A stretch of 64,000 bases of DNA from Marinicella sp. (GTDB taxonomy: Bacteria > Pseudomonadota > Gammaproteobacteria > Xanthomonadales > Marinicellaceae): NCBI GenBank assembly GCA_965230295.1, contig OZ246001.1, forward strand, positions 1,536,001 to 1,600,000. The letters are read 5' to 3'. Positions 1-64,000 of the stretch are shown here, piece after piece. Position 1 is the stretch's first letter, and every line of letters begins with the position of its first letter. The notes under the pieces were generated by a model, which had not been told where the DNA came from, did no database searches, and saw only the letters and a program-made list of their open reading frames with translations. Position numbers and translations under genes: made by a program.

Positions 1-514
1 CTGAATGAAGACACTCTTCACCAGCCCTTGGTTTCAACAGGATCATGGCATCATCGGGATCGTGACCATGAAATTTGACTTGAGATTCCACCGCATAATG
101 ATCGGATGGAAACGCATGGTCTTCAAGCAACACTTTGTATTTTTTATCAGTCGGTCGATAAAAGCTGACCATCAGAAAATGCAAGTTGGCGGTCAATGAA
201 TTCATACACACCACTTCTGATGGCTCCGCGCCAACCAACTGGGCCGACTCAGCGGCTAAAAACTCATGGTAAGGCATCCAGGGGAATTCGCAGTCAAAGT
301 GCCCTTTAACCCCCAGGGTTTGCCATTTATGCAACTCATCATTCAAATACTGAGCTGTCAACTTGGGCTGTAAGCCCAGCGAGTTGCCACAAAAGTAAAT
401 TTCATTCTGGTCTGTGCCTTTGATGAAAGGGATGTGAAATTCAGCACGCATGTGTGCCAGTGGATCTTGCTGATCCAGTTTTTCCGCAAAGGCCATACTG
501 TCTTCAAAGTTCAT
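1..514 (-). CDS. kynU: Kynureninase, 5' part (continues past the window start)
   Basis: Manual translation of the minus strand from the ATG at 514 gives MNFEDSMAFAEKLDQQDPLAHMRAEFHIP...IYFCGNSLGLQP...PWMPYHE...EVVCMNSLTANLHFLMVSFYRP...FPSDHYA, which are kynureninase motifs. Not listed in the ORF track. Confidence 0.9.
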   Translation of the reverse strand, partial: MNFEDSMAFAEKLDQQDPLAHMRAEFHIPFIKGTDQNEIYFCGNSLGLQPKLTAQYLNDELHKWQTLGVKGHFDCEFPWMPYHEFLAAESAQLVGAEPSEVVCMNSLTANLHFLMVSFYRPTDKKYKVLLEDHAFPSDHYAVESQVKFHGHDPDDAMILLKPRAGEECLHS

Positions 515-596
515 GAGCAGAAGAATTTTAAAACAGATGATTATAAAGCAACTGATTGTAAATTTCCGAACACAGATTATGAAATCTTTAAATCAA

Positions 597-1004
597 TCAC
601 TCATCCTGCCAGATGATGCTGGCAATATGCCAACTTCCAGGTTTCTTGATCAATTGAAAATGCTTCACCCCTGATCCCTGATACAACTGGCCATCCAGAT
701 ATCCGGACTTGGCATAGTGTGAAACTCGAGAGGCCAAATGACCATTGATGGTGGTCTGACTGTCGGTTTCCCATTCATGAAACCCAGACAATGAACCTGA
801 TGCCAATAACTTCATTCTGGGTTCAAGAAAATCGACCAAGTTCATTGATTCAATGTGCGCTTTTTCAACCTTATGAATCACCACTGATGGTAACAGCAGT
901 TGTTTCATGACTGAAAAATCAGGTGTTTGATCATTGCGGTTATCAAACACCTGAAAGAACTGTTCAATCACACGATCAACGGCTGCCAGCTCTTCATTCT
1001 GCAT
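597..1004 (-). CDS. Small NTF2/SnoaL-like (DUF4440-type) protein
   Basis: Likely start MQNEEL at 1004. The C-terminal GVKHFQLIKKPGSWHIASIIWQDE pattern is typical of NTF2-fold proteins. Confidence 0.6.
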   Translation of the reverse strand: MQNEELAAVDRVIEQFFQVFDNRNDQTPDFSVMKQLLLPSVVIHKVEKAHIESMNLVDFLEPRMKLLASGSLSGFHEWETDSQTTINGHLASRVSHYAKSGYLDGQLYQGSGVKHFQLIKKPGSWHIASIIWQDE

Positions 1005-4000
1005 GGTTATCAGCTTTAACAGGGGGTTGCTTTTTTGATTTGAATTTTGGCCACCAATCACCTTGACGTAAACTTTGTAACAGTTGTTTCAACCAGCTTA
1101 ATAAAGCAAAACTGACCCAAATGGACCACAACAAAATCAACAACTTATACCACCACAAATGCAAGCTGAACAGGGTGATGCTGGGTATTTGGTTGGCCCC
1201 TGCGTCTAAATACCACTCCAACCGAGAAGCGCTGGCACCCACACCGGCCACACCCATGTCAGGATATGACAGCAGGCCATAGGCCACAGCACCGATCAAC
1301 ACCCCCAGTGCAATCAGCGTAAAGATCAAACTGAACCATTGCAGCAAAATACTTTTGGCGCGTGAATCAAAACCGTTAAACTGCTGCTTCCAACCAACGA
1401 AGAACAGCCAACTGGCCACCCAGGCAAATGCCAGCCAAGAAAAGGTCCCAAAGGCACAACCCAACACCAACCATTGCCAAGCTTTCAACGGTGAGTATTT
1501 AATCCGAGCCAAGAAAAATGCCAAGATCACAAACACCAACAACTCACCCCAATACAAAAAGGCCGGACCCACACCAGCAGATCCACCCCACAACAGCCAT
1601 CGGTCCCGAGGCACCTGGATGGTTTGGTTTAAGTTGCTGTAGGCTGCATTCATGTTGATCGAGGGCGTGTGATTGATGACGCCCAAATCATGGTTGAAGT
1701 GCCATTCAATGGTCACATTGTGCTGACCAGGCAAATAACTGACAGCCACCACACCATTTTCATTGACTAAATTAGAATCCACCCCATCAAAGGAGACTTT
1801 TTTCACTACGGCAGACGGGTCCAAATTCACTTCAAACCGCCCGCCTTGGGTGGCGCGGTAATTGATTTTGGTGATGGTTTTGGTGGTCCTTTTACCCACT
1901 GTATAGGTGTTGTTGATGGCATCAATCGACAACGCTTCGCCTGCCACGGCAGCAGGTCTGGATACAGCAATGTTGAGGGACTCGCCTGGCCTGGGCATAT
2001 AGATGTGTTCAAAATAATCATCATAGTCATCGGTCATGTTTTCAGTTGCCACCAGCGGCACACCTGCCATATCAACATGCCATTGCGGCGATGAGACCAC
2101 ATGCCATGATTCAATGTGTTGTTCACTGGGTTGGGCCGTGATCTGCCATTGATCCAACCGCTCCAAGCGCGAACGCCAACTGAATTGGAGTTCTCCCGGC
2201 GCCATACTCACCAGCACCCTGCCTTGGTCATCCTGTTGGACTTTTTCCAAAGGAAATTCGTTGTCCAACAAGGGCAGTGCCACATTGACCACACCATGCT
2301 TGGGGGCCACTCGAGTGACGTGGTTGTCAACGTACCACTGATCGTCAAATTTGATGTAACGCTGCAGTTTCACATAGGGTTTGATGTCAGTACTTTGGGT
2401 CGACTCTTCGGTTGTGGTTTCAGTGCGCTTGGCCGCAATCAACTGTAAGGTTTTGCCCGTCATGTGGTTGCCATCTATGCCGGCAAACTGCCAATCTTGT
2501 GACTGCACGGTCACATGACCAGGCTGGTATGGAAAATTCACAGACACTGCGTTTTTACTGGCCAGGTCTCCGACCAGCTCTACCTGATTGATCCCTTGCT
2601 CCAGTGCCAACCAAGTGAAGTTTTGGTGTCGCAAGCGATTACGCACAATTTGCTCATTGACCCTCACATTCAAAATCTGCCAGTCAGCCGATCCGGGTAG
2701 GGGCACCACCACATCCGCCAGGGTATGATAGGTCATCTGAATGGTCAGCCGATGACCTTCAACCCTCACCGATGCCGACTCTACTGTGGCACACTGGTGG
2801 CCACATTCTGCTGCTGGATACAGCCTGTTTTGCAATTCTTTGAGCATCCCATCTGACGGGAAATCATCGGCCCACAAGGGTTGGGCGAACAGCAGACCGA
2901 ACACCCAAAATAGACTGGTGGAAGTCACTTTCTTTTGGTTGTTTCTCATAGTCCACATGTGTTTCAGTACAGTCATCAGCCACATCACCGTAAAACCAAT
3001 CAACAACAAACGCCACAGCACCCGCATCCAAGGGGTGATTAAATACAATTGATAGCTTTGCGTCGCAGTGATTGGGCCATCCCAATTCAACACCACCGGA
3101 TTGTACCGCCATTGAGGCGTACCCTTGCCAGCTTGGATGGTGGCATCTGTTTGGTAACGGTTCAATAAATCAGCCCGTTTGATTCGTGATCCGGTCACCG
3201 TTAGTTTTCCTTGTTCTTCCAGGGGTTCTTCTGCGAACATCGCATCAGCTGCTTGAACAGCATTGTCCGTGCTGTAGCGCTGTTGGTAAACTTGATTCAA
3301 AGGTGCGGTTTTTTTCACTTTAGAAAATGAGAGGGAAGGTTCAGCCATGGCGTGTCTGTTTTCCAATTGAGGATGAATCGTTAACCGGGCTTCATTGACC
3401 AAAAATGGAATCAGATAAATCACCAATGCCAATACACTCAAGAGAGTGTATGTTTGCACCAACCTCAGCCACCGACCTTGCGGCAACCAAGCCATCAAGC
3501 CTAAGGCCAATATCAAACTGGCCCATGAATAAAGCGGCATGTTCACACTGTGATAACCCAGCACCAATGCCAATAAAGCGAACACGGAGGCTTTCAAGCC
3601 AATCACTTTGAAAGTCAAAACAGTCAGTAACATGACAATGAAAATATCCCAAAGCCGCCATTGTTCCAGCCAAACATGTCGGGTGCTGTCGACATTGTAA
3701 GTTGCCAAGGCCATGTAACCATGGGGTAAAAACAATCGGGTTTGTACCGACTCAAACTGACTGTTCCAACCACTGATTTGATTGAGAAAACTGCCGCCAA
3801 ACTCTCCATCAATGGTCAAATCAACGCGAGGTTTGCGCAGTTCAACACCCTGTTCCCCAGCTTCAGATTCAGTGATCAGCAGTGTTTCGCCAGCATTGGT
3901 GGCACTGAGTAATTGCAACTGGTCATCGGCATTGAGGCGCCATGAGCCCAATTTTTCGCCGCTGATGCGGTCTTTGCTGCGAAAGGTCTGACCATCAAAT

Positions 4001-5049
4001 GACAACCATGCTTGTCTTTGCAGAACCAACTGTTCACTTTGATTCAAGGTACCTCTTTTTTGCTCATTGATGGTGAACACATCGCCGTCATTGACCAAGT
4101 AATTAGGCACTTCAAACCACCTGGATGAAGTTTGTTCTGGATTGATGGGGGTAACCCCTTCAACTTGGGTTAAACGGATGTTTTTGTTGTCTTGGTAGGC
4201 CCAGATCTCTTGTTTTGGCCAGTTCTCACCATCAGCAGTGAAGGTGAATGACGAAGGCCAACCCAACACATTCATGGTGATCAGAATTTCGCTGTAGCCT
4301 GGTTTAAGTTGTACCCACAAGTCACCAGATTGGTCTACATAGGCATTCAATTCACCCGAAACATCGGTGATTTGAAACTGATCAGTCAAAATGCGGCCCA
4401 GGTTTTCATTCCTGGCCACCCCAGAAACCTGTAAATCCAAAGCCAAAAATACCACCATGGGATGCCCATCTATGAACAGGCGATTGACTTCAATGTCCAG
4501 GCTGTTTGCTTCAATTTGCTCATCATCAGTGACTTCACCTAACCACAATGCACGGTCTTGGCGGACTGGGAATTTTACGGGCTCACCTTCTATGGACAAG
4601 GCGATGTCAGCGATTTCAGAAGGCACGCCTATGGACTCAGGTCTTGACTGCCAGTTGAATGTACCCCGGATCTGATACCGCCCTGGTGTTAAAAACACCC
4701 TGGGCTGATGACTTTTATTTTGCACAGGTACCTGGCTCTGGTTAATCGTAATCGCTTGTGGCCAAGTCTTTTGGTCACCAGGTAATGGCACCCAACTGTC
4801 AGCCAAAACTTCCCAGGTTATATAGAAATCGGCCTGATTTTCGGACACATCCAACACCAATTGTTGCGGCCAGGCACAAAGGTGATTGGCTTTGGATCCA
4901 GCGCCTTTGTTGGCAAAATACGGACATGTTCTGAATTCCTGTTGGTACTGTACCCATCCTTGCCAATCAACCAAATCATCTGGAATATCTTGTGCGGAGG
5001 CTGAACCTACAACCAACCATATACCCAACAACTTCCCAAACTTTGTCAT
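994..5049 (-). CDS. Large multi-pass membrane protein of unknown function (1351 aa)
   Basis: Long ORF with a signal peptide and two soluble regions, each followed by a hydrophobic TM bundle. Confidence 0.8.
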   Translation of the reverse strand: MTKFGKLLGIWLVVGSASAQDIPDDLVDWQGWVQYQQEFRTCPYFANKGAGSKANHLCAWPQQLVLDVSENQADFYITWEVLADSWVPLPGDQKTWPQAITINQSQVPVQNKSHQPRVFLTPGRYQIRGTFNWQSRPESIGVPSEIADIALSIEGEPVKFPVRQDRALWLGEVTDDEQIEANSLDIEVNRLFIDGHPMVVFLALDLQVSGVARNENLGRILTDQFQITDVSGELNAYVDQSGDLWVQLKPGYSEILITMNVLGWPSSFTFTADGENWPKQEIWAYQDNKNIRLTQVEGVTPINPEQTSSRWFEVPNYLVNDGDVFTINEQKRGTLNQSEQLVLQRQAWLSFDGQTFRSKDRISGEKLGSWRLNADDQLQLLSATNAGETLLITESEAGEQGVELRKPRVDLTIDGEFGGSFLNQISGWNSQFESVQTRLFLPHGYMALATYNVDSTRHVWLEQWRLWDIFIVMLLTVLTFKVIGLKASVFALLALVLGYHSVNMPLYSWASLILALGLMAWLPQGRWLRLVQTYTLLSVLALVIYLIPFLVNEARLTIHPQLENRHAMAEPSLSFSKVKKTAPLNQVYQQRYSTDNAVQAADAMFAEEPLEEQGKLTVTGSRIKRADLLNRYQTDATIQAGKGTPQWRYNPVVLNWDGPITATQSYQLYLITPWMRVLWRLLLIGFTVMWLMTVLKHMWTMRNNQKKVTSTSLFWVFGLLFAQPLWADDFPSDGMLKELQNRLYPAAECGHQCATVESASVRVEGHRLTIQMTYHTLADVVVPLPGSADWQILNVRVNEQIVRNRLRHQNFTWLALEQGINQVELVGDLASKNAVSVNFPYQPGHVTVQSQDWQFAGIDGNHMTGKTLQLIAAKRTETTTEESTQSTDIKPYVKLQRYIKFDDQWYVDNHVTRVAPKHGVVNVALPLLDNEFPLEKVQQDDQGRVLVSMAPGELQFSWRSRLERLDQWQITAQPSEQHIESWHVVSSPQWHVDMAGVPLVATENMTDDYDDYFEHIYMPRPGESLNIAVSRPAAVAGEALSIDAINNTYTVGKRTTKTITKINYRATQGGRFEVNLDPSAVVKKVSFDGVDSNLVNENGVVAVSYLPGQHNVTIEWHFNHDLGVINHTPSINMNAAYSNLNQTIQVPRDRWLLWGGSAGVGPAFLYWGELLVFVILAFFLARIKYSPLKAWQWLVLGCAFGTFSWLAFAWVASWLFFVGWKQQFNGFDSRAKSILLQWFSLIFTLIALGVLIGAVAYGLLSYPDMGVAGVGASASRLEWYLDAGANQIPSITLFSLHLWWYKLLILLWSIWVSFALLSWLKQLLQSLRQGDWWPKFKSKKQPPVKADNHAE

Positions 5050-5311
5050 AAATCACCTGTGTTTTGTATGGCAGCAAACTGCGTTTTTTATCGATGTATT
5101 TCCGATACATCATCTCTTTTGAGATTCGCCTTGTCAATTAAGTTCCCTGATTCACGACTGCAGGCCTGTATACCGACAACTTAGTTCTCCTATATGAATC
5201 CATGGCTGCGCTTTCCTTTCATTCTTGGCATATGGTGGATCCAGGCCTGAACATTTGGTGAAATTAATCACTACTGATTATCCTAAACCAAGTAAAATTC
5301 ATCACCAGTCC

Positions 5312-5336
5312 GCGCCCATGGCTCAGCTCGATGAGC
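5312..5336 (+). repeat. Degenerate copy of the tRNA-Arg 5' end
   Basis: gcgcccatggctcagctcgat matches tRNA gcgcccatagctcagctggat at 19/21. Both are preceded by aattcatc. Confidence 0.7.
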
Positions 5337-5431
5337 ACCGAGTTTCGCCTCCCTTCTTTTGCTTCGCAAAAACCGGCTACGCTCACCATTCAATGAAATA
5401 TCTCTGACTCACAAGCTCGCCAACCGATATT

Positions 5432-5586
5432 GGAAAGCTGCTGAACAGCTTGATCCGCCGAGCCAGTTGGTGAGCCTTGCGAATCAGAGGCGAAGAGCGC
5501 GAGGTAGCATGTCATGTTCGCCGTGGTCGCTTTCACTTTTGTCAGGAACAAAAGTGAATGAAGCCCCAAGAACATTCCTTTATGTG
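5432..5586. repeat. Dispersed modular repeat element, compact copy (inverted relative to 48044-48628)
   Basis: Five sequence blocks are shared in collinear order with 48044-48628, e.g. gaatgaagccccaagaacattcctt and gcgaggtagca(t/a)gtcatgttcgcc. Confidence 0.85.
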
Positions 5587-5636
5587 TTTAATCCATACCG
5601 AGAAAAACCTTATCAACTAAAAAACACAACAAACTA

Positions 5637-5664
5637 TTGCCTAAACATCAAAACCCGTTACAAT
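5637..5664 (+). promoter_or_regulatory. Sigma70-like promoter of tRNA-Arg
   Basis: TTGCCT-N16-TACAAT, 13 nt upstream of the tRNA. Confidence 0.55.
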
Positions 5665-5677
5665 TCATCTTTTCAAT

Positions 5678-5754
5678 GCGCCCATAGCTCAGCTGGATAG
5701 AGTAACTGGCTTCGAACCAGTTGGTCGGGAGTTCGAATCTCTCTGGGCGCGCCA
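5678..5754 (+). tRNA. tRNA-Arg (anticodon TCG)
   Basis: 77-nt cloverleaf: acceptor stem GCGCCCA/TGGGCGC, D-arm GCTC..GAGT, anticodon arm ACTGG-CT-TCG-AA-CCAGT, T-loop GTTCGAATC, encoded CCA. Confidence 0.96.
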
Positions 5755-5759
5755 TATAC

Positions 5760-5786
5760 AAAAACCACCCTCGCGGTGGTTTTTTT
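5760..5786 (+). terminator. Rho-independent terminator after the tRNA
   Basis: AAAACCACC-ctcgc-GGTGGTTTTTTT. Confidence 0.8.
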
Positions 5787-5819
5787 ATGTCTGGTGTCCA
5801 GATTGTGAGAACTCTCTCA

Positions 5820-5920
5820 GTTCGACTGAAATGACTGGATCATTTCAGCCCGTCAGCTTGCTGACGACCCCTAAGGGGTGGAGCACATGGATGTGCGGAA
5901 TAATCTCTCTGAGTACGCCA
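5820..5920 (+). repeat. Hairpin cassette ending in a degenerate tRNA 3'-end copy
   Basis: GTTCGA is followed by four hairpins (5826-5848, 5851-5866, 5867-5879, 5883-5896) and then aatctctctgagtacgcca, 16/19 identical to tRNA 5736-5754. Confidence 0.75.
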
Positions 5921-5954
5921 ACAACTGACCATCCCTTATATTGATCGTTAAGAA

Positions 5955-7244
5955 TCAATGACTCTGACCCCATTGATCACTCCAACTTGTTGTATCTTGA
6001 TTCAAACTAAACCCTTTTATCTGATCCTTGCTGAGTGCGTATAAAGAAATAATGATAGATACAAGATCGGCATGAGTATTACCCACAACTCGCTTAGTAA
6101 AGTCAAATTCTGGTTTTTTACCAATTAATTCATTCAACCCTATTTTGTAAATGATTCCATTATTCAATTGTTTTACAATTTCAGGTTTAAAACAAAAAAT
6201 GAAAACGCCAAACACCCTCAACATAATTATGCCAAATCTGGTATCACTTTTTAGTCCATAACTTGCCATGGTGTGATAAATCATCAAATGCCTGATAAAT
6301 GTCTCAACCTCTCGCAAAGACAGTTGATTAGCTGCAATTAATGTGTTGAAAAATGTTTCATATCCTGATTTTGCCAAATCAGTTCTCTGAAGTAATTGAT
6401 TTCCAGATAATAGATTTTGAAAGTGTACTTTAGATGTGCTTATCACTTCCTGCTCTTGATAAACATTACCGGGTAAATTAAAACTGTATCCAATGAATTT
6501 GTCTAAATATCGTTTTGCATTAACACTACCATATGAGTGTTCAACAAAAGCCTCAATTTGTTTTAAGTTGGCAACCAATACAAACTGAACGCCCTCTACA
6601 TCGAATATATGCTTTATATTCTCAAGGACTTTTATCGTAAAGTTAGGATGGCATCTATCTAATTCATCTATGAAAATTATTAGCTGATCTGTTTCAGTAA
6701 TCTCTTTTAAAACCGCTTTCAATGCAGTGATTTTTTCTTCTGCCTTTTCATGACTCTTAAGAACGGAGTCAATCGATTTATCAATCATTTCTTTGAATGC
6801 CTGATCAAACTCATCTGGTATTCCTGCCGCGTCCTGTCTCAACAAAAATCCAACTGCTGCTCTACTGACTACACTTGTACCAAATTTCAAAACATTCATA
6901 GCTTTTTCACGAAACTCAATTTTATCGCCGCTTTGAGGCAACGAGTTTAAAATTGCAGCAAGTATGGTTGCTAGTGGTTCATTTGCATGATCTGCCTTGA
7001 AAGCATCAATGTATACTGTATGGTATGTTGTATTGTCATTTGTATCAGTAGTAGGAGATAGTTCCTTCAATAAATTTATCAACTTGTAACAGAATTCAGT
7101 TTTACCCACACCCCAGTCACCATCAATTATTAGCGGGCTAACTGGTATTTCTGATTTAAGCAATTTGATAGTTTTAATAGCAATTGACCGTCTCCTGAAC
7201 TCATCCCTATCAGAGAATTGTAATGAGCTTTGGTCTTCTTTCAT
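5955..7244 (-). CDS. KAP-family P-loop NTPase
   Basis: Walker A GDWGVGKT, Walker B IIFIDELDRC, and the YLDKFI motif. Confidence 0.85.
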   Translation of the reverse strand: MKEDQSSLQFSDRDEFRRRSIAIKTIKLLKSEIPVSPLIIDGDWGVGKTEFCYKLINLLKELSPTTDTNDNTTYHTVYIDAFKADHANEPLATILAAILNSLPQSGDKIEFREKAMNVLKFGTSVVSRAAVGFLLRQDAAGIPDEFDQAFKEMIDKSIDSVLKSHEKAEEKITALKAVLKEITETDQLIIFIDELDRCHPNFTIKVLENIKHIFDVEGVQFVLVANLKQIEAFVEHSYGSVNAKRYLDKFIGYSFNLPGNVYQEQEVISTSKVHFQNLLSGNQLLQRTDLAKSGYETFFNTLIAANQLSLREVETFIRHLMIYHTMASYGLKSDTRFGIIMLRVFGVFIFCFKPEIVKQLNNGIIYKIGLNELIGKKPEFDFTKRVVGNTHADLVSIIISLYALSKDQIKGFSLNQDTTSWSDQWGQSH

Positions 7245-7308
7245 TGAGCTTCTCCTTTATTGATTGAATGCTATTTTTTGTAAGATTGTTTTGAGTTTCA
7301 AAGCGAAA

Positions 7309-8496
7309 TTATTCTATTTTTGGATTTTGTTTTGAAATATTTTCTTCTTGTTTTAACTCATTCAACTTTTCAGAAAATTTTTCACATTTGATTGACTTTG
7401 GTTTTTTATTTTCTTTTGATGCAGCATTCAATTTTCTGCTGGAAATAATGCTTTTTGGAATTTCATAAGTCCCACAGTCTGGATTGTCTTGGATTTTCAC
7501 ATAGAGATGATTTCCGACATCAAGCATGACTAACAAGTTAACAGACTGTCTTGTTGAGCTTTCGTCAATCAACTCAGGAAACAAATTGTCTTTACTGGGG
7601 TTATTTAACATTAAAACTGTGACCGCCTTACCACCACCGATATTCATTGCATTCATTGCAAAACCAGCGTAAGAAAATTTGAAGAATTGAGGGTTTAACA
7701 AAAGCATCCACAAAAAAGCAGAAATGATGGCCGTAACTTTCAGATAGTCTTTGAATGACTTTCTTTCTCTGTTTTCTCCAGGTACTGTGAAAAAATATAA
7801 TATGACCAGCAAAGCAATAAACATGAAAGATATGATCACTATTTGAATGGTCGAAGAAGTGCTATTTGAAATACCGAACTCATTTAATGCTCTTAATATG
7901 ACATACGCAATTGACACCAGCCAAAATACTGATAAGAAAACAAGCATGAAATTTAGTATCGCTTCTAAAACATTTTGACCATTCATTTCTTCTTCGAGAG
8001 ACAAGAACAGGACAATTAACAAATGAACAATAAGAACCACATATACCCAGTAACTTTTGTTCGATAGTGCAATCGCATAAAAAACAACAGGTATTACGAT
8101 TGTTGCCAGATAAACCCAAAACCCACTCCTGTTACGATGACGTTTAATGTTTATTTTCTGCCAAAATGAAGGTTCCTCAGGCAGTTGTTTCCGGTTTTCG
8201 AACATGATCAGCCATGATTTTTCCTCACGATAAAATGTAGGTACTATCAGGAATAGCGACATATACACAACAATGAAGAATGAAATGCCAAAAATAGCCA
8301 GCAAAAGTGTGGGCAATGAAGATAATGAGATTGGCAATGGAATGTTGTGTTGTTTTACGTATAAAACCAAACTAAGAAAGGCTAATATGGTTCCTATGCT
8401 TAAACTTTTTTTAATCAGGTCAAAAACTACAGAAGCGTTTTGGTTTATGGAACCAAGTTCAATCCATAAGTTATCTTTATCTCTTTTTTCTTCCAT
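7309..8496 (-). CDS. Multi-pass membrane protein, unknown function
   Basis: 395-aa ORF with about 7 hydrophobic segments and an AGAGG RBS. Confidence 0.75.
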   Translation of the reverse strand: MEEKRDKDNLWIELGSINQNASVVFDLIKKSLSIGTILAFLSLVLYVKQHNIPLPISLSSLPTLLLAIFGISFFIVVYMSLFLIVPTFYREEKSWLIMFENRKQLPEEPSFWQKINIKRHRNRSGFWVYLATIVIPVVFYAIALSNKSYWVYVVLIVHLLIVLFLSLEEEMNGQNVLEAILNFMLVFLSVFWLVSIAYVILRALNEFGISNSTSSTIQIVIISFMFIALLVILYFFTVPGENRERKSFKDYLKVTAIISAFLWMLLLNPQFFKFSYAGFAMNAMNIGGGKAVTVLMLNNPSKDNLFPELIDESSTRQSVNLLVMLDVGNHLYVKIQDNPDCGTYEIPKSIISSRKLNAASKENKKPKSIKCEKFSEKLNELKQEENISKQNPKIE

Positions 8497-8526
8497 TAAT
8501 TACCTCTCGTATGACAAAAGCTTTTG

Positions 8527-9738
8527 TTATTCGCCTTGCAGCTCAAACTCAACTATGTGGTTCCTAAACCATGTATTTTTCTGTTTCTTATAATTGTTGA
8601 ACATGCTTAATTTTTCCTTTGCTAATGGTTCAAAAGCAGAATTAGATGAAGCCAGCACTTTGAGTTGTTCAATTTTTCCTTTTTTGCTGATCATTGTTGC
8701 AATTTTCACCCAAGGGTGATTAAAGTTATGATGCTCATTTCTTTTGTATGCATATGCCAAAACTTCTAATTGATTAAAAGATTTTGTTTTAAATTCAATG
8801 CTTATTTCATCCTCAACTTTTTCACCATCTTTAATCGCGGGGTAAAACAGAAGGCTGTTCATTAATTGACCTATACTTTTTCTGAGATAAGGGTTTTGAT
8901 TGTATTTTTCACCCAACAAACTCTCCCAGCTTGTAATTTTTCCCGACTTATCTATCAGCAATTTATACTTATGCTCCTTAAATCCATCATGATTATATTC
9001 ATCTATTGAATCAACAGCCGTTAACAAAACGGGTGGATGTGAGTGTGCTGAGAAAATACGATGAAATTGTTTGAAAATTCCAGGTCTGGTTTCGTATTGT
9101 TCCCTTACCAGGTCATTATGTTGCTCCAGATGTTTTTCAAATTCAGGAATCTCCTCCATTGCTTTTTCCTGGCCATCCCAAAGAACGGGTTTGTTGTTTA
9201 AGATCAATAGATCGTCACTGTAGAAAAAATTCACATCTGTAACTTTTTTGGGCTTGATTTTTGATTTAATTTTAACTGTGTCTGCGATAACAACAGGCGA
9301 GATATCATACGGAATTTCAGCTATTTGATTCCTCATGGTTTGAAATAATGGTTCATCAAAAATTGAAATTTGCCCCTTTGGCAATTCATAATTAATGGTG
9401 ATTGAAGCCTTTGAGTTCACAGCTTGGCCATCAACGAACTTTGGCTTGAATTTAAATTTCAAACCAGCTGCAATGGATGTGTTATCGAATAAACCTGGAT
9501 GGCTTGAATCTAACACTTCAACACTATCAACTGATCCCAGTGAGTTTATGTGCATTAAAATTTTGACATTACCTTCTGTTCTGTTAATCAATGCTTTCAA
9601 TGGATATACGGGAGAAATACTGACAATAGGAATCACTTCTGAAGGCTCATTTTCCTGCGCAAATCCAATATTTACGAAACACAGTATTAATCCAAGTAAA
9701 AATATATTCTTCACGTTAACCTCCATAAATTGATTCAT
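8527..9738 (-). CDS. TonB C-terminal-domain protein, possibly with several degenerate TonB_C repeats
   Basis: Signal/TM segment, then PVYPLKALINRTEGNV...FKFKPKFVDGQAV. A second FYPAIKDGEKV motif follows. Start position uncertain. Confidence 0.7.
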   Translation of the reverse strand: MNQFMEVNVKNIFLLGLILCFVNIGFAQENEPSEVIPIVSISPVYPLKALINRTEGNVKILMHINSLGSVDSVEVLDSSHPGLFDNTSIAAGLKFKFKPKFVDGQAVNSKASITINYELPKGQISIFDEPLFQTMRNQIAEIPYDISPVVIADTVKIKSKIKPKKVTDVNFFYSDDLLILNNKPVLWDGQEKAMEEIPEFEKHLEQHNDLVREQYETRPGIFKQFHRIFSAHSHPPVLLTAVDSIDEYNHDGFKEHKYKLLIDKSGKITSWESLLGEKYNQNPYLRKSIGQLMNSLLFYPAIKDGEKVEDEISIEFKTKSFNQLEVLAYAYKRNEHHNFNHPWVKIATMISKKGKIEQLKVLASSNSAFEPLAKEKLSMFNNYKKQKNTWFRNHIVEFELQGE

Positions 9739-9786
9739 AGTTACCTATTGCTTACCAATGAATTTATCTTTCTCAATCATTACTGG

Positions 9787-10092
9787 CTAATCACCAAATG
9801 CTTCACCTGTATTTCCATATGCATAGTCATGTAAGTTTGTTTCTTCATCACTAACAACTAATGCTCCATTAAAATCGTCAAAACAAATTCTTGGGTTGTA
9901 TGATTTGCCATTGAAGTTGATTTCACCTTGGTCGTGTAACATTGAAAGTTTAAAAACAAAGTCGCCAACTATTTCTTGAGCTGATTTTTTCTTTATTTTG
10001 TTTTCTTTTAGTGTTTGTTGTAACAGCAAAATCAATTCATATTGCCACTCAATTGCAAGTTCTTCGTATTCTTCTGATATTAGAGGTTCCAT
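9787..10092 (-). CDS. Small acidic protein, candidate immunity protein
   Basis: 101-aa ORF starting 2 nt after the HEAT gene stop within the toxin-immunity array. Function inferred from context only. Confidence 0.55.
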   Translation of the reverse strand: MEPLISEEYEELAIEWQYELILLLQQTLKENKIKKKSAQEIVGDFVFKLSMLHDQGEINFNGKSYNPRICFDDFNGALVVSDEETNLHDYAYGNTGEAFGD

Positions 10093-10094
10093 AT

Positions 10095-11258
10095 TTACTC
10101 CAGTGTTGCTAAGTAATCATCAATTATTTTAGAAATTGATTTGATCAAGGATTTTGACTCACTGAAAAAATACAAAACAGGTGTGTCAATATCATCCATG
10201 AAAATTTGAAAATACAATGTGCTGCTTCTTAACAATTGTTTTACCTGTAGTTCATAGGTACGGGTTTCTTCAACTTCGGTATCCAGAATCAAGTTTTCTA
10301 AGGCTTTTGGGTCAGTATCGATTTTGTTGCACAATGCATGTAAAAAGCCAGGAACATCTTCCATGTCAAATTCTGTGGAGGTCTCATACTTGTAAGCAAC
10401 CTTATTGCCTTTGATGTATTTAATGCCTTTTGGTAATTTCGGCACGATTTGTTTAACTGAGTTGATTTTTCTGAGTGCTTTTTTAGCTTGATTGCGATAC
10501 CAGCTTTCTTTGTGTTTTGTGTAGTATTCGACAAGTTCTTTTGCTTCGACTGCCTTTAGTTTTCCAAGGGCTTCAACACAAGTGATTACAAATAAATTTG
10601 ATTCGTCTAAACTTTTCTTTTCATTGATTATTTTAATTAAAATTGGAATCGCTTGTTTTCCCATTATTTTGGCAACTACCAAAGGTAAATAGTTTTTTCC
10701 TTCATCATTTATATCGGAGTTATTGAATAATGATAAAATATTTTCAAGCTCTTTTTCAGTGGCGACCGTTTCTAAAACTTGTGCAATTTCGAGCCTGAAT
10801 GAATTATCAGCATTTTCATATAATTGAATTAGTTTTGATCCTGCCATTCCTTGAGCTTTTCTTGATTTGAGTTTATTCACGAGTATTTCTTGTACATCTT
10901 GAGAGTAACCCATATCCAAGTGTTTTAAGATGATTTGAATAATTTGCTCAGTTAGTTGATGTTCTTTAATGCCTTTATAGTAATCAGTATTTAGACCCGT
11001 AGCCCGTACTTCTTCATAAAAATTTTGCAAATCAACTTCATTAGTTTTTATCTGTTCTTCTCTCAGCTGTTGCTTATATTTGTTGTAATTTCTCAGAGCA
11101 ACTCTTTCTTCACCTTCTAGCTTTAACATGTCATCGATAGACATTGCCTCAAATTTTTTGATCTCTTCATTACTTAAAGGTTGAACGTTATCTTCATTTG
11201 ATGCTCTTTGCATATCTTCGATAATTTCTTTTGCAGTTTTTGGTTTGTATTTTTTCAT
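10095..11258 (-). CDS. HEAT-repeat protein, candidate immunity protein
   Basis: HEAT-like motifs (CVEALGKLKAVEAKE...WYRNQAKKALRKI). Paralogous to 11300-12383. Confidence 0.75.
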   Translation of the reverse strand: MKKYKPKTAKEIIEDMQRASNEDNVQPLSNEEIKKFEAMSIDDMLKLEGEERVALRNYNKYKQQLREEQIKTNEVDLQNFYEEVRATGLNTDYYKGIKEHQLTEQIIQIILKHLDMGYSQDVQEILVNKLKSRKAQGMAGSKLIQLYENADNSFRLEIAQVLETVATEKELENILSLFNNSDINDEGKNYLPLVVAKIMGKQAIPILIKIINEKKSLDESNLFVITCVEALGKLKAVEAKELVEYYTKHKESWYRNQAKKALRKINSVKQIVPKLPKGIKYIKGNKVAYKYETSTEFDMEDVPGFLHALCNKIDTDPKALENLILDTEVEETRTYELQVKQLLRSSTLYFQIFMDDIDTPVLYFFSESKSLIKSISKIIDDYLATLE

Positions 11259-11299
11259 AAGTTAAGAGCCTGGAATTAATTTTGTTAGAGGTTCTATAT

Positions 11300-12383
11300 T
11301 TACTCCAGCGTTGCTAAGTAACTATCAATTACTTTAGAAATCGACTTGATCAAGGATTTTGATTCACTGAAAAAATACAATGTAGGTAAATCAATATCAT
11401 CCATGAAAATTTGAAAATACAATGTGCTGCTTCTTAACAGTTGTTTTACCTGTAATTCATAGGTACGGGTTTCTTCAACTTCGGTGTCAAGAATCAAGTT
11501 TTCTAAGACTTTTGGATCAGCATCGATTTTGTTGCATAATGCATGTAAAAAACCTGGAACATCTTCCATGTCAAATTCAGTGGAGGTTTCGTACTTGTAA
11601 GCAATCTTATTGTCTTTGATGTATTTAATGCCTTTGGGTAGCTTAGGTACGATTTGTTTAACTGAGTTGATTTTCCTAAGTATTTTTTTAGTTTGGCTTC
11701 GATACCAAGAATCTGAGTGGTTTAAATAAAACTCTGCCAGCTCCCTACCTTCAAAAGCTTTTAAGTTTCCTAACTCAATTAAACAATTAAATATGAATAA
11801 ATTGTTTTCATTTAAATTTTTCTTTTCTGATACTAATTTGATAAAAAGTGGAATGGCTTGTTTCCCCATTAACCTTTTTAAAACTGTGGGTAAGTTAGTT
11901 TTTCCGGCATCTGTGATTTTATTATCATGAAATAACTCTAAAATGCCTTTTAAGTCTTCTTCCGTAGCAACAGAGTCTAAGGCATGTCCGATTTCGTACC
12001 TAATTTCATCATTTGAGTTTCTATATTTGTCAATTAACTGCCGTCCCGCTATCCCACGAGCTTTTTTAGAGTCTAGTTTTTTAAATGATCGTTCTTTTTA
12101 CATCGACAGTGTAACCTTTGTTTAAGTGCCTTAGTAATATTTCAATTGCATTCTTGTTGAGTTGTTGGTCTGTTATTTCTTGAACTGATTTAGCATCAAT
12201 ATTATTTCGATTTAATTCACCTAATAAAGGTTTAATTGATTCCTTGTACTTTATTAGCTTTTCCTGCCTAAGTTCTTCTTTATAAGCGTTGTATTCCCTT
12301 AAGGGTATGCGTTCGGTACCTTTTAACTTTAGCATGTCATCAATTGACATAGCTTCAAATTTTTCAAATTCTTTTTTATTCAT
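11300..12383 (-). pseudogene. HEAT-repeat paralog broken by two +1 frameshifts
   Basis: Fragments 12081-12383, a middle segment (KKLDSKKARGIAGRQLI...NLPTVFKK) and 11300-11869 align end to end with 10095-11258. The breaks are at TTTAAAAA runs near 12083 and 11875. Confidence 0.8.
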
Positions 12384-12392
12384 GTTTTTACC

Positions 12393-12653
12393 TTAAAACG
12401 GTATGTGATTTATGATGCCATCATCTATAGCTTGTTGTAAGGGTTTTGTAAAAGTTGCTCCCTTTTTTACAAACAAATCAAACCTTAGGTTATTAGCTCT
12501 TGCAATAGCAGTATAATCTTTCAACTGTTGTGTATAACGGGGATGGTTGTTGTCTGACAATGTGTCAAGAGCAAAATCTTTAGCATAATCACAGGCTGCC
12601 GGTTCCGTTGGCCTGGTTGATATTTTTCTCAAATATTCTATGAATGTCACCAT
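12393..12653 (-). pseudogene. Orphan toxin tip, Tox-REase-7-like C-terminal fragment
   Basis: YTQQLKDYTAIARANNLRFDLFVKKGATFTKPLQQA resembles the recalled REase-7 C-terminal pattern. The EVKN catalytic part is missing. It sits directly upstream of the HEAT gene. Confidence 0.6.
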
Positions 12654-12709
12654 GTTTTATCTGTACTTAGTCAAATGGCATTTGATTCTGTTTGCTCATG
12701 AATTTATAT

Positions 12710-13276
12710 TTAACATTGTTGCTCTATTTGATTATAAAGTTCAGTCACAGCAGCATCAAAAGCTAAAACGATAACTGCTGAAATCATTGCTTTGGTTTTT
12801 CTCTCTCCAATGACACCTAAAGTGATCATTTTTCCATGCTTTTTTAAAGATCGCTCCTGTACTGATACAAACTTCTCAGATAAATCATTACAATCGCTAA
12901 CAGCTTCAACAGATACTTTTGCACTATAATAATTGAGCCGCATTCTGCCGTCCCATGAATAGCTTGAGTTAAACTTTGTTATTAAAATTGGTTTTATTTT
13001 GTCACGACAGTTCGCGTTAACATTGTAGTTTTTGAGCAATAACTTATTTTCAAATAAATACATGATCTCACCATCATACACTCGCTTCAAATTGTGCACT
13101 TCTGGTATTTCTGAACTAAACTCAACACACTTACTTTTAAATAATCCATCCGTGCAAATTTGAGAATTAGTAATTTTCAAACCATATTTATAATCTTCAA
13201 GATCCATCTTCATCGGATATTTTGATGCACATGATGAGATAAAGATTGTTACAAATAACAACATTTTATTCTTCAT
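12710..13276 (-). CDS. Lipoprotein, candidate immunity protein (paralog of 14500-15066)
   Basis: Lipobox ISSC. Shares SSCASKYP, WDGxxRLN, KHGKxxTLG and VLAFDAAV with the paralog. Confidence 0.8.
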   Translation of the reverse strand: MKNKMLLFVTIFISSCASKYPMKMDLEDYKYGLKITNSQICTDGLFKSKCVEFSSEIPEVHNLKRVYDGEIMYLFENKLLLKNYNVNANCRDKIKPILITKFNSSYSWDGRMRLNYYSAKVSVEAVSDCNDLSEKFVSVQERSLKKHGKMITLGVIGERKTKAMISAVIVLAFDAAVTELYNQIEQQC

Positions 13277-13342
13277 AGTTTTCCTCATAGAGGTTTGACA
13301 AAACCTGTATCAATTTGCCCTAGTAAATCTTTTAGAGCGATT

Positions 13343-13864
13343 CTATTTTTTTAACTTTTCGTCTAGATTAGATAAATCGTTGTTAATTTGATCTAATATA
13401 TTTTGAAGCCCTTTCGTCAACGCAGCTGAATCTTTGTTATTTTGCTTTTTACTGCCAGAAGTCAGAAAAACAAGTTCATCAGAATCAACTTCTGTTTTAT
13501 ACACTCTTTCATCGAGTAGGCTTGCAGAATCATAAAAATCGACTTTTGCTTCAATTTGAAACCTATTAACTGATACAGCCGCTCTTTTTGTGATAAAGCC
13601 CGAAAAAGTTTGAATGTCTTTTATTAAGGCTGAATGTTTGTCACAAACTTTTCGATTTGGAAGGCTTAAAAACTCATTTAGGTTGTAATAGTAAAGAATC
13701 TTTTCTTGTTTGGCTTTTGCTCGAACTGACAGTTTATTAAACTCTTGATCAAGTTGGATACACTGATTATAAGAGCCAGTTGCAATAGGCATATCACTCT
13801 TCAAGATCTTAGATTTACATGACGAGATTAATATCGTTATTAATAACAATAATTTAACCTTCAT
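13343..13864 (-). CDS. Lipoprotein, candidate immunity protein (paralog of 13854-14378)
   Basis: Lipobox ISSC. Shares YxxNLxxF, VSxxRF and FLxSGxKK with the paralog. Confidence 0.75.
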   Translation of the reverse strand: MKVKLLLLITILISSCKSKILKSDMPIATGSYNQCIQLDQEFNKLSVRAKAKQEKILYYYNLNEFLSLPNRKVCDKHSALIKDIQTFSGFITKRAAVSVNRFQIEAKVDFYDSASLLDERVYKTEVDSDELVFLTSGSKKQNNKDSAALTKGLQNILDQINNDLSNLDEKLKK

Positions 13865-14378
13865 AGTTTTCCTTATAAGGGTTTGATAAGCCTGTCTCAA
13901 TTTGCTCTATTAAATCTTTCAGTACGACTTTGATAGCTATTTCATCTTGTTTTAACTTTTTTTCTCCTGATGCCAAAAAAGAATGTGAATCTGCGTCAGA
14001 TTGCGAAAAATATTCCTTTTTCTCAATTATTTTATTTTGGTAATAGATATTGACAGTGGCATACATTAAAAACCTATGCAACGACACTTCTTTTCTTACT
14101 GTAACAGCTTCTCCAATTGTTTTTATGCTTTCGATCTCTGCTTTGTAATTAAAGCAATCACCTGTGTCATTTAGTTCAATAAAATCAGACAGATTAAAAA
14201 GGTAATACACTTTTTCTTTATTGTATTTTGAATAAACCGATTGATTATCTGAAAGTGACTTATCAAAGTTTATACATGAATTGTGAAAAACAATTTTCGT
14301 TGATTCACTCTTTATGTGTATTGGCTTACCACATGCGGTTAGAATGAAAATCACCAGTAATGTAATCATTTTTTTCAT
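13854..14378 (-). CDS. Lipoprotein, candidate immunity protein
   Basis: Lipobox LTAC and GGAG RBS, preceded by a duplicated toxin 3' tip. Confidence 0.8.
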   Translation of the reverse strand: MKKMITLLVIFILTACGKPIHIKSESTKIVFHNSCINFDKSLSDNQSVYSKYNKEKVYYLFNLSDFIELNDTGDCFNYKAEIESIKTIGEAVTVRKEVSLHRFLMYATVNIYYQNKIIEKKEYFSQSDADSHSFLASGEKKLKQDEIAIKVVLKDLIEQIETGLSNPYKENYEG

Positions 14379-14393
14379 AAAAATTCTCCAAAT

Positions 14394-14455
14394 TTAATAG
14401 CATCCGCTCCACTCGTGTAAAGCACAACCAGCTCCTGGATAGCCAGCAGGTTGTT
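14394..14455 (-). repeat. Duplicate of the last 62 bp of the RHS gene
   Basis: 56/62 identical to 15084-15145 and encodes the same QPAGYPGAGCALHEWSGCY* peptide. Confidence 0.95.
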
Positions 14456-14499
14456 ATTTAATGGACTGCCTATCCTGAATCACCTTTTTATTGAAATCC

Positions 14500-15066
14500 T
14501 TACTGACAATGCTGATTTATTTGGCTGTAAATATCTGATACTGCAGCATCAAACGCCAGAACAACTACTGCTGCAATCATGGCTTTAGTTTCTTCTTCTC
14601 CAACTAATCCAAGGGTTACAATTTTCCCATGTTTTCTTAATTTGATTTCTTGAGTGGAGGAAAATGTTTTAAACGAATCCTGACAAATGTAACGAGCTTT
14701 TACAGAAATTTTTGCTTTATAGATATTCAATCTTTTCATTCCATCCCAATGAAAAATAGAATCAATTTTTTCAATAAAGATTGGTTGATCAAACTTACAT
14801 TTATTTTTTGTGTCAAAGATCAATGATAAATCATTTCTATCATAACTATAGAGAACCATACTATCTCTTTCTTCAATTAAGGGTAAATTTAGTGGAATAG
14901 TTTGATCAAACATAAAACATTTATTTTGAATGGAAATTTCTTCAACAATGTTTGAATCAGTAATTTCTATACCTTTCTCATACTCGTTCAAATTGACTCT
15001 CTTGGGATATTTTGAAGCACATGAACTAACTAAGATGCTTACAACTATAAATAAATAAACTTTCAT
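14500..15066 (-). CDS. Lipoprotein, probable cognate immunity protein of the RHS toxin
   Basis: Lipobox VSSC. Starts 17 nt after the RHS stop codon. Confidence 0.8.
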   Translation of the reverse strand: MKVYLFIVVSILVSSCASKYPKRVNLNEYEKGIEITDSNIVEEISIQNKCFMFDQTIPLNLPLIEERDSMVLYSYDRNDLSLIFDTKNKCKFDQPIFIEKIDSIFHWDGMKRLNIYKAKISVKARYICQDSFKTFSSTQEIKLRKHGKIVTLGLVGEEETKAMIAAVVVLAFDAAVSDIYSQINQHCQ

Positions 15067-15083
15067 AATTTTTTCTCAATTTT

Positions 15084-18000
15084 TTAATAACATCCACTCC
15101 ACTCATGTAGAGCACAACCAGCTCCTGGATAACCAGCAGGCTGTTTTAATAATGTCGCCGATGGATTCAACAATTTACCCAGGAAACCACCATTCACAAT
15201 ATCCAAAGGCCCTAGCTCAACCCTGACATTACTGTGCGACACATTGCCAAAAACAAATGATTTAGACACGCCGTCTGGGAAATAGCCTCTGCTCACCAGA
15301 TTATTGGCATCCATTGATCCCAAGCTGATGCCGCCAATGGTTTGGTTTCTTTGACCATTCACAATGGCATCATAACCAGATGCTGTAATTAAGCCTTGGA
15401 AGCCCAAAGCAATATCAACTAAATCGAATACCAACCCTATTGTTCTATTCAGACCACTATACTTTCTGGAGTCAATAACTCCTCCACTGTTTCGAGAGAG
15501 TATCCCTCGAACCCCTTGACCAGCTTCTTTATCTGTGTAGTTATCCTCATAAAACCTCGTACCGATCAACTTATTCCCTGCAAAACTCATGGCGACCAGA
15601 GCTAAATTCAGTTCTGCTAAACTCATACCATTCTTTTTCGCAAAGCGTTCAAGTTCTTCGGTTGCTTTGAATTTACCGTAATGAGAAACCAGGTTTTGTA
15701 CCACACCACCAGCACCAACAAACTTACCAGAAGCATCAATGATACCACCGCGTAAGAATGAGAGTACCGCGCCTGCTTCGGGGTCAAGACTGCTGATCAC
15801 TTGCGCAGCTACATCAAAAGCGTTAATACCACCAGCTACAGTACTGGCTCCACCACTGGCAGATGTGGATACTGGAGCAGTTTCAGATATGGCAGTATTT
15901 GTTGCAACATCTCCTGCACCACCTGCTGCTGCCTTAGAGCCTGAATTGGCTGCGTCTGCCCCTCCGGTATTTGCAAATTGACTGCCCACAAAAGCCACTG
16001 CCCCTGCTACCAGCCCAGCACGAAGAGCTGATCTCAAGCTGCCAGTGATGATATAGGTGCTGGTGAAACCAACCGTAAATGCCGTCCAGAATATATTGAA
16101 CCCAAGGCCAGGTAGTATAAAACTCAATGTGACAGCAACAACAGCTGCCACCAATTTTCTCAGAGAAAAATACCCTGTGGGATCAGTGAATGAAAGCGGG
16201 TTGTTATGAACATACACATAACGGTTAAAGCCCTGTGAGGTATTGGGGTCTTGTACCACGGGGTCGGCTTGGAGCATCTTGCCAAGTTCTGCATCGTAAA
16301 TCCTGCCTCCCATATTGATGATACCAAATACATCAAGCATCTCATGGCCTGTGAATCCTTTGGTGGTGTAATCAGACAAGTAATCCCGTGACAAGGTGGA
16401 TGAAAAATCATCCCAATTGGCAGGGACTCGGCGTTCACCCCAGGCTGAAAAGCTCATGGCTTGGAGAAAATGGCCACTTGAGTCTGTGATAACATCCACC
16501 GATCCCAGATGATCATGAAACAGATAGGTTTCCTGGGTTGAGTTGTTGGTTTCGGTGATCACGGCGAAGTTACCCAAATGCCGCTTAAAGGCAATCTGCC
16601 CATTGGCATTGTATTCAACCTCCACATTGCCCATAAAGTGGGTGACGGTGGTTTCATCATCTGAGTTGGTATCTGTACGTGAGTAAGGTTCTTCTGTATT
16701 GTTGTAGCGATATATGCTCTCATCAATGGGGTCATTGCTGTTTGACCCTGTGTAGATGCGCTGAATTTTGTTGAAACCAGTATAAGCAACATTGCGATCA
16801 ACCAGTTGTCCTTGCCCATTTCTGAAATTGGTCGAACGGGTCATGTTGCCACGGTCATCATAGGTAAATATTTGAGCGCCTTTGGATTGAACCTGATGTG
16901 GTGATGAACCAATGGCAGATGCGTTGCCTGTGAGGTAGGCATAACTTTGTCCATCCTTACTGGTCAGGTTGCCTTTGGCATCGTAACCAGTGACCTGATG
17001 CGCTACATTGCCAGTGGTGATGTTGCAGTTTTGACCTGAGTTATTGAATCGATAGGTATCAGTCAACCTGTTTAAGCGATCATATCTAAAACATTCGGAT
17101 TGATTATTTCCTATGTCTGATCTTTTGACCAGATTACCAAGAGAGTCATACTCATAAACATATTGCTGATGGGGTGCAGTAATCGAATTGAGCCAACCAC
17201 GGGTAGGGTGGAATGTGTAAATAGCACTCAAGGTGGCATCACCTGCCTTACGATCAGAAATGACATTGCCCCATTTGTCGGTCTGATTGATGCGGTAGTA
17301 TTCCTTGGTGCCATCTGCTGCATCGGTGACGTGTGACAGAAAGCCCCTGGCATTGTAGTGGTTTTCTGTGGCTTTGCCTGATGCGTCTTGCTGGTATTTC
17401 AGGCGTGAGAACTGATCGTAATAGAGGTTGGCCTGATAATCACAGGTCAAGCCGATACAGACATTGTCGGCATCGGTGAATGAAATGTCTGTGGTCTGAG
17501 GGCGTTTGAACCCATCATAAGTATGGCTTTGGGTGTAACTGATGGAGCCAACAAAGGTGAGTTTGGCTTCGGTTTCAAGCAAACCATTGGTGGCATTATA
17601 AGTATTGATGTTACGGGTTAATTGAACAGTGTCATCCCAGCTTTCAACCTGGTGTGCCCTGCCGAGGGTGTCGTAATAGGTCTTGATGCTATTATCTTCT
17701 GCATCAATGGTTTCGACCACTTCGCCCAGGGCATTGTAGAAGATTTCACTGAAACCCGTATCCACATCATCACTTGAGGTTTTTCTACCCCTACGATCAT
17801 AAGTGTTTTCTATCAATCGCTCGATGAGGTTGTTGGCATCACGGGTCAGGTTTAACAAAGCACCTTGTGAATCGTAAACATAGGTCAGTGTATTTTTATA
17901 TTCAGGGTTGGCACCTGCAATGTCAAAATCCTTTACCTCTATGAGCTGATCCAAGGCATTGCGTTTTTCCTGTCTTCTTTGGCCTGCATCATTGGTGAAG

Positions 18001-21000
18001 TGGGTGGTAAAGCCTGCATAACTCATGGCTTCATCTGAGGTGTCAGGCAGGATCATTTTGGTTGAGCGATTATAACGATCAAATTCAGTGTGGGTTACTG
18101 GAATATTTCCTACTGATGCACCGAGAAAATGATCCCCCTCTGATTTGATCTTTCTTCCAAACTGATCATGCCAAACTTTGTTCACCACATAACGGTCATC
18201 ACCTGATGTGCTACCATCATTGGTTGCGTTAGAGCTCTGGGTGATGGTGGCAACTTCTCTGCCTAATGAGTCCATATAGATGTAGCTCAACGATCCACCT
18301 GCATCCATTTTTCTAACACGAATTTGTGCATCCATACCTGAGGAGCAAGCATAAGTATCTGTCAAACCAGTACACCATTGTCTTGAAGTTTGTGTCCAGG
18401 TGCCAAGCGTATTTCTGGTTGAAGTCAATCGTCCAAAATCATCATAAGCATTGGTGGTGATTATGCCCAACAAATCAATGGATGTCAGCGGATTGCCGTA
18501 TATATCCCGTGTCAGAACATCGGTGAGGTTTTGTTCTTCTGTATTGTATGTTTCATCCACATAACGACCTTTGGAATCAAAGGTGGTGCGTTCATAGCGG
18601 TGGATGTGATATGGACTTGCTGCATTGGCTGCTGTCGGTGTGTTATTTGCACACTGACTCGAAGTTAAAGTCGCACCTGAGCAAGTGATAACTTTGGTGG
18701 TGTTACCAAAACCATCATATTCATAGCGTTTACGCAAGAACAGTTCATCACCACCAGTGGGGTCTTGACGTTCTTCAATCAACAAACCATTGGTGTAGTC
18801 ATAATCAAACTCACTGACAGTGGTGATGCTGAGCTGACCTGTTCTGGTTTTGACGGTTGTTGATGTTTCAAGCAGTCCAATTAACCAACGAGACTCGCCT
18901 GAGTTTAGGGTTGTGATGTTGCTGTATGTGTTGGTCGTTGTGTTGGTTTGTAATGTTGTGCCACTACCATCTTTGATGGTCACTGTGTGTACCAAGGGAT
19001 TGCCAAATGAATCGTGCGTGGTGCTCTGAGTCTCGGTTTTGAGCAATGTGCCATCTTCTGGTGAATGGGTGTCCAAAGTAACCGTTTGGACATATGGAAA
19101 TGTGCTTTTGCTGGTGGGACTGAGTTGATTTGGTGTGATGCTGATGGTTGATAACGTGGTATCAGTACCTGCCAGATTCATATTTTCTTCTATGCGAGGA
19201 ATGTCTTCACAAGGCAAGCCAGGTTCGCATGGGGGTGGGAAACATGTATCATCATCGCCACAATCAGGAGGCACATTGCTGGCATCATAAAAATCATCAT
19301 TCAGTTGTTTAATCTGGGTTCCAGAGGGTATCCCGTTGTAGGGAAAGTCCTGCCGGTATGTCGTGGTTGACTCCAGTATTTTGGCATCACTATCACTGGC
19401 AGCTTTAACAGGGGTTGCTGTGATGACTTTTTCAAAACCTAAAAATCCACGACCGCCTGTTTGAATCCTGGCATTTTCATAACGATAACGCATGGTGTTC
19501 TGAAATGATTCATCTCCCTCAATGGGTGAATCGACATCAACCTGTCTGACCACATAGACTGCACCCATCACATCAAGCACAGGTGAACCAAGACCATAAT
19601 TTAAAGCCGTGGTTTGGTGGTTGCCTTGTTTGTAGGTGCTTGAAAAAGTCAGGGGTCGATACAACACATCGGTCGATGCCCCAAGTCCATCTGTAAAAGT
19701 TGTAATTTGATCGGTGGTCAAATAGACATCTTCTCTTGGGTATACATTTTGGTCACCTGCATTATCTATTCTGACATGGTCCATGGTGCCATCGCCATTC
19801 AAGTCCATAAACAAGTTCAGGTTTTGGTTTACATTAATGGCACTTGCACCGATGAATGTAGCAGTGCCTAAAAACCCATCACCCACCCATATTTTAGCCA
19901 AATAATTTTGGTTCCCTGTGGTATCTGGGTAAACAACATCTGTATATCCATCTAAGTTGTAGTCAAACATCTGTAAGTGATCTTCATTGTCAACTCCTAC
20001 GTCGCTGCTGAAAGATGTAAACCCTTTACCTGTTGCTAGTCTGTATTGCCAATTGTTTGATGTGTTCTTAGCAAATACATCCGTTAAACCATCAGCATTG
20101 ATGTCGATGAACTTGATGTCTTGATCTGCATCGTCCAATAAAGTTGATGTCTCCTTGATGTAGTAATGTTCAGATTCATAGTCCAAATCACCACCGGCCA
20201 GTCCATTGCCTATAAAAGCCACCCAATGAGATGAGTCCAGCACTTCCATAGGCTCACCTTGTAGATGAAAATCCTCGCCTGCTGATATAAATCGATAAGC
20301 TTGTTCATCCAAGTTTTCGATCAATGGCGGGTTTTCTGTATAATAAACATCTACCCTAAGAATCAAATCAGCCACGCCATCACCATTGACATCATTGGCA
20401 ATGACATTGATGTCATCATCCTGATGAAATCGATAAATCATATATTCATTGGGGTCAAGTGGTGGGGTTATTTCAGGAATTTGACTGACATCACCGGGCA
20501 AATCAATACCAACCAAGGTATTGGAAAAGGCATAACTGCCTCCTTGTCTTTCCAAATACCTGACTGACAAACCAGCAACAGGATACAACAAGTCTGCTAA
20601 ACCATCGCCATTCATATCAATGATTTGAAAATCACTGTTAGCTGTTCCAGTTAAACCTGTTGATGTTGAGACACTAGAAAACCCCACTGTGCCAGTACTG
20701 GCTAAATGTACCACCCATGAAGTACCCACCTGTATCATCAAGTCTTCTCTGCCATCGGCATTGTAATCAATCAAATGCCATTTGTTATCTATCTCTGTCC
20801 CAGCCGGTGCAGAAATGGTTGTGGTGGTGGCAATGCCGAACCCTGTTTGCCCATTGGCCAAAGCCACCTTGAATGTATCGGTGTTATCATCCACAAAAAC
20901 CAAGTCAGCCCGACCATCAGCATTCACATCACCGAGTTTGGAACTTTTAACATCTGTTGGAAAAGAAACATAAGCTCCAGTATCCGTTGCCCTGATTTGT

Positions 21001-22106
21001 TTGTTAGGTTCAGACCATGTAAAGTTACTTGCAGGAAAACAGGTTGCCCCTCTACATTCTTGAATTGAAGTTAAAATTGATCTGAATGTCGTGGTAGATA
21101 AGTCATAAAGTAGGGTGTAATCTCGAACCAATGTACCATCGATTCTTGACTCAATTGATGCCAGTCTTTGAGTCGTAGCAAACTCCACCCCACCTAGAAA
21201 TGAGGAAAATTCATCAGTCCTCGTTTCATAAATGAAACTGATGTTGTTATAAGGGGCAAGGGCTTGGGTTACATTACCGGTATAATCAATATCAGTCAGT
21301 ACAAATTCGCCATCAGCAAGTTTGTTGTAGCTGTAATCAATGTAGTTACTCATGGTGTCCTGGTAACGGTTGATGGCCCATGTATAAGTTTTGCCGTTGA
21401 TACCAGGATCAGAGTGCAAGACTGTTATGTTTGAATCAGTGGTATTGCCGTAAAAACTTTTCGAACCGTCTTTACGTTCTACAGTGAAATAATCTGGATT
21501 GTTACCACTGCCACCAACGGAAGTTATTCGGGCAAACTGTTCTTTTTCGGTTCGATACTCTGTGCCATCATCACCATATGAACCTCCATTAGAAACAAAC
21601 AACCTTTCTCCATTTAAACAAAACTTATCTTCAGTCCCATATGTTATGGGAGATGGCGTAATGTCACCAACCACATCTTTTGATTCAGCTGTTTCTCTAC
21701 AGCGTGAGATCAGTGTCACACCAGAAATAGACCAACCCACACCGACATGTCCATTGCCACCTGCTGATGAGTATTGCAAAGCCACTTTGGGTGAAACACC
21801 AGCGGAGCCTACACCAGCAAAGATTGGAATGGTGTATGCTGCTTGACCTGTTTGATCCACCATAAAATCACCAGCGGTGAATCCAACTTCTTCATGACCA
21901 GTTTCCAGTGTAGGCAAAGTTCCAGAGAACGGCGTTTCAGATGAAAGTGTAGGAGCGGCTACAGGAGCCTCAAAACCAGTGGCAAAAATTAAATCGATAC
22001 TTCTGGTTTCTTCAGAGTCGTAGTGATTTGTAACAGGTAAGATACCAGCACCGACTGTGCAACATGCTGATAATAGGATGATGACGAAGGGTTTGAGGCT
22101 TTTCAT
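15084..22106 (-). CDS. RHS/YD-repeat polymorphic toxin with SpvB-like N-terminus and FG-GAP/VCBS repeats (TcB-TcC-like fusion)
   Basis: Signal peptide, SpvB-like LQYSSAGGNGHVGVGWSISG, DxNxDGxxD repeats, YD repeats, and RHS core GFTGHE...GRIYD...NRYVYVHNNPLSFTDPTG (DPTG at 16173-16184), followed by a C-terminal extension of about 360 aa. Confidence 0.92.
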   Translation of the reverse strand: MKSLKPFVIILLSACCTVGAGILPVTNHYDSEETRSIDLIFATGFEAPVAAPTLSSETPFSGTLPTLETGHEEVGFTAGDFMVDQTGQAAYTIPIFAGVGSAGVSPKVALQYSSAGGNGHVGVGWSISGVTLISRCRETAESKDVVGDITPSPITYGTEDKFCLNGERLFVSNGGSYGDDGTEYRTEKEQFARITSVGGSGNNPDYFTVERKDGSKSFYGNTTDSNITVLHSDPGINGKTYTWAINRYQDTMSNYIDYSYNKLADGEFVLTDIDYTGNVTQALAPYNNISFIYETRTDEFSSFLGGVEFATTQRLASIESRIDGTLVRDYTLLYDLSTTTFRSILTSIQECRGATCFPASNFTWSEPNKQIRATDTGAYVSFPTDVKSSKLGDVNADGRADLVFVDDNTDTFKVALANGQTGFGIATTTTISAPAGTEIDNKWHLIDYNADGREDLMIQVGTSWVVHLASTGTVGFSSVSTSTGLTGTANSDFQIIDMNGDGLADLLYPVAGLSVRYLERQGGSYAFSNTLVGIDLPGDVSQIPEITPPLDPNEYMIYRFHQDDDINVIANDVNGDGVADLILRVDVYYTENPPLIENLDEQAYRFISAGEDFHLQGEPMEVLDSSHWVAFIGNGLAGGDLDYESEHYYIKETSTLLDDADQDIKFIDINADGLTDVFAKNTSNNWQYRLATGKGFTSFSSDVGVDNEDHLQMFDYNLDGYTDVVYPDTTGNQNYLAKIWVGDGFLGTATFIGASAINVNQNLNLFMDLNGDGTMDHVRIDNAGDQNVYPREDVYLTTDQITTFTDGLGASTDVLYRPLTFSSTYKQGNHQTTALNYGLGSPVLDVMGAVYVVRQVDVDSPIEGDESFQNTMRYRYENARIQTGGRGFLGFEKVITATPVKAASDSDAKILESTTTYRQDFPYNGIPSGTQIKQLNDDFYDASNVPPDCGDDDTCFPPPCEPGLPCEDIPRIEENMNLAGTDTTLSTISITPNQLSPTSKSTFPYVQTVTLDTHSPEDGTLLKTETQSTTHDSFGNPLVHTVTIKDGSGTTLQTNTTTNTYSNITTLNSGESRWLIGLLETSTTVKTRTGQLSITTVSEFDYDYTNGLLIEERQDPTGGDELFLRKRYEYDGFGNTTKVITCSGATLTSSQCANNTPTAANAASPYHIHRYERTTFDSKGRYVDETYNTEEQNLTDVLTRDIYGNPLTSIDLLGIITTNAYDDFGRLTSTRNTLGTWTQTSRQWCTGLTDTYACSSGMDAQIRVRKMDAGGSLSYIYMDSLGREVATITQSSNATNDGSTSGDDRYVVNKVWHDQFGRKIKSEGDHFLGASVGNIPVTHTEFDRYNRSTKMILPDTSDEAMSYAGFTTHFTNDAGQRRQEKRNALDQLIEVKDFDIAGANPEYKNTLTYVYDSQGALLNLTRDANNLIERLIENTYDRRGRKTSSDDVDTGFSEIFYNALGEVVETIDAEDNSIKTYYDTLGRAHQVESWDDTVQLTRNINTYNATNGLLETEAKLTFVGSISYTQSHTYDGFKRPQTTDISFTDADNVCIGLTCDYQANLYYDQFSRLKYQQDASGKATENHYNARGFLSHVTDAADGTKEYYRINQTDKWGNVISDRKAGDATLSAIYTFHPTRGWLNSITAPHQQYVYEYDSLGNLVKRSDIGNNQSECFRYDRLNRLTDTYRFNNSGQNCNITTGNVAHQVTGYDAKGNLTSKDGQSYAYLTGNASAIGSSPHQVQSKGAQIFTYDDRGNMTRSTNFRNGQGQLVDRNVAYTGFNKIQRIYTGSNSNDPIDESIYRYNNTEEPYSRTDTNSDDETTVTHFMGNVEVEYNANGQIAFKRHLGNFAVITETNNSTQETYLFHDHLGSVDVITDSSGHFLQAMSFSAWGERRVPANWDDFSSTLSRDYLSDYTTKGFTGHEMLDVFGIINMGGRIYDAELGKMLQADPVVQDPNTSQGFNRYVYVHNNPLSFTDPTGYFSLRKLVAAVVAVTLSFILPGLGFNIFWTAFTVGFTSTYIITGSLRSALRAGLVAGAVAFVGSQFANTGGADAANSGSKAAAGGAGDVATNTAISETAPVSTSASGGASTVAGGINAFDVAAQVISSLDPEAGAVLSFLRGGIIDASGKFVGAGGVVQNLVSHYGKFKATEELERFAKKNGMSLAELNLALVAMSFAGNKLIGTRFYEDNYTDKEAGQGVRGILSRNSGGVIDSRKYSGLNRTIGLVFDLVDIALGFQGLITASGYDAIVNGQRNQTIGGISLGSMDANNLVSRGYFPDGVSKSFVFGNVSHSNVRVELGPLDIVNGGFLGKLLNPSATLLKQPAGYPGAGCALHEWSGCY

Positions 22107-22222
22107 GATAACGTCCCTTTAAATTTAAAGTTTAATTCTCACATTGCTGTAAACAGCAACCATTCCCTTTCTTGTGCCTAGTCTAGCAGCACAAATGTTA
22201 TTTTTGCAACAATAAACACAAA

Positions 22223-22570
22223 TCAATTCAATTGCTTGCAGACTTCTTTGGTTAGAGCAAAACCTCTTTCAAAGTCAGTTAATAGATAATGATTTGAAAT
22301 TCTAAATCCTGCAGGTTGTCCGTAATAAACTTCAGCAGTTTGTTCTGATGCCATCAACTTCAATAGTTTTCTATTTGCTTTAAGCATGAAAAAATCATTG
22401 GTTCTGGTTGCTTCAAACTTTTCATCCCCAATAATAAATCGAGCTGTTTGTTGATTGCCTCCAACGGCATCAGCAAAACCAATAACTGTATGTCCATCAT
22501 ATTCAGTTACTTTATTATCCAGATGAGCACGAATCATTAAAACGCATTGATGGTTCTCCAAAGTTGTCAC
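22223..22570 (-). CDS. Hypothetical protein or gene fragment at the island boundary
   Basis: 115-aa ORF with a GTG start, next to the right direct repeat. Possibly truncated. Confidence 0.4.
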   Translation of the reverse strand: MTTLENHQCVLMIRAHLDNKVTEYDGHTVIGFADAVGGNQQTARFIIGDEKFEATRTNDFFMLKANRKLLKLMASEQTAEVYYGQPAGFRISNHYLLTDFERGFALTKEVCKQLN

Positions 22571-22627
22571 CTTTCCAACCTATTGCAGCACGATTTGATA
22601 TGAAATATCCTTTATTTGATGCTTCGA

Positions 22628-22669
22628 TGGGCGCGCCATACAAAAAAACCACCGCATGGGTGGTTTTTT
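22628..22669 (+). repeat. att-like copy of the tRNA 3' end plus terminator
   Basis: tgggcgcgccata-caaaaaaaccaccgcatgggtggtttttt compared with 5744-5786. Confidence 0.85.
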
Positions 22670-22728
22670 GCCTTTGCTCAGTGGTGAATACGAGACAAAT
22701 TCGTTGTCTCCATCTGGTGTTTTATCGA

Positions 22729-23433
22729 TCAAGGAGCTGGTGTATCATACCCGTCTGCATAGATCAAATCCGCGTCATAGATTAAATTCGAAAACAACTC
22801 ACCAGAGTCATTTGCACCTTCAATCGTAAACCTGCCAATGGGTACAGTTGATGAAAACCCGACAAACGAGGCATTCGGAGCCTGAACAGCAGGAACCATA
22901 ATGGTATCAATACTGATATCTTGATCATCAAAAACATTCACTGTAAAAGGTTCTAATGAGGTTCCGTTGGTCACATCAAATGCCACATGGTAGACATCAT
23001 GATGGAATTGAACTTGTGTGATTTCGACGAATGTGATTGCACCAACCACATCAAAAGGCACATTGACAAACCCTTGGGTCAGCAATGCGACATTGCCGGG
23101 TATAGCACTCACTGTAAAACCCAACTCCACTGCCCCCAAATCATAGCAAGGGGAGGCAAGATTCGAACTGATGCCAACCCCTGCATTGCAGACCTGGTTG
23201 GGCGCAACTAAGGAGTTGGTGAAGTCCTCGACGGCCAAATCCACACCGTTGGCGGCGTTGAGAAAGGCGGTCACGTCCGCATGGACCGTTATACTGCCAC
23301 CATGAATAACTTGCGGTAAGGCGGTTGTGGATGATTCAACATGGTTCGTTGAATGGTTATCGATGTCTAAGAATGACGTTTGAGCATTTACAGAAGTGGC
23401 TGCCAACGCAATGATGATGGTCTTTATTTTCAT
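22729..23433 (-). CDS. Secreted beta-rich protein with a C-terminal DLIYADGYD motif
   Basis: Signal peptide MKIKTIIIALAATSVNA and a GGGA RBS. Confidence 0.8.
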   Translation of the reverse strand: MKIKTIIIALAATSVNAQTSFLDIDNHSTNHVESSTTALPQVIHGGSITVHADVTAFLNAANGVDLAVEDFTNSLVAPNQVCNAGVGISSNLASPCYDLGAVELGFTVSAIPGNVALLTQGFVNVPFDVVGAITFVEITQVQFHHDVYHVAFDVTNGTSLEPFTVNVFDDQDISIDTIMVPAVQAPNASFVGFSSTVPIGRFTIEGANDSGELFSNLIYDADLIYADGYDTPAP

Positions 23434-23650
23434 GTTTTCCCCTTTTTAATTAATAGATACACCCTGCTATTATCATAAGTGTTTCTTTGAATATTCACAA
23501 TGAAAGAGGGTGGCTTTTTCCATTTTGATATTATTCACTGTGAATTGACGCGAGATGGCTCAGTTCATGATCTGATGTTTTTCTCACCACCACATACCCA
23601 CCAAAACCGATTTATGCGATACTCTGGGGTTTACATTGAGACCCGACAAC

Positions 23651-24289
23651 ATGCAAGCAGATTTCTGGTACGACAAGTGGAAAATCAACGAGATTGGCTT
23701 TGACCAAGCGGAAGCCAATCCACTTTTGGTGGCCCATTGGTCGTCAATGAATCTGAACCCGGGAGCCAAAGTTTTTGTACCACTGTGTGGCAAATCGATC
23801 GACATGGTGTGGTTGCTGCAACAAGGTTATCAAGTGATTGGCATTGAACTCAGCGAGGAAGCGATCCAGCGATTTTTTCAAGCCATGGAAATTGAACCGA
23901 TGGTGACCGAAGTGGGGGAGTTCACCTTATATCAGACCACCAACTTACGCATCTATGTTGGTGATATTTTTGCGTTACAAGACACCCACCTTGGCCAGGT
24001 GGGTGCCATTTATGACCGCGCTTCTTTGGTGGCTTTGCCGTTTGAGATGCGGGTGGATTACTGCCAGTATTTAGCCACCATCACCCACCTGGCGCCTCAA
24101 TTGTTGATTACCTTTGATTATGACCAAAGCCTACAAGCCGGCCCTCCATTTGCCATCCCAACTGATGAAATCAAATCCCATTATGAAGCATTGTATGACA
24201 TCACACTGCTTGACAGTCAGCCGGTCAATGGCGGACTGAAAGGTGGTTGTGAAGCGTTAGAACAAATTCGGTCTTTGTACCCAAAGTAG
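23651..24289 (+). CDS. tpm: Thiopurine S-methyltransferase
   Basis: FW..KW....IGF, VFVPLCGKS, YDRA.LVALP and GPPF motifs. Confidence 0.93.
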   Translation: MQADFWYDKWKINEIGFDQAEANPLLVAHWSSMNLNPGAKVFVPLCGKSIDMVWLLQQGYQVIGIELSEEAIQRFFQAMEIEPMVTEVGEFTLYQTTNLRIYVGDIFALQDTHLGQVGAIYDRASLVALPFEMRVDYCQYLATITHLAPQLLITFDYDQSLQAGPPFAIPTDEIKSHYEALYDITLLDSQPVNGGLKGGCEALEQIRSLYPK

Positions 24290-24290
24290 A

Positions 24291-24959
24291 TCAGAAATAA
24301 TACCGACACTGACCACCCCAATAAGCCCGGTCATAACCTTTGAATGTAACCTTCCAACTGATGTGGTATGTCATGGCCTCACTCAATACCGGCACATATC
24401 GATTGAAGTAAAGGGTTTTCTCAATTTTATTTCCACGATCCAACTTGGGATATTCACCCATGTCGCAGGTACAAGACTTATCGGGGCATTGTTTTTCATT
24501 CACCATGATCGTAGAGTTTTGACCTGGTTTTCGTTCCACTTCGGGAAACACCTCACTCAAACCATGAACAATTTGTTCGTAGACACCTGCGTAATCGGGA
24601 GTCAATCCATCGGTGGGATCCAAATCGATCATATCTGCGGCATCAATGATGGTAAATTCTTGTGCATTGGTCAAGTCAGAACGAAAGTCTGCCATGTTGG
24701 CATTACCCATATCTAATGGATCGGTTTTGGCGATCACTTTATTGTTGTGAATGGCAAAGATTTGCACATGCTCGACTTTCCAGTCACTGCCATGTTGCAG
24801 CATTTTGTAACATCGCCCTTCACATGACACACCGCCCGGCATTTTGCACGAAATCGGTTCTTCAAGAATGGAGTTTTCTGGTGGTTGTTTTTGTTCTGCT
24901 TTTAAGGTGTATGCGCCGCACAGTATAGATAACAAAATCACTTGGATTTGGAATTTCAT
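24291..24959 (-). CDS. Hypothetical secreted Cys-containing protein
   Basis: Signal peptide from MKFQIQVILLSILCGAYTLKA with a GGAGG RBS. Confidence 0.7.
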   Translation of the reverse strand: MKFQIQVILLSILCGAYTLKAEQKQPPENSILEEPISCKMPGGVSCEGRCYKMLQHGSDWKVEHVQIFAIHNNKVIAKTDPLDMGNANMADFRSDLTNAQEFTIIDAADMIDLDPTDGLTPDYAGVYEQIVHGLSEVFPEVERKPGQNSTIMVNEKQCPDKSCTCDMGEYPKLDRGNKIEKTLYFNRYVPVLSEAMTYHISWKVTFKGYDRAYWGGQCRYYF

Positions 24960-25317
24960 GAAACCATTCCTCCTATAAATCTCTTTGAGTATATGATTTT
25001 GTTGCAAATATTAATATTTTTTTCGTGAATATTTGTCTCTTTCAGATTATTGAACCTCAATGAACCTGGCCGGTCTGGCCAACTGATGCTTTGGGGCATC
25101 AAGCATTGATAAATTTGGGTGTTGTAGGATCTTATCTGAGTCATTTCTCATCTTACATGCTTAATTACTTATACAAAAAAAGCATAAAAAGTATGAAATT
25201 TTTTATTTATTATTCACGTTTAATCACCAATAATTTATACATATATCAATATTATGGTACATAATAATCAAATCTTCGTTGGGAGGGTGGTGTGAGAAAA
25301 GTTATCAAGGAGCTACA

Positions 25318-25536
25318 ATGAGAACACAGTCAATCATCAATGCAATGAAAAAACGCCGTCGTTCCAGCACGGTTAAAACCGATTCAAAAATAAAAGAACA
25401 AATCGCATTGATTCGCAGGGAAATCGTTAAAATGTCCTTTCAGCAAGACACCAACCCCTTACACTATGAACAGTTATTGGCCGAACTGGAAGAAATGAAA
25501 GCCAGATTGAAGCAAGTGGCTCAATTCAAACAATAG
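25318..25536 (+). CDS. Small coiled-coil hypothetical protein
   Basis: AAGGAG RBS before the ATG at 25318; 72 aa. Confidence 0.55.
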   Translation: MRTQSIINAMKKRRRSSTVKTDSKIKEQIALIRREIVKMSFQQDTNPLHYEQLLAELEEMKARLKQVAQFKQ

Positions 25537-25602
25537 AAAATAACAGCAAAACCAAGCACCCATGTCATTAGCCTCAGGTCCCGCTGTTACTTGATTCGGT
25601 CT

Positions 25603-27345
25603 TCACTTCTTCTTGGGCATATATAAATCAGTGATGGTACCCTCAAAAGCTTCGGCAGCCATGGCCACCGATTCTGCCAAGGTTGGATGTGGGTGGATGG
25701 TGAGCCCAATGTCGGCTGCCTCACAACCCATTTCAATGGCCAAACACAATTCACTGATCAACTCGCCGGCATTGGTACCGACAATTCCAGCACCCAAAAT
25801 GCGGTCAGTCTCTGGGTCAAACAACAATTTAGTGAAACCTTCAGTGCGGTCATTACCGATGGCTCGACCCGATGCGGCCCAAGGGAATTTACCCACTTCA
25901 TAAGTGATGCCCTGTTCTTTGGCGTCGATCTCTGTCAACCCCACCCAAGCCACTTCTGGATCGGTGTAGGCCACTGACGGGATCACCAAAGCATCAAAGA
26001 ATACTTTTTCACCATGGGCCACTTCTGCAGCCACTTTGGCTTCGTGGGTGGCTTTGTGGGCCAACATCGGCTGTCCCACGATGTCACCGATGGCAAAAAT
26101 GTGCGGCACATTGGTGCGCATTTGTTTGTCCACCGGAATGAAACCTCGGTCAGTGACTTCAACACCGGCGTGCTCGGCATCGAGCAAACCACCATTGGGT
26201 ACCCTGCCAACGGCCACCAACACGCGATCGTAAGTGACTTTATCACTGCCATCAAACTCGACTTCAAGCCCACCTTTGCCAGCCACACAGGCAGTGACTT
26301 TCGATTTAAGTTTGATTTCTTTGTATTGCTTTTTGATGTGTTGCATCAATGGTCTGACCAGGTCTTTATCAGCACCCGGGATGATTTGGTCCATCATTTC
26401 AACGATGGTGATTTCAGTGCCCAGTGCAGAGTAGACCGCTGCCATTTCCAAGCCAATGATGCCGCCACCAATGATTAACATAGAACCTGGGATTTCTTTC
26501 ATTTCAAGGGCATCGGTTGAATCCATCAACCGCTCATCTTCCCATGGCATGCCAGGCAGCTTGAACACCTGAGATCCGGCGGCAATGATGCAGTATTTAA
26601 AACTCAGTTTTTCACCACCAATAGAGACCGTGTGGGCATCAACAAATTTGGCTTCACCGGTCTTGCGACTGACTTTGCGTTGTTTGGACATTTGACCCAA
26701 ACCACCGGTCAGTTTCTTGACCACTGAATTTTTGAAACCCAATAATTGTTCTCGATCTATCTCAGGTTTTCCAAATGTGACGCCATGAGAGGCCATTTGT
26801 TCGGTTTCTCGGATGATGGCCGCGGTGTGCAACAAGGCTTTGGATGGGATACAACCCACATTCAAGCACACGCCACCCAAGGTTTCATACCGTTCTACCA
26901 AAGTCACATCCATGCCCAAATCAGCAGCACGGAAGGCTGCGGTATAACCACCTGGTCCGGCCCCTATGACCAACATTTCGGTGTCATATGCTGTGTCCAC
27001 CACTTCATCATGACTGGCTGCTGGCGCGGTATCGGTAACACTGGCTGCGGGCACTGTTTCTTCGACGGGTTCTTCCTTGGCAGGTTCGTCTGCAGCAGCT
27101 GCTTCATCGGCTTCGATGGTGCCAATGACCTGGCCAATGGACACTTCTTCACCTTCTTTGATGGACAATGACTTGATCACGCCTGAAAAAGGGCTGGGAA
27201 TTTCCATGGTGGCTTTTTCACTTTCTAGTGTGATTAAAGACTGGTCTTTTTCAACCGTGTCACCAACAGCCACCAACACTTCGATCACAGGTACGTTATC
27301 GAAGTCGCCGATGTCTGGAATTTTGATGTCTGATATTTGGCTCAT
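25603..27345 (-). CDS. lpdA: Dihydrolipoamide dehydrogenase (E3) with N-terminal lipoyl domain
   Basis: GAGPGGY, GGVCLNVGCIPSK, HPHPTLAE and an N-terminal ESEKATMEIP lipoyl motif. Confidence 0.97.
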   Translation of the reverse strand: MSQISDIKIPDIGDFDNVPVIEVLVAVGDTVEKDQSLITLESEKATMEIPSPFSGVIKSLSIKEGEEVSIGQVIGTIEADEAAAADEPAKEEPVEETVPAASVTDTAPAASHDEVVDTAYDTEMLVIGAGPGGYTAAFRAADLGMDVTLVERYETLGGVCLNVGCIPSKALLHTAAIIRETEQMASHGVTFGKPEIDREQLLGFKNSVVKKLTGGLGQMSKQRKVSRKTGEAKFVDAHTVSIGGEKLSFKYCIIAAGSQVFKLPGMPWEDERLMDSTDALEMKEIPGSMLIIGGGIIGLEMAAVYSALGTEITIVEMMDQIIPGADKDLVRPLMQHIKKQYKEIKLKSKVTACVAGKGGLEVEFDGSDKVTYDRVLVAVGRVPNGGLLDAEHAGVEVTDRGFIPVDKQMRTNVPHIFAIGDIVGQPMLAHKATHEAKVAAEVAHGEKVFFDALVIPSVAYTDPEVAWVGLTEIDAKEQGITYEVGKFPWAASGRAIGNDRTEGFTKLLFDPETDRILGAGIVGTNAGELISELCLAIEMGCEAADIGLTIHPHPTLAESVAMAAEAFEGTITDLYMPKKK

Positions 27346-27363
27346 AATGTTTTCTGATTGTAT

Positions 27364-28041
27364 TTAGGAGGCATCCCACAACGGGACACCCAAATTTAAA
27401 GCAAGGGTTTCTGCATCTTCGATGACGGCTTGGTGTTTGCCATGGTCGATGACGTTGATTCTGCTGGCATCGTTCAGTACCAGGTTGATTTCGTAACTGT
27501 GGTAGGAACCGTTCTTACTGCTGATGCGTTCCCTGATGACTTGAACAGCCTTGATGTCACTGATGTGCGTCATGGCATGCTTGTCTGTGCCTGCGTTGCC
27601 CAAACTGAAGGTGTGTTCCGGCCTTTTGCGGGCTCGATAATAACAGCCATAAAAGGTGTCAAACACCCTGGGAATGGTCACGAAATAATACATCAATAAC
27701 CCCACTGCCAGAAAAATGCCGCCGAATAATACCGCGAACAGGAAAATCACCCATTCATCAGGCTGAATGAACAAAAACACTGCCAACGGGATGGCAAATC
27801 CCAACAACCCGATAAAGACAAAAACACCACAAAGTAACAAGGTGCCCTTGGTGGCTCTGAATACCAACAGGTCCGGGTTGCTGCTGTCCAGGCGATGGGT
27901 TTGAAAATTGCTGCCGCCACCTTTCATGGGATGCCAATCGACTTCTGCTGCCAGTGGGTGGTTGAACTGAGTTACATCAACCGAGCGTGCACCACGTTTG
28001 GATGCTTCTTCAATTAATTTTTTCAGTTTTTCCAACATCAA
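27364..28041 (-). CDS. Hypothetical two-TM membrane protein
   Basis: 225-aa ORF within the aceF-lpdA operon, with two hydrophobic helices. Confidence 0.75.
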   Translation of the reverse strand: MMLEKLKKLIEEASKRGARSVDVTQFNHPLAAEVDWHPMKGGGSNFQTHRLDSSNPDLLVFRATKGTLLLCGVFVFIGLLGFAIPLAVFLFIQPDEWVIFLFAVLFGGIFLAVGLLMYYFVTIPRVFDTFYGCYYRARKRPEHTFSLGNAGTDKHAMTHISDIKAVQVIRERISSKNGSYHSYEINLVLNDASRINVIDHGKHQAVIEDAETLALNLGVPLWDAS

Positions 28042-28055
28042 TCAACTCAATTCAT

Positions 28056-29357
28056 CTACAGCAGCATCTTCTTCATGTCTGACAAGATACTTGATAAATA
28101 AACAATGAAACGTGCTGCATCAGCACCATCAATCACCCGATGGTCATAGCTCAATGACAAAGGTAACATCAAACGGGGCTCAAATTCACTGCCATTCCAA
28201 ACGGGTTTCAGAGAAGACCTGGAGACACCCAGTATGGCCACTTCTGGAGCATTGATGATGGGCGTAAAAGCAGTCCCACCGATACCGCCTAATGAAGAAA
28301 TGGAGATGCACCCACCTTGCATGTCGCTGGGGGCTAATTTGCCTTCTCTGGCTTTGATTGAAATATCACGCATTTCTTTGGCTATTTCAAACACCTCTTT
28401 TTTGTCACAGTCACGGATCACCGGAACCACCAAGCCGTTTGGCGTGTCTACAGCAATGCCAATGTGATAATATTTTTTGAAAATCAGGTTCTCACCATCA
28501 ACATCCAATGACGTGTTGAATTTGGGGAATTTTTTCAGTGCTTTGGCCATGGCTTTCACCATGAACGCCAATGGCGTCAGGTTGAAGCCTTGCTCTTTGG
28601 CATCGGCCTTGTTTTCTTGACGGAAAGCTTCTAACTCTGTGATGTCCGCTTCGTCGTATTGTGTGACATGCGGAATTCTGACCCAGTTGCGGTGGAGGTA
28701 CTTGCCGGAAATCTTTTGAATCCGACTCAATGGCTGGCTGTCGACATCGCCAAACTCAGTGAAGTCCACTGCTGGAAAGGGTGGCACATCAAAATTGGAA
28801 GTGACCACGGTTTGACCACCTGATTGCATCGCTGTTTTGACGTGTTGTTTGACATCTTCCCGGGTGATTCGACCTTTGCGTCCAGTACCAGTCACTGCAC
28901 TGATTTCAACCCCCAATTCTCTGGCAAACTTTCGTACTGCCGGTGATGCATGGGCCAACTTACCACTGGCTTTTTTGGGAATTTCAACCGGAACTGGCGG
29001 CGGCTTAGGTGCGGCTTTCGGTGGCGCTTCAGCCTGAGGCGGTGGCGTTGGTTCAGCCGGTTTTTGTGGTTCGGGATCGGCCGGTTTTTCAGCCTTTATC
29101 TCTGGCGCAGCAGAGCCCGTCACTTTGAGTTGGATCATCGGACTGCCCTCTGACACCAAGTCACCTTCTTTAACCAACAGGGCTTCAATGACTCCGGCTT
29201 CTGGGGTCGGCACTTCGATGGTGGCTTTTTCTGATTCCAGTGAAATGATGGCGTCTTCTGCCGCCACTTCATCGCCCACCTGGACCAAAACTTCAATCAC
29301 TTCAACTTCATTGAAATCGCCAATGTCTGGTATATTTATTTGTTTGCTATCACTCAC
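28056..29357 (-). CDS. aceF: Pyruvate dehydrogenase E2 (dihydrolipoamide acetyltransferase)
   Basis: One lipoyl domain, HASPAVRKFARELG E3-binding domain, and SYDHRVIDGA. Confidence 0.97.
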   Translation of the reverse strand: MSDSKQINIPDIGDFNEVEVIEVLVQVGDEVAAEDAIISLESEKATIEVPTPEAGVIEALLVKEGDLVSEGSPMIQLKVTGSAAPEIKAEKPADPEPQKPAEPTPPPQAEAPPKAAPKPPPVPVEIPKKASGKLAHASPAVRKFARELGVEISAVTGTGRKGRITREDVKQHVKTAMQSGGQTVVTSNFDVPPFPAVDFTEFGDVDSQPLSRIQKISGKYLHRNWVRIPHVTQYDEADITELEAFRQENKADAKEQGFNLTPLAFMVKAMAKALKKFPKFNTSLDVDGENLIFKKYYHIGIAVDTPNGLVVPVIRDCDKKEVFEIAKEMRDISIKAREGKLAPSDMQGGCISISSLGGIGGTAFTPIINAPEVAILGVSRSSLKPVWNGSEFEPRLMLPLSLSYDHRVIDGADAARFIVYLSSILSDMKKMLL

Positions 29358-29367
29358 AATTCATTCC

Positions 29368-32046
29368 TCATTTGGTCCTGGGGTCAGCCGCGCTGGCATC
29401 AATTGCATAGGCTTTTTTGGCTTTCGCCAGTGCTGTCTTCGGTAAGTCGCCAGCGGCCACCAATTCGACCACTGTGGTGAAGGCGATGTGGTTGCGGTCC
29501 ACTTCGAAAAAGCTGCGCAACTGCTCTCTGGTGTCGCTGCGTCCAAAGCCATCGGTGCCTAAGGTGGTGTAATTGGCCGTTACCCATGGCCTGATTTGTT
29601 CAGCAAAATCCATGGTGTAATCGGTGGCTGCAATCACCGGACCTGGCTGCTTCGACAAACACTGTTCCACATAACTGGTTTTGGCCTTTTTGTCCGGGTT
29701 CAAGCGGTTGTAACGACTCACTGATTGGGCTTCTCGTTTCAACTCGGTCAATGAGGTTGCACTCCAAATGTCGCAACTGACTTTGAAGTCCTTGGCCAAC
29801 ATTTCAGCTGCTGCTTCCACTTCTCGCAAGATGGTTCCCGAGCCAATCAGTTGGGCTTTAACCGTCTTGTTGTTTTTCCCTGGTTTACCACCGGTTTTCA
29901 ATTGATACATGCCTTTGATGATACCTGTTTCTTGTCCTTTCACCATTTCAGGGTGTGGATAATTTTCATTCATCAAGGTGATGTAAAAATAAATATCTTC
30001 ATTGTTGGCATACATCCGCTCTAAACCGTTTTGAATGATCACCGCCACTTCATGGGCATATGTGGGATCGTACGACACACAATTGGGAACAGTCGAAGAG
30101 ATCAGGTGTGAATGGCCATCCTGGTGCTGCAAACCTTCACCGTTCAAGGTGGTGCGGCCTGCTGTGCCACCCAACAAGAAACCTTTGGCACGCATGTCAC
30201 CGGCTGCCCAACACAGGTCTCCAATGCGTTGGTGTCCAAACATTGAATAGTAAATATAAAATGGAATCATCGGGATGTTGTAGTTGGCATACGAAGTGGC
30301 CGCAGCAATCCATGATGACATGGCGCCTGCTTCGGTGATGCCCTCCTGAAGTATCTGACCATCAGCCGACTCTTTATAAAACATCAACTGATCCGAATCC
30401 TCAGGTTCATACTGTTGGCCTTGGTGGGAATATATGCCCAATTGACGGAACATGCCCTCCATACCAAATGTACGGCCCTCATCACACAAAATCGGTACAA
30501 TGCGCTGTTTGATTTCTTTGTCTCTGAGTAACAGCGCCAAAGATCTGACAAACGCCATGGTGGTGGAGATTTCTCTCTCACCGGTGCCTTTGGTGATGCT
30601 GGCAAAAGCCGAAAGTTCGGGTGTTTTCAACGCCTGTGGTTGCACCACTCGACGCGGCAAATAACCACCCAACTCCTCGCGCCGTTGTTGCAAGTATTTG
30701 ATTTCTTCTGAATCATCTGCCGGCTTGTAGTAAGGCACTTCTTCCAGTTGTTCATCTTTGATGGGCACTCGGAATTTATCTCTGAAATGACGGATGGATT
30801 CGGTGTCCATTTTCTTCTGCTGGTGGGTGGTGTTGGCTGCTTGACCCGATTCACCCATGCCATAGCCTTTCACTGTTTTCGCCAGGATCACGGTCGGCAA
30901 GCCTTCTGTTTGGTTGGCTTCGGCATAAGCTGCAAACATCTTATGTGGATCATGACCGCCCCGATTTAATCGCCAGATGTCAGCATCGGTCATGTTGGAT
31001 ACCATTTCTTTCAATTCCGGGTATTTCCCAAAGAAATGTTCCCTGACATAAGCACCGTCTTTGGACTTGTAGTTTTGGTAATCACCATCAACGGCTTCTT
31101 CCATGCGCTTGCGCAACAAACCGTCTTTGTCTTTGGCCAACAGCTTGTCCCAGTAGGACCCCCAAATCACTTTGATCACGTTCCAGCCGGCACCACGGAA
31201 CACCCCTTCCAATTCCTGGATGATCTTGCCATTACCGCGAACCGGTCCATCCAGGCGTTGTAAGTTGCAGTTGATCACAAACACCAGGTTATCCAGTTTT
31301 TCACGGCCAGCCAGGGATATCGCTCCCAATGATTCTGGTTCATCCGTTTCGCCATCGCCTAAAAAGCAATAGACTTTTTTATCGGTTTTTTCAATCAAAC
31401 CGCGGTTTTGTAAATACTTCATGAAACGGGCTTGGTAGATCGCCTGAATCGGCCCTAAACCCATGGATACGGTGGCAAACTGCCAGAAATCCGGCATCAA
31501 CCAAGGGTGTGGGTAGGAGGGCAAACCTTCACCATCCACTTCTCGTCTGAAATTATCCAGCTGGTTTTCATTCAAACGGCCTTCTAAAAAAGCCCGTGCG
31601 TAAAAACCAGGAGCACAATGACCTTGTACGTACAGCAAGTCACCACCTGAAGGATGATCTGCGCCACGGAAGAAATGATTGAAGCCGACATCATAAATGG
31701 TTGCCGCAGAAGCAAACGATGCAATGTGCCCACCCAACGCACCTGGTCTGCGATTGGCCCTGACCACCATGGCCATGGCGTTCCAGCGAATGATGGCTCG
31801 GATGCGCCACTCCAAATCGTTGTTACCTGGTGACTTTTTCTCTTCACCCAAAGGGATGGTGTTCAGGTACGCTGTGGTTGCCTGATATGGCAGATGACCA
31901 CCAGAGCGGCGGTTCAGATCAATCAATTGTTCAATCAAAAAGTGGGCCCGTTCCGGACCTTCTTCATTGATCACTGCAGTCAGCGCGTCCAACCATTCTT
32001 GAGTTTCTGTCGGATCTAAATCTGGTGTTGTTTTGATGTTAGTCAT
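29368..32046 (-). CDS. aceE: Pyruvate dehydrogenase E1 (homodimeric)
   Basis: DPTETQEW, GDGETDEPES and GTDGFGRSD motifs. Confidence 0.98.
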   Translation of the reverse strand: MTNIKTTPDLDPTETQEWLDALTAVINEEGPERAHFLIEQLIDLNRRSGGHLPYQATTAYLNTIPLGEEKKSPGNNDLEWRIRAIIRWNAMAMVVRANRRPGALGGHIASFASAATIYDVGFNHFFRGADHPSGGDLLYVQGHCAPGFYARAFLEGRLNENQLDNFRREVDGEGLPSYPHPWLMPDFWQFATVSMGLGPIQAIYQARFMKYLQNRGLIEKTDKKVYCFLGDGETDEPESLGAISLAGREKLDNLVFVINCNLQRLDGPVRGNGKIIQELEGVFRGAGWNVIKVIWGSYWDKLLAKDKDGLLRKRMEEAVDGDYQNYKSKDGAYVREHFFGKYPELKEMVSNMTDADIWRLNRGGHDPHKMFAAYAEANQTEGLPTVILAKTVKGYGMGESGQAANTTHQQKKMDTESIRHFRDKFRVPIKDEQLEEVPYYKPADDSEEIKYLQQRREELGGYLPRRVVQPQALKTPELSAFASITKGTGEREISTTMAFVRSLALLLRDKEIKQRIVPILCDEGRTFGMEGMFRQLGIYSHQGQQYEPEDSDQLMFYKESADGQILQEGITEAGAMSSWIAAATSYANYNIPMIPFYIYYSMFGHQRIGDLCWAAGDMRAKGFLLGGTAGRTTLNGEGLQHQDGHSHLISSTVPNCVSYDPTYAHEVAVIIQNGLERMYANNEDIYFYITLMNENYPHPEMVKGQETGIIKGMYQLKTGGKPGKNNKTVKAQLIGSGTILREVEAAAEMLAKDFKVSCDIWSATSLTELKREAQSVSRYNRLNPDKKAKTSYVEQCLSKQPGPVIAATDYTMDFAEQIRPWVTANYTTLGTDGFGRSDTREQLRSFFEVDRNHIAFTTVVELVAAGDLPKTALAKAKKAYAIDASAADPRTK

Positions 32047-32061
32047 AGCTTTTATCGTTGG

Positions 32062-34362
32062 TTATTCTGCGGTTTTTAATTGTGCTTGTGAATGGGCATT
32101 GGTCTGGGCATCAACCGCAGCAATGGCCACCATGTTGACGATCCTACGGACTGATGATGACGGATTCAGCACATGGGCTGGCAGCTGGGTTCCCATCAAC
32201 ATCGGGCCCACTGTCACACCTTGGGAAAAATATCTTATCATGTTTAACGCCATTGTGGCGGCATCCAAATTGGGCATGATCAGCAAGTTGGCTGCTTGTG
32301 CATAATCGGCATTAGGAAAAGCATGGGCACGGATGTTTGGCATCAATGCATATTCAGCATCCATCTCACCCTCAACGGCCAGCTCAGGTGCTTTTTCACG
32401 GATGATTCTTAAAGCTTCACGCATTTTTTCTGGGCTGTTACCATCGCGGGTACCAAAATTTGAATACGACATCAAAGCCAACCTGGGTGTTTTTCCAAAA
32501 GCCCTGACACGTTCGGCGGCACTGATGGCTATGTTGGCCACTTGTTCAGCAGAAGGGTTGGCGTTGACGTTGGTGTCGGTGACAAAGTAGCTGCCCATGT
32601 CAGTGGCCACCGCACTCAATCCGGAAGTGGTTTGGTCTTTCAAGCCAATCACATCAATGATGTGTTGTAACACTTTATGAAAACGACCGGTCAAACCTGC
32701 CAACATGGCATCGGCTTCACCACGTTTCACCATCAAAGCTGCAATCACGGTGGTCCGGGTCCGAACCACGGCTTTGGCTATTTCAGGGCTCACACCCTGA
32801 CGTTCCATGAGGCTGTGATACAACATCCAGTAATCTTTAAAACGTGGGTCTTCCTGTGGATTAACCAGTTCAAAATCACGACCAATCTCTAAATTCAAGC
32901 CAATTTTCTTGATGCGTTGGCTCACCACATCGGGCCTGCCAATCAAAATTGGGAAGGCCAACTGATCATTGTTGATGTCTTGTACTGCACGCAGCACCCG
33001 CTCATCTTCGCCTTCTGCCAGCACCACCCGCTTGCGGTCTTTGCGTGCAGCATCAAACACCGGACGCATCATCAAGCCACTTTGGTAGACAAACTCATTG
33101 AGTTTATTTTCGTAGCCAACCATGTCATCAATCTGGCGAGTTGCCACGCCACTGTCCATGGCCGCTTGTGCCACAGCAGGTGCGACATGGATCAAAATAC
33201 GTGGATCAAAAGGCTGTGGAATCAAGTATTCCCTGCCAAACTTCAGCTCCTTACCGCCATAGGCCTGACTGCTGACTTCACTGACTTCCAAACGGGCCAA
33301 CTGGGCCAAAGCATGTACACAAGCAGTTTTCATCGCTTCATTGATGCAGTTGGCGCCGACATCCAGTGCGCCCCGAAAAATGTAAGGGAAACACAACACA
33401 TTGTTAACCTGGTTGGGGAAATCTGAACGGCCGGTGGCAATGATGGCATCCGGTCTGGCCTCCAAAGCCACATCAGGCATGATCTCTGGTATTGGGTTGG
33501 CCAATGCCATGATCAATGGGTCTTTGGCCATCGGTTTAATCATCTCCGGTTTCAAAACACCTGCCACTGAGACCCCAAGAAAGATATCTGCATCCACCAG
33601 GGCTTCCGTCAGGGTCTGTTTTTCAACCCCTTTGGCATAAGACCGCTTGCGTTCAGACTCCAAATCCTCTCGCCCTTCATACAGCACCCCGGCTGAATCT
33701 GAAACGATGATGTTTTCCATCTTCATACCCAACTCAACCAGCAGATCTAAACAGGCCATGCCAGCAGCACCGGCCCCTGAAGTCACCAGCTTAACTTGAG
33801 AAATGTCCTTACCGACCACATGCATGGCATTGATCACTGCCACCCCACAAATGATTGCGGTCCCATGTTGATCATCATGAAACACCGGTACCTTCATGCG
33901 GTTTTTGAGTTTCTCTTCCACATAAAAACACTCAGGGGACTTGATGTCTTCTAAGTTGATGCCACCAAAGGTGGGCTCCAAAGAAGCGATGATGTCGATC
34001 AACTTATCAGGGTCTTTTTCATCAATTTCGATGTCAAACACATCGATACCTGCAAACTTTTTGAACAACACCCCTTTACCTTCCATCACTGGTTTGGAAG
34101 CCAAGGGACCTATGTCACCCAAACCCAAAACTGCCGTACCATTGGTGACCACAGCCACCATGTTGGCCCTTGACGTATAATCGGCTGCGGTTGCAGGGTC
34201 GTCTGCAATGGCCATCGAAGGTGCAGCCACGCCGGGAGAATAGGCCAAAGCCAAATCCTGTTGTGTGGTCAGCGCCTTGGTGGCGGTGATTTTAATTTTG
34301 CCAGGCGTTGGATGCTTGTGGTAATCCAAAGCCGCTTGCTTGATGTCTTCTCTTAGACTCAC
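32062..34362 (-). CDS. maeB: NADP-dependent malic enzyme with PTA-like C-terminal domain
   Basis: [27 protein letters not shown] and AEGEDERVL. Confidence 0.96.
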
Positions 34363-34390
34363 GATGTTGCCCCCAACATTGTCATTGAGA

Positions 34391-34429
34391 CAACAACGCT
34401 CATGACTGTAATCAGCATGAGCGTTGTTG
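34391..34429. terminator. Strong intergenic hairpin between fba and maeB
   Basis: caacaacgctcatg-N11-catgagcgttgttg. Confidence 0.5.
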
Positions 34430-34484
34430 GTTAATTTTTGATCAACTGTTTACTTCCTGAAACAATCGATCAGATTACATGTAG

Positions 34485-35516
34485 TTACTCTTGTTCTAAT
34501 TTGGCTTCGTATTCGCCCATGGCTGCCAAGCCATTCATACGAGCTCGGTGTAACAATTCAGCTTGGGCTGCCTGGACGTTGTCCTGAGGATTGGCACCCC
34601 AAACTTTCAGTGCCGATGCTTGCAATGCGCGACCATATGAAAAACTCAAGGGCCAAGGCAATGTGCCAATGCGATTCATGGCATCCAGGTTTTCCGTGGC
34701 TTCAATTTCAGACTGTCCACCTGATAAGAAAACGATACCAGCCAAAGAAGCAGGGACCGTGTTAAAGAAACAGCTCAAAGTGGCTTCAGCAATTTCATCA
34801 ACGTCTGCTTGTTCCGGGCAGTCACCACCAGGGATCACCATGCTTGATTTTAAGATACAAGCTTCCAATACCACGTTTTGATCAAACAGCTGTTCAAACA
34901 ATGTTTTCAATGTCAATTCTGTGACTTCATAAGCGGTGGCTATGTCGTGATCACCTTCCATCAACACTTCAGGCTCAACCATGGGCACCAAGCCTGCTTC
35001 CTGACACAAGGCCGCGTAACGAGCCAAGGCATGACAGTTGGCATCGATACAGGCCTGAGACGGGTTAACCTCATCTATGGTGATCACTGCTCGCCATTTA
35101 GCAAAACGGGCACCCAACTCATAATATTCATTCAATCGATCACGTAAGCCGTCCAAACCTTCGGTGATTTTTTCACCTTCATAACCAGCCAAAGGATGGG
35201 CCCCTTTGTCGACTTTGATGCCTGGAATGACACCGTTGTCTTTCATCACTTGGGTAAATGCCACACCATCTGCTGATGATTGTCTGAGGGTTTCATCAAA
35301 CAAAATGGCACCTGATATGTGCTCACCCAGGTCTTTGGCGCTCAAGAGCATGTGACGGTAATCCCGACGATTTTCTTCGGTACAATCAACGCCAATGCTG
35401 TCAAAGCGTTTTTTGCAGGTACCAGTGCTCTCATCTATGGCCAAAATACCGCGGCCAGGTGCAACCATCGCTGCGGCCGTTTCAATCATTTCATTCAGTT
35501 TATCTGTCATGTTCAA
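34485..35516 (-). CDS. Class I fructose-bisphosphate aldolase
   Basis: GILAIDES, FAKWR, VEPEV, FLSGGQS and FSYGRALQ. Confidence 0.95.
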   Translation of the reverse strand: MNMTDKLNEMIETAAAMVAPGRGILAIDESTGTCKKRFDSIGVDCTEENRRDYRHMLLSAKDLGEHISGAILFDETLRQSSADGVAFTQVMKDNGVIPGIKVDKGAHPLAGYEGEKITEGLDGLRDRLNEYYELGARFAKWRAVITIDEVNPSQACIDANCHALARYAALCQEAGLVPMVEPEVLMEGDHDIATAYEVTELTLKTLFEQLFDQNVVLEACILKSSMVIPGGDCPEQADVDEIAEATLSCFFNTVPASLAGIVFLSGGQSEIEATENLDAMNRIGTLPWPLSFSYGRALQASALKVWGANPQDNVQAAQAELLHRARMNGLAAMGEYEAKLEQE

Positions 35517-35577
35517 TTCCTATCTATTATTCTGGGTTGCGCGTGATGCCACGACGCTGGTTCAATGTTTTGTCTAT

Positions 35578-36753
35578 TTATTTGGCCATTTCTTCCAAAA
35601 TGGTCACCGCTGGCAGTTTTTTACCCTCTAAAAACTCGAGAAAAGCCCCGCCACCTGTAGAAATGTACGATAGTTTATCTGTTATTTGATATTTATCAAC
35701 CGCAGCAAGCGTATCTCCGCCTCCAGCCATAGAAAAACCTGTACTTTCTGCGATTCCAAGCGATAAAGTGCGGGTTCCTTCACCAAATTGATCAAATTCA
35801 AACACCCCAACCGGTCCATTCCAAACCACGGTTCCAGCTTCTTTGGCCATATCGGCATATTGCACGGCTGTTTTTGGACCGATGTCTAAAATCATCTCAA
35901 ATGGTCCCACCTCACTGACATCTTTGATCAAGGCATGGGCATCTTCACTGAAGGCATTGGCCACCACCACATCCACTGGAATGGGTATTTCTTTGCCTGC
36001 CTGTTTGGCTTGTTCAAGTAAATCTTTAGCCAATGGGATTAAATCTGGCTCACACAACGATTTACCCACACTGTGGCCAGCAGCTGCAATGAACGTATTG
36101 GCAATGCCGCCACCCACAATCAATTGATCCACTTGTTCAAACAAACTTTTCAGCACAGTTAACTTGGTGGATACTTTAGAGCCCCCAACAATCGCCAACA
36201 TCGGTCTGGCAGGATTTTCCAAACCCTTGGCCAAAGACTGTAATTCATGTGCCAACAGGGGGCCGGCACAAGCAATCGGTGCATACTTGGCCACCCCATG
36301 GGTTGAGGCCTGGGCACGGTGTGCTGTACCAAAGGCATCCATGACAAAAACATCACACAATTGGGCCAAACTTTTTGCCAGCTCATCATCATTGGCTTTT
36401 TCACCGACATTGAATCGAATGTTTTCCAACAACACCACTTCGCCTTTCTCAACCCCGACGCCACTCTGCCAATCATTGATCAGGTGCACTTTTTGGTTCA
36501 GAGCCAAACTCAGGTATTCAGCCACTGGTTGTAATGAAAAGCTGGATTCTGGCTGGCCTTCTGTGGGCCTGCCCAAATGTGACATCAGCATCACAGCAGC
36601 CCCTTTTTCTAACGCCAGTTTGATGGTTGGCATGGAAGCCAATATACGTTGGTCACTGGTCACCACACCATTTTTTACCGGAACATTCAAATCTTGTCTG
36701 ATCAAGACTTTTTTATTCATTAAGTCTTGGTCTGCCATTAATTTAACTTTCAT
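35578..36753 (-). CDS. pgk: Phosphoglycerate kinase
   Basis: [22 protein letters not shown] and STGGGAFLE. Confidence 0.98.
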
Positions 36754-36777
36754 TTTTTTAACCTATTCATACCGGGT

Positions 36778-37785
36778 TTATTTTGCCTTCATCAATGCCA
36801 GTGAAACATCCAGCATGCGGTTGGCAAAACCCCACTCATTGTCATACCATGCCAACACTTTGACCAGCTTCCCCTGGACAATACGAGTCATGGTGGCATC
36901 GTAAATGGATGAAGCAGGGTGGTGATTGAAATCAATCGATACCAAAGGCTGATCACAATAGTCCATCACCGCAGATTGTTCAGCTGCCAATTTTACCACT
37001 TCATTGACTTCTTCGACGGAAGTTTCTCTGCCAGCAATGAAAGTTAAGTCCACGGCCGAAACATTGATGGTGGGTACCCTCATGGCATAACCATCTAACT
37101 TGCCGTTCAACTCTGGCATCACCAGACCGATGGCAAGGGCTGCACCGGTTTTGGTCGGGATTTGGCTGAGTGTGGCCGCTCGGGCTCTGCGCAAGTCTTT
37201 GTGGTAAGTGTCTGACAAGACCTGGTTGTTGGTATAAGCATGTATGGAGGTCATCAATCCAGACTCTATACCAATTTTTTCATGCAATGCTTTGGCCAAG
37301 GGTGACAAACAATTGGTTGTACATGAAGCATTTGAAATGACCTGGTGTTCAGCGGTCAGCACGTCATCATTGACACCATAAACCACTGTGGCGTCTATTT
37401 CGCCATTGGCAGGTGCTGATATGATGGCCTTTTTAGCACCCGCTTCGATGTGTTTTCCGGCCAATTCACGGCTGCGAAAGATGCCAGTACATTCCAAAAC
37501 CACATCAATGTCTAATTCACCCCATGGCAATTGAGCCGGATCTGATTCCGCTAATAACCTGATGCGGTCGCCATTGATCAACAAGTGATCTTCATCCAAC
37601 TCGACTTGGGCATTGAAATGCCCATGGGCAGAATCTTGTTGGGTCAGGTAACGCATGGCTTCATGGTCACCCAGATCATTGATCGCAACAATCTCTATTT
37701 CATGGTTTCTTTGGTATTCGTAAAGGGCTCGTAATATGCATCGACCGACGCGACCATATCCGTTTATGGCTATTTTTGTTTTCAT
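36778..37785 (-). CDS. gap: Type I glyceraldehyde-3-phosphate dehydrogenase
   Basis: [22 protein letters not shown] and WYDNEWG. Likely start MKTKIAI at 37785. Confidence 0.93.
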
Positions 37786-37886
37786 TTTTCTTCTCTTCTT
37801 TTCTACTTTTCTATCTAATGATTTTCGGTCATTTTTCAAGTAGACTCAAGCAAAGCCTTTGATATTTTTTGGCTTTTCAACCAGCA

Positions 37887-37917
37887 CAAAAAAGCCTGGA
37901 ATAAACCAGGCTTTTTT
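37887..37917 (-). terminator. Bidirectional rho-independent terminator
   Basis: aaaaaagcctgg-aataaa-ccaggctttttt. Confidence 0.8.
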
Positions 37918-37934
37918 CATTCGATTCGGGTTGA

Positions 37935-39443
37935 TTAAGAACTGAATTTCAATCGTCCGGATTTCACATCATCCATAAAGGCCCGGAGCTCTGACTTAAC
38001 CACTGGCGCCAGGAAGTACAAACCGATGATGTTGGGGAATGCCATCGCTAAAGTCATGGCAAAAGAGAAGCCAATCACTGCGCTGAGATCCAGACTGGAA
38101 CCAATCACCACGAAAACCAGGAAGATGACCTTAAACACATTTTCCTGGGTTTTGTTTTCTCCAAATAAGTAGGTCCATGCCCTGACACCGTAATAAGACC
38201 AGGAAATCATGGTTGAAAAAGCAAACAAAATGGCAGCCACGGTCAACACATAAGGAAACCAAGAAACGGCACTGGCAAAGGCATTGGAAGTCAATGGAAT
38301 GCCTTGTAAACCCGCCGAACTGTCGAGTGAACCGGTGATCACTATCACCAAGGCTGTGATGGTACACACCACAACGGTATCGATGAATGGCTCATACAAG
38401 GCCACCAACCCTTCAGTCACTGGGCGATCGGTTTTCACCGCAGAGTGGGCAATGGCTGCAGATCCGATACCAGCTTCATTGGAGAACGCAGCGCGTTGAA
38501 AGCCCACCACCATCACCCCAATCACGCCACCCAAAGCGGCTGAAGGGTTGAAGGCACCACTGATGATTTGACCAAAAGCCCACAACAATTGATTGCCATT
38601 CATCGCTATCACCACCAAGCCGGTGATCAAGTAAATCAAACCCATGATGGGCACCAGTTTTGAAGTGACTTTTGCTATGCTTTTGATCCCGCCGATGATG
38701 GTGATGCCAGTGATGGTGGCCAATGCCAAGCCAAACAACCAGCCTTTGCCAGCCATCATGCCTTCAGCACCGCCGGTGATGTTCTGCAGTTGAGCATACG
38801 ATTGGTTGGCCTGAAACATGTTGCCACCGCCTAATGAGGCACCAACACACAAGATGGCAAACAACACAGCCAAGCCTTTGCCTAAACCGCCAAAACCCTT
38901 TTCGGCAAAACCCTTGGCCAAATACTTCATGGGACCACCTGCCACCGTGCCATCGGCATGCACATCGCGGTATTTAACCCCCAGGGTGCATTCGACAAAT
39001 TTAGAAGACATGCCCAACAAGCCAGCCACAATCATCCAAAAGGTGGCCCCGGGGCCGCCTATACTCACCGCAGTCGCCACACCGGCAATGTTGCCTAAAC
39101 CCACTGTGCCAGAGACTGCTGTCGATAAAGCTTGGAAATGGGTCACTTCTCCAACGGCATGGCTGGTGTCGTATTTGCCCCTGATCAACTTCATGCCAAT
39201 GCCAAATGAACGCAGATTAATGAATTTAAAGTACAGTGTGAAAAACGTGGCTGCCACGACCAACCAAACCACAATAAATGGGGCACTGCCGACAAAAGGG
39301 ATCGGTATGCTGGTCATAAAAAATGCATCGATGGCATTGGCTACGGGCGTTAAAAAATCATTGATGGCTTGATCTACCCCAGCAGCATGACTGATTTGAG
39401 TCATTAATAACAGTAAAAATATCAGCAATCCTTTTAATTTCAT
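37935..39443 (-). CDS. Alanine/glycine:cation symporter (AGCS family)
   Basis: [21 protein letters not shown] and FSNEAGIGS. Confidence 0.95.
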   Translation of the reverse strand: MKLKGLLIFLLLLMTQISHAAGVDQAINDFLTPVANAIDAFFMTSIPIPFVGSAPFIVVWLVVAATFFTLYFKFINLRSFGIGMKLIRGKYDTSHAVGEVTHFQALSTAVSGTVGLGNIAGVATAVSIGGPGATFWMIVAGLLGMSSKFVECTLGVKYRDVHADGTVAGGPMKYLAKGFAEKGFGGLGKGLAVLFAILCVGASLGGGNMFQANQSYAQLQNITGGAEGMMAGKGWLFGLALATITGITIIGGIKSIAKVTSKLVPIMGLIYLITGLVVIAMNGNQLLWAFGQIISGAFNPSAALGGVIGVMVVGFQRAAFSNEAGIGSAAIAHSAVKTDRPVTEGLVALYEPFIDTVVVCTITALVIVITGSLDSSAGLQGIPLTSNAFASAVSWFPYVLTVAAILFAFSTMISWSYYGVRAWTYLFGENKTQENVFKVIFLVFVVIGSSLDLSAVIGFSFAMTLAMAFPNIIGLYFLAPVVKSELRAFMDDVKSGRLKFSS

Positions 39444-39504
39444 AGTTACCCTCTTTGTCTTAATGGTTATCTAGTTACACATTCCAAATCTAATATTCAG
39501 CCAT

Positions 39505-39536
39505 AAAAAAGCCCGACCGAAGGTCAGGCTTTTTTA
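39505..39536 (-). terminator. Rho-independent terminator
   Basis: aaaaaagcccgacc-gaa-ggtcaggcttttttt, an imperfect stem. Confidence 0.7.
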
Positions 39537-39556
39537 TGACAGGATGCCGTTGTCAA

Positions 39557-41065
39557 TCATGAGCTTTGCTTGATCTCGCCTGACTTGATTTTAGCCATGT
39601 AATTGGTCAACTCACGTTTCACCACCGGCGCCAAGAAGTACAAACCAATTAGATTCGGAATCGACATGGCAAAAATCATGGCATCAGAAAATCCAATCAC
39701 TGCAGTCAAGCTCATGGAAGATCCAATAACGATGAAGGCCAAGAATAAAATGTTGTAAGTCATGTCGACTGCTTTACCGTGTCCGAACAGGTAATTAAAA
39801 GCACGGAGGCCATAATATGACCAAGCCAACATGGTAGAAAAGGCAAACAACACAGCCGCAACGGTTAATACATACGGGAACCAAGAAATGGCTGAACCAA
39901 AGGCCGCAGATGTGAGGGCTATGCCTTGACCTGAAGTAGGCGCCTCAGGAATGAAACCGGCAATACCAATCACCAAAGCAGTGATGGTACAAACAATCAC
40001 TGTATCAATAAATGGCTCATACAAGGCAACCAACCCTTCTGTTACGGGATGATCTGTTTTAACGGCTGAATGCGCAATCGACGCCGAACCAATACCGGCT
40101 TCATTCGAGAACGCAGCCCGTTGGAAACCAACGATTAACACACCCACCAAACCGCCGAAAGCAGACTGGGTTGAAAATGCACCATCATAAATGGCGCCAA
40201 AAGCAGCAGGCACATGTTCAATGTTCATCAAAATAACAATCAAGCCCGCCACCACATATAAAATACCCATGAACGGTACCAGGCGAGAGGTGACTTTGCC
40301 GATGCTTTTGATGCCACCAATAATGGTCACACCAACCAGCGCAGCAACCACCACACCAAATACCCACCCATTGTTGGCCAGGAATGATTCTTCACCACCC
40401 GTGACACTGACCACTTGTTCTAAGGCCTGATTGACCTGGAACATGTTGCCACCACCGAATGAACCACCGATACAACAGATGGCAAAAACCACTGCCAAAA
40501 CTTTACCAAATCCAGCCATGCCTTTTTCTGCAAAACCTTTGGTCAGGTAACGCATGGGTCCACCATGCACATGACCGTTTGGTAACACATCACGGTATTT
40601 CACCCCTAAGGTACACTCAACGAACTTGGTAGACATGCCTAATAAGCCGCAGACGATCATCCAAAAAGTGGCTCCAGCACCACCAATGCCAACGGCAGCA
40701 GCCACACCGGCAATGTTACCCAAACCAACCGTGCCCGACAGTGCCGTAGACAAGGCTTGGAAGTGGGTCACCTCACCCGGTGCATTGGAGTAGTCATACT
40801 TACCTCGGATCAAAGCAAAACCATGGCGGAATGATCTCAGGTTGATGAATTTAAAATAAAAGGTAAAAAAGGTAGCTGCCACCACCAACCAGATAACAAC
40901 CCATGGGACTGTGGTCCCAAATAAGGGAATCTGCATGAAGATGAAGTTGGTAAATTTACCCAAATAAGGGCCGACAGCATTGTTGATTTTTTCATCCAGA
41001 CTTTGTGCTTGTACAAAACCAGAAATCGATAAAAGCAAAACAGCAAGTTTTAATTTAATGTTCAT
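39557..41065 (-). CDS. Alanine/glycine:cation symporter (AGCS family), tandem paralog
   Basis: Same AGCS motifs as the neighbour. Likely start MNIKLKL at 41065. Confidence 0.95.
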
Positions 41066-41183
41066 ATGGTTCCCAAAATGATTAGCAGAATGGTCACAGT
41101 AGTTTGTTGTTATTTTTAGCCACTGCACACCGAAAATTCGGACATCATCTTAACTGGTTTTCGGCAGTAAGGGTAGGACAAAG

Positions 41184-41630
41184 CTATTTTTTCAATTCAA
41201 TGGTCAGTTCATCACCCGGTTTAAAACCATATTTTTCACTCAACCCGGCATTGATTTCCAACACATATTTGGCTGGTTTAGTACTCGGATAATTGGGACA
41301 ACGAGAAGTGGTGTTCTTACAGGGTGGTGTTTTTTCACTGATGCTGACCAAAATTCTGTTTTCATCAAAATACAAAATATCCAAAGGTATCAAAGTGTTT
41401 TTCATCCAAAAAGCTCGCCGATAAGCATCTGGAAAAATAAAAAGCATGCCCGCATCATCAGCCAATTTTTCTCTAAACATCAGGCCCATGGCTCGGCTGT
41501 TGTTGTCATCAGCCACTTCAACTAAAAATGATTGGCCTTTCAAAGTCACTCGGTTTTGGTTCTGTTGGCAACCCGTCAAAAGCAAAATCAACAGCACCAT
41601 TGGGATTATTTTTTTTATCATCAGAGACAT
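41184..41630 (-). CDS. DUF192-family (lipo)protein
   Basis: GLMFRE...GMLFIF...FWMKNTLIPLDI...YVLEINAG, with an LTGC lipobox. Start uncertain. Confidence 0.88.
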   Translation of the reverse strand: MSLMIKKIIPMVLLILLLTGCQQNQNRVTLKGQSFLVEVADDNNSRAMGLMFREKLADDAGMLFIFPDAYRRAFWMKNTLIPLDILYFDENRILVSISEKTPPCKNTTSRCPNYPSTKPAKYVLEINAGLSEKYGFKPGDELTIELKK

Positions 41631-41705
41631 TTTTTTAAAAAGTAAACTGGAATTTATCACTTAACAAAGCTAAACTCAATACAAGTTAATTGATAGGGTT
41701 TTCAA

Positions 41706-42743
41706 GTGGATATAGCCGAGTTATTAGCCTTTACCGTAAAAAACAAAGCATCAGATTTGCATTTGTCGGCAGGATTACCACCCATGATTCGTGTGGATGG
41801 GGACGTACGAAGAATTAATTTGCCACCTTTGGAACACAAAGAGTTGCATGACATGATTTACGACATCATGAATGATTATCAACGCAAAGAGTTCGAAGAG
41901 ACCTTTGAGATTGATTTTTCATTTGAAATTCCAGGTTTGGCCCGTTTCAGGGTAAATGCCTTCAATCAAAACCGTGGTTGTGGCGGTGTATTCCGGACCA
42001 TTCCAACAGAAATTTTGACCTTTGAGGATTTGAACTGTCCTGCCATATTCAAAGAACTCATTGATGTGCCCAGAGGCTTGATTCTGGTAACCGGTCCGAC
42101 CGGTTCCGGTAAATCCACCACCCTGGCAGCCATGATTGATTATTTAAACAAAAAAGAACATGGTCATATTTTAACCATTGAGGACCCGATAGAATTTGTA
42201 CACACAAGTAACAAATGTCTGATCAATCAACGTGAGGTACATCGGGACACCAAGAGTTTTGAAAACGCCTTACGCTCCGCCTTGCGTGAAGATCCAGACA
42301 TCATCCTGGTGGGTGAGTTGCGGGACCTGGAAACCATTCGCTTGGCACTGACTGCAGCAGAAACGGGTCACTTGGTGTTTGGTACCTTGCACACCACCTC
42401 AGCGGCCAAAACCATTGACCGGATCATTGATGTGTTTCCTGCCGGTGAAAAACCGATGGTGCGATCCATGCTTTCCGAATCATTGCGGGCGGTGGTGGCA
42501 CAAACCCTGATCAAAAGGGTTGGTGGTGGCCGAGTGGCTGCCCACGAAATCATGGTGGGTATACCAGCGATCAGGAACTTAATTCGAGAAGACAAAGTGG
42601 CTCAAATGTATTCGTCCATCCAAACCGGTCAATCGGTTGGTATGCAGACTTTGGACCAGTGTTTGATTGAACTGGTGAGAAAAGGCTTGATCTCTAAAGC
42701 ACAAGCAAGATCAAGGGCAGTGAAGAAGGCAGATTTTGATTGA
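41706..42743 (+). CDS. pilT: Type IV pilus retraction ATPase PilT
   Basis: ASDLHLS, GPTGSGKSTT, LREDPD and AIRNLIRE. Confidence 0.97.
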   Translation: MDIAELLAFTVKNKASDLHLSAGLPPMIRVDGDVRRINLPPLEHKELHDMIYDIMNDYQRKEFEETFEIDFSFEIPGLARFRVNAFNQNRGCGGVFRTIPTEILTFEDLNCPAIFKELIDVPRGLILVTGPTGSGKSTTLAAMIDYLNKKEHGHILTIEDPIEFVHTSNKCLINQREVHRDTKSFENALRSALREDPDIILVGELRDLETIRLALTAAETGHLVFGTLHTTSAAKTIDRIIDVFPAGEKPMVRSMLSESLRAVVAQTLIKRVGGGRVAAHEIMVGIPAIRNLIREDKVAQMYSSIQTGQSVGMQTLDQCLIELVRKGLISKAQARSRAVKKADFD

Positions 42744-42786
42744 TCTGGTTCACTGATTTGAATAACCGTACAACAGAGGTATAACC

Positions 42787-43908
42787 ATGGACTTTAATTC
42801 GTATTTAAAATTGATGGTACATAAAAAGGCGTCTGACCTTTTTATCACAGCCAATTTGGCACCAAGTATTAAAATTCATGGCCGGGTGATTCCCATCACC
42901 CAGCAGCCACTGACCAAGGCCCAGGCGCGAGATATGGTCACCGGCATCATGTCGCCTTATCAGAAAGAAGAATTCGAGCGGACGCACGAATGTAACTTCG
43001 CCATCGGAGTGTCATCGGTGGGTCGTTTCAGGGTCAGTGCCTTTTACCAAAGAAACGCTGTTGGTATGGTGATTCGTCGGGTTGAAACCAAAATCCCAAC
43101 TTTTGAGTCTTTGAAATTACCAGAGGTGTTAAAAGAACTGTCATTAACCAAACGTGGCATCATTATTTTTGTGGGTGGTACCGGTACTGGTAAATCCACC
43201 TCACTGGCTGCGATGGTGGGCTACCGCAATGTGAACACCACCGGTCACATCATCACCATCGAAGACCCCATAGAATATGTACATGAACATCAAGGCTGTG
43301 TGATCACCCAGCGAGAAGTTGGCCTGGATACAGAGTCATTTGAAGTGGCATTGAAAAACACCCTGCGACAAGCCCCAGACGTGATCATGATCGGTGAGAT
43401 CAGGACCTCTGAGACCATGCAACAGGCGGTCACCTTTGCTGAAACCGGACACTTGTGTTTGGCCACTTTACATGCCAACAATGCCAACCAGGCCTTGGAT
43501 CGGGTGTTACACTTTTTCCCCAAAGATGCCAGAGAACAACTGTTGATGGATTTGTCTTTGAACCTGCGTGCCATGGTCGCACAACAGTTGATTCCAACAC
43601 CCGATGGCAACGGCAGACGGGCAGCTGTAGAAATTCTGATCAACTCACCTTTGGCACAGGAGTACATCCGTAAAGGCAAAATTGAGAAACTCAAGGATTT
43701 GATGAAAAAATCCACCAACATGGGCATGCAAACCTTTGACCAAGCCATGTTTGACTTGTACCAAGCCGGTGAAATCACTTATGAGGATGCACTCAGGCAT
43801 GCTGATTCAGCCAATGAAGTGCGACTGGCCATTAAATTGTCACAAGGTGGTGATGCCGACTCCTTGTCGATGGGTATGGACGGTATTGGTTTGGAAGAAG
43901 ATAAGTAA
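42787..43908 (+). CDS. pilU: Type IV pilus ATPase PilU
   Basis: ASDLFIT, GTGKSTS and LRQAPD; follows pilT. Confidence 0.95.
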   Translation: MDFNSYLKLMVHKKASDLFITANLAPSIKIHGRVIPITQQPLTKAQARDMVTGIMSPYQKEEFERTHECNFAIGVSSVGRFRVSAFYQRNAVGMVIRRVETKIPTFESLKLPEVLKELSLTKRGIIIFVGGTGTGKSTSLAAMVGYRNVNTTGHIITIEDPIEYVHEHQGCVITQREVGLDTESFEVALKNTLRQAPDVIMIGEIRTSETMQQAVTFAETGHLCLATLHANNANQALDRVLHFFPKDAREQLLMDLSLNLRAMVAQQLIPTPDGNGRRAAVEILINSPLAQEYIRKGKIEKLKDLMKKSTNMGMQTFDQAMFDLYQAGEITYEDALRHADSANEVRLAIKLSQGGDADSLSMGMDGIGLEEDK

Positions 43909-43926
43909 GCCTGTACCGAATAAAGC

Positions 43927-44298
43927 TCACTTCGACTCCGCTCAGTGAGCGGTTAAATGATAGAAAACCCGGTTCAATGTCCGGGTTTTTTATTGCATCC
44001 CGTCATTGCGGCGAAGGCCGCAATCCAGCGTCTTTATTTCACAATGCAATGTATGAATTTATTGCAGCTTTAAACGTATTTCTGAAAGACACTGGATGCC
44101 GGCCTTCGCCGGCATGACAAATCAGTTGGGGTCATCACCCTGAATAGGAAAACTGTGTCTGTGAAGCTAATTTGCTTGGCTTCGACTAAGCCTGTCATGA
44201 GTTTGTCGAATGGCTCAGCCAGCGGTAATCCGTTCACTGAGCGGAGTCGAAGTGAACTGAACAAGACAATAAAAAACCCGGTATCAAACCGGGCTTTT
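43927..44298. repeat. Intergenic mosaic of REP-like palindromes and two terminators
   Basis: Perfect 22-bp inverted pair 43927-43948 / 44234-44255; pair gtcattgcggcgaaggccgcaatccag (44002-44028) / ctggatgccggccttcgccggcatgac (44092-44118); terminators at about 43964-43991 and 44270-44298. Confidence 0.85.
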
Positions 44299-44323
44299 AT
44301 CGGATTCGTATTCACTCTTTTGA

Positions 44324-46258
44324 TCAGAAGCGACCCCTCAGACCAATGGAATAAGACGCACCGGGACGGGCATAACCCAACACCTCTTCATAATCTTCAT
44401 CAAACAGATTTTGGCCTTTTAAATACACTTGGTAATCCTCAGACAACTGCCAGTTGAAGGTCAAATCAAATGTGGTATAAGCATCCAATTTTACATTCGA
44501 TGAAACAAAAGTCACTGGATCAAAAAACACGTCCAACTGGTCGCTTTGGTAATTCACCTGGGCATACAGTTGTGCACGATCTCCGGCAAAGCGGTAATCA
44601 ACACTCAAATGAGCCATGTTTTCTGGTCGACGCACTTCTTCTGCATCACGACCATCGCTGCCAGGCTCAGTGGCATCGGTGTACGTGTAATTAAAGTTGA
44701 AGCCCAAATCTGGTCTGATTTGGCCAGAGTAATTCAACTCCAGGCCTTGTCGTTCGCTGTCGCCCGCTTGATTGGCTGCCGTAAACAAGCCGGAAGCTGC
44801 ATCAAACACAAAACCGTTGATTTCATTGGTCAGGTCTTGGCTGAAATAAACCACTTCAAGCGTGTTCTGCTCCCATGACTTGATCAAACCAATTTCAAAG
44901 GCATCTGATTCTTCTGGCTCCAGCTCTGGGTTACCCATGAAGTTGGCTGGAAAAAATCCAAACCGCTCGATGAATGACGGTGCTTTGCTTCCAGTGCCGA
45001 ATGAACCACGCAGGCGTAAATCATGATCAAATTGATACGAGGCTGCCAATTTATAGTTGCTGACGTCCTCGAATTTGTTAAAAGTGTCATTGCGAGCTGA
45101 CAAGCTCCAGTTAAACCGGTCATTGACTTGTTGCTGGTATTCGCCGGCCAAGCCAGTGCTGTGATAACTTTGTTGTTGGTTGGGGTCTCCAAAAGGCGAA
45201 GCTTGTCCACGTTGAACAAAGTCAACGGCTCGATGATCTGCCACAAAAGAAACGCGATGCTGGTTGCGCTCACCTAACCAGAATGTGCTGTTGAACTTGT
45301 ATTCATCTGTTTCTGCAGCGGTTGAACTGGTCACACCCAAGCCATGGGTGAAATTATCTGCATCGACATCAGTCCATTGATATGACAATGAAGACTGCCA
45401 TTGCTCATTGTGGTTGAAATCAGCCTGTAATTGACCGCTGTTTTGTGTTCTTTCTGTCCACAAATCAGCATCTGTTGGTAAGCCGGTCACAACAAAGTCA
45501 GTGCCATCGAATTCATTCAATGCATCACTGTGACGCAGTGACAAACCCAGTCCAACAGCCTCGGTGACATCAACCCCTACTTTGACATGCCCAACCAGGT
45601 TTTCAAACCCGTCTTCTTCAGGCCCTTGTCTTGAGATGTTGCTACCAGATGAGTCCAAATAGTTAACACCGGCGTCCAGCCGCCATTGCCCTTGATTCAC
45701 CCCACCATTGACAGCCAGTCTTTTGGTGTTGAATGAACCCAGTTCTGAATCGAAATTGAAGTTATTGTTGTTGGATGTTTTGGTGATGATGTTGATGACT
45801 GCGCCCACTGCATCAGTGCCCCAAATGGCACTTTGTGGGCCACGGATCACTTCGATGCGTTCAACATCATCCAGCAAAGCATAATTGAATAAGAATTCAT
45901 CTCCCGCACTGGGGTCATTGACCCGTACACCATCAATGAGTACCAACACGTGGTTGGCTTCAGAGCCTCGAACCCGCACTTGGGTTTGGGTGCCAGGACC
46001 TCCTGATTGATTGACTGCAAAACCAGGTACTTTACGCAGAACATCAGATAAATAAGTTGCTTGTGCAGCAGCAATTTCTGCTGCTGTGATCACGGTTAAT
46101 GAACCTGCAAAATGGTCTGATTCAATGGGTGCTAAACCACCACTGACAATCAGGTTGGGTAAATCAGCCAAAGGGGCTGCTGAATCGGTGTCTTGTGCTT
46201 GAACTGCAACAGACAAGGCCAACAAACCAGTGGCCACATGGTATTTTTTGAATTTCAT
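44324..46258 (-). CDS. btuB: TonB-dependent receptor, BtuB-like
   Basis: Plug motifs VRGSEANHVLVLIDG and RIEVIRGPQSAIWG, C-terminal F, and an upstream cobalamin riboswitch. Start MKFKK at 46258. Confidence 0.85.
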   Translation of the reverse strand: MKFKKYHVATGLLALSVAVQAQDTDSAAPLADLPNLIVSGGLAPIESDHFAGSLTVITAAEIAAAQATYLSDVLRKVPGFAVNQSGGPGTQTQVRVRGSEANHVLVLIDGVRVNDPSAGDEFLFNYALLDDVERIEVIRGPQSAIWGTDAVGAVINIITKTSNNNNFNFDSELGSFNTKRLAVNGGVNQGQWRLDAGVNYLDSSGSNISRQGPEEDGFENLVGHVKVGVDVTEAVGLGLSLRHSDALNEFDGTDFVVTGLPTDADLWTERTQNSGQLQADFNHNEQWQSSLSYQWTDVDADNFTHGLGVTSSTAAETDEYKFNSTFWLGERNQHRVSFVADHRAVDFVQRGQASPFGDPNQQQSYHSTGLAGEYQQQVNDRFNWSLSARNDTFNKFEDVSNYKLAASYQFDHDLRLRGSFGTGSKAPSFIERFGFFPANFMGNPELEPEESDAFEIGLIKSWEQNTLEVVYFSQDLTNEINGFVFDAASGLFTAANQAGDSERQGLELNYSGQIRPDLGFNFNYTYTDATEPGSDGRDAEEVRRPENMAHLSVDYRFAGDRAQLYAQVNYQSDQLDVFFDPVTFVSSNVKLDAYTTFDLTFNWQLSEDYQVYLKGQNLFDEDYEEVLGYARPGASYSIGLRGRF

Positions 46259-46373
46259 TTGTACTCCTGTTCCACCCGAACATGAAGGGATCTTGATGCT
46301 GATCACACAGTTGATTGATATCAGCAACAAAAAGGTTTAAATCAAGCGCCAAGCGCTCATGAATAAGCCTCCT

Positions 46374-46671
46374 CAGGTCGGTCTCCGGACTCGAAGTAAG
46401 GATAGTTCCGTGGCCACTTCTTTCACCGGTGGTGAAAGTCGTAACCACTTCCCATACTTGAATGAGCCGCCTTTTTGTCTCGCTGAGCGATTCAAAAAGT
46501 CGGCATGCTTCTTGCATGGGTTTAACCATCCAAAATCAACGGCCTTCCCATGATAATCACAGTGGCGTGTTCGTTGATCGTTTACTACTTACCGTTGCGG
46601 GGGCAGTGTTGGCTTTGAAATAGATGATTTCGCACCGACTTCCCGTTTAACCTGACTGATGTCAGGACCTG
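46374..46671 (-). promoter_or_regulatory. Cobalamin riboswitch with a large internal insertion
   Basis: Minus strand reads CAGGTC..AAACGGGAAGTCGGTGCG..CTGCCCCCGCAACGGTAA..GCCACTG..GGGAAGG..GAGTCCGGAGACCGACCTG. Confidence 0.9.
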
Positions 46672-46892
46672 CAGGTAGGTGCGCACATGCTATATAGAGC
46701 CTGCTCAGAAGTCAATAAACAATTGATTTGTCTGTTGTAGAGTGACCTTTGTGGGCTGTTTTGATTGCTATTATGGGTTTCTAGATAAGCAGTGAAGTGG
46801 TCTTCAGGTGTGGGCTTTTGTTGAATGACCCGGCACAAACCCCTGTCACCTACGTATTAGAAGAGCGACAGGGTGCGACTTAGACTTATTAT

Positions 46893-47234
<342 letters not shown>

Positions 47235-47240
47235 TCATTC

Positions 47241-47903
47241 CTACCAGGGTAATTGCTCGCCTTCAGCATGCCAGAAAGTGCCCGTATTTTCTATACGTAA
47301 TTGTGCGATCCTATCAAGTAATCCGTTGGCAGCATGCTGGGTATCTACAAAGCCATTGTGCCCTGTCATATCAGTCTTCACATAACCAGGGTGCAACAAA
47401 CCCACAGCAATCCCTTTGGGCTTGAGGTCAACTGCCAGACTGGTGCCTGCCATGTTAACGGCTGCTTTGCTCATGCGGTAACCGTAGTGACCACCAGAAT
47501 CATTGTCTGCCATCGAGCCCATGCGACTGGTCACTATGGCCACTTTCGCACCAACAACTAAATGAGACAACAAGGCTTCGGTCACCATCAAAGGACCGAT
47601 GGCGTTGACCTGGTATTGTTGCATCACCGTTTGGTAATCAATGTCACCCAGGGCATTGCGAGCCAACACACCGGCATTGTTGATCAAAACATCAATTTTT
47701 TCATCGCCCAAGCGCTCTGACAACTGTTGAACCGATGACAGGTCCGACACATCACATTGGTCAATAACCCGCACCCCCAAGCCGTCCAAAGCTGGACTGC
47801 TGGAGCGACAAACCGCAATCACCTGATGGCCTTGATCCTTGATTTGTCGACACAATTCCAAACCAATGCCTCGATTGGCTCCAGTGACTAAATACGTTTG
47901 CAT
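47241..47903 (-). CDS. Short-chain dehydrogenase (C-signal/CsgA-like SDR)
   Basis: TGANRGIG, NNAG, YRMSKAA and LHPGYVKTDM. Confidence 0.92.
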   Translation of the reverse strand: MQTYLVTGANRGIGLELCRQIKDQGHQVIAVCRSSSPALDGLGVRVIDQCDVSDLSSVQQLSERLGDEKIDVLINNAGVLARNALGDIDYQTVMQQYQVNAIGPLMVTEALLSHLVVGAKVAIVTSRMGSMADNDSGGHYGYRMSKAAVNMAGTSLAVDLKPKGIAVGLLHPGYVKTDMTGHNGFVDTQHAANGLLDRIAQLRIENTGTFWHAEGEQLPW

Positions 47904-48043
47904 GGTTAACTCCTGATGTTGCTGCTGGTAAATGATTCCATAAACATGGTCATGATTACACTGAAATCAATGCCAGATGTTATAAATGAAACCAAATTGT
48001 GAACCCTGTGACAGCCCGTTGCCAGCCGAATCACCACATGCTT

Positions 48044-48628
48044 ACATATAAGGAATGTTCTTGGGGCTTCATTCTGGCTCATGGTCTGAGCAGTTGCTTC
48101 GCACTGCATGTCTGTTTCAGACAAAAGAGAAAGCGACTGCTTACATGGATGTAAGTATGCAGCGATAGCAGGCAGGAATTGTTCCCAACAATTCTCTGCA
48201 TTCACCCCGTCCTGGGGATCGATGTGGTAGCTGCCGAGGCGAACATGACTTGCTACCTCGCACGCACTGCGGCATTCAAATCGGGCTTCTTTATCTTCGA
48301 TAAAACCGCCCAACTTTCATTGCCTGTGCTATAACGCCATTCACATAAGGCTTCTTGACTTCGTCAAATCACCATATGCTCATTGGCTATTCTCTTCGCC
48401 TCTGATTGGCTTACATGGAAGTAAGTCCTCTGAGGAGGCAGGATGCCGGTATCAGAGGTGACTACATGGATGTAGGTCTGCCGCGATAGCTAGGAGCGAT
48501 AGCGGCCGCTATAACAAAAGCTCACGGCTAATCAATCATTACATCAAGGCTTCTTTGCTTTGCAAAATCGCCATGATTGCATGATTTGCCTAACCAGCTC
48601 GACGGGTCAAGCTGCTCAGCAGCTTTCC
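48044..48628. repeat. Dispersed modular repeat element, expanded copy
   Basis: Blocks 48050-48074, 48120-48137, 48238-48261, 48392-48407 and 48592-48628 match the reverse complement of 5432-5586 in order, separated by hairpin-rich inserts. Confidence 0.85.
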
Positions 48629-48735
48629 TTAGTTACGAATGCACGTTCTGCGATGAATGTAATGTCCAAACCTTCAACTTTGTCTGCCCTGATTGTGGCG
48701 GGGAATTGGTCAAGCGACCCAGTCGAATCAAGTCT
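48629..48735 (+). pseudogene. DUF1272-family remnant (5'-truncated, frameshifted)
   Basis: Reads SYECTFCDECNVQTFNFVCPDCGG and then, after a frameshift, ELVKRPSR. Begins immediately after the repeat element. Confidence 0.65.
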
Positions 48736-48761
48736 GATTGAGCCGCTTTAAGGTGTTTGAA

Positions 48762-49475
48762 TTAATCGAAGAAGTTGCTTTTAACTTCGTCGATATCGGT
48801 GTGACGCACGTCTTTACCAATCACCAAATAAATGATGTTTTCGCATATATTCTTTGCGTGATCACCGATGCGCTCCAAAGACTGTGCGCATTGGCTGAGT
48901 TTTAAGTAAGGTTTTACCTTATTGGGGTCTTTAACCATGTGTTTGATTAGGTGCCCATTCAGTTCATCAAAATGGGCATCGATCACCTGGTCTTTTTGTG
49001 CTATTTTTATAGCTTCTTCCGCATCTAACCGCGCCAAGGCATTCAAAGACCCAGACAAATTGGCCAACACTTCTTGTCCCAAATGATCGATCTCCTGATA
49101 GTATTTCGATTGAAAATCACGCTTCATTAATTTTTTTAAAAGGCGTGCCATTTTTTCTGTTTCATCTCCTATCCGTTCAATGTCGGTAATGCTTTTCATC
49201 ACCGCCACAATCAAACGCAAGTCACTGGCTGCTGGCTGCCTGCGCGCGATGATGCGGGTACATTCTTGATCCAAGTCCACTTCCATCTGATCAATGTCAT
49301 CACCATGAGACAACAGTTCTTCTGCCAAATCCTTATTGTTTTCAACCATCGCCGTTAAAGCCATGCGCAACTGACTCTCGGCTTTACCACCCATTTTTAA
49401 CAGGTGGTTTCTGATGTCTTCCAATTCAGCGTTGTACTCACTGGATGTGTGTGTTTCAAATTCAAATTGCTCCAT
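48762..49475 (-). CDS. phoU: Phosphate signalling protein PhoU
   Basis: IIARRQPAASDLR, DIERIGD and ERIGDHAKNICE. Confidence 0.96.
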   Translation of the reverse strand: MEQFEFETHTSSEYNAELEDIRNHLLKMGGKAESQLRMALTAMVENNKDLAEELLSHGDDIDQMEVDLDQECTRIIARRQPAASDLRLIVAVMKSITDIERIGDETEKMARLLKKLMKRDFQSKYYQEIDHLGQEVLANLSGSLNALARLDAEEAIKIAQKDQVIDAHFDELNGHLIKHMVKDPNKVKPYLKLSQCAQSLERIGDHAKNICENIIYLVIGKDVRHTDIDEVKSNFFD

Positions 49476-49486
49476 TATCAGCTCCT

Positions 49487-50362
49487 TTACCCGAATCGAC
49501 CGGTGATGTATTTTTCAGTTAAATCATGTGCAGGGTTGGTGAAGATTTGATCGGTGTCTCCGACTTCAATCAACCGACCCATATGGAAATATGCCGTGCG
49601 TTGTGAAACCCGTGCTGCTTGTTGCATGGAGTGTGTCACAATCACAATGGTGAAATTTTCCTTCAACTCATTGATCAACTCTTCAATCTTAGCTGTCGCA
49701 ATCGGGTCCAAAGCTGAAGCCGGCTCATCCATCAAAATCACCTCAGGTTGCACAGCGATGGTGCGTGCGATGCACAAACGCTGTTGCTGCCCGCCAGAAA
49801 GACCAGTACCCGGGGCATGTAATCGATCTTTGACTTCAGCAAATAAACCTGCTTTGATCAAGGAATCTTCAACCAGGTCATCCAGTTCTGCTTTGTTTCT
49901 GGTCAGGCCATGAATTCTGGGGCCATAGGCGACGTTGTCATAGATTGATTTAGGGAATGGATTGGGTTTCTGAAAAACCATACCCACCCGCGCTCTTAAC
50001 AACACCGGATCTTGTTTCTTGCTGTAGATGTTTTCATTGTCCAACAACACCTGTCCTTTAACTCGACAAATATCAATGGTGTCATTCATGCGATTCAAGG
50101 TTCGCAAGTAGGTTGATTTACCACAGCCCGAAGGACCAATCAGTGCGATCACTTCGTTGGCACCAATGTCCAAGGTGACATCATGGATGGCTTGGTTGTC
50201 AGCATAAAAAACATCAACGTTTTTGGTGCTGAATTTGGGGTTTTCACACAGCGGCTGACCCACGGTATCTGTATACTCAATGTTTAATGAGTCTTCTGTT
50301 TCAGGGTTTGATCTGACATTCATTGTTGGTTCTGCCAACTCGTTTAATACGGCTTCATTCAT
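49487..50362 (-). CDS. pstB: Phosphate ABC transporter ATPase
   Basis: [24 protein letters not shown] and YITGRFG. Confidence 0.97.
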
Positions 50363-50368
50363 GATACT

Positions 50369-51643
50369 TTACCATTTTTTCTCAAACTTTTTCCGCAGAT
50401 AAATGGCTATGGCATTCATCGCGACCAAAAAGAACAGCAAGACCATAATGGCTGCTGAGGTTTTTTCTAAAAATCCGCGTTCAGGTGAATCTGCCCACAA
50501 GAACACTTGGATTGGTAATACGGTTGACGGATCAACAACAGATTGTGGGATATCGACAATAAAGGCCACCATACCAATCATTAATAAGGGTGCTGTTTCA
50601 CCAAGGGCTTGTGCCATACCAATGATGGTACCGGTTAAGATACCTGGCAAAGCAGCCGGTAATACGTGGTGAAACACCGTTTGCATTTTCGATGCCCCCA
50701 ACCCCAAAGCCGCTTCTCGCAAAGAGGGCGGTACTGCTTTGATCGCTGACCGCGAGGCAATGATGATGGTCGGCAAAGTCATCAATGACAACACAATACC
50801 ACCGACCAAAGGTGCTGATCTGGGCAGGCTGAAAAAGTTGATAAACACCGCCAGACCCAGCAAACCGAAAACGATTGATGGCACAGCTGCCAGGTTATTG
50901 ATGTTGATTTCGATGAAATCAATAAAGCGGTTTTTCGGCGCAAACTCTTCCAGATAGATGGCAGCGGCCACAGCCACTGGAAATGACAATGCCAAAGTAA
51001 CCAACAAAGTGAACAATGAACCCAAGATGGCACCTTTGATGCCGGCCATTTCTGGTTCCCGAGAATCACCACTGGAGAAAAAGTGCCAGTTAAAACCGGT
51101 AGAAATTTGGCCGCTGGCTTCCAAGGTTTCTATCCAGGCCAACTTGTTGTCTTTAACCCGGCGATCTGACTCAGGCAAGTTGCGATCTATCGAGCCTTTG
51201 ATCACAGCATCCACATCGTCATCAGCCATGAATTCAACAGCCAGTGTCTGACCCAACAAACCGGGATCTTCTATCAACATATCTCTGAGTTGAAACTCTG
51301 CGCCCATGCTGGTCAAGGAATACAGGGCCCTTTTGTCATTACGCTTGGTCACTTCAGGAAATTGTTTCAACAAAGCCGCTCGGATCACTTTTCTGAAATC
51401 GGCTGCCATCATATCCTGGTTTGAACTGTCGGCATCCAAACCCAACTCATCGCCATTCAAATCAACCGTCAATTCTATTTTCGTTTGTGAAAATGCCGGC
51501 ATCGCTTTGCCCGCAATGTCCGTCAACAAAAACAGCAAAAACAAAATGGCAGTGGCGATTGAGAACAACCCCAATGATTTGAAAATGCGTTCTTTGATGT
51601 AGCGCTTGCGCAGGCTATTTTTAACCAATTCTGTGTTATTCAT
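50369..51643 (-). CDS. pstA: Phosphate ABC transporter permease PstA
   Basis: NLAAVPSIVFGL and GETAPLL. Start MNNTEL overlaps the pstC stop. Confidence 0.95.
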   Translation of the reverse strand: MNNTELVKNSLRKRYIKERIFKSLGLFSIATAILFLLFLLTDIAGKAMPAFSQTKIELTVDLNGDELGLDADSSNQDMMAADFRKVIRAALLKQFPEVTKRNDKRALYSLTSMGAEFQLRDMLIEDPGLLGQTLAVEFMADDDVDAVIKGSIDRNLPESDRRVKDNKLAWIETLEASGQISTGFNWHFFSSGDSREPEMAGIKGAILGSLFTLLVTLALSFPVAVAAAIYLEEFAPKNRFIDFIEININNLAAVPSIVFGLLGLAVFINFFSLPRSAPLVGGIVLSLMTLPTIIIASRSAIKAVPPSLREAALGLGASKMQTVFHHVLPAALPGILTGTIIGMAQALGETAPLLMIGMVAFIVDIPQSVVDPSTVLPIQVFLWADSPERGFLEKTSAAIMVLLFFLVAMNAIAIYLRKKFEKKW

Positions 51644-53018
51644 ACTGCTCTCGGTATTTCCTGACCACATGTAATGCGATCACATTCAGAATCAAAGTGG
51701 TGACAAACAACATCAAGCCCAAAGCAAATGCAGCCAAGGTCTTGGCGCTGTCAAATTCTTGGTCACCTGTCAATAAAGTCACAATTTGCACCGTTACGGT
51801 GGTGACCGCTTCCAACGGATTGACGGTCAAGTTGGCCGCCAATCCTGCAGCCATCACCACAATCATGGTTTCCCCAATGGCCCTTGATGCCGCCAACAAA
51901 ACACCACCAACAATCCCTGGCAATGCAGCCGGAATCAGGACTTTGGTGATGGTTTCAGAGCGGGTGGCGCCCAGCCCCAATGAACCTTCTCGTAAACTTT
52001 GGGGCACCGCTGATAAAACATCATCAGAAAGTGACGAAACGAATGGAATGATCATGATCCCCATCACCAATCCTGCGGCCAATGCACTTTCTGAGGCCAC
52101 TGACAAGCCCAAAGATTCACCAAACCCACGAATCATCGGCGCCACCGTTAAGGCGGCAAAGAAGCCATAAACCACTGTAGGGATACCGGCTAAAATTTCC
52201 AACACCGGCTTGGCCACCGCACGGATGGAAGTGCTGGCATATTCAGATAAATATATCGCAGACATCAAGCCCAATGGTACAGAAACCAATAACGCAATGA
52301 ATGAAATCAACATGGTGCCAACAAACAAGGGCACTGCACCAAAAGCTGCTGATGAACCCACTTGATCGGCACGGATGGCAGTCTGTGGTGACCACTCAGT
52401 ACCAAACATGAATGACAATATGGGCACTTCACCAAAGAACCGGGTTGATTCAAACAACACAGAAAATACAATTCCGACTGTGGTCATGATGGCTATCGAA
52501 GCCGCCAATAACAGGATCCCTTCGATGATTTTCTCGAATACTTTTCGTGCCGGGGTGTCGGTGTTTATTTTTCGCATCCCCCATACTGCCAACAATATGG
52601 CCAACGCCAGGACCACCACAGATATGGTGCGGTTGGTGGTGGTCTCAATTTCATGGTAGCGCTGATAGACCATTTGTTTTTCAGGACTCAAGGCACTGAC
52701 TTCTTCTGGAGTATCGGCGCTTTTGATGTCGTTCAAATACAAATCCAAATCATCAGATGCTTGTATTTCTGTGGTGGCTATATAGGCTGAAATTTCGCTG
52801 TTGATGTAAGGTTCTTCCACCAGCTGCAAAAAAAACAACACCAGCAAAGCCGGTAACAAAGACCACAATGCTGCCACATAACCAAAGTACTTGGGCAGAG
52901 TTAAAATCTTTTTCTTTTGTTTGTGTTGCCGATAAGCTGTGGTTATTTTCTGCCTGGCCATAAAATAACTGAAGGCCGCAAACAGCAACAACAAAAAGAT
53001 CAAGGCACTGATTTTCAT
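51636..53018 (-). CDS. pstC: Phosphate ABC transporter permease PstC
   Basis: LAGIPTVVYGF and SRAIGETM. Confidence 0.95.
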   Translation of the reverse strand: MKISALIFLLLLFAAFSYFMARQKITTAYRQHKQKKKILTLPKYFGYVAALWSLLPALLVLFFLQLVEEPYINSEISAYIATTEIQASDDLDLYLNDIKSADTPEEVSALSPEKQMVYQRYHEIETTTNRTISVVVLALAILLAVWGMRKINTDTPARKVFEKIIEGILLLAASIAIMTTVGIVFSVLFESTRFFGEVPILSFMFGTEWSPQTAIRADQVGSSAAFGAVPLFVGTMLISFIALLVSVPLGLMSAIYLSEYASTSIRAVAKPVLEILAGIPTVVYGFFAALTVAPMIRGFGESLGLSVASESALAAGLVMGIMIIPFVSSLSDDVLSAVPQSLREGSLGLGATRSETITKVLIPAALPGIVGGVLLAASRAIGETMIVVMAAGLAANLTVNPLEAVTTVTVQIVTLLTGDQEFDSAKTLAAFALGLMLFVTTLILNVIALHVVRKYREQYE

Positions 53019-53074
53019 TGGATATTCTTCTCTCAGTTTACAATCAAAAAAATTCGCTTAAGCGAATTGAGTTA

Positions 53075-53113
53075 CAAAAAAGACCGCAACCGAAAGTTCA
53101 TCCGGTTGCGGCT
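53075..53113 (-). terminator. Hairpin/terminator after pstS
   Basis: ccgcaaccg...cggttgcgg stem with a T-run on the minus strand. Confidence 0.6.
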
Positions 53114-53139
53114 TAAGATTATTGAAACGTAATCTATCT

Positions 53140-54177
53140 TTACAACTCAAGGTTGTTCAGTTTTTGGGTGTTTTCCTTAACATTCATGTACTTATCGGCA
53201 TCCAAAGGAATCAAACCTTTGTCCGTTAAATAACCTTCATCACCCATGGCTTTTTCGCTGGTGAATTCTGTCAAGAATTCAGACATACCTGGGATTTCAG
53301 AAACATGGGCTTTCTTCACATAGAAATACAAGGGTCTTGAAACCGGGTACTCACCTGTTGCAATGGTTTCGAACTCTGGAACCGCACCATCAACCAATGA
53401 ACCTTTTACCAAGTCTGCATTTTGATCCAGGAAAGAAAATCCAAAGATACCCAAAGCGTCTGGGTTCTTTTGCAATTTTTGAATAATCAGGTTGTCATTT
53501 TCACCGGCTTCTACATAAGCACCGTCTTCACGAATACTGTGACAAATGGTTTTATATTTTGATTTGTCAGCTGCTTTGGTGTCTTTGATCCACGGGAATT
53601 TTTTACAACCGCCTTCCATCGCCAACTCAACAAAGGCATCACGGGTACCCGAAGTTGGAGGAGGACCCAATACTTCAATCTTGACCGCTGGTAATTCAGC
53701 ATTCACTTCATTCCACATGGTGTATGGGTTAGCAACCAACTCACCATCTTTTTCGGTTGGCACTTCTTTGGCCAAAGCCAAGAACAAATCTTTGCGAGTC
53801 AATTTGAAGTCATGAGAATTAATTTCATTGGCAACCACAATACCGTCATAACCAATCAATACTTCAACCACTTCAGCAACACCATTGTCATGGCACATGG
53901 TTAACTCAGACTCTTTGATTCTTCTTGAAGCATTGGTGATGTCCGGAGTATCCACACCGTTGCCTTTACAAAACAACTTCATGCCACCGCCAGTACCCGT
54001 TGATTCAATTTTTGGCGTTTTGAAAGAAGTAGACTTACCAAACCTTTCGGCAACAACCGTTGAAAAAGGGTATACAGTTGATGAACCCACAACGCTGATG
54101 TAGTCACGACCTGCTGCCTGAATTTGTGAAGCAGCTACCAAACCAGCAACCAAAGTAATTTTCTTCAAAGTTTTCAT
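53140..54177 (-). CDS. pstS: Phosphate-binding protein PstS
   Basis: GSSTVYP, STGTGGG, TSGTRDAF and YPVSRPL. Start MKTLKK. Confidence 0.95.
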   Translation of the reverse strand: MKTLKKITLVAGLVAASQIQAAGRDYISVVGSSTVYPFSTVVAERFGKSTSFKTPKIESTGTGGGMKLFCKGNGVDTPDITNASRRIKESELTMCHDNGVAEVVEVLIGYDGIVVANEINSHDFKLTRKDLFLALAKEVPTEKDGELVANPYTMWNEVNAELPAVKIEVLGPPPTSGTRDAFVELAMEGGCKKFPWIKDTKAADKSKYKTICHSIREDGAYVEAGENDNLIIQKLQKNPDALGIFGFSFLDQNADLVKGSLVDGAVPEFETIATGEYPVSRPLYFYVKKAHVSEIPGMSEFLTEFTSEKAMGDEGYLTDKGLIPLDADKYMNVKENTQKLNNLEL

Positions 54178-54209
54178 ATAATAATCATTCAAGTGTTACG
54201 ATGGCTGGC

Positions 54210-54254
54210 ATTGTATTAAGCTTTTGTTACAGTTATATGACATTTTTGTAACAA
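54210..54254 (-). promoter_or_regulatory. Pho box and -10 element of pstS
   Basis: Minus strand TGTTAC-aaaaa-TGTCAT-ataac-TGTAAC (11-bp period), followed by TACAAT. Confidence 0.8.
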
Positions 54255-54327
54255 ACCTTCAAACAGGCCTTCCAAGCCCATTCTATAACGTGATTAATCA
54301 CAGTAACGTGACAAACAATTGAATATT

Positions 54328-55629
54328 TCAGTCCTTGATGATGGTTCTGTAAGTCGGAAAAACCACTTTAAAAGTCGACCCGGAGTTGGCCTCGCTGTCA
54401 ATCTCTAAACTGGCGCCATGTTTTAAACAGATGTGTTTAACGATGGCCAACCCCAATCCAGTACTTTGGTGGTTGCGGGCTTTTGAATTGTCAACTCGAT
54501 AAAAACGCTCAGTCAAATGAGGTATGTGGCTGGGGTCGATACCCGGCCCATTATCAACCACCCAAAAATTGGCCTCGCCATTATGCTCAAACCATTTGAT
54601 CGCGACCTGGGTGCCTGCTGGCGTATGAATGATGGCGTTGTGCATTAAATTTAAACAAATGCTGGTGATCTCTGACACATCGCCGGTTACCGATAAAGTA
54701 GAGTTGATTTCGGCTGACAACTCATGGTCGTGTGAATCGGCACTGTTCTTGATGTCATTAAACAAACCATTGAGCAACTCAGGCATGGCAATTTCTTGGT
54801 CGTCTGATTCAATGACCCTGTCATGTTCAATTTTAGACAGCTTTAACATGTCATCAATGATTTTTGACATCCGGTTGGCTTGATCCTTGGCCTGGTCAAT
54901 GGCCAACGACCAATCCTCACTGACATCATTCGATGTTTGCAACATCTCTAAATAACCTGATATAACGGTCAAAGGTGTTCGCAGTTCGTGAGACGCATTG
55001 GCCACAAAAGCCTTACGGGATTTCTGCAATGCTTCCTGTGCACTGATGTCTCTGGCCACCATCAGATAACGCTCCTTGTTGATCTTTATTAACCTGATCT
55101 GGATGCTTTTATCGTTGTGCTTGCCATGCGGCAGTTTAATTTCCTGGTCCTTTTTACCGGTAGTGAGCAATTGCACAAAAACAGGAATTCTGATGATGTT
55201 ATCAATTCGGGTGTTCACATCATTGTCGTTGATACTCAGAATTTCCTGAGCAATGTGATTACACCATTGAATCTCAAAACGCTGGTTCAACAAAATGGTG
55301 GCAAATGGCAAAGCCTGGGCAGTGGTCACAAATTGCTTCAACAGGAATTTATTGCGCTTTTGGGCTTCTTTGGTCTGGTTCTTGTTGTTGATGACTTGAC
55401 ATGTTATGGCTTCAAACACGCCATGGTTGTCAGGCACGTGGCTGCTGGACGAACCTTTCATATACCAATCATAAAATGTTTTGAACTCCATGATCTTCCA
55501 TGTGATATAAACCAATAACCACAACAACAAGCACAATGTCCAATAGCCCGTAATCAAACCAGACAAAGCGGCCAAAGCGACAAATATCAAAATGGCTATT
55601 TTTTCTTGTTTCCAACCAGAGAATTGCAT
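54328..55629 (-). CDS. phoR: Phosphate regulon sensor kinase PhoR
   Basis: FVANASHELRTPLTV, HIPHLTERFYRVD and TGLGLAIVKH; adjacent to the pst operon. Confidence 0.92.
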   Translation of the reverse strand: MQFSGWKQEKIAILIFVALAALSGLITGYWTLCLLLWLLVYITWKIMEFKTFYDWYMKGSSSSHVPDNHGVFEAITCQVINNKNQTKEAQKRNKFLLKQFVTTAQALPFATILLNQRFEIQWCNHIAQEILSINDNDVNTRIDNIIRIPVFVQLLTTGKKDQEIKLPHGKHNDKSIQIRLIKINKERYLMVARDISAQEALQKSRKAFVANASHELRTPLTVISGYLEMLQTSNDVSEDWSLAIDQAKDQANRMSKIIDDMLKLSKIEHDRVIESDDQEIAMPELLNGLFNDIKNSADSHDHELSAEINSTLSVTGDVSEITSICLNLMHNAIIHTPAGTQVAIKWFEHNGEANFWVVDNGPGIDPSHIPHLTERFYRVDNSKARNHQSTGLGLAIVKHICLKHGASLEIDSEANSGSTFKVVFPTYRTIIKD

Positions 55630-55750
55630 CTTTATTACATAGGATCGTATTATAGAACTGCCGCAATCATAGCTTACCGCACCCCTAAATAATGAGTAAT
55701 TTTCAACTATTTTACTGTTTCGTCATCAAGATGATATCAAACTGAAACAT

Positions 55751-55778
55751 TTGTCATATAAATGTCATATTTGTCATC
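55751..55778 (+). promoter_or_regulatory. Pho box upstream of the porin gene
   Basis: TTGTCATataaATGTCATatTTGTCAT. Confidence 0.75.
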
Positions 55779-55817
55779 TAACATTCACGTTTTTGAAATC
55801 TTACGTGGGTAATTATC

Positions 55818-57020
55818 ATGAAGAAGAAGGTATTGGTAACGTCTTTGTTACTGTCTATGGGCACAACGGCATGGGCCGATTCAACACAAGATGAAATCGC
55901 CATGTTGAAAGAACAGTTGAAGCTGTTGACCCAAAAAATTGAAAAATTGGAAACCAAAACCAATAACAACGAAGCTGAAGTTAAAAAAGTGGCTGAAGCC
56001 AAAGCTGAAGCTAAATCTGACAACTGGGCAGATCGCATCACTTTCTCTGGTGACCTGCGTGACCGCTTCGAATACATCGATGAGCGCGGTAAAGACGTGC
56101 GCACCAGAAACCGCATTCGTTTTCGTTTGGGCGCCACTGCCAAAGTCAATGACGATTTGAAAGTGGGTTTCAGATTGGCCTCAGGTGGCGAAGACCCCAC
56201 TTCAACCAACCAAACTTTAGACGGTGCATTCTCAACCAAAGGCATCCAGTTAGACTTGGCTTATTTTGATTACAAATTGAACGATGCTTTGACTTTGACC
56301 GGCGGTAAAATGAAAAAACCGTTTTACATCCCATCTAAAACACCCGTTTTTTGGGACGGCGATTTGAATCCTGAAGGTTTTGCCTTGAGTTATGACAACG
56401 ACGGCTGGATGGGTACCCTGGTTGGTTTTTCTGTGGATGAAAGAAAAGCCGATACAGATGCCTTGTTGTTCGGTGGTCAAATGGTCAAAACTTTCGATTT
56501 GGACGGCAACACATTAACGGCCGGTGTGGGTTACTACGACTACCAAAAATTACAAGGTTCAACGCCTTTGTTTGATGGCAAAGCCCGTGGTAACACCTTA
56601 GATGCCAATGGCCAAATCGCCAATGACTTCAACATTGTTGAAGGCTTGGTTGAATACCAAACCAAATTGGCTTCTCAACCTTTCTCAGTATTTGGTACTT
56701 ACTACCAAAATACCGAAGCAGATTTAGATACCGGTTTTGCTCTGGGCTTTGGTTTGGGTAAAGTCAAGGACGCCGGTTCTTGGTCTATCGGTTATTCGTA
56801 CTTGGACTTAGAAGCCGATGCTGTTTATGGCTTGTTCAATGATTCAGATTTCGCCGGCGGTGAAACCGACTCCAAAGGTCACATCCTGAAAGCCGGTTAC
56901 GGCTTACGTAAAAACATGTCGTTGGGCATGACTTACATCAGTTCAGAGCAGGACCAAAGCAAAGCCACCCAAACCGATTATGACCGCTTACAAATGGACT
57001 TGAAAATCAAATTCAAATAA
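55818..57020 (+). CDS. Putative phosphate-starvation-inducible outer-membrane porin
   Basis: Signal peptide, coiled coil, beta-barrel pattern (FSGDLRDRFE..RNRIRFRLG..DGDLNPEG) and upstream Pho boxes. Confidence 0.8.
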   Translation: MKKKVLVTSLLLSMGTTAWADSTQDEIAMLKEQLKLLTQKIEKLETKTNNNEAEVKKVAEAKAEAKSDNWADRITFSGDLRDRFEYIDERGKDVRTRNRIRFRLGATAKVNDDLKVGFRLASGGEDPTSTNQTLDGAFSTKGIQLDLAYFDYKLNDALTLTGGKMKKPFYIPSKTPVFWDGDLNPEGFALSYDNDGWMGTLVGFSVDERKADTDALLFGGQMVKTFDLDGNTLTAGVGYYDYQKLQGSTPLFDGKARGNTLDANGQIANDFNIVEGLVEYQTKLASQPFSVFGTYYQNTEADLDTGFALGFGLGKVKDAGSWSIGYSYLDLEADAVYGLFNDSDFAGGETDSKGHILKAGYGLRKNMSLGMTYISSEQDQSKATQTDYDRLQMDLKIKFK

Positions 57021-57040
57021 GCCAAATCATCTTTGCATCT

Positions 57041-57072
57041 AAAAAAACCCCGATTTTTTCGGGGTTTTTTTT
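57041..57072 (+). terminator. Rho-independent terminator
   Basis: aaaaaaaccccga-tttt-tcggggtttttttt. Confidence 0.85.
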
Positions 57073-57150
57073 GGTTTGCAGTAACTAAATCCATTCTGGT
57101 GCGTTAATAGGGGATAATAAAATTAATAATAGAGGAGCCCTGAACCCAAT

Positions 57151-58554
57151 ATGTTGTTCAACACGCCGATATTTTTTGTCTTTCTGATCGTCTTCTTGCT
57201 GTTTTACGGCTTTGTCTTTTTACGCCGAACACCAAGGGTTTATTTCATTCTGGTCTCTTCGCTGGTGTTTTATGGCACCTGGAATTACCGTTTTATCCCC
57301 CTGTTGGTGGGTTCAGCGGTCATCGACTATTTCCTTGCACAGGCAATCCAGAATGCCAGTGAACAGCGGCGCAAAAAACTCTTGTTATCCTTATCGGTGG
57401 CCATGAACCTGGGTATACTGGCCCTGTTCAAGTATGCCGATTTTGCCATCCAATCGGTGGCAGATTTCCTCGGAGTTCTTGGTTATCAAGCTGATTTAGG
57501 CTCTTTGTCCTGGGTGTTGCCTGTGGGTATTTCTTTTTATACCTTCCAATCTTTGAGTTACACCATCGATGTGTATCGTGGGGAAATGAAAGCCCGCAAA
57601 GGCCTGGTTGAATTCACCACGGCACTGGCCTTCTTCCCACAATTGGTCGCAGGTCCCATCTTGCGTGCCAAGCATATTCTGCCACAGTTTCATCGCATCC
57701 CGGTACCGACCTGGGACATGGTACGCAATGGCTTTTTACTGATCACCATTGGTTTGTTCAAAAAAACCATTGCAGATTTACTCGCAGCACCAGCGGCCAT
57801 GGCTTTTGATGGCGGTGCAGTAAGCTTGATTGAAACCTGGACTGGGGTGCTGGCCTTTGCTGGACAAATTTACGGCGATTTCTCTGGCTACAGTGACATG
57901 GCCATTGGTATCGCCATGTTGATTGGCTTTAAGATACCTTTGAACTTCCGCTTGCCTTATTTTGCCCTGTCACCCGTGCAATTTTGGCAACGCTGGCACA
58001 TCTCTTTATCGACCTGGCTGCGCGACTACCTGTACATTTCATTGGGTGGAAAATACAACCGCATTCGCAATGTCATGATCACCATGTTATTGGGCGGGTT
58101 GTGGCATGGTGCTGCTTGGACCTTCGTGGCTTGGGGCGCATTTCATGGTTTGATCATCATCGCCACCCACCAATTGGGTAACTCTTCAGCATTTGCCGGC
58201 TTTGCCCAAAGTCAGCAGTTTTTCAATAAATTGCTCAAATGGATCATCACCTTTTATTTGGTCCTGATCGGCTGGGTACTGTTCCGCGCCACAGGCATGG
58301 ATTCGGCTTGGCAAATCATCACCCAAATGCACACTTTTTCCGGGTTACCTGAACCTGGTTCCAAGTCCCTGATCATTTTCGGTCTGACAGTCGGCGCCCT
58401 GTTTTTTATGCACTTCATCGATTATTTTGTGCTCAATAAAACCCAACAATGGATGGCCCGATGGTGGCTGTTCTGGCCCTTGTTAATTTTGATTCAAGCC
58501 ATTTGTTTACTTATTGGAGAACCCAGCAATGCCTTCATCTACTTCCAGTTCTGA
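57151..58554 (+). CDS. MBOAT O-acyltransferase (AlgI/DltB/PatA family)
   Basis: LPVGISFYTFQ, FPQLVAGPI, DFSGYSD, FWQRWHISL and GLWHGA. Confidence 0.93.
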   Translation: MLFNTPIFFVFLIVFLLFYGFVFLRRTPRVYFILVSSLVFYGTWNYRFIPLLVGSAVIDYFLAQAIQNASEQRRKKLLLSLSVAMNLGILALFKYADFAIQSVADFLGVLGYQADLGSLSWVLPVGISFYTFQSLSYTIDVYRGEMKARKGLVEFTTALAFFPQLVAGPILRAKHILPQFHRIPVPTWDMVRNGFLLITIGLFKKTIADLLAAPAAMAFDGGAVSLIETWTGVLAFAGQIYGDFSGYSDMAIGIAMLIGFKIPLNFRLPYFALSPVQFWQRWHISLSTWLRDYLYISLGGKYNRIRNVMITMLLGGLWHGAAWTFVAWGAFHGLIIIATHQLGNSSAFAGFAQSQQFFNKLLKWIITFYLVLIGWVLFRATGMDSAWQIITQMHTFSGLPEPGSKSLIIFGLTVGALFFMHFIDYFVLNKTQQWMARWWLFWPLLILIQAICLLIGEPSNAFIYFQF

Positions 58555-59812
58555 CCCCGGTAACAAGCATCCCTTGTATCCTTATGCGGTGCAAGATGAG
58601 CTGAGTTCCGACAAAGCCACTCAGACGGCTGATGGTGGCTTCAACCCCATCTATGGCAAAACCCTGCTGTTTATCATCTTGGGAATGGGCATGGCACTGG
58701 GTCTGATCAGGTGGTTTGCCTGGATCAATGATGCCGCACCAACCGACTTTCTGGGCCGGGTTTTAGAGGCCAAAGAGTCGTTGCCACAAATCGTTGAAGA
58801 ACCACATGATCTGGTTATGGCATTTGGTTCGTCCATGGTTCAGGCCGGGTTTTCACCCAGAGAATTTGATCAATGGGCCAAAGATCGCGGTAACAACAGC
58901 GTCAAATCATTCAATTTTGGTTTTGGTGGGCTGAACCCTTTTTATCAGGACATCCTGACCCGCCGCATCAAAGAATCATTTGATCAATCTGATCGTCGTT
59001 TGAAAGTGGCTTTGATTGAATTCAACCCATTTCAAACCACCATCACCCGCTACAACCGCAACCGCATCCTTGAAGACTCATACTTGACCATATTGGGCAA
59101 AGACCAGGAGTTGTGGAAAATCTTCATGCAAGACCCCACCCGTGGTATCCGATTATTCAACATCAAATACCTGCGCAACAGCATTTCAGCCGAAATGGTC
59201 ACCAGCTTTTTTGGTGGTTCTTTGCGCGAACCCAGAAAACGTACCGAGCTGGAAAGAGACGAAGCGAGTCAGGAACGCTTGCGCGAGGTGGGTGAACTCC
59301 TCAACAAAGCCTTTGAAGAAGAATACCCTGATTACGTCAGCAGCAATTGGTCTTATGCCTGGCAAGGCGGAGGTACCATCGCTGCTGAAAGAAAGCCTGA
59401 AACCCTGAAAGTGTTCGATGAATACTACGAATTGCTTAGAGATCCGGCTCGCATGGATGATCGACGTTTGAATCGCATCCACACAGCCGACATCATTGAC
59501 ATGCATTTCAGTGAAGAGTTGATTGTGGCATTCATAGATATAGTCAACCAATTCAAAACCTTCTCTGATCATGTGGAAGTGGTGATGCTGCCTCGCAACA
59601 CCAAATGGATCACCCACTCTCCGGAGGGTGCTGAACGATTGAAAGCCACAGTTAAGCGCATTGAACAAGCCACCGGGGTGACGATCAAGAATCACCAGGA
59701 TTTACCCGTCATCAACCCAACCATGTTCAGTGATGCCACCCACTTGAATCGCTACCAAGGGGCGCATAACTACACCAAATACTTGATTGACGAGTTGTTT
59801 CCATACCTGTAA
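58514..59812 (+). CDS. SGNH-like periplasmic partner of the MBOAT (AlgJ/DltD-like)
   Basis: Single TM, FGSS and DATHLN motifs; overlaps the MBOAT gene end. Start uncertain. Confidence 0.7.
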   Translation: MENPAMPSSTSSSDPGNKHPLYPYAVQDELSSDKATQTADGGFNPIYGKTLLFIILGMGMALGLIRWFAWINDAAPTDFLGRVLEAKESLPQIVEEPHDLVMAFGSSMVQAGFSPREFDQWAKDRGNNSVKSFNFGFGGLNPFYQDILTRRIKESFDQSDRRLKVALIEFNPFQTTITRYNRNRILEDSYLTILGKDQELWKIFMQDPTRGIRLFNIKYLRNSISAEMVTSFFGGSLREPRKRTELERDEASQERLREVGELLNKAFEEEYPDYVSSNWSYAWQGGGTIAAERKPETLKVFDEYYELLRDPARMDDRRLNRIHTADIIDMHFSEELIVAFIDIVNQFKTFSDHVEVVMLPRNTKWITHSPEGAERLKATVKRIEQATGVTIKNHQDLPVINPTMFSDATHLNRYQGAHNYTKYLIDELFPYL

Positions 59813-59877
59813 AACTGATCTAACAAGGCGGTCAGGCGTGTTAATATAAGCACTGAGACACACCACCTGACCGCTGA

Positions 59878-60408
59878 ATGAATCGCAGAAAGTTACTGAA
59901 AAAATCCTTGTTGTTAGGCACTGCCGGCTTGATTGCTGGCGGTGGCTATTGGTTGCACAATGGTGAAGATGTCGCCAACCTCTCCATTGAGAATTGCCAA
60001 AAACGCCTACAGGGTTTAAACCTCAAACGCACCAAGGTGGTGGGTGAATGGAACATGAGTGAAGTGTTTAATCACCTGGCACAAAGCATTGAATATTCGA
60101 TGACCGGTTATCCAGTTCACAAATCGGATGGGTTCAAAAAATACCTAGGGCGCCATGCTTTTGCGGTGTTTTCATATCGAGGCAGGATGGCCCACAATTT
60201 GGCCGAAGCCATTCCAGGGGCACCCGCCTTAGATGCCAGTGATCCATTATTGGCACTCAGTCGCCTGTTGACTGCCTTGAATGATTTTCGGGTTTATCAG
60301 GGTGATTTAAAACCACATTTTGCCTATGGTGAGTTGAACCACCAACAATACACTTGGGCCCATGTGATGCATGTTTACAACCATCTGGAATCATTTGAAA
60401 CGGTTTGA
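59878..60408 (+). CDS. DUF1569 (DinB-like) protein with twin-arginine-like leader
   Basis: MNRRKLLK leader, HLAQSIEYSMTGYP and PHFAYGEL. Confidence 0.8.
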   Translation: MNRRKLLKKSLLLGTAGLIAGGGYWLHNGEDVANLSIENCQKRLQGLNLKRTKVVGEWNMSEVFNHLAQSIEYSMTGYPVHKSDGFKKYLGRHAFAVFSYRGRMAHNLAEAIPGAPALDASDPLLALSRLLTALNDFRVYQGDLKPHFAYGELNHQQYTWAHVMHVYNHLESFETV

Positions 60409-60429
60409 ATGATCTGCGCCAAGACTACA

Positions 60430-60625
60430 AATCCCATGGCTCATCCTTGAGCAACTAAATCCTTAAAAATCCATAGTGATGCAAATAATTCCATATCTCA
60501 TCCTTGAGTCATTAAATCCTTCATATCCTTACTTTGTTAAATCATCCTTGACTCATCCTTGAGTGTGTTACTCCTTTGATGTCCCTATATCAAAATAAAA
60601 AAGAGGGGACAGTGATTAACTGTCT
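60430..60625 (-). ncRNA. Candidate CsrB/RsmZ-family sRNA
   Basis: 12 GGA motifs on the minus strand in about 155 nt, several in CTCA-AGGA-TGAG hairpin loops. Ends uncertain. Confidence 0.65.
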
Positions 60626-60745
60626 TACTTATATACTCGCGAAACAATCGAAAACCTTGTCAAAAAATATTAATTTTTTTAAAAATAATTAATTTAAAGG
60701 GCCAGAAAACAATGAACCAGGAAGGTGGGTGAATAAATTTTAGGC

Positions 60746-60776
60746 AAAAAAAAACCGCCTTAATGGCGGTTTTTTT
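60746..60776 (-). terminator. Bidirectional rho-independent terminator
   Basis: aaaaaaaaccgcc-ttaat-ggcggttttttt. Confidence 0.85.
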
Positions 60777-60787
60777 GTTTTCCTTGC

Positions 60788-61636
60788 TTAATTTTTTCCA
60801 GATGGTGGCCTATATGGAGTATGGAATGTGATGCCATCTCCAATATTGACACCTGAATCATGGCTTATGATTCCCAAACGCGCTTCTGATACCCGCAAAG
60901 TATTGGTCTTGAATGGTGAAACAAAAGTATGGAATTCTTTCAATTCACTCGGGTCAGGCTTTTGATTGGCATATGGGCTGATGTCCAACAAAACCGGTTG
61001 TTCTTCGTAATTAGAATCAATCCTGGTCAATCCTGAATGTACAGACACACGGGTTTGTGTGCCACCATTTACACTGTTGTTGGTGTTGACCATGAAATAC
61101 AACAAACCTTGATGTATGTCACTGGGTAACCAGACATGATCTTTAGTATATTGTTGGACAGGGCCGTTTTCCGGGAAGCTGTACCACATCAAATGGACTT
61201 TCCATTTAAAATCTCCATTAGAAAGTGGTTTTTTCTTGATTCGAATCAGCATGTTTTTGGCTTCCGTTTCAATTCCATCTCCAACGGGATCGCCTTTGGC
61301 CCATAGCTCAAAAAACGTCACCCGATTACCTGTAGAAATCAATGACAACACTTCTGCAAAATCGATCGCAAAAGAATAGTTGTAACCGCTTACATTGGTA
61401 TCCAGTTCAGGCAAGAAATATGCATAATCGACTTCACCGCCTTCTGGCACATTGGCCACAAACACTTGATCCTCACAGTTACCACCACGAAAATCTTCTG
61501 TTAGCTCTGAGGTTGTGTTGGTGTGTTCAAACGGGTTAAGCCAGGATAAGTTTCCTTGAAAGTTCTGCTCTTCACAATCAAGAGCAATGGCTGACTGAGT
61601 TATTAACAACATTAAAAATACTTTTTTCATAATCAT
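60788..61636 (-). CDS. Hypothetical secreted protein
   Basis: Signal peptide M(IM)KKVFLMLLITQSAIA with an AAGGA RBS. Confidence 0.75.
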   Translation of the reverse strand: MIMKKVFLMLLITQSAIALDCEEQNFQGNLSWLNPFEHTNTTSELTEDFRGGNCEDQVFVANVPEGGEVDYAYFLPELDTNVSGYNYSFAIDFAEVLSLISTGNRVTFFELWAKGDPVGDGIETEAKNMLIRIKKKPLSNGDFKWKVHLMWYSFPENGPVQQYTKDHVWLPSDIHQGLLYFMVNTNNSVNGGTQTRVSVHSGLTRIDSNYEEQPVLLDISPYANQKPDPSELKEFHTFVSPFKTNTLRVSEARLGIISHDSGVNIGDGITFHTPYRPPSGKN

Positions 61637-61668
61637 TCCTTTTAAAAATCTACGCGATGTTACCAACA

Positions 61669-64000
61669 TTAAAAGACGGTCTCAAGTTGATTCAGATTAT
61701 TTTCTGCCAAAATAAGTAACTTGTCAGATTTTTGCAAATTAATTCGCATAATCGGTACAGACTCATCCAATAAGGCCTTGGCTTCTGAATAGTTGTTTTG
61801 TTTAATCAAGGCATAGGCCAGAATCGATTGGGTGATGGTGACATTGTTCCTGGCCTTTCGGTTTTTTTGTTCGAAATATGAAACCAAATCCTCCAGCAAC
61901 TCAGTCGCTTCTGCAATTCGGCCCACTTCAATCAAAGCCAATGCATATTCAACACTCATGATTTTCAAATTGTTTTGGCTGCCATTGTTGTCTCTTATTA
62001 ATTTAAAAGCCTTTTCAAAATAAGACAAAGATTCACTGTGCTTTTTCAAATGTGTAGAAGTAACAGAACCTAAACTGTAGTATTGAACAGACAGACGTAA
62101 AGAGTTTTCACCAAAGTATTTGACTTTAATTTCCAGGGCCTTGTTATAGTGCTCGATTGCTTTAACATATTGACCCAGTGCTTTTTCGATGTTTCCCAGT
62201 AAATGTTCAAATGAAGCAACTCTCAGGTGTTCTGAACCATAGACTTCATCTACGATAACCCTGGCTTTTTCAATGTATTGTTTCGAGAGTTCAAATTGAA
62301 AGTCTCTTTTATAATTTTTTGCTAAGTCATAATAAATATTGGCAAGCCGGATTGATTCATCACTGAAAGAAGATTCAAGTATGTCTCTAATTTCTACAAA
62401 AACTGCCAGCTTCTTTTCCGTATTGCCATATTCTGGATCAATCGATGTATAAAACATAAGGGCGTCAACGTACTCCAGTGAAGCCTTGGTGTGTTGTTCG
62501 ATGGCCCTTTCTGTCAATTGTTTGGCCAGCTCGAGTGCCTGGGCTTCGTCCTCATTAGATTTCAATAATTGAGACTTGATTTGGGTGTATTGGGCATACT
62601 GCTTGTAGTCTTGTAGATTGGGTTGATCAATGTCTTGCAACAATTCATAGGATTCAGATATTTGACCTGTTTTGTGTTTAACTTCAACCATATCAAGCCT
62701 ATGATCCATCATCAGGTATTCATCTTTTATGGCATACATGCTGTCCCACATCCGTTCAGCACCGGAGAAGTCGGATAGATTGAAGTACACTTCACCCACC
62801 ACAGATTTCAGGCGGTTATTGATTTGTGGGTTCAAACCCTTGGAGAGGATCAGGTGTTCAGATTGCTGTAGGATATCTGCGGCGGTTACTTGAGTGCCCA
62901 AAGTTCTGGTCGGGTCTGCCGACTTGAAGGTATCCACCAGGAAGGTGGTGACTTCTTCGGCCACTTGTTTTTCAGTGAGGGCCTTGTCTCTTTCTTCAGA
63001 GATGATCTTCGATTGTTGCCATATCATGACCGAGGAAGTGGCCAACACAGTAAATATGGCCGTCATTGCACTGACCGGTAACCAGTGTTTACGCAATTGC
63101 TTTTTCAGACGGTAAGCCGTTTGGCTTTGTTTGATTTGCAAAGGCTCATGATTCAGGTAATGGTCGATGTCAGCAGCCATCTCTCGTACACTCAGGTACC
63201 GTTCATGTGGTTCTTTCTTTAAGGCATGCGAAACAATGGCATCCAAATCACCCTTGAGTTTGTGGGCCCAGTTAGGGGCGACCAGTTTGGCTTTACTCAG
63301 CAACCGACTGGGTAATGTGGGCAACTCTTGATTGATCACCTGCTCAATCTCACCCCAGGTCTTACCCACCAACTCAAAGGCATGTTGATCAGTCAACATT
63401 TGATACAATAACAAGCCCAACACATACACATCACAAGAGACGGTGATCGGATCGCCGTTGATCTGTTCGGGTGCGGCATATTGCGGTGTTAAGGCTGTGG
63501 TGCCCACAATGGTTTCATGCACTTGATCGGTACCTGGCAGGGTCTTCAGCGGTTTGGCAATACCAAAGTCTAACAATTTCACCTCACCCTGCTCGGTCAC
63601 CAGGATATTACCCGGTTTCAAATCACGGTGCACAATCAAGTTACTGTGAGCAAAGGCCACGGCTTCACAGATTTTTTGAAACAAAGCCAAACGCTCAGTA
63701 AGGCTCAGCTGCTTATGTTGACAATATTGATCAATGGGCTCCCCATCGATGTATTCCATCACGTAGTAGGCTTGCCCTGTTTCACTGCCGGCGTCGATCA
63801 ACCGAGCGATGTTCGGATGTTCTAAGCTGGCCAGAATGCGCCTCTCGGTATCAAAACGGGCCTGTGATTGGGCATCCATGGTGTGGTGATTCAGCACTTT
63901 GATGGCCACTTTTTGGATCACTTCATCATCCCTTTGAGCCAGATACACTTGGCCCATTCCACCGGAACCTAAGGGTTTGATAATTTGGTATTTACCAAAG
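61669..64000 (-). CDS. Ser/Thr protein kinase with TM and C-terminal TPR region (5' end outside the window)
   Basis: LGSGGMGQVY, VAIK, HRDLKPGN, DFG and APE motifs plus TPR-like helices. The frame is open to the window edge. Confidence 0.93.
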   Translation of the reverse strand, partial: FGKYQIIKPLGSGGMGQVYLAQRDDEVIQKVAIKVLNHHTMDAQSQARFDTERRILASLEHPNIARLIDAGSETGQAYYVMEYIDGEPIDQYCQHKQLSLTERLALFQKICEAVAFAHSNLIVHRDLKPGNILVTEQGEVKLLDFGIAKPLKTLPGTDQVHETIVGTTALTPQYAAPEQINGDPITVSCDVYVLGLLLYQMLTDQHAFELVGKTWGEIEQVINQELPTLPSRLLSKAKLVAPNWAHKLKGDLDAIVSHALKKEPHERYLSVREMAADIDHYLNHEPLQIKQSQTAYRLKKQLRKHWLPVSAMTAIFTVLATSSVMIWQQSKIISEERDKALTEKQVAEEVTTFLVDTFKSADPTRTLGTQVTAADILQQSEHLILSKGLNPQINNRLKSVVGEVYFNLSDFSGAERMWDSMYAIKDEYLMMDHRLDMVEVKHKTGQISESYELLQDIDQPNLQDYKQYAQYTQIKSQLLKSNEDEAQALELAKQLTERAIEQHTKASLEYVDALMFYTSIDPEYGNTEKKLAVFVEIRDILESSFSDESIRLANIYYDLAKNYKRDFQFELSKQYIEKARVIVDEVYGSEHLRVASFEHLLGNIEKALGQYVKAIEHYNKALEIKVKYFGENSLRLSVQYYSLGSVTSTHLKKHSESLSYFEKAFKLIRDNNGSQNNLKIMSVEYALALIEVGRIAEATELLEDLVSYFEQKNRKARNNVTITQSILAYALIKQNNYSEAKALLDESVPIMRINLQKSDKLLILAENNLNQLETVF

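Follow-up and report, generated by a model that had tools for sequence, protein, structure and literature searches.

A mosaic family of interspersed non-coding repeats in Marinicella with a covarying long-range fold and a replication-linked orientation

Among small interspersed repeats, which are common and include REP, BIME, BOX and ERIC elements and MITEs, there are many for which the mobilising enzyme and the role of the structure are unsettled. REP units are short palindromes, occurring singly or as an inverted pair, that have a conserved tetranucleotide (GTAG, for example) on the 5′ side. The ERIC or IRU elements of enterobacteria are one long imperfect palindrome, known as a short consensus element and as longer variants with insertions at fixed positions inside it, and PATEs are non-autonomous derivatives of the IS200/IS605 family. 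For REP sequences and their RAYT partners, action on single-stranded DNA has been proposed in the accounts given in PMC6006769 and PMC3333891. Excision and insertion of IS608 and ISDra2 favour an active strand that lies on the lagging-strand template, according to the description in PMC5027513. The BOX elements of Streptococcus pneumoniae (boxA-boxB(n)-boxC), as outlined in PMC3049150, are modular, measure 67–637 bp, contain chance ORFs on both strands and have ends which form terminal inverted repeats (TIRs) similar to those of ISSpn2. Here we describe a repeat family of Marinicella which we file as a small non-autonomous interspersed repeat, set apart by a covarying long-range fold, fixed module sites, a replication-linked orientation and its orphan status. 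By analogy, its mode of action would be closest to that of single-strand elements (HUH type) and of REP/BIME mosaics, with a build that resembles BOX.

The window analysed here, a stretch of 64,000 nucleotides (positions 1,536,001–1,600,000) of the single 4,008,074-bp contig of the source Marinicella genome (G000), contains two copies of very different length. The compact copy (5432–5580, minus strand, 149 nt, with its head at 5580 and its tail at 5432) starts with AAGGAATGTTCTTGGGGCTTCATTC and finishes with ...GGATCAAGCTGTTCAGCAGCTTTCC, and the same start and end delimit the expanded copy at 48050–48628 on the plus strand (579 nt). The original prediction, made from the letters alone, had proposed that five blocks of the compact copy recur in the same order in the expanded one, separated by inserts consisting mostly of hairpins. 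Global pairwise alignment bore this out, with 139 of 150 aligned compact positions identical and the order kept: 5580–5557 corresponds to 48050–48073 (24/24 identical), 5552–5526 to 48111–48137 (23/27), 5522–5499 to 48238–48261 (23/24), 5498–5480 to 48391–48409 (17/19) and 5463–5432 to 48597–48628 (29/32). The inserts between the blocks of the expanded copy are 38, 100, 130 and 181 nt long and fold as many local hairpins, with a z-score of −4.29 for the folding energy of the 579-nt copy relative to 100 shuffled sequences. The originally proposed ends, 5432–5586 and 48044–48628, had to be corrected to 5432–5580 and 48050–48628; the six bases at 5581–5586 and 48044–48049 are flank, and these extra bases (‘ACATA’) vary at other copies. 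Neither a transposase nor terminal inverted repeats are visible at either copy, as had been noted.

A blastn search of the source genome with both elements returned 445 HSPs, which merge to about 124 loci and 30,468 bp, or 0.76% of the ~4.0-Mb genome. Therefore, the scenario of only two copies, which had been put forward as an argument against function, does not apply. With ≤6 mismatches allowed, the genome has 129 occurrences of a 25-nt head motif and 135 of a 24-nt tail motif, while six shuffled motifs occur 0–3 times each, so that the resemblance is far beyond chance. Pairing each head with the nearest co-oriented tail yielded 72 head-plus-tail elements, which we treat as complete, together with 57 solo heads and 16 solo tails.

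The complete elements span 79 to 633 nt. Some sizes recur, namely 149 nt (14 copies), 236 nt (7), 356 nt (3), 420 nt (3), 453 nt (2), 485 nt (2) and 633 nt (7), and many others between 79 and 620 nt are found once; 21 of the 72 elements, including those of 149 nt, are not longer than 175 nt. This range reflects the many combinations in which elements carry or lack four modules rich in hairpins. On a 633-nt reference copy (R coordinates), the shared blocks are the head (R1–25), block 2 (R118–142), block 3 (R243–266), block 4 (R397–415) and the tail (R597–633), and between them lie the modules M1 (R26–117), M2 (R143–242), M3 (R267–396, divisible at 335/336) and M4 (R416–596, divisible at 466/467). 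The module boundaries are sharp, most M1–M4 combinations are found among the 72 elements, and the eight copies of at least 620 nt vary in 73 of 633 columns. The 579-nt copy of the window is the 633-nt form minus a 54–55-nt M1 hairpin, which is located between GTCTGA direct repeats. Along the plus strand, this copy consists of the head block (48050–48074), the truncated M1 (48075–48112; 92 nt in its full form), block 2 (48113–48137), M2 with 100 nt of REP-like hairpins (48138–48237), block 3 (48238–48261), the 130-nt M3 with its subunits M3a and M3b (48262–48391), block 4 (48392–48410), the 181-nt M4 with its subunits M4a and M4b (48411–48591), which stands in place of a small apical hairpin of the compact form, and the tail block with the terminal hairpin (48592–48628).

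In its widely varying length (79–633 nt), its fixed end modules, its optional internal ones and its chance ORFs on either strand, the family resembles BOX as the latter is portrayed in PMC3049150. However, the two ends of the Marinicella elements are unrelated, and four different modules occupy four fixed sites, whereas BOX carries tandem copies of one unit; moreover, the two families share no sequence similarity. A short form accompanied by longer forms with inserts at fixed internal sites is likewise reminiscent of ERIC/IRU, but the Marinicella fold is multi-branched and strand-specific, and again there is no sequence similarity.

The family appears to be confined largely to its genus. The compact element was matched in 18 of 23 other Marinicella genomes, not in the one sister-genus genome searched (0/1) and, as one weak match (E 2.7e-5), among 16 genomes of the order's other families. 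A sample of 299 further genomes from across the class gave no match (E ≤ 1e-6, two candidates scored per genome). A search for the exact head motif in one genome per species gave four stretches: Marinicella gelatinilytica has two of them, and the others come from two MAGs, one of an uncultured Marinicella and one labelled ‘Proteobacteria bacterium’. The original prediction did not recognise the family, and it has no match in the plasmid and phage collections (blastn, ‘distant’ mode) or in Rfam. At gathering thresholds, the only Rfam matches in the whole window were a tRNA and a cobalamin riboswitch, and with E up to 10 both elements gave chance-level snoRNA and miRNA matches far under the cut-offs; no Rfam intron or retron was matched. 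Among the papers listed in one literature search, there was no description of genomic repeats in Marinicella.

The modules have a distribution of their own. M2, M3 and M4b are present in other species at 66–89% identity, including the genomes G015, G003 and G018, which have no match to the compact element. M2-related sequence occurs in G015 and G003, M3b-like sequence in G019, G016, G014, G001 and G002, and M4b with the tail was matched in G019 and G021 at 76–86% identity. From their occurrence in species lacking the compact element, we conclude that the modules are independent small repeats of greater age. The full composite of the 579/633 type was found in no other genome searched and, as judged from these comparisons, looks specific to the source genome.

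None of the coding readings could be upheld. A 61-aa sense ORF of the compact form and antisense ORFs of 107–165 aa in the long forms were rejected in view of indels (1- and 2-nt length differences among copies), variable sites distributed over the phases as 9:8:8 with no codon periodicity, and no Pfam match for the ORFs inside the elements.

To describe the fold, we aligned 41 compact copies, that of the window and 40 from ten other genomes that are 71–88% identical to it. The consensus fold has 38 pairs in seven helices, and the covariation suggested as a check in the original prediction was found in 18 of the 38 pairs, which show compensatory changes (RNAalifold, 41 copies). Helix 1 links the head (ATGTTC TTGGG) to block 3 over a distance of ~50 nt; alignment columns 12–22 pair with 61–73, with compensatory changes in 4 of 10 pairs and pair types that include AU:26/GC:15, UA:27/CG:6/AU:4, UA:23/CG:15 and CG:33/UA:6. 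In the source genome, the rare head variants ATGCTC and ATGTCC are accompanied by GAGCAT and GGACAT, respectively, in block 3. In the compact copy of the window, read on the minus strand, the head block AAGGAATG...CATTC (5556–5580) provides the 5′ strand of helix 1 with element positions 6–16, and its 3′ strand lies in block 3, ...GGCGAACAT (5514–5526). Covariation was also detected in hairpin B (helix 2, 5532–5558), an 11-pair stem with 99.3% of cells paired and 4 compensatory pairs, in the tail hairpin (helix 7, 5435–5451), which ends 3 nt from the 3′ end of the element and has compensatory changes in 5 of 7 pairs, and in two long-range helices of three pairs each which join blocks 3–4 to the tail block. 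These are helices 3 and 4 (5456–5499), in which 5499–5497 pair with 5458–5456 and 5491–5489 with 5464–5462; all three pairs of helix 4 show compensatory changes. Together, helices 3 and 4 surround a stretch, CTCTGATTCGC..GCTCACCAAC, that is near-invariant in the 41-copy alignment.

The pairing signal exceeds that of the controls. Paired cells make up 98.1% in the alignment versus 89.3% in shuffles, with 0 of 500 shuffles attaining the observed value, and 131 cells with double changes were observed against a shuffled mean of 33. When the partners were slid by 1–3 columns, 3–5 compensatory pairs and 34–51% pairing remained. The alignment contains 116 G.U cells (3 pairs are near-fixed as such) versus 17 scattered A.C cells, an excess which points to the head-to-tail strand as the folded one. 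In single-sequence folding, this strand of the compact copy reaches a z-score of −3.45, versus −1.96 for its complement. A single strand, running from head to tail, thus carries the modelled structure. The strands of helices 1, 3, 4 and 7 coincide exactly with the conserved blocks of the original prediction; M2 and M3 are located at junctions between helix strands, M4 takes the place of the apical hairpin and M1 that of the 5′ strand of hairpin B. For the long forms, we infer the long-range helices from the conservation of the blocks, and the minimum-energy fold of the 579-nt copy, which contains local hairpins only, is no test of them. Single-sequence folding also showed a stem in which the first bases close on the last ones (GGAA/TTCC), and we discarded it; it is missing from the consensus, and variant ends are inconsistent with it.

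Comparison of filled and empty sites indicates that this is, close to certainly, a mobile non-coding repeat family. The expanded copy splits a DUF1272 gene at position 25 of the PF06906 profile. On the 5′ side, the fragment at 47986–48049 (plus strand) comprises 21 codons (47986–48048, matching profile positions 4–24), followed by a TAA that is made across the junction with the element head, and on the 3′ side the plus-strand fragment at 48629–48741 matches positions 26–57 (48631–48738, E 8.2e-14). Six relatives have an intact DUF1272 gene beside the same SDR gene, reading ...[IM]CS[YF]ECTFC...; a regular-expression search gave no match to the intact pattern at the other 14 SDR-adjacent loci, including that of the source genome itself. 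Once rejoined, the flanks are as long as the intact gene, and the sole difference from the DNA of the closest relative is the first base of the Cys codon. Furthermore, a 303-nt contig from a public run, X2, aligns over 261 letters with 2 differences, joins 48047 to 48632 with five letters between them and gives an intact ...AYICGYEC... reading across the site. A strain near-identical to the source therefore has an empty DUF1272 site. Three junction-adjacent bases differ between the filled and the empty allele, too many for a divergence of ~1%. A clean filled/empty pair is provided by a compact element of G001 that has no counterpart in G002:C3, where the flanks rejoin exactly as CAATAAAA^ATGGCC. 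At two more sites compared between G001 and G002, the element is absent from G002 and the intergenic sequence is too diverged for the junction to be read.

Among the 72 complete elements, no pair of flanks shows a target-site duplication (TSD) and no element has terminal inverted repeats; apart from GGAA/TTCC, the head is unrelated to the reverse-complemented tail. As it lacks TIR and TSD, and as no parent insertion sequence was found in the source genome, the family belongs neither to the MITEs nor to BOX. The 5′ flank is merely A/T-rich, with an A at −3 in 51 of 72 elements, and on the 3′ side a G at +4 is found in 55 of 72 elements of the source genome and in 31 of 40 copies across the genus; in the clean G001/G002:C3 pair this G belongs to the target. 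One G001 site hinted at insertion beside terminators or hairpins, an idea that we dropped, as the flanks of the 72 elements have folding energies like those of 1,500 intergenic sites picked at random (p = 0.55 on the left and p = 0.62 on the right). Together with the module mosaics and the modules found in species that lack the element, the filled and empty sites support the second alternative of the original prediction, a non-autonomous mobile element that collects palindromes.

The orientation of the elements follows replication. The origin was placed at the GC-skew minimum at 1.71 Mb, adjoining dnaA at 1,721,237, and the terminus at ~3.82 Mb. In 54 of the 72 elements the folded strand has the leading-strand sense and thus lies on the lagging-strand template (p = 2.6e-5 versus 0.5, p = 0.011 versus the 60% share of genes). 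At 75% this bias is not absolute, and it recurs in each size class (17/21, 26/37 and 11/14), between convergent or divergent genes (24/34) and between lagging-strand genes (11/13), and is stable when origin or terminus are moved (52–54 of 72). Solo heads are unbiased (31:26, n = 57). With respect to the two flanking genes, the orientation is flat (++ 21, +− 20, −− 17, −+ 14), with a co-oriented upstream gene in 41 and a co-oriented downstream gene in 35 of the 72 elements. A preference for the lagging-strand template as in IS608 and ISDra2 favours a structure that acts in single-stranded DNA.

This preference is one of several likenesses to IS200/IS605 elements and their derivatives, which, in the features covered by PMC5027513, also have no TIR, no TSD, subterminal hairpins and one active folded strand. 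There are differences as well. The source genome has no TnpB match, its only Y1 gene scores under the cut-off of the IS200 model, there is no conserved 4–5-nt target 5′ of the left end but a G at +4 on the 3′ side, and the fold is a multi-helix one with long-range pairs rather than two separate end hairpins. Since a 5′ target tetranucleotide is missing and no IS200-type TnpA was recognised, we do not assign the family to IS200/IS605.

On balance, we regard it as probable that the family is a genus-specific, structured, mosaic, non-autonomous and non-coding element which moves through single-stranded DNA; for the single-strand mechanism of movement taken by itself, we would put the odds at roughly even. 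In this account, the 149-nt compact form is a self-folding unit, read from head to tail on one strand, with a helix between head and block 3, hairpin B, two short helices between blocks 3–4 and the tail, and, at 3 nt from the 3′ end, a terminal hairpin. Long forms of up to 633 nt represent the same core with up to four modules, themselves small REP-like repeats of the genus, which are placed between helix strands of the core or stand in for an apical hairpin, and mixed forms could arise via gain and loss of modules or via recombination in the shared blocks. The element would be exposed as single-stranded DNA on the lagging-strand template, where a structure-specific enzyme acting in trans might cut and rejoin the folded strand. 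Such movement would resemble, in principle, the peel-and-paste of IS200/IS605, to which the target pattern, with its G at +4 and A/T-rich 5′ flank, is a poor fit. The family combines precise insertion that leaves no duplication and involves no inverted ends, a long-range, covarying and strand-specific fold, a replication-linked orientation and no co-occurring recognisable transposase. Should the single-strand reading be true, the family would be a tractable system in which to look for a new mobilising activity and to learn how nested modules are tolerated by a folded core of DNA.

The other alternative of the original prediction was a structured RNA with a conserved core and expansion segments, and its anatomical part has stood, as the blocks are strands of covarying long-range helices with the inserts between them. 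A structured non-coding RNA, or a cis element that works at the RNA level (for instance, in stabilising or processing transcripts), with DNA copies that spread secondarily, would account for the strong covariation, long-range helices included, for the strand-specific G.U pairs and for a core-plus-expansion anatomy that is typical of large RNAs; the near-invariant and mostly unpaired stretch within helices 3 and 4 also looks like a putative binding site. However, G.T pairs form in single-stranded DNA as well, so the wobble pairs do not separate RNA from DNA. RNA as the medium is disfavoured by an orientation that is random relative to the flanking genes and biased relative to replication, by the consensus, in which neither a conserved promoter nor a T-run after the tail hairpin was seen on reading, and by the lack of Rfam matches described above. 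Moreover, the source genome has no reverse transcriptase for copying RNA into DNA, and one copy inactivates a gene, DUF1272. We therefore consider an RNA-level element unlikely. Each of the two alternatives of the original prediction is thus partly supported, and neither is complete.

Mobilisation by a REP/BIME-type system would depend on an enzyme that acts on folded single strands, and we searched for candidate genes of this and other classes. The complete source genome contains no match to IS110, RVT_1, the TnpB zinc ribbon or DDE_Tnp_1, with positive controls throughout (for RVT_1 in 3 genomes). IS91 (NF033538) was over the cut-off in 0 of 24 Marinicella genomes, with one weak match in G022; a search with Pfam Y2_Tnp carried no information, as its control gave no signal in any genome. 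The source genome has eight tyrosine-recombinase matches and a single, single-copy rve gene, which lacks head-like ends. Apart from spurious ORFs inside the elements, it has no multi-copy protein genes, and no head...tail pair encloses a gene; heads and tails 0.9–8 kb apart, considered as ends of an autonomous parent, proved to be neighbouring separate elements. Of the enzyme genes which the original prediction had proposed to look for, IS110 and reverse transcriptase are thus absent from this genome, and one RAYT-like Y1 gene (1,669,261–1,669,824) is present with no adjoining family members.

This RAYT-like gene is the only HUH gene found in the source genome, and it matches the NCBIfam model REP_Tyr_transpos with E 1.6e-18. 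RAYTs and their REPs, as characterised in PMC3333891 and PMC6006769, act on folded single strands, leave no TSD and build mosaic BIMEs. The Marinicella family shares with them that it consists of abundant, mostly intergenic hairpin repeats in mosaics in a genome with a single-copy Y1 gene, and a hairpin core beside that gene, TTGACTTC(A)GTCAA, resembles the M3b sub-module. In spite of these likenesses, a role of this enzyme as the mobiliser appears improbable. With 67 bits, it falls short of the model's 80-bit cut-off, and NF033573 (transpos_IS200) gave 23.7 bits against a cut-off of 55 bits. The gene does not form a REPtron with the family: no family member lies within 10 kb, and the small hairpin repeat on its flanks is a different one, of which the copy just upstream has ~9 further matches in the genome. 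The only other genomes with close homologues are G023 and G003, whose copies both contain an in-frame TGA, and G012, which has a fragment; G003 gave no match to the compact element. Pfam Y1_Tnp was matched in 16 of 24 genomes and in none of the other 8, among them the element-rich G021 (99% complete), G019 and G016, with 20, 20 and 21 element matches, respectively. Since drafts can miss a gene, the missing Y1_Tnp weakens the link to the RAYT rather than severing it. Furthermore, the unit of the family is a 149-nt asymmetric multi-helix fold and not a palindrome of 20–40 nt, an inverted pair or a simple GTAG-plus-hairpin REP. By the criteria given for REPtrons in the account of PMC6006769, the lack of a REPtron and of co-occurrence with Y1 across the genus sets the family apart from REP/RAYT.

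A bolder version of the single-strand reading dispenses with a transposase of any known class. As a transposase orphan of a new kind, a DNA strand of ~150 nt that folds into a multi-helix junction might be excised and reinserted at the replication fork, either through a host enzyme of replication or repair or through an unrecognised protein family, with a fold that tolerates nested cargo at fixed junction sites; we rate this scenario as rather remote. Derivation as a classical MITE by internal deletion of an insertion sequence with a DDE transposase is very unlikely: small size, high copy number, mostly intergenic location and one element with TIR-like inverted heads would be in keeping with it, but the 72 complete elements have unrelated ends and no target duplication, the clean G001/G002:C3 pair rejoins exactly, and no parent element with these ends was found in the source genome, where DDE_Tnp_1 is unmatched and the rve gene is unrelated.

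The family leaves marks on its genome. It breaks at least one gene, creates spurious ORFs of ~110–165 aa and probably fragments draft Marinicella assemblies. The element with TIR-like ends, 167 nt long and located at 701,206–701,372 of the source genome, carries a head at both ends in inverted orientation. At one of the sites compared between G001 and G002, which is a rearrangement breakpoint, a 20-nt tail remnant is present in G002, so that at least one breakpoint of rearrangement between related genomes is likewise marked by the family.

The fourth base past the 3′ end of the element is G in 55 of the 72 copies with head and tail in this Marinicella genome (G000) and in 31 of 40 copies sampled across the genus, and one clean empty site indicates that this G is part of the target sequence. 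The expanded copy carries the G at window position 48632, whereas the compact copy is an exception, with A at 5428. At the DUF1272 gene split by the expanded copy, the filled allele reads ..CATAT before and TTAGT.. after the insertion (window 48044-48049 and 48629-48633), while the empty allele, found in a contig of the public sequencing run X2, reads ..CAT TTGTG GT... Three of the approximately six insertion-adjacent bases differ, although the X2 strain is ~99% identical to G000 away from the junction. These differences are too many for chance and could reflect either a change tied to insertion or excision or import of the allele.

Parts of the element also occur in other settings. In a 167-nt element (G000:C1:701206-701372), two oppositely oriented copies of the family head, one at each end, enclose a terminator-like core, which shows that the head module serves as an inverted repeat in a different context; a partial relative lies at ~1,049,366 in the same genome. 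G000 contains 57 solo heads, some of which are heads of diverged subfamilies with CAGCTCTCC tails. Solo heads such as those at genome positions 205224-205256 and 918510-918538 form a self-closing 8-bp hairpin (AAGGAATG...CATTCCTT), and the remainder of the element is absent. Repeats of the family are also rearrangement breakpoints: in a stretch with 93% DNA identity between two other Marinicella species, synteny breaks exactly at an element (locus L004 on G001:C1 versus L092 on G002:C9), of which only the final 20 nt of the tail remain in G002.

Long elements contain antisense ORFs of 107-165 aa, exemplified by window 47906-48313 (- strand), which has 11 paralogous places in G000. Neither a Pfam match nor codon periodicity was detected in these ORFs, which gene finders would annotate as a multi-copy "hypothetical protein" family.

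The genome encodes a single RAYT-like Y1 (HUH) gene (G000:C1:1669261-1669824; 1300-1863 of locus L001), with its own hairpin repeats (GTTGACTTCAGTCAAC and related) on its flanks. The hairpin immediately upstream of the gene has about nine further matches in G000, and the orthologues in two other Marinicella genomes (G023 and G003) contain an in-frame TGA.

Elsewhere in the window, a Cobalamin riboswitch (RF00174, 86.4 bits) lies at 46359-46688 (- strand). The compact copy is located 98 nt from a tRNA-Arg(TCG) gene (5678-5754, + strand), past which two ORFs of 429 and then 395 aa follow (5955-8496, - strand). The former has a weak match to a QatA-like ATPase, scoring 46 bits where the cut-off is 600, and the latter is membrane-like; together they may represent a small defence or accessory islet next to the tRNA gene.
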